From Botryllus schlosseri (lineage: Eukaryota): DNA of 64,000 nucleotides. Numbering within the stretch: position 1 is the first letter of the stretch; each line of letters opens with the position of its first letter. The notes beneath the pieces were generated by a model that worked only from the letters and a program-made list of their open reading frames with translations, had not been told where the DNA came from and did no database searches. A program made the position numbers and the translations under genes. Positions 1-64,000 of the stretch are shown piece by piece. The DNA is taken from assembly GCA_051294905.1 (NCBI GenBank), contig CM119381.1:17112001-17176000 (forward strand), read 5' to 3'.

Positions 1-882
1 CCCTAATCCTAACCTAACCTAACCCTAACCTTAACCTAACCCTAATCCTAACCGTAATCCTAACCTAACCCTAATCCTAACCCTAACCCTAATCCTAACC
101 CTAACGCTAATCCTAACCCTAAACCTAACCCCTAACCTCCAAATCACTTGATAATATTATAATTATGTAATATACTACACATTATTAGTTAGTAGTTATT
201 AGTAGGTTTAAGGTTACGATTAGCGTTAGGATTAGCGTTAGGGTTAGGATTAGGGTTAGGGTTAGGGTTAGGATTAGGGTTAGGTTAGGATTAGGGTTAG
301 GTTAGGTTTAGGATTAGGCTAGAATTAGGGTTAGGATTAATGTTAGGGTTCAGGTTAGATAATATTATAATTATGTATTATAATACACATTATTAGTTCG
401 TAATAAAATTTCACACAATGTTCTCCGAGGGCCGAATATACCGATTGAATTCGGCTGCCGGTAAATTCGGCCCCGTAAACATCGGCATATATATATATAT
501 ATATATATTTATACGCATACCCTGTTCTCCAAATCACTTGATAATAATATAATTATGAAATTAATTCACATTAATAGTTGGTAATACATTTTTATAAAAA
601 ATTCTCCGAGGGCAGAATTGACCGAGTAACCAGTGAATTGACCGGTGAATTCGGCCGTCGGTAAATTCGGTCCCCGTGAATATCCGCGCTATCTCCCGTG
701 ATTACGCGATCTACGCATACCCTGACATCCAAATCACTTAATAATAGTATAATTATGTAATTAATTCATGTTAACGGTTGGTAATACGTTTTAATACAAT
801 ATTCTCGGTGGGCCGAATTTACTGATGTAATGGCCGAATTTGCCTGGGCCGAATTTACTTTGGGGCGAGTTTACTGGCAACC
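1..882. repeat. Degenerate telomere-like repeats in inverted orientation, (CCCTAA/CCTAA/TCCTAA)n at 1-137 and (TTAGGG/TTAGG/TTAGGA)n at ~206-357, within a ~190-bp-unit repetitive element
   Basis: Repeats read directly. The motif ccaaatcactt(g/a)ataata recurs at ~138, ~527 and ~728, and ggccgaatttac-type motifs recur through 420-870. The left end lies outside the window. Confidence 0.8.
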
Positions 883-1899
883 GACTCAGTTGCACGAGTT
901 AGAAAAATCTCAAGCAGTGTTGGAATTTGGCCTGTAGGCTATGGAATCGGTATCCTGCGCTCACCTATGTGTTATTTTGTTATCAATTTTTAATAGATTA
1001 CCTAAACATGGAGATTCATCGCTGTTCAACTGATATATCAGGCAAAACGTACCGAGATTCCAGTAGGGGAACTTGCAACTTGGAATGACTCGACTCGTCC
1101 TAAATGACATGTCTCACTCAAACCAAACGTTATATAGCCTACGTAAAAATAAATACATGATGGAATACCGGTAACAAGGGACGAGTTAATCAAGTAAATT
1201 ATCTGGTTGCTCTCACAGGTCACATGAGTGTGTTGGGAATAGAGAGTTATTCAACACTGGTTACTTCATGACTCAAATTTACTTCAAAATATGGTCAATC
1301 CACATTTATGAGACTCGAAACGCTGAGTCACAGTCAATCAAAGTTTGCAAATAGAATCGAGTCTTCCCAGCACTGCTCTCGTCTGGAATACCGAGAGGTA
1401 TCTTGTAATTAATCCACTAATATATAGTTATGTTTAGTTTGTCCGTTTGTGTGTACCACGCACCAGTATTCCCACATATCGATTCTATCGGACATTAGAA
1501 AACAAAATAATAATCCTATGAACACAGTTGCGGTTTTTACAATGAATAAATGATTGCGAAGAATACGTGAAGCCAATTCAACTAAATAAGTTTTAAATCC
1601 ACTATGGCGCTACACAGGAGCTGATGCTTTCATTATATAATTCGCAACAGCATTACAGAATCTAGAATCCTAACGAAGAAATTACGGTTTGGTATTTGAT
1701 CACTCACATTTACAATACTACAAATCTAACCTTTTTCGCAGGACGCCGAATCTATCCACGTGCAAAGCAATACAACGTAGTGTGCGGAATATTTTGACGC
1801 GCGATTTGAAGTGGAAATGCTAAGCGCCAATGCAAATTCCGCGAGACTAGCGAAAACAACACACGTGCCGTCGCTCACTAATCGGGTTCGGATACCAAA

Positions 1900-2480
1900 C
1901 CGGTTACGGTGTCCGATCAATATCGAGATTGCTATTACCGAGAATGGACATTACCTAAATGCAATATATGCAATTCTGTAGTTTTTGCAGTGACTCCGAC
2001 TGCAGTTTTACTGGCAGCCCCCCAACAGAGAATGCCATATTGTAACTTCGATTGGATTAAGGATTTAAAAAGTATCAGAAGAACCCAGGATGGCAGCGTT
2101 AAGGGTTGTAGAACAGGCCGCACTTCGGTGATTATCTAGTGTCTACGGACTGAATATGACTCTAGTCTTCCAGGACATGTCCGAGTCCAGTAAAACCACT
2201 GAGCTATATAAACAAACCCCGAGTTATTTTGCATTATCTGTGTCGGAAACGGGCTGACCATCGATGTTAACGGTTGAGTGGTCGTGTTTAACCTTAATAC
2301 AGCATTACGATTAACTGATATCAACAATTTTATCTCAAATTAGTTTACACACAGACATTTATTAGCTGACTTGAAGATTCTTATCAACATGACGTATTGA
2401 AGGGAGTACTATCATTAAAGAGATCGACGCAAATGTCCCCAGTTCGATTATAGACAGCAGCACCTTTAGTAGTGTTGTAG
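1900..2480 (-). pseudogene. Decayed non-LTR retrotransposon (CR1/L2/Crack-like) reverse transcriptase C-terminal fragment
   Basis: ORF 1935-2123 reads LFKSLIQSKLQYGILCWGAASKT, a typical post-RT LINE motif. Upstream, broken frames give VNIDGQPVSDTDNAK*LGV (KYLGV-like). Confidence 0.7.
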
Positions 2481-3566
2481 GTATATCTGAGCACCACATT
2501 CCCTAAGTGGCTGCTCTCACGGCTTTTTTACAAAAATACCAGAGAAAGATCCGGTCAAGGACAAATAGAAGGAAAGCGAATGAGACAAGACCGAACACTG
2601 TTACATCGGCCATAACGCGCAGGTGGATGTTATGTTAGATTGAGAGACCGTAATTGGTCGCTTCGAAATGTTCAATACAAATACACTGCCGTCTGCCTCG
2701 AGCAGATGAAAGATATAGAACCGCCGAGGCACTGATTATGATTGTATATTCGCCAGAAATAAAATTATCATAATATCACTCAGAATATGTCCACTTTCTG
2801 TGGATTTCATGTTGTAACACTCACACTGTTGCCCTACCTCGCCCAGACATTGCTTCATTGATCATTTGCTACCATTTTTTAATTTTTTTTCTATTTTTCT
2901 TTCCTAACTAAACACTTTTTTACAGCCAGACTGTTCTGAGTCAAGTGTACCTGTTTGATGCTGGTGTGATCAGACTAGATGACCTTCACGGTCTTATCGA
3001 TCATTCCTATCTAATACCGAATACTGTGTACGCATATTTTCTGTACCACCATCACTGCCGTTTGTTATGTATTTTGGTTTGATGAAAAATAAAGACTCTC
3101 TCTCTCTTGACCAAGGCATTGTTCATCACTGGGATTGGAGATTCGTTCACTTTTTGGACAAAATTACAGGTGGGCGCCAGATTAAAAAGCCCGTAACTGG
3201 TCGTTTCAGGATGCTAATAAACCGACGATTACTACAATACAAATCAATATTTGAGCTAGACTTTTAACGGACTCATAAAGAAGTATCTAGATCTAGTATC
3301 AAAGGTATCTAGATCTACATAATCTCTCTAATTTCGTCAGCTGCCATAGAAGTAGACCAAAATGCAAATATAGTCCTTATAATGAACTATCTATCATATC
3401 GACATGATTTAATTGTCGAAGGATAAAATAACCAGACATTGCATTCACTTTTGTATTCAACCCCATGCCAGAGGAGAATTAGAAACAGATAAGATCATTC
3501 TTTTACAAACGCCACAAGGTAGAAGGTACAGATTGGTACCCCTTTTGCATAGAAAAGGCCGGATAG

Positions 3567-6500
3567 TTAAAACCCAGGCGGGCACCATGAAGTTTCCTGA
3601 GGTTCTTGTTCAACTGTTAAACACTGAATATTGTCCCCAACTTCGATTCCGCATTCCACATGCCCTTCAAATATGATTCCGCATTCGTTACCAGTGGTCA
3701 CATTCGATAAAGTGGTGGCGCGCTGCCGCATCGATGACAATTTTCCTGTCAACAAGTTCAGTAAACTTAATATCGATCCATCGTATCAACCAAGATTTCA
3801 CCAGGGTTATAATGACTCGAACTCTAGTCCAACTCGAGGCCCGATTTTCTGACGACTCAACTTGACTCGAGTCATTTTCTCAAAATACAGAAAAGAGTCG
3901 ACTTGAGTCAATTTGTGTATTGACTGGACTTGGACTCGAGTCATTGCGCACGACTCGGACCAAGTCATATGACTCGAGTCTCAGACGGCCAAGACCGACA
4001 TGTCTTGTAATTTCGAAGAATAGTCAAGTAACCACACTGTTGGTATTTCGACTATTGGTACTGGTACTTGAAAATGCGACCGGAAACCGTTAAAAGTGAA
4101 GAAAATGAGTATATTTCAAATGCGAACCATTTGATATCACCAAACAGAGTTAAAAATAGTGGTTTTATCAAGACTTCAACTAGAAACTGAGCTGTCAACG
4201 CAATGACTTGGACTCTGACTCGGACTCGAATCATAATACCATGACTCGGACTCGACCCTCCTCTCACTGACTTGGACTAGGACTTGACTCGGTGGTGAAT
4301 TAAAATTGGCTCGACTTTACTCGAGTCAAAACTATTAAAGTGAGATTGGCTTGCGACTCGGAGCCTTGTGACTTGGTTACAACAATGGATATCATAAACT
4401 TACCTCTGTGCACAAGAGTACCGTTTCTAGTTATTGTGAAGACGTCGTTCACGGTTAATACACCAGAAGTCACCTTACAACCAGCAATAACCGTTTTTTT
4501 CTTTTGAAATACTTCAAGTACGTCTGCTTTACCTGCGAATCCATCAAATGTTATTGCATTTAATTAACCATCTAAGAATATAACATTACCTTTCACAATA
4601 TCTTTGTCGACCAAAGGCAATTTACTACCGATTTCTTCTCTCAAATCGTTAACGAGATTATAAATGATTTTGTGCTTGAAAATTGTTACTTCTTCGCCGC
4701 AATCTAAATCCTTTACCGCATCGGTATTGAATAAAAATATTGTGGCTGAAGGAAAAAATAGAAGTCATAACATTAAAATAAAAAAGAAATATGATGGCAC
4801 ATTACCCTTTAGCTCTTTGGCATGCTCATACTCGGACAGTTTCAACTGACCGACACCATAAGAAATCAGATTCAACACACATTCCTCTTCACAGTTATAA
4901 GAATTAATAATTTTCATGATAGCCTCCATTGAGCCGTCAACGTCAGCTGCAAAAATATGAACGCTCAATAAACTTTTAGACAAGTATTATGCATCAAGAA
5001 TCTACATCTTCACAATGGCAGTCATTTGCGAGGCATAAAAGAAAAAATTGAACAGCCTATCATCAAATAAAACCAGGTTTGCCAGTATCTATGTTAAATT
5101 TCATGTGCCAACCTCAGAGTGAAGATAACATAGACTGCATCTACCGGTATGTATCAGACTAAAAATATTCACGCTTTCGAGGATCATCGTTACGGAACAC
5201 AGTTTACCAGCTGCAACCAAATTTCCAATTTCTCGATGACTCGTACTCGATTTGAGTCACACAAAAAAACTTTGCCCGTACGGTATACACACGCTCACAA
5301 ATTCATGACTAATCAATGCAAACTACCTTTTATAATGATGTTCAGTACAGGGACTGAAAGGGTCTGTTTGCTACTTTCCAACAACTTTTGATAACTCGCC
5401 GCCTGGCGCTTGCGTTTCGTGTGGTACGTGGCTCGGATGTTTTCATAGTCTCTGCAAAATTTGTACAGCTGCAAAATCTTTTTTACAGACACAACGGTGT
5501 GAACGATCGCTAAAAAGCTGATCTAAGTGCTGTTATTTCAGTCAAATTTATTTGCTGGATTTGAAATAATACAAGAACCATTAAAAAATCGTTATGTCAT
5601 AGAACACTACAAGAACGATATATAACACGGCAATTCTACATCATATACATCATCATTGATAATTGAAGGATGAATGGTAATGGCTTTTACTAGAATCAAT
5701 AGGGGCATCACAAACAATACTGGGGAATGTGCCACCTTGGAAGAAACAACACAACACAATACTCTACCTTCTTTCGATGTCTCTTTTCTCAGACACTTGT
5801 TCCCAAATTTCTTCCGCGTTCAACACCTCCAACTCTTTCTCTCTGTATTTGAGAGCATCTTTCGCTTGCGCCTGTCATGTAAATGAATATGCTGTATTTA
5901 AATACCATTTGTATGCCGTGAACGAAGACATGGTGTGGCACAATAACTTTGCACAGCTGAGCACTATTAAATTAAGAACAGTCGGGAGAGGTATGCCCTG
6001 GCCATGAATAGTTTATAATAATAACAAGGACGATTGAAGTGACACTGCCAACCAGGGTCTTTCGCTAGCTGCTTAGTGAAAATAGCGTTCAATCCGACCC
6101 CCCATCCACCTTTCCTTGACAATAAAATTGTGTTTAGTCGACAAAAGGAACAAAAACATACAGTAGAGTCAATGTATTTGCTTCCCTGCAGTTGGTCAGG
6201 AGATAACTAATTCCACTCCTTGTCATCACATCAGTGACAGCAGGACCGTAACTGCCAGGGGGTCGAGCTCGAGGGGGCCAAAAGTACCATTTTCAGAAAT
6301 CATAATAAACATAAATTATTGAGAATTTTTTGAAAATTTATGCAGCTTTACTCAATTTTTTTCGCGCATTCTCTTAATCATTATTGGGTAGCCTTCCCCG
6401 GGAAAAAATACACATGATTTATAGAAATTAGCATCTCGGAGTGACCATCACCGCGCCACGGCGCATCAAAACATATAAAGTTTTAGGCCATGTAACACCG

Positions 6501-9500
6501 AGAAGTGTTGCGGAACGATCGGCAGCGAGTAAACCTTGGCCGATAAAGACCGTCCTTAAGCTGACCGAATGCAAGGATTTGAACTTCCCACATGGTGTAC
6601 ACATGTCATGATAAGTGATACTCGAACACAGACTCATTAGAAGCCTAATATTCGATTCAGAATCAAATCACTCTTCACTCTTCCCACGTACTCACCTCAC
6701 AATCGGCTTGAAGCGCAATTTGGCCGGCTGATGGTAACGTCCTCCAGCCAGTCACGCTGCCGGCTTCCCCAGAGCTCAAAGACTTTACAGTCTTTCCACT
6801 TGCATCGACTATTGATCTCACTTTCGCCATACTGTTTCCAGCGACCAAGATCTTTAAAACATAAAGCGTGTGAGCGTGTCATTAATAGCTGCAGGCGTGT
6901 TGCCACATACTTGCCCAACTCTGAGAGTTCCTTGCTTTAAAACAACGGTGCAAACGTTCCCCAAACCTTTTTGCACACGTGATTCCAAAATAAATCCTTG
7001 CACTTGCATGCTTGGATCGTAGTGCACCGAATGCATTAGGGCAGTGTCGACGATAGTTTGGATTAAATTTTGTAAACCTTGGAAATATCGCCCGAAAGAA
7101 TGTTGGATGTCGCTAAGGAAGGTACGGGATCAAAACACATTACCTATCTTCTTCAACGCAGATATTCTCACCGCGGGTACGTCTCCGCCAACATCTTCGC
7201 ACTCGATACCATTCATTTGCAAATCGTCAATAACCAAGTCCTGAAAATAAGATCAAACTACATCAATGGCGATTGCGGTCGGTGAAAGTTCCAAGACATG
7301 CATTACTGGAGCAGCGTCGTGTTTGTCACATTTATTGATGGCTACAACGACAGGTGTTTCAGCCCTCTTTATCATGTTAATAGATTCTATCGTCTGTTCC
7401 ATGACACCGTCGTCAGCAGCCACAACCAGCAAAACTATGTCAGTCACCTGTAATCAAGATAACTTCATTTACACTAAACACGAATTAATAATACATAGGA
7501 ATCTATTGCCGGAATCGCAGACTTCGGTTTATCATTTTAATGAAAAAAAAGGCCGTACTGAAACCCCATACATTCTCATATTTAGGCAGAAACATTCATC
7601 AGTTAAATGCCGTGTTGTGCTTACTCGGAAAGTTATTCTACTGCTAAATTTGCAGTGATATAATGAAATTATGGAACAATTCGGATCAATGGTGTTGCCA
7701 ATTGCCACCTAGTGGTTAGCATGGTTGCCACAAGTCAATCTCACTTATAGTTTTGACTCGAGTCAAGTTGAGTCATTTTCAATTCACCACCGAGTCAGTT
7801 AGTAGAGGACCGAGTCCGAGTTATAGTGTTTTGACTCGAGTCCTACTCCAAGTCATTATGATCATTGTTCACTGTTCAGTTTTCAGTTCAATCCGGTTCA
7901 ACCTACTTTTTTCATCTCTGCTCGAGTGATATAGAATGGCTCGCATTCATAATATCGTCATTTAGTCTGAACAGTTTCTGGCCCTATTTTCCAAGTATCA
8001 GGTCTGATAGAAGAAATACCGGTACCAATAATGTGTTTACTTTACTATTCTTCGAAGTTACAATGAAATGTCTGTCTCGGCAATCCTAGTCTCGAGTCAT
8101 ATGACTTGGTTCGAGTCATGCACAATGACTCGAGTACAAGTCGAGTCAATACAAAAATTGAATCGAGTCAATACAAAAATTGAGTCGAGTCATTTTACGC
8201 ATTTGAAAATAGGACTCAAGTCAAGCCGAGTCACCAAAAAATCTCGACTCGAGTCGAGTCATGACTACAGTCCTTACAACCCTGGTAGTTAGTATCGACA
8301 ATCACCTATCATAACAACACGAGGTGTAAATTTCTAGTGAATATGGAACTGTCATCTAAAGATATAATCAAAGATATGGGTATAGAAAGAAGAGCATTTT
8401 CAGAATGTTCCAGTATCAGTACTTTGTTAGCAGGTCAGTGCTGTTCGGTGTATTATACTAATAAATGTCTAATAAATATCATTTCAGCTGACATGTCAAA
8501 ATTGAATGCTTGCAGAATGACAAGAATTCCAAAATAAAGATATCCCATACCTGTGCTCCTCTTTCCCTCATTGACGTAAATACAGAATGCCCAGGAGTAT
8601 CGATAAATGTCACAGTATCTTTAGAAGGTAGCGGCACTGAATAGTCATCGTATTTTTTAAATGAAATAATATCCCAGGTATTGGTTACTCCTTACCAGAA
8701 AATGCCCCTATACTCTGCGTAATTCCACCGGCTTCATTTTGTGCAACTGATGCATTGCGCAGAGCATCGAGAATTGTTGTCTTCCCATGATCAACGTGAC
8801 CCATCACAGCTACTATAGGAGGACGGGATTTCAGTATGGAAATATCTGTAGTAAGTGGTCTACATCAACAATATTGAAAATACTTTGGGATGTAAGAATG
8901 TCCAAGAGTATCTAAATATACTTGGCAATGATGTCTTTGTTTTGATGCATCTCCAAGGAAGCTGTTTTGATATAGTCCACCCGATAGCCCAGTTTCTTCA
9001 TGATACAAGTTAATAAAGGATGCTGGAACTTTGCTATATGGAAGTGAAACATATGATAAATATGATAACAATACATTCCGATCCTCAACACCGATACTCA
9101 CTATTCAATGGATAGTCATCGCGCTCTACAAAACTCTGTTTTTCGCACAGCGCTTTCGCAAGGAAAACTTGCTCTAAAGATAGTATCAGGTTATTAGAGT
9201 TATACCAATAGCTTTGATTACTAGGTATGAATATCTATGAGTCTGCTGATTGAAGGTTGCATTGCTGTTGCCAGCCAAACCGAGCAAACAGCCCTGTATT
9301 CATGTACAAACAATGCACAATATTCCTTCTCGATATATCGAAATTTTAGGTTTAGGAGCAAAAGAAACTTCGGTACCAATTTTCAATACATAAATAAAGT
9401 GCCTTATCATAGTATCATAGCCTATATACTGGTATAAAGAGATGCAGTAACCATGAGAAAACATCTATATAATTTTAAATACCTATGCCTTCTCTACATG

Positions 9501-11451
9501 AGAGTCAAGAAGTAGTTTCAACATCTATAATAAACACATTTTTTCGAATCTTAGCTTTCGTGGGCCATAATCATGGATGCTACTGATAGAACACAAAATT
9601 ACCTGGTGTTCGTACAGTGGTTTTGACAATATCTCTGGCGGTCATCACATGAGGTATTGTTAGTAGCGGAATCCTCTTCCTTGCTGCCCTTTTCCGTTCT
9701 TGTTCCGCAGCGATTTGGGCATTTGTTCTATTCTATTCAACAAGAAATATATTCAGCCTGTGACCCTTCATTCAATCTGCCAATTTGTGTATCAGACGTG
9801 GTTTGAGCAGAGAAAAAATGCATCATGGTATGAAAGTTTTACCGTGACCTTATCAGATTAAGATTACAATAGACATTCACACACAGAGGTGGTCAGTAAC
9901 GGAGTACTTATACTCAACTACTCAAGTAGTTTTCCTCTACTTCTGGTACTTACTCAAGTGATTTTCTCTATTTCTACTTCACAATATTTTGTGATCTACT
10001 TACTGACTTCTCGCTATTTTCAGTTTGGCAAGTAGAAGTAGGTTGATCTCCCAATACGAAAGATAGCCGGAGGAATTTCGGGCTGTTTTCACTGAGTGCC
10101 AACATTTATTATTCATAAAAGTCAAGTAAAGCCCAAAAATTTTGTTGGGGTTCGCGCACAGTAGTTATGGAGTGGCAAGAATGTTTTCACGAAAGTATCA
10201 GTGATTAAAATTTAGGTACCGGATCCTTGGTTCCGCTCAAACCGCATTGTCGCCCATATCAAATATTTCATCAGAGTAAATAACAGTAAATAATAAAACG
10301 TTTGAAACTACCGCCTCGCAATCTAGCTATTAATTATCATTTCGTAATCTAGAAGCCCATGACGTGTCCTGCTAATCTGGAATATCCGGCTTTTCAAAAG
10401 TTACACCTGTTTTAGCAGATCTGCTTTGAAGGTTTATGGACAAAAACATGAAACATATTTTCCGCTTTTTACAAGTGGTATTTGTATTTCACTATGAATT
10501 CCAAGTAGGCCTATCATACTTTCAGTTCTAATTACTTTCAGTTCTTTTGTTTGCAGAACATACATGTTGAAGCATAAAACCAAGTCTAGTAGTGCCTCTA
10601 TTTTCCGAAAATATAGCTACATTAAAGCTAACTTTTACGATCCACAATGTTTGTTATTAACGTATAGCTTACTTAATTGCGCAAAAGTGTTGAAATCGTA
10701 TCCTATACAACTTCTCCGTATTGCTCTTCACCTAAACTTGGGGCCTTATAATATGGGGTAGGGTGCCATGCCACGATATTCTCTAAAACGGGTTCTTCTA
10801 GTAAACACAGGGTGAGTATTGCATTTTCATATCAATATTATAATTTGCATTCCATGATGTAAAACAGTGCTTCTTCTGTCGAAAATTGATACTTCTTGGG
10901 ATGCATCAATGCGAATCAAGCTCTCTACCTTCCGCATAGCTCAATTTTCAGCTTTTGACAGTCCATGCGAACGAATTAAGACTGTTTTCAAAACTTGGGT
11001 ACGGTAGATTTGAAGTCAGTCAATTCTACTTCTCCTTCAAGTAGTTTTAGGGGCTTAAGGTAGAAGTACTTGTACTCGTACTTGAGTAGATTTTTTCCTT
11101 GCTACTTCTACTTGAGTAGCTTTCTTGAATACTTTGACCACCTCTGCTCATTTATAGTGATAAGTTACCATTCGATCTTAAAAAAATATATTTTGATTGT
11201 TTAAATTAACTTTAACAATTGTTTACTGAATGACATGTGTGTGATGTGCATACCGTACAGATCTAGAAGTGCTTTGAAACTTATATTACCTTTTTATCTT
11301 TGGCTCCAAACCGACGTGGTTGTTGAAAGTTTACAGAAGTCTTGCATACGTGATTAGCAAGCTTTCGTTGTATACATAATCTCGATAATCCTCGACCTTG
11401 AATAGCACATCCTATTTTGCCAACTGTCGATGGCAGATATGATGTAGACAT
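3567..11451 (-). CDS. MTIF2: Mitochondrial translation initiation factor IF-2, multi-exon
   Basis: Approximate exons: 11290-11451 (basic presequence-like [12 protein letters not shown]...RRFGAKDKK), 9603-9735, ~8915-8995, 8695-8862 ([30 protein letters not shown]), 8556-8637 (DTPGH), 7307-7447 ([19 protein letters not shown]), 7139-7231, 6911-7078, 6699-6851, 5768-5872, 5329-5452, 4807-4948 ([10 protein letters not shown]), 4590-4746, 4402-4533, 3567-3745 (ECGI...WCPPGF*). Introns are GT-AG with matching phases; splicing between ~9000 and 9600 is unresolved. Confidence 0.95.
3800..4388. mobile_element. hAT-type MITE, GACTCGAGTC family (CAGGGTTGTAA termini), in a MTIF2 intron
   Basis: Termini cagggttataatgactcg and gtgacttggttacaac, with many subterminal gactcgagtc palindromes; homologous to the copy at 57883-58387. 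Confidence 0.8.
7735..8284. mobile_element. GACTCGAGTC-family MITE (one end truncated)
   Basis: Ends in ttacaaccctg; its interior matches the copies at 37144 and 45281. Confidence 0.75.
9884..11146. mobile_element. hAT-type MITE, CAGAGGTGGTC family with AGTAG/CTACT subterminal repeats, in MTIF2 intron 1
   Basis: Terminal inverted repeats cagaggtggtca / tgaccacctctg. Shorter relatives at ~18374-18565 and 37607-37845. Confidence 0.75.
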
Positions 11452-11929
11452 CGTGATAGCTCTACTCGTAATCCAATAGATCAAAGCAATAGTTAACCAC
11501 CACTTATGATGGGAAACACGCTACATTCCTACTGTTCAGATTGATAGAAACAAAATATCAGGCGATGTTATAAACATATAAGTGATAGTAGCCCTCACCG
11601 TAGCACACCAGAAACCCAAACCAGCAAAGACGATGTTGGTTGGCTGCACCATCTCGTTTTCCAGACTCCAATCACAAATTTTGAGATGAGATCACTAGAC
11701 ACCACAGCTCAGCGGAAAGAATGCAAAACTACACCTCGTAAGGGCCCCGTGGATATAAAGCTGTATCAGCTGTATCGCAAGCATGGGATTCGCAGCACAA
11801 CCATCACTGAGCTATGTAAATAAACATGTTTCTGTCAAGGTCTAACGGCATAATCATGTAGCAGATTCTCATTTGTATCTCTGCGTATCATCTCAATCGT
11901 CAGATTATATTTTCATCTGATCAAGACAC

Positions 11930-12235
11930 TCATGTACAGTGCGATGTAACGATGTCGAACGACCAGTTGCGATTGCAGTTGCGGTCCCACTGGCATCAAC
12001 CTCGCACCTGGCGCCCAATATCACAGTTCCTTCTTCGATGTTAGTCTCTATTCCACGGCTCTTTCTTGCTATTTCCATTATTTGTGGGGGCACTCTTTCA
12101 TCGGCTCTTTTTCCATTTTTTGTCGCCAAAAGAACAGAGACACGGGGAAGAGGAGCCCAGACGCGGAATCGAACCAGAGCAGCCTGGGGGTAGGGCTCTT
12201 TTCGAAAAATCACTAACTTTGCTCCGATACAATTT
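11930..12235 (-). mobile_element. tRNA-derived SINE (degenerate copy)
   Basis: B-box ggttcgattcc on the minus strand; the body aligns with the copy at 41521-41945. Confidence 0.65.
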
Positions 12236-12856
12236 CTACCGCAGCATGTGACTATAATATCCACCTGGATCAATTATTTAATCGTTGGCGTCAATATTTT
12301 TCTTTGGACACTGCGCACGACACACGACGCGCAACCATAAAGGGTATACAGTAGGCCTACATGGTGCAACTCAAAACTGTAGTTTGTAGAGATTGTACGA
12401 GTACGTACAACGCGATGCACGATTAGAGGTCGACCGATATTGATTTTACAGGCCGATACCGATATATCGACACACTCACAAGGCCGGTAACCGATATCAT
12501 AGGCCGATATTAATATGGAAGGAGCAGAGAACAATTTCACCAAAAATATCACATATTAGGCAAGATGGCACTATAGAGTATGACTGGAGTGACGACTCGA
12601 TTGTTCTCCCATTGTTAGCCGGCAGAATGGTCACGGTCAGATGGATCCACCCAAAACAGGATAGCTCAGTGCTTGTTTCAATGGCGTTCAAGGCGATTCT
12701 TCGTGTATTTCTTGAAGTTGCGTCGGAATTAGTTAGACAGTTCAACATTTAGGTAGCGGTGGCGAGTCGTTATGACTAGTGAATAATACCGTATAGCCTC
12801 TGTTATATTTTTCGCCAGATTTAGATCATATTTCGTCACGGATAGAAATCGGTATC

Positions 12857-13905
12857 ATGACTGATTCAGCTGCATCACTTTGGGATGACTGGGAGGGACT
12901 GACTGAAATGGAAATTGAAGAATGTTTCGAAGGACTCCATAACTGGAAAGGTGTGATTTGTGAGGAATGCGAAGCATCCTTTCCGACTGTGAAAGCTCTG
13001 AAAAAAACATTACAAAAATCATAAAGTTCCCACCAGTACTTGGGATATATCTGAGGATGCTGTAATTGCTGTTATGAAGAGGGCTTGTGTGAATACCAAA
13101 AAATACTTTGAATGCGCCCCATCATTCGAGGAACTGGACGTGACCAAAGCTGTTCCATTGGTGAAACAACTGCATTCTGAATATTGCAAACTTGGTGTTG
13201 ACGGATTTTATCAACATTATTCTAATATCCGTCACCAAGCTAACAAGTTGCTGGGTTTGCCGCAATTGCCAGCTTCAGCATTACTTTTGAAGATGTTTGA
13301 TTCTCTCGTGTGCGGTAAAGAACTGAATCCAATCACAGAGATTGGAGAAGTCAACAGCAAGGAATCTGGTAAGTAAATAGCCTTTGATACTTTGCCTTTC
13401 CATGGAAAAACTTTGACATGATTTTAGACATACTTGAATATATTGTTGGAGTGCTTTTGGGGGCCATTTCTAAGCAAGCTAACGAAGCAATTGCCACATG
13501 CCTAACATCCGCAGCGCCATCGGGAAACCTCATTAAAGTGATGCAGAAGAAAGTCGGTGGCTTGAAGAGCACGTCTGAACAGTTTCATGCCATGGTGCTC
13601 CGCTTTTATGTTATCCACAGTAAAGAAATGGCAAAACCCCTGAAAAAGATCAATTTTTTCAGGGTACTTGACGCAATTCACTGTGATCCATTCTTTAACA
13701 AATTAATCATGCTGTGTCACTTCAATCCGGCTCAGACCTAAATGAGGTTGAGGATGTCATGTACAAGGCAATGAGACACTTGAATAACATCTTGTCTCAC
13801 AATTTTGCAAAGTTTGCATTGCATGAGAAGCAAAAAAAAGTCCTCCAAATTTTCCAAAAGTTTGCCAGATGGCTTGATAAAAAAATGAACAATATACTCT
13901 TTTAG
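12857..13905 (+). pseudogene. Transposon-encoded protein: acidic N-terminus, C2H2 zinc finger and a region resembling the P-element/THAP9 transposase C-terminus; two frameshifts and one intron
   Basis: ATG at 12857. CEECEASFPTVKALKK/HYKNH is split by an extra A in the A-run near 13003. The ~59-nt GT-AG intron at ~13369-13427 joins KES-DILEYIVGVLL, followed by LIKVMQKKVGGLKSTS. A second frameshift occurs near 13730. The domain assignment is by eye. Confidence 0.65.
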
Positions 13906-14175
13906 TATGGTAGTTTTGTCTCTCTGTGGCAAATGCTGCCTATCCACATTGAGGTTCCCTACCTAAAAAAGGAAACCAATGCGTTGGTCGAAACCTTGAC
14001 GTGGTGCATTGGCTTACTACTAATGTCGACCGGCAGACGTCTTCCTGTGTTCTTGGCAATGACAACGAGTTCCCTTCAAGTGCGATTTTGCACACTTTCA
14101 AGGAGTAAGCTCTGGCTATCGTGAGTCGAGCTCAAGCAGAACATTAACATTACACAAGGCTCTTGTTCTAGTCAT

Positions 14176-15477
14176 CAGGGACGTAACCGCACTTCGTCAG
14201 CCCCCCTCCAAAACGTTGGTCACGGGCCCCCCACGTGGTGATAAACCGAACTTCTGGGGGGCCTAACCCCCCAGACCCCCGATTGGCTATACGCTGTGTA
14301 CCGCTACTCATCATCTGTGTTCACCGTCCGTTTAGTGGGGCAGCTTTGTTCGTCCACACGCGCAAAGCGCAAAAAATTTCAAAATTCATGATTTAACCGG
14401 TCAATGTAATCGGGAATTGAATATATATTGTAATCAATTCTTATCCTCTCTCTGCCCACGTAATCAGATTTAACGGTAGACCTGAGTGAGGTGTGTTTGA
14501 AATGGCAGGAGCCCTCAATCAAAATTGAACATCTTCGGGCGCATACCCGTTCGCAGGAACGAAACAGCACTTGGCCAGCCCCCCCAATAAAACTTGGGTC
14601 TTGGGCTCCTATAGGGTGATAAACCGCACCCCCTCCCATCACGTTGTTCGCTTTTGTCACGAAATAAGGGCCACAGTTTATTGAGCCAGCGCGAAGCGCG
14701 AAAATAATCGATAATTCATGATAAAATCGGTCAATAATATTGGGAATTGCATAAATGCATATATATTGCTATCAATTTCTTGTTCTCTCTGTTCACGTTG
14801 TCAGATTTACCGGTAGAGCTGAATGAGGTGGCTTGGAAACTGTAGGGCCCGTAAATAATAATTAAACATATTCGGGCGGGCGGCCCCGTTGGTATGACTT
14901 CGTTTCATGATGTCATTTCGTGATGTCCTGTCTGTTATATCAAAAAATACAGAATCGCCCAAATGTACTAGACTAACGACGCACGTGATTTCAAATTGGT
15001 ATTTCTTTATGGGCATACAATTTTTCCCTGCGGAATGGTATTTGTCTTCTGAGGTTCAGATTGCCAAGACAGGAACTTTCGGCGCCAGTCATTTAGGCGC
15101 CTATGGAAAATTAAACCTATATGCATTTTGCATAACGATTAACGAAGTTTTCGGTCAGCGTAAGCGGGCAGTCCTTTTTGGCCCAGGGTTTCTCGCTGCC
15201 CATCGTTCTGGCACACTTCTTGGAGTCGCATGTTACATGTTCTAAAACTTTAAATGTCTCGCCGATATGTCCATTTCGATAAATCTTGCGTATTTTGTCT
15301 TGGGGAAGAGTAGGCTACCAAATAACTAAGAAAGTTGGCAACTTGAAATCACACGCAGCGCGAAATTTTTTTGAAAAATACTCAATAATTTATGCTAATT
15401 CGCGAAATAATTTTGGGCCACCTTCGAGCTCGCCCCCCCCCAATTGAGGGGTTTGGGGTGCGGCGGTTACGGTCCTG
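14176..15477. mobile_element. hAT-type MITE nested in the long-TIR element
   Basis: TIRs cagggacgtaaccgc / gcggttacggtcctg with exact 8-bp TSD CTAGTCAT (14168-14175, 15478-15485). A related partial copy lies at ~6241-6560. Confidence 0.9.
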
Positions 15478-17546
15478 CTAGTCATACTCAGTTTCTGCGG
15501 TTATCGGACAGGCATTATATAAGACTACAAGACAGTTGCAATATTATTTGTTATATTCATACTCGAGTTTCTGCAGTTAATATAGGACATATTTTCAATC
15601 AACGATATCGTGAATTGCATATCGGTATAGTTCGAGATCTTTCCACTTGTTCACTTTGTAGTATTCTTCAGTCTTTCTTTCCATGTATTCATCTCACAAT
15701 AGCCAATGCACACGAACCAGATATGCTATACCTTCTGTCATTACATTCATATACGTAGCAAACTCTACAAAGGATCAAAGCCACAATATCACATCAATCT
15801 CGTGAGAAATGTAACATAGGCTACACAGTATTATTCACTAGTCATAACGACTCGCCACTGCTACCTAAATGTTGAACTGTCTAACTAATTCCGACGCAAC
15901 TTCAAGAAATACACGAAGAATCGCCTTGAACGCCATTGAAACAAGCACTAAGCTATCCTGTTTTGGGTGGATCCATCTGACCGTGACCATTCTGCCGGCT
16001 AACAATGGGAGAACAACCGAGTCGTCACTCCAGTCATACTCTATAATGGCACTTGTTCAATGTTCATGCCACAGAAAGCTGAACAACAAACGGGAAAACT
16101 GAAATTGAAAAGAATGATTGCTTAATTGTGGACATTCGTTGAAATTTGGGATAACCCAAAAAGCAAAACATGATACAGAATTGCAGATCACTCCAGAAAA
16201 GGTAGATTGCAATGCAGGAAGCATAGTTTCTCTGCATGCTCACCCAGTTAAACTCGTCATGCAGGGGAAAATCTGGTCTTGGTAAATCTTGGTCGCTTCG
16301 ACATCATCCCATATCTGTTCGTTACATTGCATTGTGTCTTGAACGGACGAATAGGATAAAATAAACAGCTGATCTCTTAAATTAGGCACCTCGGAAGTGT
16401 TGCTTTGCAATGCCATCGTGCTGAATGTATCATGCTCCACCCACCTGGAAGGACTGGAATGCAGGCTAGGTGCTAACTGCTCAGATAGGCTGGTAAAATA
16501 TTGACCTTGGGAACACTCGTCTGCGCCATGGGTACTCATCCGGTCGTCTTCAGGCCCGCTCACGAAGTCTAGCTCCAGTCAAAGCTTCTGTACGCCACAC
16601 CTCGTTATTCCGGTATCCTAGACTGAACATAATCGAGTACCTGCGTGCTTCGATCCTGAATCGAGCATTAGGCTTCCAATCAAGCATCGCTCCAGAGATA
16701 ATTTGGGATTTTTCGATTGTACACTCTGACAATATTGAGCGTTAATCACGGCTGTACTTGTACAGTACACGATACATAAATGTCGATCTCATCAACTTGC
16801 GCAGGTTTTTGTCGTTTTAAATGCTCTGGTATGACTAATCGCAGATTCAGGGCTCTCAAATCGGGAACGAAGTATCGAAATTATAATTATCTTTCATGAC
16901 GCAACTCTAAGTACCCAAAAAAATCGTCTCTCGCCACTTTGCTCGAATCATTGTTATATGTATTCGACTCAACCTTCAGCATAAGGTCTGATTACGCCAA
17001 CAAAAATAGTGTAAGGATAACAGCAGGAGTCGCTCCAGCCATAGGTGCAAAATTGGTACTGAAACCCCATGTTACTACCATCAAGACGCACACCAACGGT
17101 AAATGAAGGAACGAATGTGCGATATTGCATTTTTAATAACATCCAAACACAAATACGCTTCCAACTCAAGAATTGCTATAAATTATGATGACAGGAAGCA
17201 ACTACTCATCATGATTACTATACATGGAATATGATATATCATACTAAACGTAATATACAATATAAATAACAAAGGTATTTAGAGTGGTGATCCTATCATC
17301 GGAATCAGCTCAAGTATACTACCGCAACCAACTCTTAGGCTGGTGAGCCACCATTTATCTATGAGTATGCGCATAACGACTGAAGACTAACATTATCTAC
17401 TGCAAGGTGCTGGAAATTAGATGTGTAGTTCAAACATTTCACACCGCCGTTACAAATGCACTCAGCCCGGGTCAGGTTGGACTTGAAGACATGGTATAGG
17501 ATGACGACAAAGGTCCGTGCTCGAGGACTTGTTGATGTGGAATCGA

Positions 17547-19819
17547 TCAATTTCTGTTCAACGCCGAGGTAGCGGCTTGAGTGGCGGCACTTTGCACACC
17601 TGGGTTTTTCATCACACCGGAGGCGAATTCCTGTTGAGCTTTCTCAAAGCTGGCACCACTTGTTCGGTAGATGGAATGCACCTGGAAAGCGACTTGGACA
17701 TCAGCCTCCATTCGGCAGGAGGCTCCAGAATAGGGATGTCCCCACCGACCCCACGAGCACAAATGGACGATAACAAAGTAATCAAGTAGGATCAATGTAG
17801 TAATAGTAATAGGTATACCTATTATTGAGTTGAGGTAACAATGTTTGCAAAAAGTATCATATTTTTAACAAAAACAATTGCAGCATTCTGCAGTTGATAA
17901 CTGGTGAGATATTTACACATATATGTGAATAGGTCACAATGCCTTGAAGCGGAGTTATTGCCGTCAAAAAATTCTGATTTGAATAAAAAAGTATCTACGG
18001 TGAGCACAACTTTAATAAATAAACAAAGAATCGGTCACCGTAAATACTATTTTATTCAAATCAAAATTTTTCAACGGCAATAACTCCACTTCCACTGGTT
18101 GGAATTGAACCAAATTTGGTGAGCATCGTTTCTATAGACAGCCTAACACTTTCATGGGGTGAACAAAAAATTTTAAAAATTTTTTATTATTTATTTTTAC
18201 ATAATAAATAGAAACTTTCTTTTCCTGTAGCAAAGCGGTTACTGGCTGGAATTGAACCAAATTTTGTGTGTAGGCTTAAATTAGGTAACCTAACAATTTT
18301 ATCAAGTAGCCAGTACGATTTGAGAAAATTGTCATTTTTGAAGAGCCCTAATGCTCATCTCTTGATTTAATCGCAGAGGTGGTCAAAGTAGTCAAGAAAG
18401 CTACTCAAGTAGAAGTGGGAGGATTAAACTACTTCTACTTGACAAACTGAAAATAGCGAAAAGTAAGTAAGTATATCACACAATATTATGAAGTAGAAGT
18501 AACAAATATTAGTTCTACTTGAGTACGTCAAATAAGTAGAAGTACTTCGTTACTGGTCACCTCTCGTTAATCACATTGTTTCTTCTTGCAATTTCAAGTG
18601 ATGTCACAAGCATAGGAGAGCGACGTCACTTAATGTTGGGAATAACCCAGCAGTTTCCCCTTAACTATGGTTCATTAGGGGGGCAGGAAATAATGGATAC
18701 CGTGTTCGGGATATCTTGACAACCACTAGTCTACAATCAGTAAACAATCGAATTAGTACTTTCTTGCAAGTTGTTTGCAGAGCTTTTAATACAAGTAACT
18801 GAAATTTGTTTGGATACTATATCTCCACAGACTTTGGATGTACTTTCATCTCAAGTAGCCTGGGCCTACTTGAATAGTTTAACACAAATTCGGCAAGGTA
18901 AGAATATGGTATGAAGTACCTTTTTCAGCAGAACTATTTCCAAAATCGTATTGACACCAAACAGAAACGCCATGACGAACGCTATCACAGCGACGCCAAT
19001 GTTTTGTTTCTGAATGATTGACAGTGCGGTGATCAGCCCTGCATACCCAGAGTTGGTGATCCCGATCGCCATGATGAAGCTGGTGATAACCTGGATAAAT
19101 CAACAATGCAATCGTTAACACACCATACCAACCATTCGAAAATTTAATACACCTACCTGACAAAACATGATAAAAAAGTAGAAGAAGAACCAGAAGGAGC
19201 TGTCCGATTTGAACGCATTGTAAGCGGGTCTGTACCAGCACAGAGAGCAAGGAGAAAACAAACAAAACCAAAGGATCGCCAGGCCGAAACCGACTCCATA
19301 CTCTGTGTCGACGATGAAGATTGCTAATGACGCGAATATATTCAAGAACAAAATCATCACGTAGAACATCCACGAGTAATAGAGCAATTTGATAATGCGT
19401 TGCGACTGTAATGGTATGTCCAGTCCAAAATCTTGATAGAAGCAAGGCCCGAAAGGACACCAGGTTGGGAACGGAGGCCAATTGTTGGCTCTCGCATTCA
19501 CAGCGCCAGCATTGAGCTGGCGCTCTCTCTGCGCAAGCTCCTCAGCTTTACGCTCTAATTCTTCTTGTCTTCGCAGCAATTCTTCCTGACCTTGCACAGC
19601 TTGCTGTTGAGGCGTAGGCTGCGAGTCTTTCGTCGCCGCCGGGGTGGGAGAATAAGCCGGAGGTGAGCCGGTAGGCTCCATGACTGCCGGCTGAGATTTC
19701 GCTTCGCCTTGATTCGCGAAAGGATTGTAGTCTTCGAGATTGGACTGTTGCGAAGTGGCGGTGGCGTTAGTCACAGACTGATCTGCGAAGGGATCGGAGA
19801 AAGGGTTTGCGTCTGACAT
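17547..19819 (-). CDS. SCAMP: Secretory carrier-associated membrane protein, paralog A (3 exons)
   Basis: Exons 19157-19819, 18920-19090 and 17547-17681. Shows NPF repeats, PPAY, coiled coil [25 protein letters not shown]-peptide [11 protein letters not shown], four TM segments and [15 protein letters not shown]. Confidence 0.95.
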
Positions 19820-21587
19820 GGTTCGGTTTGTTATCACCCGAGGCAAGCGTTCACCGGAGGACACCCGCTAATTACCGTTAAGCATAATAAATTCTGAAGA
19901 GAAGAGACTCATGGTTGAATGCCTGCAAATAATATGGCTCGAGCATGCTGCAGCAATATGCCAGAATGCATGTTGCTGAAAAATATAAATTAAAAAGTCA
20001 CAAGGCATACATGCAACAGTTAGTAAGTTAGTAAACCCGAATATCTCAGTGAAAATGGTAATTGAAATGGACAAGTCAACAGGCGAGAATCGGTAGATGG
20101 GCAGGTGGAACAGGATTGGATAAAAAAAACACAATATAATGCAATAAACGTGCAGAATGTGAAAAGGCCAAGCTTCATAAATATTGCTCACAGTAATTAT
20201 AGGAATAGTCCATGCTGTTATTAGAGGACAGACTGTTCGATGTTGAGAACTATCAATTTAGAATATTGATAAACTCTCACAGTTGCAGTATTTTTGCTGG
20301 AAGGAAAATATTGCTTGTAGCGTATGGCAGAATCAATTTCAAACCAAACATTTATAAAAATACACTGCGTGATCAAATTTTCGACAGCTTGAAATGCTAC
20401 ACAAATGCATGGAAGTTCGAAAACAATGGAACATACAAATCGAACAAATATTGTGTCGAAACAGAAGTAAAAAAGAGCGTCACCGTGTTACAAAATAAAA
20501 AATATGCAGTCGTGCACAAAAAATTAAGTCACCGGGAATATAATGGTTATGAAACCAAATCTCACCTCCGGATAAAATATCACTCGGCAAAAGTCCAATG
20601 GAGTGCTAACAACGCAGCCATCTGGGATAAATCCCAAGTCGTCAAGATATGATGGACCTGGTCAGTGGTTGATGACATCTCGACCAATAAATCCAATTAC
20701 AGGCACATTAATTTTAAAAATTCAATTCAATATCACAATGGTGACATCAATTTTTTCGTCAAGGTATATGGGTAGTTAATCAAGAGGTGGTACCAAAGAA
20801 GCATTTGAATTTGACATTTTTGTGAAAAGGACCAGCTAATTCTTGGCGATATGGAGATGAGTATCATTAAATATGCAGTTCTGTCCTGCATTGCAATAGG
20901 CAGGCGATAAGAAAACATTATACACGATTACAATGTTGAGGCAGCTATGTCTCGAGTAGAGTTTGTGTCAACACAACTATGATCCTAACAGGATCTTTCA
21001 GTATACAGTGCAATAATACTGCAACCAACACGAGAAGAGCATTAGCCTTAAAATAGGGCAGGCGAGTCATGTTGCAAGGCAACCCCTAGAAATGGCCTAT
21101 GTGCCCCATACAAGGCTGCTATCTGATGACTGAGCTCATAATACGTTCAAGTGACCATCAGGTCGCAGCTATGCTCCTATTTACATAATCCATAGCATAA
21201 CTGTAGTCTATAAGCGACACATTTACAGCTTGAATGAACTTTTAGTTCTCTCGCACCAGGCCTATCCTATTTTACACATTGGCTGAAAATAATAGGCTAC
21301 CACATTTGATATGGTCACTAATTTCAGTGAAATAGTAGAAGTAAAACTTCAGGGTATGGATGATTGCTCTTAGCAACACTTTGAATCACAGAGCAATATC
21401 TTTCAGAAAACCTAGAGTAAGTAAATTGATAGGCTATGCAATGGAAATGGCTTCCTTTCGATGGAAGCAGCAGCAATTATAGGCAGTCCAAACCGCATGA
21501 TGCAAGATGTATTTGTGTACATTCTGTACGATTATCAATCCTAGTATAAAAATGCAATATATTTGTCCAATTTCAGTGGTATGTCTC

Positions 21588-23787
21588 TTAACTTCCTCTT
21601 ACAGCCGCAGCTGCGGCTTGACCGGCTGCTTGTTGTACGCCAGGGTTTTTCACAACACCGCTCGCGAATTCCTGCTGAGCTTTCTCAAAACTGGCTCCAC
21701 TTTGTCGATAGATTTCATGTACCTTCCGGAATATAGATTATCAGTAGTAACAGGAGCGGAATGTAGTAAAAAGTAATGTCAAGTACCCTTTTCAGAAGAA
21801 AAATATTCACGAGTACGTTGAAGGTGAACATAGCAGATATTATAAACCCCAAAACTCCAATTCCGTGATACTGGCCCTTATCAGAGCCGTAGACACCCAG
21901 ACTTGTTATCCATCCTGCATAACCAGCATTGGGTATCCCGACAGCTTGAATTATGCTCATGATTACCTGGGTGAAAAAAACGACACACATTTAACTTCCT
22001 CAAACAACACACCTGCGAGGCGTGCATTCATGACATGGGTTTCTGATGTTATCGAATTCAGCTGTGCATTTTGATGACAATACTATAAAAACATGCAAAT
22101 CCAAGATTGAGTAATAGCGGGCTTTCAAATAAAGATTTAGCACTTGCTCGGAATATATAGGTCAGTATGCTAACATAAATAATAGTCTGACCAATCTCCA
22201 AAATGCTACTTAATACAATACATAGAAATAAATTTAATAGGGATGTTCAAAAATGACTTTTTTTCTCAAATTGCACTGGTTACTTGATGAAATTGTTACG
22301 TTACCTAATTAAAGGCTGCACACCAAATTTGGTTGAATTCCGACCAGTAGCAGCACTGCTACAAGAGAAGAAAGTTTCAATAGGCCTATATAAAAAAATA
22401 AAATTTCTGTTCATCGCATGAATATGTTAGGTTGTCTATAGAAACGATGGTCATCAAATTTGACTCAATACCAACCAGTGGAAGCGGAGTTACTGCCATC
22501 GAAAAATTCGGGTCTGAATAAAAAATATTTAAAGTGGCAAATTCTTCAATTATTTATTATAAGTCTGCCCACCGTAAATACTCTTTTATTCAAATCCAAA
22601 TTTTTCGACGGCAATAACTCCGCTTCCACTGGTTGGAATTGAGCCAAATTTGGTGACCATCGATTCTATAGACAACCTAACAATTTCACGGGGAGAACAG
22701 AAAATTTTGAAATTCTTTTCATTCATTTTTATATAATAGATATAAAACTTCCTTCTCTTGTAGCAATGAGTCTACTGGTTGGAATTGAACCAAATTTGGT
22801 GTGCTGCCTTCAATTATAAGCGTGGTTGATGGATCTTAATGAATGTCGATTCCAGCGCGGACTGGATAGAGGCCGCACACTGTTCCACTTAGCCTTCAAT
22901 TAGGTAACCCAACAATTTTATCAAGTAACCAGTGCAATTTGAGAGAAAGTCATTTTTGAACACCCCTAATCATCAATCCTCAAAACTGACAAGTAGAACA
23001 GTCTGCAACGAACTTTGTTCAGACAACAGAAGCAGTAGTTCACTTCATCTGTTTACTGTCTCGAAGCTCCCATATATAGTGTACTAATGACAGAAGATCG
23101 AACACGTCTTACCTGAGCGAACATTATGAAAAAGAAGAAGAAGAACCAAAACGAGCTGTCCGACCGGAATGCATTGTAGGCTGGTCTGTACCAACACAGC
23201 GAACATGGCGTGTTGACAACGAACCAGAGAATGGATAACCCAAAGTTTACGCCGAGTTTGTTATCGGCGTAGAACATAGCAGCAGAAGCAATCATGTTCA
23301 AGAACATCAGCATCGAATAAAACAACCACGCGTAATATATCAATTTCACGGTCGTTTGAGATTGGACTGGGATTTCAAGGTCAAAGTCTTGGAAGAAGCA
23401 AGGCCCGACGGGGCAAAAGCTCGGCAACGGCGGCCAATTATTGGTTCGCGCATTGTAATTTCCCGAATTCAGCTGCTGCTCTCTTTTAGCAAGCTCCTCG
23501 GCTTTCCGCTCGAGCTCCTCTTGCCTTTTCAACAGCTCTTCCTTGCCCAACGCGGCCTGCTGTTGGGGGGTGGGCTGGGGATTTGAAGACGCGATTGGTG
23601 ACGGGGTATACGCGGGTAGGACGGGGTTTGAAGTAGGCTCCACAACGGCGGGCTGCGAATTGGATTGTCCCTGACTTGCGAAAGGATTGTAGTCTTGCAA
23701 ATCGGCTTTGGAGGATTGGCCAGTTGCGTCGGTAACTGACCGATCGGCAAACGGATCAGAAAATGGGTTGGAATCAAAATCGGACAT
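21588..23787 (-). CDS. SCAMP: Secretory carrier-associated membrane protein, paralog B (3 exons)
   Basis: Exons 23113-23787, 21787-21966 and 21588-21722, with the same motifs ([36 protein letters not shown]) and the same intron positions as paralog A. Confidence 0.95.
22238..22969. mobile_element. Palindromic MITE in SCAMP-B intron 1; a partial sister copy lies at ~17950-18350 in SCAMP-A intron 2
   Basis: TIRs tagggatgttcaaaaatgac / gtcatttttgaacaccccta, with internal arms that are inverted around ~22550. Confidence 0.8.
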
Positions 23788-24581
23788 GATCGTTAACTAT
23801 ATTTCAGCAATGATTTAACATAATTTCTGAATTGAACAAAAAATAATTCACAACAGGCATAGACAAAAGTATGATTTCCATCAACCAAGACCAGATAATC
23901 TATAAAAGTTGGAGCAGTGTCACCAGACTTACCGTTTGTAGGAACCAGTCTCAGACGCGTAAATAAATATTATTGAGTCATTTTGGGAGAATTCGGAAAA
24001 GACAATTTTCAAGAGAATCGTCAATAAAATGAACTATATCTTATAATGAAACACAACACCAATCAAAAATGATTAGTCAAGAGTAGTTACAGCCACTGAA
24101 AAAGCAAGCTTTACAGCGTAAATTACTATACCAACTTCAAACCTGTCTTAGCTTGAACAATAACGCTAGCCTTCAATATAGGGTTCAACATATTGAGCAT
24201 GAACACCCCAAATGACTGTATTACTCGGTCTCGGGATCCAGATTCATACTATCAATTAGAGGACTGGTGTTTCTGTACATTCAAACACACAATTCAATTG
24301 AGGCAAGCTTCATCCCTGCCTATTCTGCCTACATTTGACATTGAACATAGGTTCGAGCACCATAATCAATAGATCAATATCGAAAGGTATTAGGCTAAAA
24401 TGATGGATAGGGATTTAGCAGCTGGGGAGAGTGTAGCTCTAGCGCACCACTCCGACCAAACTAAGAGCCTTAGTGAAATGACGACTTTTCTACACGTTAT
24501 ACACTTATATACCGTAGTAAGATCTTCATCGAGGTACAGAACTTCAATATACAATTGAATAGTACATTCATATTGAAATGA

Positions 24582-24614
24582 ACCCGAATATTTTCGGCTG
24601 ACACTCGTCAGGGG
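24582..24614 (-). ncRNA. Minimal type I hammerhead ribozyme motif, core intact
   Basis: Minus strand reads accc CTGACGA gtgtcagc CGAAA atatt C gggt: CUGANGA and GAAA boxes, a 1-bp stem II, palindromic AATATT stem III, UC cleavage site and accc/gggt stem I. Confidence 0.8.
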
Positions 24615-25765
24615 TGATCGTCAGCAACTAATAGAGAATTGGAAAGAACATTGTATATCAACAATCATATCACAAAATATGACGTCACCAGCATGAAATT
24701 TTGAATTCAAGAGAGCTTTCAATGTAGGCCTACTATTTTTAGATGGTACACAAACTCCTTTTGTTGACACAGCCTTGGCAGGTGTATTTTGATAAAAGTC
24801 GACTCCAAGGCACATAAATGAAAGTGTGAACGGTCCCTCCCGGCAACGTGAAATCTGTTGTCTCAAGATAATTTTTCACACAAACGGGATTATCCAACAG
24901 ACGCTTGGCAATGGCAGAATTTATGGCCTTTGGCACTCATATTCGTACACGACAGACGACATTACTTTGTTGAAGTGCAGGAAGCACGTCTTTGGAACTT
25001 GACAACATCCGCAAAATCTTGCTGCGGCATAGAGAGGAAATTAACGCAATTTCAGGCGGAAAAGTCAACCGACCCTACCTACCGAACGAACAACCAAAGA
25101 TGTTTATATCCATCTACCTTGGATCGGTCTTGTTTCCACTCGCTTTGAAAAGCAATTGATTTCTGCAGTTAGTAAGTGTTACGACACAGTGAAGGCCAAC
25201 ATTATTTTTATGACAACGCGACTGCTCCTATGCTCCCTGCAACACGTAAAGAAATGCTTCCTTCACTTCAACTAAGTAATGCAGCGTATGAATATAAGTG
25301 CCGCTATGCTTGTGGCTATGTGGGAAGAATGTCAAACTGTGTGCAGGAACTTATATATCAGCCAAGTCCCTCGATTTATCAAAGCACGCAAATCACGCTC
25401 CGTGAAAAGCTCACCATTGACTCATCCCAATAAGGCTGATGCGATGCAATCAAAGGCCATAAATTATGCCATTGGCAAGCATCTGTAGGATAATCCCGTT
25501 TGTGCAACCTATTATAGAGACTACAGATTTCGAGTCACTGGGAGGGGCCTTTTACACTTTAATTTATGTGCCTTGGAGTCGACTTTTATCAAAATACACC
25601 AATCAGGCAACCGAGGCTGTGTCAACAAAAGGAGTTCGAGCACCATCTAAAAATAGTACATTGAACCCTTTCTTCATCGAAATTTCATGCTGGTGACGTC
25701 ATATTTTGTGATACGATTGTTGACATACAATGTTCTTTCCAATTCTCTACTAGTTGCTGACGATT

Positions 25766-25799
25766 ACCCCTGACGAGTGTCAGCCGAGAATATACGGGT
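25766..25799 (+). ncRNA. Hammerhead ribozyme motif, degenerate copy
   Basis: accc CTGACGA gtgtcagc CGAGA atatac gggt; GAAA is changed to GAGA and U16.1 is lost. Confidence 0.6.
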
Positions 25800-25867
25800 T
25801 CATTTCAATATGAATATACTACCGGTATTCAATTTATATTTATTTAGTAACAAAGCAAACTTCCAAG

Positions 25868-26430
25868 TAGAGGTCGACCGATTATCGACATGGCCGATTA
25901 TCGAGGCCGATATTTAGAGCTTTCCCGATTATCGGTATCGGCCTATGCAGGCCGATATCGCGGCCAATATTTTATATTTAAAAAACAGTCAAAAATTTCG
26001 GAAATTCAATGCTCCGTGTTTTCAATCTCAAGAAATCGACGACGCAAAGGGCGATATATGACAGATTTTCCCTTGCAGGACGAGTTTAACTGGGTGAGCA
26101 TGCAGAGAAACTATGCTTCCTGCATTACAGCCTACCTTTTCTGGACTGATCTGCAATTCTGCATCATACTTTGCTCTTGGGGTTATCCCAAATTTCATCG
26201 AATGTGCACAATTAAGGAATAATTCTTTTCAATTTCAGTTTTCTCGTTTGTTGTTCAGCTTTCTGTGGCATGAACAAGTGCCTTCTTGCCTAATATATAA
26301 TATTTTTGGTGAAATTGTTCTATGCTTAGTCCATATTAATATCGGCGTATGATATCGGTATCGGCCTTGTGAGTGGCCGATATATCGGTATCGGTATCGG
26401 CCTGTAAAAATCAATATCGGTCGACCTCTA
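25868..26430. mobile_element. Intact hAT MITE (TAGAGGTCGACCGAT termini)
   Basis: Perfect TIRs with exact 8-bp TSD CTTCCAAG (25860-25867, 26431-26438). Confidence 0.92.
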
Positions 26431-26759
26431 CTTCCAAGTATATTTTATTGAGCTTTTGTAATCGCTTGGTATACGACACGATAGGCGCAAACCCCACCCA
26501 GAATTGCAATGCATGATGGTAATATAGTCAGTCAATTGTCAGTCACCTCTTCTCTATACCTTTTACAGACAAATTTCCACTACATACTACAATAATGATC
26601 ACAGACATCAGTATCAATGTATCATAGCAAACAGAAATCATGCTTATTATACAATTTTCATTACACAAGACAGTCAACAAAGAACCACTCACATACCGTA
26701 TCTCAATAGTTATAAATATCAAGCCAGTGCTTGCAAGGGCCTTTCCCTTGCTCTTGAAA

Positions 26760-27260
26760 ATTTCGCTAATCACGAAACGACATGATCTGTGCTCTTAAAA
26801 ATGAGACCGGAAAGTTGACATGGGTCAGGAGCTCTTAGACATAACTAGCTTAATCAGACAATTTCTGATGTGTCAGTATTTTTGGTCTTGTTTTTAAGAC
26901 AGATTTCTCTAATCAAGTAACAACATGATTTGTGGTCTTAAAACTGAGACCGGAAAGTTGACATGGGTCAGGAGCTCTAAGACATAACAAGCTTATTAAG
27001 ACAGTTTTCGATGTGTCAATATTTTTGGTCTTGTTTTTAAGACAAATTTCGCTAATCAAGAAACGACATGATTTGTGGTCTTAAAACTGAGACCGGAAAG
27101 TTGACATGGGTCAGGAGCTCTAAGACATAACAAGCTTATTAAGACAGTTTTCGATGTGTCAGTATTTATGGTCTCGTTTCTAGGCCAAATTTTACTAATC
27201 AATGAATGACATGGTTTGTGGTCTTAAAAATGAGACCGGAAAGTTGACATGGGCCAAGAG
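26760..27260. repeat. Tandem repeat with a ~143-bp unit, ~3.5 copies
   Basis: The motif acatg(a/g)t(c/t)tgtg...gagaccggaaagttgacatggg starts at 26781, 26923, 27066 and 27209. Confidence 0.9.
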
Positions 27261-28373
27261 CATAAAATCAGACAAATTTGGTCTCAAATCGATTTTTTCT
27301 AATTTTTTGTCTAATTTTTTTTTGTAGTGAATGTTTTCATTTTCAGTGTGTCATTAAATCATCAACATAATCATACATATGATATGCGATAACTGTATGT
27401 AGAATCATGAGTGAGAATCTGTTTTCTCGGTTCTATGCATCAGACCTAATCAGTCATACATTATACAGACTTCATCTGTTCAAACTTCTGGTGGGTATAC
27501 CAATATACCATAAGCGATACAATGATTTTAAATATCAGACTATATAGCAACTATATACTTCTTCAAACTACGACTAGGTACAGCAGCACACACACTTGTG
27601 TTATATGACTGGTGTGGATGATTGTTAATAATATAATAGACTTTGGAAAGCCAATAAGTTTCTTTGGTGTAGATTTGCATAATTTTAGCCATGTATTAGT
27701 AAGGCTATCAAAAACCATGTAATGGCACGGAATCAGAGGTTTGACGGACTGCTAGAAGACTCACTAAATGCCTATACAACCCTTTGTAAAATTTTACGCC
27801 CGTACTCCTGGATATGGCACGATCCCAAAGAGTTCATTCTCTTGGGTCACCCCTTACATACCAGTTCTAGTTTACTTTTATACCATATTATTATTGTTGT
27901 TATTGTCTCTCTTTGTTACAGTTAACAAATAAATATCAAAAACTGGGACTCTAATTAAATTTAAAATGAAATAAAAGGAATATAAAATGAACGACAATAA
28001 TTACATTTGTAATCTTCATACATACATTGACATACATCACAATCCACCTTAGAAGAGAATAGCTACGTGCCCGCTACCTCAATCACCTGGACATAGAGAT
28101 GGGTATATTTTCCGCAATTAATTGCTCATGACGAAGAGGATTTACTACATGACAGGACCGACTTCCTCGAGTGATACACAGGCCCAACTTCTCAGTTCTA
28201 GGAAAATTTTGATCTCCTAGATTTTAATTATTTCCTGACAAGTCATAGAAATGTCCAAGTTGTTTACAAAGCCAAAAATTTTTGACAAGACGAATATTCT
28301 TTGCGTCGTAGAAGTTGCACTGTCTGTGAACTTCTCATCTTAATCTTTTAGCGTACTTAATATTATTGTAGAT

Positions 28374-30022
28374 CAGTGGTTCTCAACCGACGGTCCGCGG
28401 CAAGTTACCTACCGGACCGCCAAATATATCAGAATTTTATACCTCAATTCTAAAATGTAATAAGTTGGGACGCTTTTCCGTTAATTAGAGAATAAAACAT
28501 CAAATTTGTGGCGTATTTTTCTGTATGGTGTCGTATAGAGAGTTCATGTTCTACTTTTGGCATATGCCACAGTGGTGAAATGTTGTACGAAACAATTCAA
28601 AAGTAGCTTACAACTCGTTTCGTACAATTTAAATGTCAAAGTTATCGATACTTTTAAACAAACTTTGTTAAATTCCGGCAGTGTAATAAAGCGACAATTG
28701 GCAGTGTAATAGAGGCTAGAGCACATAGCAATGTCGCAATTTTTTCAAAGGATACTCTAGAGCAGTGGTTCCCAACCTTTTTTCACCCACGTACCATTTC
28801 GAGGTTTTATGCAGAGCTCGCGTACCACCTACGTAAGTTATGCGCGCCGAAGGCGGTCAAAATATATTTCCGTCATTTAAGACGTCATAATCCCGTATTT
28901 GACCTATGCGAGGCGTAATAGCAAATGCTATTAAACTAGGCATTATCAGCCAGGTTTTATGGGATGCATGGAATTGTTTTTTCACCACCAGTCACAAGAA
29001 GATCAATAGAATGAAATAACAGCAAACAACAAATGTCAATTTATTCAATGCAATGGCTGCATTTGCTTATTTTACGTGAGCTCCGCCGGGGCCTACGATC
29101 TAAGTATTGTAGGCCCCGGCTCAGCGGTTCTCAAACTTTTTTAGACACGCCCCCTTTTATGATAGTGAAAAATCTCGCGCCCCCTTATCGTCATATCACA
29201 AAATGCAACCAGAATGCGAGCAATCCGAGTGAATAATTTGAGGGCATGGAAGGTTATGACAGTCGATCAGTGAATTCTCTTCTCAAATATCCAATTAGTA
29301 CTCTACAGAGCAGAAAGCAATCAAATGGAGGTAAATCACGCCTAGCGCGCAAATTTTGTTCAGTTGGCCGCAGCTTCGCGCCCCGTTTCAGATGCTTTCA
29401 CGCACATTAGTTTGAGGACACTACTCTAGCTGGTCGATGCGTGGCATAAATTTGATCACTGCGCATCGAAAGTCATGCATGGGCACAACAAGTCGGTTTC
29501 TTTTCTTCGACTTGATAGTCATCAGAGATGAAAATCCTTGGTCGCACTCCCACGTAGAAGGGGAAATTAGCAGCTGGGGAATAGTGTGAGAAGCTTGAGT
29601 TGAGTACGAGGAGGCCATGCTAAGCCTGAAGTTTTTGGAAAACAATCTTTGTGTTCAACCTCAGCTAAACTAATAACTCCCCTTGGTCGAAAAAAGCAGA
29701 ATGCACTCGCGTACCACCTGCAAGACCTTCGCATACCACTAGTGGTACGCGTACCACAGGTTGGGAACCACGGCTCTAGAGTCTACAATCTCATTGAAGT
29801 TAGTGGTCTTTAGCAGGACTTTGCATGCAGAAACTTCAATATAACTGCGTAAGAATAGGCTATATATTATCAAAAAGCAATATTAAAGATGTTTCCAATA
29901 TTACATCTGACTTGCATACATTTGTCGCACTTAAATTTCAAGTTGATATCGATTTTTGCCGGTTCACAACATTTGTTTTGAAGTTTGACAGGTCCGCGGG
30001 GTCAAAAAGGTTGAGAACCACT
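28374..30022. mobile_element. Nested Buster/Charlie-type hAT elements: outer 28374-30022, inner 28763-29772, innermost ~29122-29420
   Basis: The outer element has cagtggttctcaacc / ggttgagaaccactg termini with TSD ttgtaga(t/c). The inner element has cagtggttcccaacc / ggttgggaaccacgg termini with TSD ctctagag. Confidence 0.85.
29421..29645 (-). pseudogene. hAT (Buster/Charlie) transposase C-terminal dimerisation-domain fragment
   Basis: LLISPSTWECDQGFSSLMTIKSKKRNRLVVPMHDFRCAVIKFMPRIDQL matches the STYLCE.GFS.L..IK.K.RNRL pattern. Confidence 0.85.
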
Positions 30023-30601
30023 GTTGTAGACGGTACCGGTACCTTGTCAACTAATTGAATCATAAACTGTTAAGTCGAATAATTAGGTTAGATAGTTAAT
30101 CAAGAGAGCTGCCAACATACGATTAAATAAGTTAACGGAGATATCTCAAATCTGGTTCTTATAGTTATATCAAAAACAACAGGATGACCAACTGTGATGA
30201 TAGACAGTATTGTCAGCATGAAGCAACAGGGTGTGTCACCAGCAATATACAATGAACTCCAGTGCTGCCATATAACAATTGCTACACTGGTAAGTGTTAA
30301 TAATTCTTTTCCCATTTTTAAGCCACTTCCTGAAGGACAAACAGTTTATACCATTTTCATTTCATCGCAATCTTGTGGTTTTTTCGAATCGTTAAAATTT
30401 TAATATATGATTGATCATCAGAAAGTGTAGCAAAGTATCTATATTTGTACTGCAATAAAATTCCAATTTCCACACAATATTGCATAACTTAACCACTACA
30501 ATTTTCAGGACAAAAATATTTGTCCTATTGATGACTTAGACAAGTCCACCAGTTCTGATCAGTTATCAAGTGTAATCATTGCTGAAGGCCTGAAGCAAGG
30601 A

Positions 30602-32069
30602 CAGGGGCGTAGCCAGCCGAAAAAAAACGGGGGATATTTTTTGAAAAGATGATATTCGTTATGCTAACCCCTTTATTGCGGTTTAATACACACAAATGCC
30701 GATACAACAAGGGTAAGATAATCTCGTTTGTGTTTACGTCTTTATACACATGAACATTTGCCAGTTATCTTAAAATATAGCTCTATTATGCGCAGTCGCA
30801 TGCTGCAGTAACAAACGGAAGGCGCTTTTACCTTGCGCGCCACTATTTGCCGACAGCGAGTTTCACGCGCGCGGATTTTGATACAAAGCGCGCTCGAATC
30901 ATGACTCAACGCAGCAGGTAATCGATGATATCCTCGCAAATCACAATGTATCAGATCAGATGGAAGTAGCAAACAAATTTCGATGACAGCGAGGTATCTT
31001 GACCTTGATTACCAAAGCGAGGATGTAATCACGAAAGTGCGCGCAGATCATATTACAGCACAGTGGAAGATCTCTCCATTTTGCGCTCGTCTTTGACGAA
31101 CACTTGAACAGTGAAGACACGCAAATGAATTATAGTCTGTTACCGTTTGATACAAACAATCTGGATTAATTTTGTTATAAATCAGTATGATTTTTACTGT
31201 CTGCCAAGATGGTGTAGTATTTTTGGTGTGGGGAGATGGTAAAGACTAATTACCGCTCGAGCTTGTGCGATTGCATCACGTGAATAACAGTGGCCTGGCG
31301 CAGGCTTAGGCTCGCGATCAAAATGCATTCCTAAACGCGTTTGCGGTGTAGAAGTGACAATTGCGAATTGTCGAGGCCAAGACTATAACTTCTCGTCATT
31401 ACAATAGCACATCGAGTAGCACTATCACGCGCCGCGAGTCATAGAGCGGCCTAATTTTCCTAGCCTCCAATGTTTTACTACTGGCCAAGCGCGTTAGCGC
31501 GCGTTCAGCAGATGCGCCATAGGCCTGAGACACGAAACTGGCTGGAGATCTGGAAACCCACACACAACAACCGAACTAAATGATCGCAAATTGGATCAAT
31601 ACATAATAGATTCCATACAGAACATTTGATTAGTACGATCTGTTTTGGTACTGTAGGGATCTGCTATCTCTAATGATACAAGCCTAGCGCGCATGTTCTA
31701 AACGTTTGTTGACAATAGACTGTCAAACACGATAACCAACTCGCGCGGTATCGAAATTTCAATGCGAGTGTTATTGTTACTGTGACTTCTGGTTCTGTAA
31801 CTGGATAATATCGTTCAGATGAGACGGGAGAGCCATGCGAGATGCGTTTTTCGGGCTTCCGTAGACAGAGAACAATATGAGAAGAAGGCATCACCACACT
31901 GTATTGTCTGATTGATCGATGGCGTGATGATGCCGCGCGGCAATTAGGGGATTATCGAATTAGAACAAGAAATATTAGATCAATGGAAATATATGCAAGA
32001 CGGGGGGTATTTCGAGCTTGGAAACGGGGGGTATCGGACACCGATTACCCCCCCCTGTCTACGCCACTG
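30602..32069. mobile_element. hAT-type MITE
   Basis: Termini caggggcgtagc / ctacgccactg with exact 8-bp TSD AGCAAGGA (30594-30601, 32070-32077). Confidence 0.88.
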
Positions 32070-32358
32070 AGCAAGGACAAATCTGGGAAATATGGACGGT
32101 ATGGCAACCCTGACCTGCATATGCTGTAGTGAACATCAGTAACTTTTGATGCAAAATGTCTGGAATTTTTTTGAACAATGCCTATTTTCAATTTAAGGGC
32201 GATTTTGTATTTTCAACGCTCTGGACGGAATATATGTCATATTTAGGTTCTAGGTGCAATAGTACCGTATACCTTTCGATTGGCGTGGTTGAGACATTGA
32301 GACATTGGCTATTTTATTAAGACTCATTCCATTATAATTTAGCAAATTTTCTGACATT

Positions 32359-35117
32359 TGTAATGCATACCCTCAGAATTGTCCAATATTTACAAATTTT
32401 GTTCTTTTTTGAATTCTGGGTACATTAAAAAAAATTAGATTGAAAAATTTCCCGCGGTTCAAAAGATAATGCAATTCAAAATTATCATGTCACTAGGTGG
32501 CGCTGCACGCCAAAATCTCTAAAATCCATATTTTTTAATAGTAGTTACGGTGAGCAGATTTGCACTGCTGCCCACCACAACTACTATTACAACCAATCAC
32601 TCAATGCAAAGATAAGTTTTTTTCGTGATTTCCTTGAGGAATAGAGATTAATTTAAAAATCCAATTTTTTATCAATCGCTACGCGGTTGGCTCATGCATG
32701 AGCCCGGATTGTATTTTCACGAACACGCTTCACTTAATCCCGAATATCTTGCGTTGTACTGGTCGTAGAAAGTTACATCTATTTCAGATGGATAGCTAGT
32801 ATCAATACGCATACGTCGAGCCATAAATAACCTATTAGACTATGAAATAACCCCATCAAAATGCCGATTGAATACACAAAAACGTTTTGCGCAAAATACA
32901 ACTTGCGGCGGCGCTCGAGTGAATGTGCGCGCGCGAGATAAACCAGCGCCCGTGACCAGCGCATCTCCGTCAAATTCATATGCAGCTCTTTTCTCCAAAC
33001 AGCTGTTGACTATGTCATCGCCCATCTATTGGAATGCTTATATCTAACATTGGGCGCAGGACAGATTATTCGAATTGAAAGTAAACATATTTTACGAAAT
33101 AATATGCGTGGGCTTTAGCAATATATTCCATGTTGTGATTAGCGCGGATTTGCTGTTGCAGATTACGCATATGGATTATTCGTGCTTTTCATACCAATAC
33201 ACCAACACTACCATCTTCAGTGAGCTACATGATCTCCGCTTTTGATATGACAGCAAATTTACGACATTTTCTGGTGAAAATGTTGCGCATCTTTCCCGTG
33301 GTAGCGTAAGAATCGCACCGCTCCATAATATGTGACAAACTGATTTGAAACGCCCATAAAATATCAGTGAAGCACTGTATTCATATTGCACGTATGACTC
33401 TGTCAATTCAACCAATTCAGTCCTAGTTGTTTTACAACGGCAAAGTTCGTTTCAGCACATAGCACTATCTCGTACAAAGGATGGATAAGCGATTACATAT
33501 ACCGGCGCGTTGTGAAATGAATCATTTCGGGGATACTGTTATTACCAAAACAATAACATGCCGCAATATCTTTGCTGTTGTAATTAGCGCAGATTTCAAG
33601 TTTCAGATTACGCAAAACAAGGTATATCTTTGCAATAAGTTGAGTCGCCAATATATACTATATAATACATCATCTACATTGTTTCATACGAAGCCATCAT
33701 TGTACCCATGACATGGTTTTCCATTTGTTGGTGCTAGATTTGGTTTGTTACCATTTCAATTTGCTGTTGTATTCCACGCGTGATGCATTATTTCATATGT
33801 TGTATCATGCAATATACTATATTCTTTTACCATAATATGTCTGAATGTCGATTGTCAAGTTAGCGTATAGATGTATTGTATAGATATGTAGAGTCTGCTG
33901 TCGCGAAAGCACTTCGAAACTGATTGCTGCGATGCGCGTGTGGTACAGAAACCACTATATCTTCTGCGATAGCTGAGGTGGTTGTGGATGCCTATTATCT
34001 GTTCAATAGATAGGCCTTGTCTCAAAGCGTTTGTCTACACCACCACCGTCGATGGCTTGCATATCATTTGATAAACTGATTTGAAATGCCAACTAGAATA
34101 TCAGTGAGACAGTGTATTCATATTGCAGGTATGACTACCTGTCAATTCAACCAATTCAGTTATAGTTGTTTTACAACGGTAAAGTTCGTTTCAACACATA
34201 ACACTATCTCGTACAGAGAATTGATAAGCGATTACCATATAACGGCGTTGTGAAATGAATAATTTCAACGTCCGCGATACTACGTCATTTTCGAACAATA
34301 ACACGCGGCGCGTGTATGTGCGCCGAATGCGAGACGCCTGGCGTCGGACACACTGTAGCCAACTGCAGCCATCGGTATATCAGCACTCGTTACAATCGAC
34401 TATATTATCGTGAGAACCTCACTCAGGTCGTTTTGGAATCCTGATATTGCTGTGAAATCAGTCAGGCGATGATTCTATCCCGAGCAGCTCCGTGTATGAC
34501 GTAGTCGCAAATTCAAAAATCAAATTCTCTTTTATTTTCAAAAAGTTGAGAACACTTCCAGGCATAGGGGCATCACCTGTTACTCTCTCGCTTTCAGAGT
34601 AGCTCAGTTGGTTAGGCGCCTCTTTCCTGATTACAGCGATATATTGGGTGTCGGTTCAAGTCCCGTGGTTCGGATTTTATGAATCTTTTTCTAAATGCAT
34701 TAAAATTCGGTCCTGAGGCCGACCGCGGAAGGAGGGTTAAGAGTACATTTTGCAATAATTTTTTTTGGTGTAAACGGAATCCTACATGGATTTTCAAGTC
34801 CGCTCTCCCCAATTTTGTTTTGTCCGTAACTTTTTTTTCTTCGAGTTTAGAGCGAAAATGTTGATTTTTTTGAATTCCTTGGCCCCAAAATTGTATTATT
34901 AGACATTTTAATTGATTCTCCACCATCATTACAGCAAAGAATATGGATTTCAGAGATTTTTACGTGCAGCGCCACCTAGTGACATGATAATTTTGAATTG
35001 CATAATCTTTTGAACCGCTGGAAATTTTTCAATCTAATTTTTTTTAATGTACCCAGAATTAAAAAAAGGACAACATTTGTAAATATTGGACAATTCTGAG
35101 TGTATGCATTACAGCCC
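32359..35117. mobile_element. Non-autonomous element with ~170-bp inverted arms and an internal ~190-bp direct duplication
   Basis: 32359-32530 is the reverse complement of ~34940-35110. 33340-33520 is repeated at 34070-34260. True termini and TSD were not resolved. Confidence 0.7.
34595..34670 (+). mobile_element. tRNA-derived SINE head or tRNA pseudogene
   Basis: A-box tagctcagttgg and B-box ggttcaagtccc are present, but no foldable cloverleaf. Confidence 0.55.
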
Positions 35118-37143
35118 CTGTTAAGATATAATGGAATTAGCCATAATGGAGTTCCAATATTAATGGTCAGTATATATAACTGTCTTATGGAAAATGGTTT
35201 ATCGCCTCTGAACTCCTGATAGTTTGAAAAGGTATGAGCATAAGTCTTCACACAATCTGATTCGAATACTGCTATAGAATATCTAGATGATGGAAAGTGA
35301 GTCGATTCAGCATCCTACGAATAAATTCAAAGCGGCTGGGCACACAACACTTGAGTATACTCACTATTCAGCATCAAAATGAATGAAACAATCTGCACAA
35401 CGTTAAGACACTTCGTTAACACAAAACATACATTATAGCACTATAAATAAAACACTGTTACAGACACCGGGAAGCACGGGAAAGTGCACACATATTTATC
35501 GGAGGTATCACTCTTTGCCAAAGCTATAGCAATGGACACTTGATGTGAGTTAATATTCTCACACAGACTATGGCTATTATAGAAAGTAGGAAGTAGAAAA
35601 AATTCACCACTGCCTTGTTCATCTTCATGCATTTCAACTTAGAGTTATAGAACTAGAATTTCTGGTTAACTTCTGTAGTTCGATTGGCCGAGCGTGAAAC
35701 TTTCAACGGAATAATATATCTCATTCTGGAATTTAATCAATAAACGAGCGAAGCGACCGACGAGTCAATAACGGAAATCAATCCTTCAATCTACTGATTA
35801 CGAATTCATGCATGAGACATACTTCACCATCTTTGAAGCTCGGTGACTAAAGGGTACGCATAAATTATCAGGTGAACGCATTAAGTTAAGATCGCTTCAA
35901 TTTACGAATATCCCACAGCTAACTTGACCAATATTTCTTACAGCTGTAAAACGGCAAGGTAATCATGAAGCGTTAATACTTTGTATTGAAATGAGGTGAT
36001 ACCTCCTTATCACACATCGATATACACGATCATCGCATTGTATATTTTCAAACACGCTACATGGAATTTAGCAACCTTCCCTTTCCTTAAGCCTTTTTTT
36101 AGGTGTTCGCTGAGTGACGTAATAGGCTAGATGTCTCGTGTCGCTGATCTCGTGACCGGTGGTTGTTTCGCCAGCGGCTTAAATTCGAATGTCATTGTTA
36201 TTTTCGAGTAGTTTGATTATGCCACAAAATGATGGCTGCGTGATGGCGGACTCACACCCAAGGAGCCCAAAACTATAGAATGTTTACATTCTACACCAAA
36301 ACCATGGTTGTCATTAATTAAGATCTGGCCATATATCCCGACTGTTGATCGCGATAAAGAGGCATATTACGACAAAACTATTTGGCCGTGAGGATACATG
36401 CTACTTCACGGCCTAATTATCTGATATTATACACCGAACGGCGACAAAGAACGTTGTAGCCTTAAATTTGAACACTGTTGACATATGCGCTGTAATATAT
36501 CTCCATGCCATTCACTTTTCCATTATTTATTAAAATATTGCATATCGAGTTGCATACAGACCGGAACATGCCACTTCATTTCACCGACGTTATCAAACGA
36601 AGCAGTTAGTTGCCCGTGTGGTTCGGTCCAAAGAACATTCTTTGGTTCGGTCATACCTCCCCTGCCATTACCATGGCGCTATATTATGGTGGTCCACTTT
36701 TTCAAAGCTGAGGATGAAACAATGTGTCATTAACTGCGGACCCGCATCTATTCTCCCGGGATTGTATTCGATAAACTGCTTCCTCCACACATGAAATCAC
36801 TTTTCATCAAGATTCCCTAGGTTCGAATCAGCCTGCCTTCCGTGAGCAACACCAAATCTCACCCTCCTCGACAGTGGGTATATATAGTGGCATTTTTATG
36901 TGATGTCAACTGTTGTGATTAGGGTATTTTCATCATCATCATCATCATGACATATATCGATATTGTAATCAACGCAATAAATTCTTTTGCGAATGACAAC
37001 AGACAGAACTAGCAGAAAGCAGATATTGGAGAAAGGGGCTTTATGAATTATCTTTAGGGCTAGTCAAAATCGGGTACTAACTACGACAATCGCTATTTCA
37101 ATGCCATTTGATCTTGATGACAGTGTTACACAACACACCTAGA

Positions 37144-37558
37144 CAGGGTTGTAACCAAGTCACAATCTCAAGGTTACGAGTCACAAGTCAATCGGACTTT
37201 TATAGTTTGGACTCGAGTCCTATAGTCCAAGTCATTGCGTTCACTGTTCAGTTTTGAGTTCAATCCGGTTCAACCCACTTTTTTCTACTCTGCTCGAGTG
37301 ATATAGAATGGCTCAGATTCATAACATCGTAATTTTTCTCAGATTCAACAGTTTCTTGCCCTTATTTTCCAAGTATCAGGACTGAAAGACGAAACACTCA
37401 TCATGTAAACACTCATCATGTGATGACTTCACTATTCTTCGAAGTTACAATGAAATGTCTGTCTTGGACGTCCTAGTCTCGACTCGAGTCATGCACAGCC
37501 CAGTCGAGTCATTTTACGCATGTGAAAAAATGACTCGAATTGAGTCTTTACAACCCTG
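37144..37558. mobile_element. GACTCGAGTC-family MITE
   Basis: cagggttgtaacc / ttacaaccctg termini with a decayed TSD cacctaga/catctagg. Confidence 0.85.
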
Positions 37559-37606
37559 CATCTAGGCGAGATAAGGATTGTTCTTATGCATCATATGCGG
37601 AAAATG

Positions 37607-37845
37607 CAGAGGTGGTCAGAGTAGTCACCCTCAGAACTCAAGAAGAAGTAACGTCCGAATTTCTCCTCAAGTAGAAGTGGTGGTTCACAAGTAAGTAGGT
37701 ATTCTACCCCTCTCTTTGCCTAAAATATGAAAACTGTCAAGTAGAAGTAGTCTAAAATCATAACTACTTAATAAGTAGTGCGAGTCGGCAAAATCTTCTT
37801 CGAGTACTTCAAAAAGTAGAAGTACTTCGTTACTGACCTCCTCTG
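37607..37845. mobile_element. CAGAGGTGGTC-family hAT MITE
   Basis: TIRs plus exact 8-bp TSD GGAAAATG (37599-37606, 37846-37853). Confidence 0.88.
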
Positions 37846-39726
37846 GGAAAATGACAACTGGTAACTGATACAGGACAGGTGTCCTTTCCGACAGTAGGTT
37901 TACCACTACTATAATCGAAGATTCAGCACACACCCCCTAATGAAACTATAGTGCATTACCAAATATGAGAGTGTCGTCAATGATGAAATAATCTATAGCA
38001 TCCTTGGCACTACTGAATGATTTCAATCCTTATATGAGTTGAGTATACGAATTGTAGTGACTAACTGTTCAAGTGGCTACTTATGCAATCCTTTTCTTAA
38101 AATTCACATAATAATCCAAATCTATAGCTATCAATTCACTTTCCATTACTGGAGGAAGTATATTTTATTCGATATATTGAAGCTTAAAAAGTCTGCTATA
38201 TGCTTGCTGAAGCTAGGTGGTGGTAGACGATCCATGCCATTTGTCCACTAAGGAACAGATCACCTGACGAGTGGAATTGCAATGTGTTCAGGCCGTGACA
38301 GCCGCTGAAAGCTCATAAAAAAACTCACAAAACTTATGCACATTGATTTACAGCCACTGACTGAGCTTTCAACAATGAATACATACATATGGTAACATAA
38401 GTACACAATCTGGTTATTGTATATTAATATAAAAATCAGGCCAAGCTCCATGTAAAGAAATGCGGATATGAAGATCTGGTGTTGGCATTTGAAGAATTAG
38501 CATACGCAAAGAAATGAGTAGTATTGGAAACGAGGCTATTATCTATTACATTGAATTATTCTAACACCATTAGTTAAGGTTGTTGCGGACTTGACATGTC
38601 TAATTAAAACTTTTTATAGGATGTGAATAAACTGGCCCAACACGTTGAGAGCATAAAATCTAAGTGCATATATTAGCAACAAACCACAATGTTAGAAATG
38701 TAACGCGACCAATGCAAACAAGCTGAAGTAAAACCGATGTCATAGGCTTCAAGTTGACGGGAGGTTTTGTGAATTGATTCCAATCAAACATGATTTACGC
38801 CGCCTACATGAAATTAGTCATCTTTTAATTGTCTTTGGAATCCAGGGATTGAAATCTCTAAACAGGTGAACACAGAGCAGCGGTCGCAGTAAGTAGTCAG
38901 AAGGTGTGTCTCATTTATATGAATTAGAATGTAATTTAAAAGATTTCCTTACTCCTATAAAATCATGTGCCAACAACTTATCCCTATTAAAGTGACCGCC
39001 ACATCACATACAAATGAAATATTTTCATACTTTTACAGGTTGTGCCGGTCAGGACTGCAATAGATAAATAATGTGCAAGGGGTTTTCAATCATGCATAGT
39101 TGTGTATGATGTGCCTGTTACATTGGGGAACGGTGAAAAACATCACAAATGATGCTACTACATTTAAGATGAGATCATTATCACCAAAAAATGATAAAAA
39201 ACACAACTAATCAACACTTGAAATGACGTCTTAAAAGCGGGAACCAAGAAGAGAACCGACGATCTAGGTTACGAAGAACAATCAAATTGATATCAGTGGA
39301 AGATTGAAGACAAACGCATTGACACATGGCATCTTCACTGAAGTGAGAGGTAGTATAAGTAAACAGCGATGCTGCTCACGTAGGAGTAATGCCATATATA
39401 TTTATACTGAATTACAAGTAGATGTAGGAATATCGAAGTGATCTCAAACATAAGTAAAAATGCAGATAGCCCACTTGAAAAAGTAGTTGAAGAAAGTAGA
39501 TTCGGCCGAGGGTGCCACATACTTTGTAAATCCAAAGCAGTATCACATGAAAAACTGGTAAGCATAAGTGGAAGTAGTCAAAACGCACCCACTTGATAAA
39601 AAGTAGAATTACTTCATTACTGACCACCTCAGCTACCGATATTATAATCATCAATATAAAACAGTGATAATATTTTGGGATTGTCTCCGAACAAAACCAT
39701 CTTTTCACATAAAATCCTCTGAATCT

Positions 39727-42700
39727 TTAATCCGTCCCGACACTCGAACAAGCCTTCTGTCGAGAGACGTGACCAAAACGAAGCGGAATTCCCCTTCTGA
39801 CATAGTCATGGAAGTTCGCTACTGGGCAAACTGGAACAGCACTGGAATCTGAGAAAAGGAAGTTGATATTTGTATGATATTTAGGAATTTGATTAGGTTC
39901 CACAATCTTTCATAACAAGCAGAGTGGGATTTAACTAGGAAAGGCTCGTTTGAAAGTAGCCTGCCTATTTCATATAGTCTACAAATCTACTTTTGAACCT
40001 ACAATGGAACTATTGCAATGTTAAGTTCAGCTACACATTTAATGCCGCAACCATTTTATCACCTTATCAGATCGTTGAGAGCTTATTTAGAAGTCAGAGA
40101 TAGTTAAAGTTGCCTCTGATTAAAGTGGAAAGACAGTACGAAGCCTAATTTCAAGAGGATTCTCCAATAACAAATTGGAATGGACACATAACGGCAGTTC
40201 TATGTTGATGTTAAATACGAAAACTATTTTCCATGGTCACAATATAACAATTATAATATCCGAGGAATTGTGGAAAATGCAATTCATGCTTAGTTATATT
40301 CTCAAATAGATATACTTTGTTACTAGCCACCTGAATTGTTAGCAAGGAAGTCATGAATAACCTGTACCAGACAACCGACACGGTCGTATATCTTTGGTAT
40401 AGTCTTTTCCATTCAATAAAACTCTGACATATCCATCGTTGTTGTCACGACCAGTCCACAGTTCAAACACAAGCCTTGATCCTAATGGAGGCCATCTGTA
40501 ATTGTTGTAAGACTAAAAGACCGAGTCACAAGCAGAAGAGTCAAAAAATAGTTACCCGTATTCAGGAATTCCCAACGCACTGATGAGAGGCTTCAACGTT
40601 GTATCATGGCCAGACATCAAAACAAAGTCCGGCACTGTTTCATTACCAGGCGTCATTTTTTTTGTCATGAACTTGGACAGAGTCTCCAGCAATGGTTGGA
40701 TGATTAGCATGGAGTGGTTGACATAGGCTGATTCTTCAATCAGCGCTCTGAAAAGGGATATCAAGGTTGATCATAAGGCATTATAAAAATGGATAGCTGC
40801 AGTCAGGGTTGTAGTGACTAGAGTCATTTTTTTAAATGCGTCAAATGACTCGACTCGAGTCAATTTGTGTATCAACTCGACTTGCACTTGAGTCATTGTG
40901 CATGACTCGAGCCAAGTCATATGACTTGAGACTAGGACAGCCAAGACAGACATTTCATTGTAACTTCGAAGAATAGGCTAGTAAAGTAACCAGCACACTA
41001 TTGGGATTTCGTCTATTGGTACTGATACTTGGAAAATAGGCCCAGAAACCGTCAGGAATAAGGAAAATTACGATATTATGAATGCGAGCCATTCTACACC
41101 ACACGAGCAGAGTTGAAGCGAAAACTGAACTGTGAACGACTTGGACTCGAGTCACAGCACTATGACTCGGACTCGACCCTCTACTCACTGACTTGGACAC
41201 ATACTTGACTCGGTGGTGAATTGAAAATGACTCGACTTGACTCGAGTCAAAACTATAAAATTCGATGGACCTCTGACTCGGAACGTTGCGACTTTGTTAC
41301 AGCCCTGACTGTGGTCTATTCCTTATACTTCTGCCGTCCATATTACAACGCAACTGTTTATCCGCTAGACCAGTGGATTACAGATCAATATGACCAATCA
41401 TTTATGACCTTGACCATATGCCGATATGTTACAGTATTTCATCAATTAATCAATTAGGCAATTAGGCAACCATGAACAACACCATTGTTGGACCATGTGT
41501 AGTGTATTAGTATGTATCTAACATTAGCCAAGCGAACATCATAACATAACATAACATAACATGGTTGGGTTATATTTTTGATCTGAACAAGTCACACACA
41601 ATGTACAATGCGATAAGACACAATGCGATGTCATGAACAGATAGGAGGATGTCGAACGACACGCATCAGTAGCGATCCTTTACTCTAACATCCACCTCGG
41701 CCTAGAGTGCCCGATGTCACAGTTCTTTTTCGATGTTGATCTCTTTGAAACCGCGGCCCTTTCTACTAGTTCTTTTCCATTCATTGTGAGTGCTTACTTT
41801 CGTCGGGTCTTTTTCTGGGCTTTTTTGTCGCCGTAAGAACGGCAACGGCAGGGGAAGAGGAGCCCAGATAAACCTCCGACGGGAATCGAACCCCGTCCGT
41901 CTGCGTGCTGGGCGCTTATCGTAACCACTACATCCTTGTCAGACTAGCTTTTAATCTGTAATCTGTATCACAAACTCAAGGTCCCAAGCCATCGCTTTGA
42001 ATCCTCTTGAATGGAGGGCTGGTTAGAAAAATCTGAATAGCTAGGCGTGTCCACAATACCTGCGGCATAATGATGCATATTGCGCAACAGTCAGGGTGGC
42101 CAGCACAAAATTAGGAGGATCAGAATAATATTTGGGAAGAGTGGAGTTTTGTCAAATTTTAATCAAAGAATGCTATGACGAAGAGTCACAGTCAAAAATT
42201 CTTCCGCATGACAGTGAATGATGGAAGGTAGGCTTCTAGATTCATGAAATCACTGCAACTAATCACACAAGAGAATTTACAATGATATGCATCGAAAAGA
42301 ATACCGAACCCTACCTAGTCGTGTTCTCCTCCGCTTCAATTATCTCATTCAAATCGTCTAAAGTGGTGCAGACGTCGCCCTGGCATGGTAACTTGAAACC
42401 TTTGCATAGAAAGCCATTCACGAAACCATCAATGAGCACACCTGAATTTACAAAAACAATGTAGATAAAATCAGCACATTTAAGAATTTACAACATGTTG
42501 AAGTAAAATGATCAATTAATATCGAGGTACTGTTCAATAAACACATAAATTTGTTATTGGTGCCTACAAGATAGCGTAATGATGAAGCGTCCGGCTTCTT
42601 GATCGGTAGGTCGTGGGATCGATCCCTGGCCGGGTCAGACCAAAGACCTGATTAGTAACACTGGTATCCGTGACTTCCCTGCTTGGCGCTCATGCATTAC

Positions 42701-45700
42701 TGGGATAACATGGAGGGGTGGTGCAAGACTTAGAAAGCAGTAAAAGGCTATATCTGCACCTGCCTTGTCCAGCGGCATATACGCATCATGTACTCATGGT
42801 ATGCATATGCACAGATCGTGTGTATGTATATCATGAGTCGGTGCATATGCCGCAAAAACGTCAAGGACAAAAATAAACTACGTCCTTTCCTTTCTTTCCT
42901 TATGAGAATATACTCATTAGTCAGGGTTGTAACCAAGTCACAAGGCTCCGAGTCACAAGTCAATCTCACTTTTATATTTTTGACTCGAGTCATTTTCAAT
43001 TCACGATCGAGTCAAGTCCGAGTCCAAGTCAGCGATCAGAGGGTCGAGTCCGAGTCATGGTATTATGACTCGAGTCCGAGTCCAAGTCATTGTGTTGACT
43101 GCTCAGTTTCCAGTTAAAGTATTGGTGATAAATGATGAGTTGCCATCCTCAGAATCGCAGCATAAGACTATATAATATGTTGGCAGAGTGCATAGAGATA
43201 CTACGATAAACTACAGGAGAAAAAAAATACATCACAACACAGATACCACACGCCAGGATATAGAGAATGTATCCTCTATTGCACGGCGCAACTGTCAAAA
43301 CGCAAACTACAAATTCAGACATAGATTGCAGAAAGAGGCGATTCGTCACGACAACGGCGAGACGAACGACTTGTCGGAAACATGGCTGTTTAGAAATATA
43401 CAATGACGGATTATTTAGATTTGTTCGTGGATGGCGATGAGAACGCATAAATACAACTCCATTATCAACATTTATATGACGGAGACGTACATCCCATATT
43501 CTCGATATCTGTATAATGTTTCCACTAATTGCACTAATACAACAACATGAACTTCCGAAAAGTATAACGAACCCGAAATTGTCAAACCAAATACCTTTCA
43601 AAAACGCGAAAATCATCTATTTTTTTATTCATATTTATGGTGCATTTGGCAACCCTGCTGAGCTTTACTGGCTTTGGATCGGCAGATGGCTCAATTTACG
43701 CGGGAAACGCGGATAACAAAAATATTCGTACGTACGGAAGTCGTACATGCGAACAAAACTTCCTGGCAACCTTGCGCTGAATCATCCTTCCTGATCCTTG
43801 ATTTTATTGCATGAAAAAGTGAGGCGATAGCGCATAAATATTTCTACCATTGCAGATACCATACCATACCACCATGAAGATTCGACGAGTGAAAAGCGAT
43901 AAATTACGTCGTAATGTCAGCAGGGTTGTAACCAAGTCACAAGGCTCCAAGTCACAAGTCAATCTCACTTCTATAGTTTTGGCTCGAGTCAAGTTGAGTC
44001 ATTTTCAATTCCCACCAAGTCAAGTCCGAGTCCAAGTCAGCGAACAGAGGATCGAGTCCGAGTCATGGTATTATGACTCGAGTCCAAGTCATTGTGTTGA
44101 CTGCTCAGTTTCCAGTTAAAGTCTTCCTAAACCCACTTTTTTAACTCTGTTTGGTGATATTGAATGGTTCGCATTTATAATATATCAATTTTCCTCACTT
44201 TTAGCAGTTTCTGGTCGCATTTTCAAGCACCAGTACCAACAAACAAAATCCCAATTATGTGTTGGCTTTGAAATTACAATGAAATGTCGGTCTTGGCCGT
44301 CTGAATCTCGAGTCAATGACTTGCTTCGAGTCATGCGCAATGACTCGAGTCCAAGTCGAGTCAATACACAGATTGACTCGAGTCGAGTCGAGTCATTTCC
44401 GTATTTTGAGAAAATGACTCGAGTCGAGTCGAGTCATCCGAAAATCGTGACTCGAGTCATTACAACCTTGTCATTAGTACACATGAATTGAATACATCAT
44501 TTAAACATCACAAATCTTTCGCTGCGACTATTAAAAAACAATCATACCAGTGTGATCGCCGGCATTGAAAGCCGCAGCTAGCTTTTTAATAGAAGATTTG
44601 CTCCGATGACCGAGATAAGACTGATACTGTACTTTTTTGATCGATGGCAACATGAAAGACAAAGCAGCGCAACGTTGAGAGCTGAAAGTGTCGCTCGCAG
44701 AATATGCGATCTTCGTCTGAAATATCGTCGAGAATATGTTAAACTGCGTTTCTTCAGCAACAGAACACAACCGTACCTCGTATAAATGAAAACCGGGAAG
44801 CAAACCGTACAGAAAACCAACAGCACTTTGCATAGTTCGTGTTCTAGCTGTGGTGACAGTGTATATAGCTTTTTGCAGTTGTTTCCGGTCTCGTAAAGCG
44901 TTATGCAAGAAGTTATGTCGCTCGATGTATCGCTGCCTCAACATCTTACCGTTATGGATGTGCTGGATCTGTTGGATGCACAAACATTTCAATTACGGTA
45001 TGGAGGTGTTCAAAGTAGACACCGATTTTACTCCATTAGGAGAAACGGCTTACAAGTAGAAGCAGCAACTACTCAGACATGTGAAAACTGCTTCAAATAG
45101 TAGTGGAAAACAGTGCTCGACCTAATAGTTTAGTAGAGGGGTGGCATACTTTAGCAGTTAACTGCAGGCGGCTTTCGAGACTGGAAGATGTGTCTTCACG
45201 ACTGACAAAAAATCACTGATGCACCACAAATAGGTGCAATATTCCAATACATATTTAGTTACCGTGACACAGAGGCGGGCGTGTAACCAAGTCACAAGGT
45301 TCCGAGTCACAAGTCAATCTCACTTTGTTAGTTTTGACTTGAGTCAAGTCGAGTCATTTTCAATTCACCACCGTGCCAAGACCGAGTCCAAGTCAGCTGG
45401 TAGAGGGCCGAGTGTTTGACTCCAGTCCGAGTCCAAGTCATTATGTTCACTGTTCAATTCAATCCGGTTCAACCCATTTCTTCCAACTCTGCTCGAGTGA
45501 TATAGAATAAATCGCATTCATAATGTAGTAATTGTCCTTAGTCTTAACAGTTTCTGGCCCTATTTTCCAAGTTCCAGGACTGATAGACGGAATACCAATA
45601 ATGTAGTAACTTAATTATTCTTCGGAGTTACAGTGAATTGTCTGTCTTGGACGTCCTAGTCTCGAGTCATGCACAATCACTCGAGCACAAGTTGAGTCAA

Positions 45701-48700
45701 TACAAAAATTTACTCAAGTCGAGTCACCAAAAAATCGCGACTTGATTCATTACAAATCAGAGGCCATTTAACGAGTTTTTTATGGTAATTTAACTTATAG
45801 TGATGCAAATTTGTTCCCTAACTGCTGTCTCCTTTACAAAATCCATATTTTAAACAGTTTTGCTTTAAAAACAGTTTGAGTAAAAGGAGTAGAAAAACAT
45901 AACTAATTAAGTAGCACGAGTAGACAGAACATAATTGACAAAAATAAAGTAATTCATTACTGACTACGTTGGTCGTGGTAATTAAAAATAATTCTGCACT
46001 GCAAGTGTTCAGGTCTCACTCTTATTTTCGAAAGAATAGAAACAGCAAAGTGGCTCTTTCAGGGCCACTGAAAAACCGGAAATGTTACTGTGGGTATTAT
46101 AACCAGCACAGTAACATTATATTTTTGTGATGCACGGCATTTTTCGCATTTCATCCGAGTGTGTAAATACTTTCGAGAGTCGATATGGCGTTGGTTCAAA
46201 AATTAAATTACATGATACTTACAACACCAAGCTGACTGAGCATGCCTGGACCACAGATTTTGCTGCTTGGTATGGGGGATATCGGCAACTTCTCTCCGCG
46301 TCTAAGCATGCTCCTTTGATCGTCAGGTATTGCTTTGACGAACCGCGCAAGACTCTCCTCCTTTGGACTTTGACCTGGAAATAAACGTCCTAAGCTCGTC
46401 GTGTCACTATTGGTATGTCAAAGAAACTTACCGGGATCAAGTTTGCAGTATTTTGGGACGACACGCAGCCTTCCATACAACTTATGATTCAAGGGGCTCC
46501 TGTCACCGTGGCGGATTACAACCAGTACTTGCCGCAATGTAAGGTTATCTCTGGGACTTATGCCTGTAATTTTGTAGAAATTGAGAAGCAAACATCTCAA
46601 AGCTATGATTTCATTGTTTGAGGCCATTGCGGTACTGCGCAACAGTTAAACAAGGATACGAATAAGGAAAGTTTGTTATTTAAGTCTACCAGTTGAAAGA
46701 GATTTTAATATTGATTATGAGTAGGGCAATTTATTTTTGACATTCCAAAAAAAGTCAAAATTAGGTGAAAGGTGAAGCGTTAGGTCAAAAAATGTCAAAA
46801 TTGTTTTCAAAGTTAAAACTTTTTTGCCACCTGCATTTCGTTTGTATCATAGATTTTACACTGTCGGTGAACTTATCATCAGACATTTTACAGCTTTTAG
46901 CCTACTTCATAGGCCTACCGTTGTAGACGGCCCATTGTCTGCTCATTGTGAATCATAAACATTTAAATGAAGCAAATAGGTGGACATGGTGTCATGCTCA
47001 ACGAACCGCAATATCCCAACTGAAGGAAGACTGCGTGGGCATTTCATGGTTCTTATATCAAGAAGCGCATGATGAAAAATTGTGATGTAGACACCATTGC
47101 CAGAATGAAGCAACACTGTTTGTCACAAGTAGTGTACGCAAAACTTCAGTGTTGTCAGCCAACAACTGCTGCTGTTGAACGATCTTTCTCCATTCTTTGG
47201 AAGCTACTTAGTAAGGACAGACACTTTCTACCCGAGAATGTAGGAAAGTATCTTTCGTTGTACTGTAATTTTTTTAAATTATTTTTACCATAATGCGTAA
47301 TGTAACTGTCATTCTACAATTCAGAGTTGGATCAATTACATTATTTCAGTTCAATTACAATTAAATTACAATTACTCCATGCTAAAAATATCAAATTACA
47401 ATTACAATTACAATTACTCCTTGCATGCTTCAATTACATTACAATTACAATTGCTGCTGTTGAACATGTAATTGAATAATGATAAATTCAACCGTGCTCC
47501 TTGACAACCGTAGCGTCGTAATTAACAACAATTCAAGTATTCATGTTTCATTCATGATACGCAAATACCCAGTAATTAATAAAAGAAAAACGTTTTCGAA
47601 CTATTCCAGTATGCAGTATTGCAGTATGTCGTTGAAAAAAGTATTATAATCATGCACGGGTTGGATTTGCGTATATAGTATATAATTAAAGAAATATTAT
47701 TATTTTTATCGAGGGACGTAGGAATTAGGATGAGGGGTGAAAACAAAACCGTGCTTTGTCAGATAAGACGTTATATAATATCCAGTGGTATGGTTAGTTA
47801 GACAGACGAAGTAACGATGCAGCATCGTGATCTGAAATCGTATTGTAGATTGCCAACCCACGGATAGATGCGCAAGATGTGAGTAACGGATGAATGCACC
47901 GACAAACGTACTGCAGAGCCGGCTAAAAGCAGCAAACTTTGTAGTCCTAGAGCTGGCGATCCAAGTGTCCAAATTTGATGCATCTGGTCTTTATCGTAAG
48001 CTATTGATGCACTAATTCCGAAAATACAAATTAAAATCTCGGAAGGGCAATGTAACTGCTACAAAATAGCCGTTTAAGGCCGCCTGTTCTGAAAAGTGAG
48101 AGCGCCGCAGCAGCATGACCACAACAATGACCAATTACTCCCAGCGATTGTTCAGAACAATGCCGATTCCCAGACCTTCACGACTATTTTGAGATGGTAC
48201 CATTGCCTGGAAATATACTTTTATTGCGGAATCAGTGCGACACTAGCTTTCGATTAGGACCATACATATCAAATTTCGACGCTTGGATCGTTAGCTATGG
48301 GACTATCAATTCTGCTGCTTTTAGCCGGGTCAGCAGTCCGCTTCTCGGCGTATTCAATCGTGAGTCACGTGTTGCGAATCCATCCGTTGGTTAGTAATCT
48401 AATAATTGTATACAATGGCAGCCGAGGCCAGCATAGCGGTAAAAATAAAAAACTTCGCCCGCAGGGGCGCAGTCAAGGGCTTCCGCGAATGGATCCACCA
48501 AATTCCTTGTCGACATTCAAAGAGAATGCATTATAAGTCAATTATTTTATGTTGTGCTTGTCAGGTCTCAATAGCAATTTAATGTAATTGAAATTGTAAT
48601 TGAGCAAAATTTTTGTCAAATTACAATTACAATTACACAAAATAAAAATGCTTCAATTACAATTACATTACAATTATATTGAAATATGTAATAATTACAT

Positions 48701-51700
48701 TCAATTACATTACAAATTACAATTGATCCAACTCTGTTCTACATAGGGACAGATTTCGTTAAAATAAAGTTTTTCTATGTAAAAATTTGTGAGCTTCTCA
48801 GGCAAAAAAGTTTTTTTTCAAGCCGAACTACTTCATAAGGACAGACAGTTCGAACCAGAAATGAAGATAAGTGGTACAATTCTAACATTATGTGGGAAAA
48901 CAAAAAATTTGCATACGTCAGGTTAAATTTGGTCTTTTGTTTTCAGGTAAAAAAATCGACCTAATTACGAGTATTAAGCAGTCTAGCTAGGGTGAATGCG
49001 TTGAGTAGGTATTAGCTAGGCACAATTATTATGTCAGGGAAAAGCTCCAGTAATCCAAAAAATCCCAGATATCAGAAACAAAAAAAGGACGTTAAATAGC
49101 AACAAAAGTCGGAGGTTATTCTACGTTCTGTCATCATATATAGAGTATGCTGAAATAAACTTGAATACAGAACTAAGCTTGACTAGCTAGTTTGTCATCT
49201 CAGAAATTCCCTCAACACTTGCGTTTAGGAAGATTACTGCAAAAATGCTAGTACTGTGTATCCAAACCTACCTTCCTCAGACGTGCCGAAATCAGTGGAA
49301 GATGGGAAGTTACAATAGCGCAACGCCGACGATACATCTAAAATATCAACGTCTTAAAATATCAATTTTCAAGTCCAAGCAACGAATTGGAAAATATAGT
49401 GTACTTGTGAAGCTTCCAGCTTCTTCATTATTAGGTCGTGGGTTCAAAAACCCTGGTCGTGCAAGACCACAAAGACCTGATCCGTAAACCAGTGGTTTCT
49501 TAGCCCAATTTGTTTGGAAAATAGGCTATTTGACTTTACCTGTGCTTGTTATACCAATGTACAAACATTCTGATATCCAAGTGAAAATTTCAATGCTACA
49601 CTACAACCTAATCGACGGGTGAATGACCTGGCCTATCGATGCTGCAATTAGTACCACGTTAGTTATCAGTCCTAGACCCAGAATTGATGGACATGAGCAT
49701 TGAACAAGTTGAGGATTAGCTCACAGTCACAAATACAGCCATCCCGATCTCAAAAATCACTTAATAAATGAAGCGATCAGTACACACGTTCAGCAGTTAG
49801 AAAGTTAAGATACTAAAGGTATGCACATAATAAGGTATAAATAAATTTTCAAATCATAGCTTCAAGCATACTTCATGGTATATCTTACCAGTGCTTTCTT
49901 TATCATTAGGCTTGGGAGTAATAGGACTGGAGGAACTTGAAAAGTTGATCCCGTGATGAATTGGTGCTTCTTTCACACAGAAGTAGACTGAAATTATGAG
50001 TACATATGCTAGGTACGCATTGCAGACTCACAGAATCCCATAGTGCAGAAACGTGAAACTGTATGTGGCAGTGTTGGGATGACTCGAGTCATGACTTGAC
50101 TCGAGTCACCTTTTTCGTATGACTTGACTTGACTCGAGTCACTTTGCTAAAATGACTTGACTTGGCGTACCAGAAATGTGGATTGACCCATGACTCGGAG
50201 CAAAATTCACGAGTCAATTTCAAGTCATAAAGTAATCGGTGTCGATAAAATATCTGTATCTTGCATATGGTCGGATTGTTCGCGAAACGCTGGTGTAACC
50301 TGTGAGAGCTACCAATCATTCAATGATCGTGCGTTTTACTGAGCCTCCAATGTTCCCTCACAAATAAATTGACCACGAACGAAGTGATCGGTATAGTAAA
50401 GTCATTTAACAGCAAAATCTCTATCTCCGTTCTTGCCTTAACCTCTTGTTTTATTGATACTGAATTCTAATATAGTTTATGTAGTCCTTAACATTGGCGC
50501 AGGCTCTTGTGTTGTATCATATCAACTTGTAAATGGGTAACGTATTGCAAGTTATCAATTCGTTTCTTTATTCTCTATTTGGCTGGTAACTATAAACTGA
50601 GCATATGCAATTACTTGCTTAGTTTAGCAGTTCTACGTATATGTGAATGATACAGCGCCTTCTTGCGCGTATATTGAGCTCTATATTTATTCATCGGTTC
50701 AGAATCAATGACCACTCAATATGTATTTCAGACAGCTAGCAAAATGCAACGACGTTACCTTGCCTCATGCTTCGAAAAGGCAACTTGACTTGAATTGTGA
50801 CTTGACTCGTGACTTGACTTGACTCGAGTCACCTCCAAAAATCGAGTGACTTGACTTGACTCGAGTCAAAATGTGCAATGACTCGAAATGACTCGCGACT
50901 CGAAGGTAGTGACTTGATCCCAACACTGGTATGTGGTGCGAGGTATTTAGTAACTTCCTCAAGGTTCTGCCAAGAAAAAAAATGAAGCAAAGAGAAAATT
51001 TTGCAAGGCATTTTGCACAGAAGCATTAAAATAGTATGTGCACACTACAGCTGTTCAAATTAAACTTTTGTCCCAAATTTCATCGACGTTGTGATCAATG
51101 TTAGGGATGCATAAAGAATACTGCACACCACATTTGGCTCGTTTCCAAGCAGTGGCATCAGACTAATTTGAATTAGAAATTTCAGCCATTTAAAATATAG
51201 TATTTTATGTAACAAATTTCATCACTTTGCTATGACCAAAATTATATTCAAGTCATGCCCGAAAAGGACCAGTGATTAAAGTTCCCCCTAAGCTGTCCGC
51301 GTGCGCGCCCGGGCACTGCATGAAATGATGACGTTTTTTCAGTCGTTACGCACTGTTGTACAAGGGACCGCGCAGCGAGTTGGTGAGTGCGCGCAGACTC
51401 ATTAAAAATTAGACGGAACTTTGCCTGTGATCAAGTTTGGATAAAGACATTGTCAATTAATGAAAAAATATTTGACATTGATTAGCTAGAAATTTTCCAA
51501 CTTCATTGATATGATTCTAAAATATATATTTTCCACCGCTTTGGTGTGCACTGTACGATTTTGATGCAGGCAACAGTGGAAATTGTACTCCTTGGTCATC
51601 ATTCATCTTCATTTTTATTTATTTTAAATCAATATTGTATTCACATTTAAATCTTACCGACACAAATAACACTCGAAACGATGCAGACGACGAAGCCGAT

Positions 51701-51733
51701 CACCAGCAAGTAATGAATCTTGCTTTTAGGCAT
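39727..51733 (-). CDS. PXYLP1: 2-phosphoxylose phosphatase 1 (ACPL2-like), a type II Golgi histidine acid phosphatase
   Basis: Approximate exons: 51658-51733 (MPKSKIHYLLVIGFVVCIVSSVICV, signal anchor), 49888-49988, 49273-49345 (YCNFPS), 46431-46561 (VIRHGDRSP), 46223-46374, ~44775-44975 (IQHIHNGKMLRQRY, RTMQSAVGFLYGLLP), ~44550-44715, 42315-42442, 40557-40747 (SGHDTTLKPLISALG), ~40365-40492 (SRLVFELW), 39727-39848. Phases are consistent; the RHGxRxP and HD motifs are intact. Confidence 0.9.
40804..41307. mobile_element. GACTCGAGTC-family MITE in a PXYLP1 intron
   Basis: cagggttgtag / ttacagccctg termini and gactcgagtc repeats. Confidence 0.8.
41521..41945 (-). mobile_element. tRNA-derived SINE with an (ATGTT)n tail
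   Basis: A-box-like tgtagtggtta and B-box ggttcgattcc on the minus strand, with a (cataa)n run at 41521-41542; homologous to 11930-12235. Confidence 0.75.
42570..42730 (+). mobile_element. tRNA-derived SINE with a Meta-domain-like core; partial copy at ~49430-49480
   Basis: tagcgtaatg...gggatcgatccc head followed by ggccgggtcagaccaaagac...ttccctgcttggcgctca. The Meta assignment is from memory of the consensus. Confidence 0.55.
42922..44470. mobile_element. Composite GACTCGAGTC-family element: truncated left end, ~800-bp cargo, then a full MITE
   Basis: TSD TCATTAGT at 42914-42921 and 44471-44478; a second left terminus starts at 43921. Confidence 0.85.
45281..45750. mobile_element. GACTCGAGTC-family MITE (degenerate)
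   Basis: Begins gtaaccaagtcacaagg; its interior matches the copies at 7735 and 37144. Confidence 0.7.
47069..47293 (+). pseudogene. hAT transposase C-terminal fragment of the CGGBP1-related type
   Basis: KLQCCQPTTAAVERSFSILWKLLSKDRHFLPENVGKYLSLYCN matches the VERSFS..K..L...R..F..EN+..Y+.+YCN pattern. Confidence 0.75.
47322..48736. mobile_element. MITE with CAGAGTTGGATCAATT termini, (AATTAC)n subterminal arrays and diverged internal inverted arms
   Basis: TIRs read directly; 47780-47990 is inverted relative to 48230-48400. Confidence 0.8.
50069..50928. mobile_element. hAT MITE (CAGTGTTGGGAT termini, GACTCGAGTC repeats) in PXYLP1 intron 1
   Basis: Exact 8-bp TSD GTATGTGG (50061-50068, 50929-50936). 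Confidence 0.88.
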
Positions 51734-52300
51734 GATTGCTTCCGTACATTAGGTCCATACAGCTGTCTTTCGACATAGTTTGGTTGGTTTCAGACGAAGT
51801 ATTCAGGCATTGACAGAGAGACGGCCAATCCGTTGCAGCATATAGCTAGGACATAATCTAATGCGACAGCTTATGTCTGAAATGAGGATCACATTTGAGT
51901 AAAAGGAACATAAAGTCCACTATCCAAAACTAATGCGAGTCACATGATAATATCCTCATATGTGGGATATACTAATATATATATATACTATATATACTTA
52001 TAACACACTTACGCCATTTACATTTTGTTTTGTCTTATCTTCCTGTAGAAACTATGTATCAATATTATACAAAACATGCACTTAAAAATCAGATTATATG
52101 ACATATTAATTTCAGTAAAAACACAATAATAATCATAAAAACAATATATTACGTTATACATTGAAGACCGCCGTGTTCAGTTCAGTACAGTATTTCAATA
52201 GCAACAAAAGAATCGTGTTACGTTACTTCCTCCACTCAAGGAGTGGAAAACATATACAGTCATGACTGGGACGGTCAATCTTTCGGGTTGACCTGGATTA

Positions 52301-55016
52301 TCAGCAGCGCTTGACATGATCAGCAGGTACAGAGCCCGCAGTCTTTTCACCATAGGTTACTACAAGTTTTCCACCCATTCCCCTACCATAACGAGTGCCA
52401 ATTTCTTCCCATAAATAATCATTAAGCCAAGAAGGAGTGGAAGGACATTCCTGTAGGGCTACGATCTCAAATTCCCCGCCGGGTCCGTGGCGAACCGGAT
52501 TCGGCAGATGCAAGTTATGAATTCGATACTTGTCGCAGTAGGCTATCCCCAGTTGTTTGAATTTGCTTTTGTCGCCGGATCGGAAAAACACAGTCACAGG
52601 CAGCGATTCATCTATCCCTTCAAGGCGAAGTGTAGAGCTGAAGAGTAAATCCGCGCCATCATCTGATTTTGCCCAGTTCACATCGTCAAGGCGCATATCG
52701 GCAAACTTTTTCCATGGAACAAACACAAAATCCATGGTATAAGTTCTCGGATACTCCTGCACTAGGAACTCCCGGAATTCAACTTTATTGTCCAGCATGG
52801 TACAGCGGAAATCCTCCACCATGCAAGGATCCACGCGGAAACGGTGGCTTTGGTTCTCGTGACTGTAAGTGGGCTTGGCGAGTTTCTTCCTCTTCTGGCA
52901 CTTTATGGTGAATTCTGCTGAAGTCTTGCTAGGATCTGTGACTGGGAAGTAAACCTCAACAGCCTCTTGGTACCAATCTCCGGCTCTCAACCTCGCTTTT
53001 AAGAAGACTTGTCCGCGGCATTTAGAAAGTATGACTTTGTGAGGTTGACTTTCAACGGTAATGGGCTGCAAGGCGCTAGATGACATGAGAGGAAACAATG
53101 ACTGACGACTGAGATGAAGGTAGCGCAAATTGCCAAAAACATCGATCCCAGGGTGAAAATCGGCGTAAAAACGTGGGTACGGTATGTTGATGACGTGATA
53201 TTTACAATATGGTGCTAGAGATTTCCAAAATTTTGCTTGATTGATTTCGAATTCTTTGGAGCCCAGAACTTCCTTCACCCAGCTGGGTGCGAATATCGCT
53301 GCCGATAGGGAATACCTGAAATTCAACATCCACAATTAAGTATTCAATGAAAATAAGAACTAAGCCTTACTTTCTGAGTACTTTGACGGCGACCACACTG
53401 TTCATACCACCCCCTCCATAACAGCCTCTGCCAAACACATCCACTCCCACATAGACATCCGTCACCCTGGACATTACCTTCGCTAACTCAGCGGACTTCT
53501 GTAGACCGATTTCATTCCAAGAGTAGTTCAAAAAATACCGTCACAGAGGTCGAAAAATGGTCTGTCAAAAATGATTACATTCCAAGTACAAACAGTTTGT
53601 GGTTAATCCAGAGCTGTTTTGACCACTATGGGATTAAAGCTTGAACCAGTTAGCCTATATATGTGAAATACAAGACTTTCAAGCAAAATTTACAAAATTC
53701 CGACTGAATAATTTAGCAACTTTTCAGACAGTATAAACAAGTCCAGCAAAAACATAGTAACATAGGACATAATCTAACGCGACAGCTTATGTCTGAAATG
53801 AGGATCACATTTGAGTAGTAGTTTCTCAAGAAAACGAACAGTTGCGTTCCAACAAGATTACGGATCACATAGACTTTAATTGAGCCACATAGAACACATT
53901 TAATATCAAAGAGACAGCCGCTAATGTTTCATTCAATTAGAGTTTACATTCCTTGCTCGTAGTTAGTTACATAGGTGTTGTCGGAGACGTTGTAGTTAGA
54001 TTGATTTCGAACTTCGGAGGGTTAGGCTACCAGTCGAAGAACCACTCAAATAATCATGAAAAAAAATCTCACAAAACATATGGTCAATTAACTCACCGGT
54101 TTTTTACATTGAGTTCATTCTGCCGCAATATCACTCCCTCAACAGTGACACTATCATACCAAATAATTTGACTGCTAGCAATGGCACAGTGCATTTCATT
54201 CGTGAGATACTGCACGAAATTCTTCAACCTGCCCACGTTTTCAGGCTGTTGAAAAAAACAGACCGTGCGTAACCATGACTTATGATTTTTGAGCGTGAGC
54301 AATGGGCATACAACTTACCTCTATATCGTTTTCAATATTCAAAAGCCAACCCTCGAATTTATAATATTTGGCAATGTGGACAAGGGCATCTGCGACCAAT
54401 TTCCACGCCGAGTCGCTTGAAAAAATAGCTTCACATCTGCAATGCCAGAAATTTTCATAAATGCATCAACGTGAAATTCCAGTAGCCTACCTCCTGAAGC
54501 CCTCTTCACCCTCGGTTATGAACGTGCCCAACACGGTCACACCATTCCTGTGTGCACAATTGATCCACCCTACTGGAGGTATGGTGACAAAATGATGACT
54601 GAAGTAAACAAATGTGTCTACCACATCCCAATAGACCATGTAATACCAATTGTCATCCTCACACAAACTACCCTGAACAAATCTGCATAGGGACGAATCA
54701 ACACAATACAACCCACCATAATTAAAAACAAAATCTATTACCTGTCATTCAAGTATCCTCCGCCCATATCATGACACACCAGTGTTTTTGGTGATGCGTC
54801 AGGTCTGTCTTTTCCATGATATGGGGCAGACGCAATGGAGAATGACTGACCCTTATCATGACTATCATTTGATTTCCAAGCCAACAGTTCTTCCAAATTG
54901 TCAAGTGGTTTGGTCACTGGAAGACCGTTCTCAACACTTCTTCCTATGAATTGAGTGGGATCATCGTAGTTCACATCTAAGTGAATTTTGTTTGTGATGT
55001 ATGGTTCTTCTTCCAT
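52301..55016 (-). CDS. ENGASE: Cytosolic endo-beta-N-acetylglucosaminidase (GH85), paralog 1, 6 exons
   Basis: Approximate exons: 54742-55016 (KTLVCHDMGGGYLNDR), 54488-54682 (FVYFSHHFVTIPPVGW...HRNGVTVLGTFITE), 54319-54436 (FEGWLLNIEN, catalytic), 54107-54255 (IIWYDSVT), 53364-53553 (FLNYSW, VYVGVDVFGRG), 52301-53317 (SAAIFAPSWV). No signal peptide. Confidence 0.93.
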
Positions 55017-56159
55017 CTTGTTTGAATTGGTTGGATTTTGCTAAAAACAGGTCAAATGTTTGTGTATAATAATTAGTTCAAGTTAAGTCTTTTCTGAAAC
55101 ACATGTAGCCAATCTTCTGGAACTGACTGGTGACATTTAAATGATTCACCATCGACTTTATTTTTAGCATCAAGTTAAATTATCGTGAGATTTACCCCAT
55201 GAACCACATTGCATCGCAACTTCACTTTATATTAGGCGGCCACAGATTGTTCCACAGACAAAAGACAACAAGGTTTAATTATAGCAGGGACAAATACATG
55301 ACCAAGGTAAAAGTTTCAATTGATTGCTTCTGGAGGGAATTAATGGAAAGCTTTTGTTATAACGCCTTTATATCCTGTGCTTTGGTACCTCCTGTAGTTT
55401 AGAAGGAATAATAAACATATGAAATCGAAGTTCATATGACACTGTCTACGCTCAACAAAAGTTATTAAATAATACTATCATTACAATGAACAGAATATTC
55501 AAGAATTTCACGCATTCACATTGACTTGCATGATTATACAAGCGAACATTACAACTACATCGCATAAACAAGTTCAAATACACATGTGTCGAGTTTCCTG
55601 CGATTCCGTTTGCTTCAATGGATTCGCTTATCCAATAATAGGATGCGACTAGGGCTAAAACATCAGACAGATAGGTAACAAAGAATCTTAAATATAGATA
55701 TAGGCCTATATACCAAAACGAGAAACAGACCTTGACACAGGCAAATTAAAAAGATTCTATTCGACATTCAATGAACTCACCAATGACAATGAAACCGGAT
55801 AAGCGCGCAGATTGCTTGTTCCAGAGGTGATGGACTAGGTGGCTGCATGCGTACCGGACATACGCAGGATATATGAAGAACCATCGTAGTTAATAATTGA
55901 CTAGAATTCTTGATGCTAAATAAGTCTGAAGTGCCGAGTAGGCTAAAACAATTAGTAAGCTCAGGAATAGTGTGCTGGTAACATGTGCTTGGTGCAAATA
56001 ATAACGAATTCAAGTCAAATTGGACGATGATTATTCAACTTCAAATCGCGTAAAAACAACCAAAGGCAAATGATCACATAACATGGTCGGCACACTAAAG
56101 TCTGAAAGATCCATGCAAAGGCGAAAGATTTGAGGGAAATAAGGGGAAGAGCTTCTTGG

Positions 56160-56410
56160 AGGTACAGAACTTCAATATACAATTAAATAGTATATTCATA
56201 TTGAAATTCACATTGAGATCTCTGTCAACAAAAGGAGTTCGTGTACCACCTAAAAATAGTACATTGAACGCTCTCTCTTTCATGCTGGTGACGTCATATT
56301 TTGTGATACGATTGTTGATATACAATGTTCTTTCCAATTCTCTACTAGTTGCTGACGATTACCCCTGACGAGTGTCAGCCGAAAATATTCGGGTTCATTT
56401 CAATATGAAA
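56160..56410 (+). mobile_element. Solo Penelope-like pseudo-LTR fragment preceded by a short inverted tail
   Basis: 56220-56410 matches 25618-25815, and 56160-56210 matches 24532-24582. Confidence 0.85.
56361..56394 (+). ncRNA. Minimal type I hammerhead ribozyme motif, core intact
   Basis: accc CTGACGA gtgtcagc CGAAA atatt C gggt, identical in the core to 24582-24614. Confidence 0.8.
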
Positions 56411-57882
56411 TTAGGGGAGTAAATGGGGTTTCAAAACTCATTAATAAAGAAATTATTTGGAAAATTGGAATCAAATCAGCAAGTTGGATTGCTTCTTATA
56501 TTCACCACCACACCCATCTATTCGTATTACATGTATTTTACTCTGAGGTGAAAAACTAGTTGCGCGAATATTTCCACACAGATTTGTCCAAAAAAACAAG
56601 TTACATTTAAACATATTTCTGAAGTAATAAATCAAAAGAAACATTTTAAAGTATGATACATTGCAGCTGTCGTATCTGTAATCTAGATTTATCCATGCGA
56701 GCCACTGTTGCCTCCCTGGCGAAATCAGTGCTAATATTGAAAATGAAATTATCACATTTCACCAGCTCGTTTAATTAGGGGTACCATATGTTGTCTTTTA
56801 AGAGGGTTTGTCCTCTTTCAGTAGGATTTGCCCCTTTTTTCAAGAAATTTAAAATGTCTTCCGAGGATGCCCAAATGTCCACATTTTATACCTGTGAGAG
56901 TCAGGCGATTGTACACTAGGGTTACCATATTTTGGGAATCTGAAGGACTATTTTGAAAATTTCCAGACTCACAATTGGAAAAATTGGTAAATTCATTGCA
57001 ATCTTGTAGTTGGTTGACTAAAAAAAGGTCATTTCATTGAATTTTATCTAAGTTGAATTTTAACATACATTTAACCAAAATTTTCAAAAAGCGGACATTC
57101 AAAATTGTCAAAAAAGAGGAAAAATCCTCTTGAAAGAGGACGTATGGTAACTCTACTGTAAGCTACACGGACAACTAAAAATGACAATGTAGACGCGAAA
57201 ACTGGGTTTCGACAACACTGGAGGAAGGTAGTTTGACTGAAAAAAAGGTCAGCTATGAACGAATATACTTGGAAGTGGGTCTTTCGGTAGTCGAGTTGGA
57301 AAAATTACCTTTTTTTGGTCAAATCATCAACGATAACCATAGAGATTACAAAATTTTCCGTATTGGTGTAAGCTATTGTGTCTTTCAAAAAATGTGTCCT
57401 CTTCCCTAGTTTAATACATATCACAATTAATGTCACATCAGGTAGTTGATAGAGATGCAATTATTAAAATACGACATCAATATTAACAGATCGCTCTGGT
57501 GCCATGGCAACCCAAAAATTATACCCTTTGTGACCCATACTTTGAGAAAACTTTGAGGGGGAAAATTTGCGTCACAATAACTTGTAATGACGAGTCTGTA
57601 ATGATGGTAGACTATTTACTACTATCGTCGTGCTTTGTGCCTATCGAACTATTATTAGGAAAATATGATGATTGTTCTGACTTTTGATTACGTAATAATA
57701 ATTAATTCGCTACAGTTGGTGCGAGACAAAGATACTGTCAAAGCTACGATTAGTGGTGCGTCGTAAGTCAAACAAGTTTTTACAATTGTGTCGCAACGAA
57801 AAAAGTTAGGGAGCCAATGCACTCGAATTTATTATTCGGTTTATTTGAATTATTCCACGTCAGAAAAAGTAACAATTATTTA

Positions 57883-58387
57883 CAGGGTTGTAATGACTCG
57901 AGTCACAATTTTCTGATGACTCAACTTGACTCGACTCGAATCAATTTGTGTATTGACTAGACTTGGACTCGACTCATTGCGCATGACTCGAAACTCAGAC
58001 CGCCAAGACCGACATTTCATTGTAATTTCGAAGAACAAGTGAAGTAACCACCGTATTGGGATTTCGTCTATTGGTGCTGGTATTTGATAATGCGACTGAA
58101 AACTGTTTAAAGTGAGGAAAATTAGTATTTTATACATGCGAAATCACCAAAAAGAGTTATAAAAGTGGGTTTAACAAAACTTTAACTGGAAACTGAGCAG
58201 TCAACACAATGACTTGGACTCGGACTCGAGTCATAACACCATGACTCGGACTCGAACCTCTGCCATATGACTTGGACTCGGACTTGACTCGGTGGTGAAT
58301 TGAAAATGACTCGACTTGACTCGAGTGAAAACTATAAAAGTGAGATTGAATTGTGACTCGGAGCTTTATAAATTGGTTACAACCCTG
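57883..58387. mobile_element. Intact GACTCGAGTC-family hAT MITE
   Basis: cagggttgtaa / ttacaaccctg TIRs with exact 8-bp TSD ATTATTTA on both sides. Confidence 0.92.
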
Positions 58388-58854
58388 ATTATTTATGATT
58401 TTCATCCGCACAGCACAACGTTCGTTATCCTCACTGCAATTTGTTTTCATCCGGGTTTTCACATGTTGAAAAGCACTGGTATATAGTATTTGTCGAATAT
58501 TTTGCTATCAAGAAACAGAACTGTACAATCCAACTAACCTGAAGGCATAAATCTTGTGTGTTTTATGCAATCAGCGCACATTACTACATTATAGCACAGC
58601 TGTAATTCATTAAATACGCAACATAACAGCATTTTCAATGCGCCGTCTACCTTAACGTATAACCATGTAACGAACAATTGATGTTCCGCTTAACTCGGAC
58701 ATACCCGTTTCTAAGTTTAATTTGACGAGAAGTGAGTGGAATCAAGTTGTCCAAATTCAGCGGAGAGGACTGTATTTTCAAATTCGTACTTCTACTGGTA
58801 ATAGAGTGGAAATTTACAGCTTTACTTCTCCTTCACTACCAACGTCAACTAATT

Positions 58855-60022
58855 TTACCACTGCCGGCCGCGCGAGACACATTTAACACGTACGGGACCG
58901 GTAGTCTTTTCGCCATAAGTTACTGCGAGCTTGCCGCACTTGTAATTCAAATAGTTAGGCCCGACCCGTCCAAAGAAATTCTGTATACGATGTCTCTGTT
59001 CGACTCTGATCACAAATTTTCCATCCGGTCCATGGCGAACTGGATCCGGCAGGCGCAGGTGATGAATTCGATACTTGTCGCAGTAGGCTATCCCTAGCCG
59101 TTCATATTCGCTTTTGTCGCCGGAGCAGAAAGACACAATCACAGGCAGCGATTCATCCATCCCTTCAAGGCAAAGAGTAGAGCAGAAGAATATATCCACA
59201 CAATCGTCCGATTTTGCCCATGTCACTTCATCTAGACGCAGATCGATTTCATTTCCCTTTGCATCAGGGGGACACAAGTAGTTAAATGGTGCCACGAAGA
59301 ATTCCTGGATTTCAACTTTTCTGTTAGACGTGGTGCAGAGGACGTTTGCCGAAGAACAACTTGCGGTGACATCTACCTTAGTCTGGATCGTATCTTTGAC
59401 TTTGGCATGACCAATATAACTTATTTCCTCGCCAAGGTCGGCTCTCATCTTGGCTTCGAAGAACACTAACCCTACTTGCCCGGGATACGCCGAAAGTACG
59501 ACTTCGTGAGGTCCACTTTTGAGGGGGACGGGAAGAAAAGGGCCAGATGACATTTGCGGAAGCAAAGACTGACGGCTGAGATGAAGATAACGTGAATCCC
59601 CGCAGACCTCGAAACCAGGGTGAAAATTGGTGAAATATTCCTGAAGTGGTACGTTAACAGCGTGACGTTCGCAATATGGAGCTAGTGCTTTCCAAAATTT
59701 TGCTTGATTGATTTCAAAATCTTTAAAGCCCAGAACTTCCTTCACCCAGCCTGGCGCAAATATCGCCGCCGATAATGAATACCTGAAATTTGACATCCAT
59801 AATTTAACATTGAAAGAAAAAAGTGCAACAATCATACCTTCTGAGTACTTCGACGGCGGCAGCACTGTTCATGCCACCCCCTCCATAACAGCCTCTACCA
59901 AACACATCCACTCCCACATAGACATCCGCCACCCTGGATGTTAACTGAGCGGACTTCTCTAGACCGATTTCATCCCATGAGTAGTTCAGAAAAATACCAT
60001 TGCAGCGGTCGAAAAATGTTCT
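58855..60022 (-). CDS. ENGASE: GH85 ENGase paralog 2; only the last two exons are visible
   Basis: Exons ~59838-60022 (FFDRCNGIFLNYSW...VYVGVDVFGRGCYGGGG) and 58855-59787 (SAAIFAPGWV...LGIAYCDKYRIHHL), with the same intron position as paralog 1. Upstream exons were not found in 60023-64000. Confidence 0.8.
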
Positions 60023-60710
60023 GTAAAAAAATAACTTATGACATGTCAAGTATAAATAAGCTGTATGAGCAATGGGGTTTAAACTTAAAAATGATTTCTG
60101 TGCCATACAGCGGAGACAGTGAAATTACCACAAGATTTGTGCCAAAATGAATGATTCCAAAACTCAACCCTAAGTGATGATTGATGAAGCGGTAAAATGC
60201 AAAAATATTCATAATTCGAAATGTAAATCATGAAATAACTAATGCAGTTGTACGATCAGTCCATCATGCTCCACGTTAGTGATTGAAAATGGACAATAGC
60301 CTGACAGCAAGTAAACTCAAAACCATTATTTGTTGATGGAATCTTATAGTAAGCAAAGAGCCACGGTTGAAAAGCGTTGTGGAGCATTTCCAAACAGGCC
60401 TTTGAATATGTGGTCCGCGACATCATCATCCCTGCTATGCAGCTACATGCACATTTCCATTTCATATCTCAACAGAAAAATGAAAGAACAAGAAGGCTCC
60501 AGTCCATGAATTAGAGATTTGAAACATCAAATTTGGAATTGATGATAGAAATTTGGAACTGAGCAAGCAGAATTGTGAAGTACTGTGGAGTTCATGGGTC
60601 TGCTTTAGGCTTACCGTACGCCACAATGCTAAAATGTGCCAAACCAGGGGTGGGCAATTATTTTTCCCAGCTGGCCAAATGAAAAGCAGAACCTAGGATG
60701 GCGCGAATAG

Positions 60711-63687
60711 TAGGGTTGTCCAAAATTTGGAAAATCTTAAAAATACTCCGTGATTGTGTCTCATTCTATAGATTATTGATAAAAAACAACAAGCTCACAG
60801 GAAAGCCGTTAGATTTCGGGCAAAGCGTTTGAAAGTAACTCCCCACGAATTGGCAGGCAACCGACCATAGAACAGCGAGAAGACTAGTAATCAAGTACCC
60901 ACATTGTTGGTAGGTTGGCAGATGATGATCAAACAATAGCTGCTTCCAGAAAACATTTACAGCATGACTGCTTTATTGTGAAGGAAACGGCTGTAGCATA
61001 CATGCCGTGTTTTCATCGAGGGAAAGCAAAAGTGCTTATGCAAGTGGTGAACGAATTACCCTTTCAGAATGGATCCATCATCATCATCATCATCATCAGT
61101 GAATACGAATATAAAGCTTAATAATGACACTATAATTTCTGAGATCTTATTGGGCTCAAGCTGTAGTATATAGGTGACGGTTTGAATGCTCTAGGGATCG
61201 GATGTATCAGCGGGGTTATGCTTGGCACGTATCAGCTGCTTAAGGCAAATTGAATTCCCTTTCAAGTATTGTCAAAGTCCCTGATGATAACGCAGATATG
61301 AGGTGTAAATGTGTACGCGCAGGCCATGCTGGATATGGTATGTCAAATTGTCAAAGTCCTTATTGATCCCGCCGAAAAGAGGTGTAAAGAAAAGCCCAGA
61401 CTATGCTGTATAGCAGAGGTCTCAAACACGCGGCCCGCGACGGCATTTTGGAATTTCAAGTAATCAACAATATATATATCATCATATATCTTTTTAGATA
61501 TAAGAACTTAAATTTCACGCAAAAACTACTATAAAAATCACTGTGATCCCAACAAACATCACTATCACATCACTTTTAAAAGCTACCATGCGGTAGAAGA
61601 TCAGCTATTACGTCACATTTCTAGTTCATGATGAAAAAACATGACCCGTTGATGATTCGCGAATGAAAATTGTGATTTGTTTAGGTGCGACCTTCTCGTA
61701 AAATTACTTGATTTCGGATTGACTGGGTTATTAAATAAAAATGACTCGAGTTGAGTCGGGTCAAACGCTGAAATCGAAGAAGGACTTGCGAGTGCGACTC
61801 GGAATAGTGACTTGGTAATCCTACGGGCGCATCAATCTATGCAACTTTCATGGGGAATACTAATATAAAAAGGTCGTAGCTTGTGTTGCGTAGGGTATAT
61901 ATAATATTTATTCAGGTCAGTATGGCAACCATGGGTATTCTGTTACCCCGGTGACGTATATAGCTGGTTAAACGCGGTATGTTGTTTTTTCTCTTCATCC
62001 ATGTAATTATCGGTGGCGAGTAAGGTGGTAGTACGCTCTACAGCTGTAACAACAACGAATTCTTCGGCGATTGGACATTTCCATTCCAGGGGTTCTTAAT
62101 CAGGGTCCGTAGACCCCGTCGGGGTACGAAGCACCACATCAGGGAGTAAGAGATGCATTGTAGAATTTGTAGACCCATATGCTGTGGAATATTTTCTTGG
62201 CCAATTTTTTCCAACTGTAAAATAGTCTTCGTGTTACACACGATTTTGTGAATGGGCTTTCTGATTTAAATAGCTACCATAAGAAATTGTGTTGAAAATG
62301 GACAGGGGCTACTACTTATTGGAAGCACAGGGGGTACGATCACTAAAAAGGTTACGAAGCAATGTTATTACTATGGCTCAATAATGAGTGCATCTAAGTT
62401 GTTATTGATATATCGAAGGCAAAATATTATGCTTTTTTTAATTTGTGTTTGGCAATGACAGTAACAATAGCCTATAATTACCACAACGATATCAAAACCA
62501 TAGGATTAGGCTACACCGCTCAAAAGCTCTGATATCAGATCAATCTGTTAAAATAGTCTACATGAAGTTGTTGCTCGTCATAGGTCCACTACTTGCAATA
62601 TTATAACCTGACAGTTTAACGACGTCATGAATGCATGCATCCTCTCACATGAAGTCTATAACTAGTTAATTAAAAAATTCTCCCCGGCACAAAAAGAATT
62701 TCATTCAAATATTTGAAAATGTGATTTTTTTACGTATCAAAAAGCGTTGATAGTACAATAGTAAATTACATTTACACGATGTTTTTGGAATGCCTGTCTG
62801 CAAGGTCCCGTCAAATAAGGCCATTAAATATCCCTATCATTGATGCTGCGGCCCGCGGCGTCATCAAAACTAGGAAATTGGCCCGCGAGCACGTTTGAGT
62901 TTGAGACCTCTGCTGTATAGTGTCCAGCATAGTTTGGATATCAATATCCAACATAGTCTGTGGTCACCTTACCACTCTATTCTGCAGCATCATTAAGAAC
63001 TTTGACAAAACTTACAAGTGGATTCAATTTGCTGTAAGTATAACTGTCATGCAAAACCGGGTGATTCAGTCAATCCCTAGAGCATTCAAAACTTCAACTA
63101 TATACTACAACTTGGGTCCAATAAGATCACACAAAGTATAGTGTCATAGTTGAGCTTTACATTTGTATTGACTGATGATCGATCCCTTCTGAAACGGGGA
63201 CTTCGTTCACCACTTGCATAAGCGCCTTTGCTTTCCCTTGATGAAAATACAGCATGTAGGCTACAGCCGCTTTCTTCACAATAAAGCAGTCATGCTGTAA
63301 AGGTTTTTGTGAAGCAGGTGTTGTTTGTTCATCATGTATTTCGTACCTCAACATGTCCTGAATTAATCTTAAATCATCATCTGCGAACCTACCAACACTG
63401 CGCATTCATAATCCCTGTCGGTAGCTGACTCCAGCAAGTTGATACTGTCGTGATCATTGAAGCATAGCCAATCAAGAGCCGTGGTTATTTGATTACTAGT
63501 CTTCTCGCCGTTCTATGGTCGGTGGCGCGCCCATTCCTGGGCAGCTACTTTCAAACGCTTTGACCGAAATCTTAAGGGCTTTCCTGTGAGCTTCTTTCAG
63601 GCTCATTGTTGTTTTTTATCAATAATCTACAGAATGAGACACAATCACTGAGTATTTTTAAGATTTTCCAGATTTTGGACAACCCTA
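60711..63687. mobile_element. Foldback element with TAGGGTTGTCC termini and ~700/770-bp inverted arms, interrupted by a MITE
   Basis: 60711-61413 is the diverged reverse complement of 62921-63687. Flanks gcgaatag/gtgactag match 6/8 and are a probable decayed TSD. Confidence 0.85.
61414..62912. mobile_element. hAT MITE (CAGAGGTCTCAAAC termini) with a further nested MITE at ~62086-62364
   Basis: TIRs plus exact 8-bp TSD CTGTATAG (61406-61413, 62913-62920). Confidence 0.9.
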
Positions 63688-64000
63688 GTGACTAGTCAAA
63701 AATTTTAATTATATTCTGCAGTGAATTAATTTTATTTCCAAATTGAAAGTAATGAATTACATTGTTGATACAGTGGATGTGTTGATATGAGGTATCGAGA
63801 AAGTGATAGTTAATTACCAAAAAAAAATATTTATTTGCCGTCATAATTCAAAACAATGTTAATCATGATACATTCTGAACGATTTTTTACTTCCAGGCAC
63901 GTTTTTCTATAAAGACATTAAATTGTATTTGGGATACTACAAAACTTGTCTTGATCCCCGCCTCCCAAGCACTGTGCAGTGCAGCCTGGTGAAAAAGCCT

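Follow-up and report, generated by a model that had tools for sequence, protein, structure and literature searches.

Arginine at the Endo-A Trp216 position in two of four ENGase copies of Botryllus schlosseri

Chemoenzymatic remodelling of glycoproteins relies chiefly on GH85 enzymes, in which a few mutations in the pocket tune the balance between hydrolysis and transglycosylation. Their fold is a (beta/alpha)8 barrel followed by beta-sandwich domains, and a tyrosine of the WYDS motif (Tyr205 in Endo-A) positions the 2-acetamido group. Medical interest in the cytosolic ENGase stems from NGLY1 deficiency. The W216R mutant of Endo-A from Arthrobacter protophormiae reportedly still hydrolyses. 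Yin et al. 2009 (PMC2646837) describe Trp216 of Endo-A as contacting GlcNAc-Asn and as acting, together with Trp244, as a gate-keeper for the acceptor; they also state, citing Fujita & Takegawa 2001, that replacement of Trp216 by arginine abolishes transglycosylation, so that the loss given in the preliminary description of this locus is stated there at second hand.

Non-aromatic residues are also found naturally at the Trp216 column. Endo-D of Streptococcus pneumoniae (PDB 2W91/2W92), a characterised GH85 enzyme that is bacterial, secreted and only distantly related to the tunicate-type domain (E of 1e-7), has His, which resembles the arginine described here in being non-aromatic. In ENGase-like proteins of the coral Montipora (XP_068717847.1, XP_068717543.1; P0159 cluster) the gate Trp is replaced by Gly, one base from TGG, in what is an independent event in cnidarians; the Gly is consistent across several members, and GWLMNIEN and WYDS are intact. 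The animal cytosolic ENGases (Styela clava P0001, Ciona P0152 and those of vertebrates) share their domain order and motifs with the copies described below, and no obvious signal peptide was seen either in them or in these copies. A literature search on ascidian ENGase found nothing.

The window analysed here is a stretch of 64,000 nucleotides of Botryllus schlosseri (assembly GCA_051294905.1, contig CM119381.1, positions 17,112,001 to 17,176,000). It contains a GH85 gene, here called ENGase paralog 1, and part of a neighbouring copy, paralog 2, both with arginine in place of the tryptophan.

The paralog 1 gene and its arginine codon

The coordinates of paralog 1 and its exons are given in Table 1. 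Exons 2, 4 and 5 score 85.6, 42.7 and 46.7 bits, respectively, against the Pfam GH85 profile PF03644, all above the curated cut-off of 22.2 bits (exon 4 with an E of 6.7e-11), and the locus scores 120.7 bits in a PF03644 scan of the genome. The GWLLNIEN motif occupies codons 185-192, with NIEN at codons 189-192 (54339-54328), and the Tyr of WYDS is Tyr225. Paralog 1 thus has the profile match, the Asn-x-Glu and the WYDS Tyr of a GH85 member. The aromatic residue of the Trp216 column, a typical but non-catalytic feature of GH85, is absent from paralogs 1 and 2.

Four public runs were aligned to 52100-55300. All five introns of paralog 1 are backed by runs X5 and X6, whose spliced contigs show the joints 54682/54742, 54436/54491, 54245/54319, 53561/54097 and 53315/53371; paralog 1 is therefore transcribed and spliced as modelled. 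Among the raw RNA reads of run X23, of which about 6% was sampled, 0 fell on paralog 1, a count that does not bear on its expression.

Read on the minus strand, 54161-54108 encodes W-Y-D-S-V-T-V-E-G-V-I-L-R-Q-N-E-L-N, in which Arg236 sits 11 residues past the WYDS Tyr, within exon 4. DNA contigs from the assembly's own sample (run X3; record 4, 53788-54161) have no other letter at 54123-54125. In run X5, which comes from another sample and another study, a spliced contig that joins 53561 to 54097 and reaches 54126 has CGG unchanged, and record 12 (53895-54126) has no difference from the reference at 54123-54125. The arginine in paralog 1 is a real amino-acid difference within a real gene. The preliminary description had placed CGG at this codon and had called NIEN and the WYDS Tyr intact. 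The minus-strand reading, the X3 DNA contigs and the spliced transcript contig of X5 all bear out the codon, and the motifs are intact at codons 189-192 and 225. Of its coordinates, those of the codon (54125-54123) were exact, while the ends of its peptide span, 54107-54160, were off by one base.

Table 1. Features of ENGase paralogs 1 and 2, in positions of the window unless a contig position is given.
Feature	Position	Strand	Basis or remark
ENGase paralog 1, six-exon GH85 gene	52301..55016	-	gene model, spliced contigs, Pfam PF03644
Paralog 1 exon 1, ATG at 55016	54742..55016	-	joint 54682/54742 in run X6
Paralog 1 exon 2, GH85 profile positions 11-65	54491..54682	-	Pfam and spliced contigs
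Paralog 1 exon 3, GWLLNIEN motif	54319..54436	-	Asn 54339-54337, Glu 54333-54331
Paralog 1 exon 4, WYDS and Arg codon	54097..54245	-	Tyr 54158-54156, the Y205 equivalent
CGG for Arg236, Endo-A Trp216 position	54123..54125	-	minus-strand reading, contigs, alignment
Paralog 1 exon 5, 191 nt in the reference	53371..53561	-	192 nt in paralog 3 and distant copy
T run 53535-53530 (T6), then G A; stop 53530-53528	53528..53535	-	reads ATT TTT TGA
Paralog 1 exon 6, C-terminal domains; 338-codon frame still open	52301..53315	-	stop at 52301
Paralog 2 exons 5-6 in the window	58855..60020	-	exon 5 59838-60020, exon 6 58855-59782
Paralog 2 exons 1-4, including CGG	C11:17176443-17177390		0.4-1.4 kb past the window end

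The reference sequence of paralog 1 contains a premature stop at codon 256, and the encoded protein ends at residue 255, inside the barrel and just ahead of the residues aligned with Phe243 and Trp244 of Endo-A. Paralog 2 has TTTTTCTG at the site of the T run and paralog 3 likewise, so that GGT ATT TTT CTG AAC stands in these copies where paralog 1 has GGT ATT TTT TGA. A transcript contig of run X5 contains seven T (T7) and reads ATT TTT TTG AAC, or I-F-L-N followed by Y; with this allele the frame is regained, no internal stop is left and the product is 646 aa long. The inserted base, behind plus-strand position 53529, is present at a depth of 20.9/20.9 in X5 and of 0/12.4 in X3, and T6 agrees with the DNA contigs from the assembly's own sample. 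Either the reference individual carries T6 as a polymorphism, or the assembly and the X3 run share a homopolymer error. Exon 6 is still open, from which it follows that the null allele is recent. Apart from the T run, the reference and the X5 and X6 contigs differ at six coding sites, by three synonymous changes and by three conservative replacements (T8I, A62V and S601T) that lie outside the pocket; a seventh difference, also synonymous, is confined to a single DNA contig from the assembly's own sample.

A family of four copies and the Trp216 column

A six-frame PF03644 scan of the whole assembly found four ENGase loci, all on contig 11. Three copies lie in tandem on the minus strand, and the fourth, referred to here as the distant copy, is 10 Mb off. 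None of the upstream exons of paralog 2 falls inside the window; they were located just past its end, a 4.4-kb intron separating exons 1-4 from exon 5, and paralog 3 lies another 4 kb upstream of paralog 2. All four copies have an identical six-exon structure with canonical GT-AG sites, and the open frames of paralog 2, paralog 3 and the distant copy are 614, 635 and 644 aa long. Identity among the four ranges from 63 to 75%, the closest Arg/Trp pair being paralogs 2 (Arg) and 3 (Trp) at 75%; it is 48-52% to the two Styela-type proteins and about 40% to the ENGases of Ciona, Phallusia and Clavelina. Searches of a 5.8-billion-protein index with paralog 2 exon 4 and paralog 1 exon 6 returned nothing, which indicates that the species' own ENGases are absent from that index.

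A protein maximum-likelihood tree groups the four copies in a single clade (100/100 support) next to the two Styela proteins, which marks the expansion as specific to this tunicate lineage. In the searches run, the other tunicates have a single ENGase each, all with Trp, in contrast to the four in this genome, two of them with Arg. The branching order within the clade consists of open forks. The longest branch is that of paralog 1, at 0.46 compared with 0.13 in paralog 3. Quartet-informative sites are divided 48:39:33, slightly favoring a grouping of paralogs 1 and 2, and intron identities carry no clear signal on the order of duplication.

Exon 4 of paralog 1 alone matched no GH85 chain among the PDB sequences, and the alignment to Endo-A was made transitively, from paralog 1 through the full-length Styela clava ENGase P0001 to chain 3FHA. 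P0001, a cytosolic ENGase-like protein, is the closest of the 150 GH85 proteins found in a library-wide phmmer search with exon 2. At 48-50% identity, the Styela clava ENGase is the nearest one in the databases to the copies of this genome. Between P0001 and 3FHA, N171/E173 (GWFINQET, 167-174), Y205 (WYDS, 204-207) and W216 (AWQN) are in register, and the stretch from WYDS to WQN is gapless with maximal posterior support. Over the same stretch P0001 aligns without gaps to all four genome copies, and Arg236 is therefore homologous to Trp216, as the preliminary description had proposed from the spacing. Its other claim, that one duplicate had changed, holds for the lineage-specific duplication, given the 100/100 clade, and fails in confining the change to paralog 1.

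Paralogs 1 and 2 both have CGG at this codon, paralog 3 and the distant copy both have TGG, and five of five other tunicate ENGases have Trp. Of the columns that do not vary among the other seven tunicate sequences, the Trp216 column, with its Trp-to-Arg replacement, is the only one at which paralogs 1 and 2 have a change in common. The presence of CGG in paralog 2 means that the change is older than the split of the two paralogs or was copied between them; with the forks of the tree, the site split and the introns giving no clear order, a single origin of the arginine and gene conversion are both possible. Among 206 GH85 homologues, counted as those containing the WYD motif, the column holds W in 195, Y in 8 and G in 1, or W or Y in 203/206, so that tryptophan is near-universal in the wider alignment as well. 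One R and one K in this set were discounted as a mis-spliced fragment and a wrong instance of the motif, which leaves 0/206 with a genuine arginine. On these counts arginine is very rare at the column, yet the aromatic residue has been lost naturally in other members too. Arginine (CGG, AGG) is the commonest one-base replacement of TGG, and the match with the engineered mutant is for that reason not in itself remarkable.

The tunicate copies differ from Endo-A elsewhere in the pocket. Trp93 and Phe125 of Endo-A align with Phe (VYFSHH and LGTFI), Phe243 with Tyr, and Tyr299 with Phe (AAIFAP). At the Trp244 column paralogs 1 and 2 have Ser, paralog 3 and the distant copy have Thr, and other tunicates have Gly, Thr or Leu; apart from this Ser/Thr difference, the mapped pocket positions are alike in all four copies. 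In this alignment the two-tryptophan gate, in which Trp216 faces Trp244, is absent from every copy here. The likeness between Endo-A W216R and paralog 1 thus lies in the GH85 family, the position, the single-base Trp-to-Arg change and the intact catalytic residues, whereas in paralog 1 the change is natural and stands in an enzyme of the animal cytosolic type, about 25-30% identical to Endo-A, with Ser for Trp244 and Phe for Tyr299.

Pairwise dN/dS values (NG86) were calculated for the catalytic domain, taken as codons 1-330. The value for paralogs 1 and 2 is 0.19 at a dS of about 0.48, and all pairs fall between 0.13 and 0.30, their dS being about 0.42-0.53. Evolution is faster in the C-terminal half, with values of 0.28-0.58. 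Least-squares fitting on a star tree gave an omega of about 0.26 for paralog 1, 0.14 for paralog 2, 0.13 for paralog 3 and 0.32 for the distant copy, and the arginine copies have therefore been under purifying selection for most of their history. An old pseudogene was considered and rejected on the gene model, the spliced transcripts and the dN/dS values.

Several observations on run X5 concern paralog 2, whose CGG is known from the assembly sequence alone. A short contig aligns to 54133-54173 but matches at neither end. Upstream, it is identical to paralog 2 (T-D-E-M-H-S-A-V-T-G), and its ten downstream letters continue in paralog 2 context (GTA CTC TCA) and end in TGG, not CGG. In another contig, exon 4 starts with P-K-N-T-D-R-L-K-D-F, a sequence that agrees with no ENGase copy of the reference. 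The arginine of paralog 2 may be polymorphic, or the X5 sample may hold further or divergent ENGase copies.

Working enzymes, drift or altered substrate choice

The reading that we favor, at a probability of about one half, holds that paralogs 1 and 2 still work as ENGases and that their +1 subsite has been remodelled; hydrolysis would be kept, acceptor binding would be poor and the preference for a leaving group may have changed. A single TGG-to-CGG change would have put arginine at the position of Trp216, whose aromatic ring stacks on the GlcNAc(-Asn) of the +1 subsite, which takes the leaving group or acceptor, and the arginine would remodel that subsite. With the catalytic Asn-x-Glu, the Tyr and the remaining mapped pocket residues unchanged, and with purifying selection on both copies, the arginine copies should still hydrolyse the chitobiose core. 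They would bind an incoming GlcNAc acceptor poorly and so show little transglycosylation, like Endo-A W216R, and their preferred aglycone or leaving group would probably not be that of paralog 3 and the distant copy.

All of these enzymatic consequences of the arginine are ones that we infer, the loss of transglycosylation by analogy only. The hydrolysis-only specialist of the preliminary description can fairly be proposed from the behavior of a distant bacterial enzyme with a two-tryptophan gate that the tunicate copies lack; with Ser, Thr or Gly at the Trp244 position in tunicates, the gate model of Endo-A may not carry over. What is more, hydrolysis is the existing physiological job of cytosolic ENGase, and selection for the loss of transglycosylation is therefore not an obvious driver. 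The reading as working enzymes also has to accommodate the null reference allele of paralog 1, the long branch of the same copy and the possible TGG in paralog 2.

These same points recur in a possible, though unlikely, alternative, in which redundant duplicates are drifting to loss: the Trp-to-Arg change would be mildly damaging and tolerated, paralog 1 would be turning into a pseudogene, and no new function would have arisen. Retention of the ancestral Trp by paralog 3 and the distant copy is consistent with such redundancy, as are the reference-allele frameshift and its stop at codon 256, matched by DNA contigs of the same sample, the branch of 0.46 in paralog 1 against 0.13 in paralog 3, and the fast C-terminal domains (omega 0.3-0.65). 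Paralog 2, for its part, has an Asp-to-Asn change at the otherwise invariant Asp of CDGIF, a 3-codon deletion and the possible TGG allele of run X5. On the other hand, a dN/dS of 0.19 between the two arginine copies at a dS of about 0.48 points to long-standing purifying selection after the change. Drift is further opposed by canonical splice sites throughout, the 614-aa frame of paralog 2 and the 338 open codons of exon 6 in paralog 1. Correctly spliced transcripts of paralog 1 come from two independent studies, an allele with an intact frame exists, and of the six coding changes that set the X5/X6 contigs apart from the reference half are synonymous and the other half conservative, the latter lying outside the pocket.

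In a further reading, which we regard as improbable, the arginine would serve a new choice of substrate rather than a mere loss of transglycosylation. It would open or charge the +1 subsite for a modified or acidic reducing end, for instance GlcNAc with a core substituent or an aglycone that carries a charge, that ENGases with Trp exclude. Endo-D acts on core-fucosylated glycans, and a mutant of Endo-M at the other gate Trp gains core-fucosylated activity, both of which speak for this idea; so do the natural His of Endo-D and Gly of Montipora, which suggest that the family tolerates non-aromatic residues at the column. The Ser at the Trp244 equivalent is common to paralogs 1 and 2, as opposed to Thr in paralog 3 and the distant copy, but that column is variable anyway. 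The cytosolic free oligosaccharides are of the high-mannose type with no core modification, and the lack of an obvious signal peptide in the ENGase copies likewise argues against substrates of this kind. The contact with the +1 GlcNAc-Asn at the Trp216 position, described in PMC2646837, fits a change in substrate choice.

That the codon is a sequencing or assembly artefact, or a rare allele private to the reference individual, is very improbable: there is a single assembly, X3 comes from its sample and contigs lose rare variants, but CGG also stands in the X5 spliced contig from a different sample and study and in the adjacent paralog 2, whose overall identity to paralog 1 is only 66%, and on these grounds an error or assembly slip was rejected.

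Meaning for the GH85 family

The four ENGase copies are an unusual expansion for a tunicate. The finding would be an ordinary one if the arginine copies were merely slightly impaired duplicates. A broader and doubtful proposal is that the tandem arginine copies constitute a tunicate-specific ENGase subfamily in which a re-charged +1 subsite confers either a distinct specificity or strictly hydrolytic behavior. If that were true, they would represent a natural experiment in the engineering of the GH85 gate, with an independent parallel in the Trp-to-Gly change of Montipora. Paralogs 2 (Arg) and 3 (Trp) offer a ready matched pair for the role of the Trp216-column residue in an animal ENGase.

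ENGase sequences in the assembly and in run X5

The reference allele of paralog 1, the six-exon GH85 ENGase gene, carries a run of six T in exon 5, and codon 256 is consequently a stop. The same T6 was found in DNA contigs from the assembly's own sample. A spliced transcript contig from X5, a sequencing run from another sample and study, has T7 and an intact frame.

At the column of Endo-A Trp216, paralog 2, like paralog 1, reads CGG in the assembly, whereas one short X5 contig bearing paralog-2-specific sequence reads TGG, pointing to either a polymorphism or an additional copy. Another spliced X5 contig, with a loose end at window position 54319, joins exon 3 to an exon 4 starting P-K-N-T-D-R-L-K-D-F. 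Since no ENGase copy among the four in the reference has this exon 4 start, the samples may differ in ENGase copy number or by strong allelic variation.

Positions of the sequence features (window coordinates unless marked C11, the contig carrying all four ENGase copies)
Feature	Position	Strand	Remark
Paralog 1 T6 run	53528-53535	-	ATT TTT TGA
Paralog 2 W216-column codon	C11:17176469-17176471	-	469-471 nt past window end
Paralog 2 intron 4 open frame	60915-61121	+	L-Q-H-D-C-F-I-V-K ... Q-V-V-N-E
Paralog 2 intron 4 open frame	63157-63405	-	L-Q-H-D-C-F-I-V-K ... Q-V-V-N-E
Apparent inverted pair, further positions	60724; 63674	+; -	
Phosphatase-like open frames	40552-40764; 46418-46642	-	R-H-G-D-R-S-P, G-H-D-T-T-L
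Short repeat-like open frames	41221-41457; 42748-43117; 43804-44119; 44185-44491; 50089-50319; 57880-58486	both	

Surroundings of the ENGase array

The 4.4 kb intron 4 of paralog 2 contains two similar open frames, inverted to each other, that look like a repeated element present as an inverted pair. The many similar short open frames on both strands near the array, containing M-T-R-V-K... (16 protein letters not shown) and S-S-P-S-P-S-H-C-V-D-C-S, indicate a dispersed repeat family surrounding it. Other open frames, with motifs typical for histidine acid phosphatases, are probably exons of a minus-strand phosphatase gene.

The gate tryptophan in coral proteins

Coral ENGase-like proteins of the P0159 cluster, a group of GH85 homologues whose members include P0262 and P0263 (Montipora capricornis XP_068717847.1 and XP_068717543.1), have Gly at the gate-Trp column, with GWLMNIEN and WYDS both intact. 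This Gly is a natural loss of the aromatic residue and an independent event.
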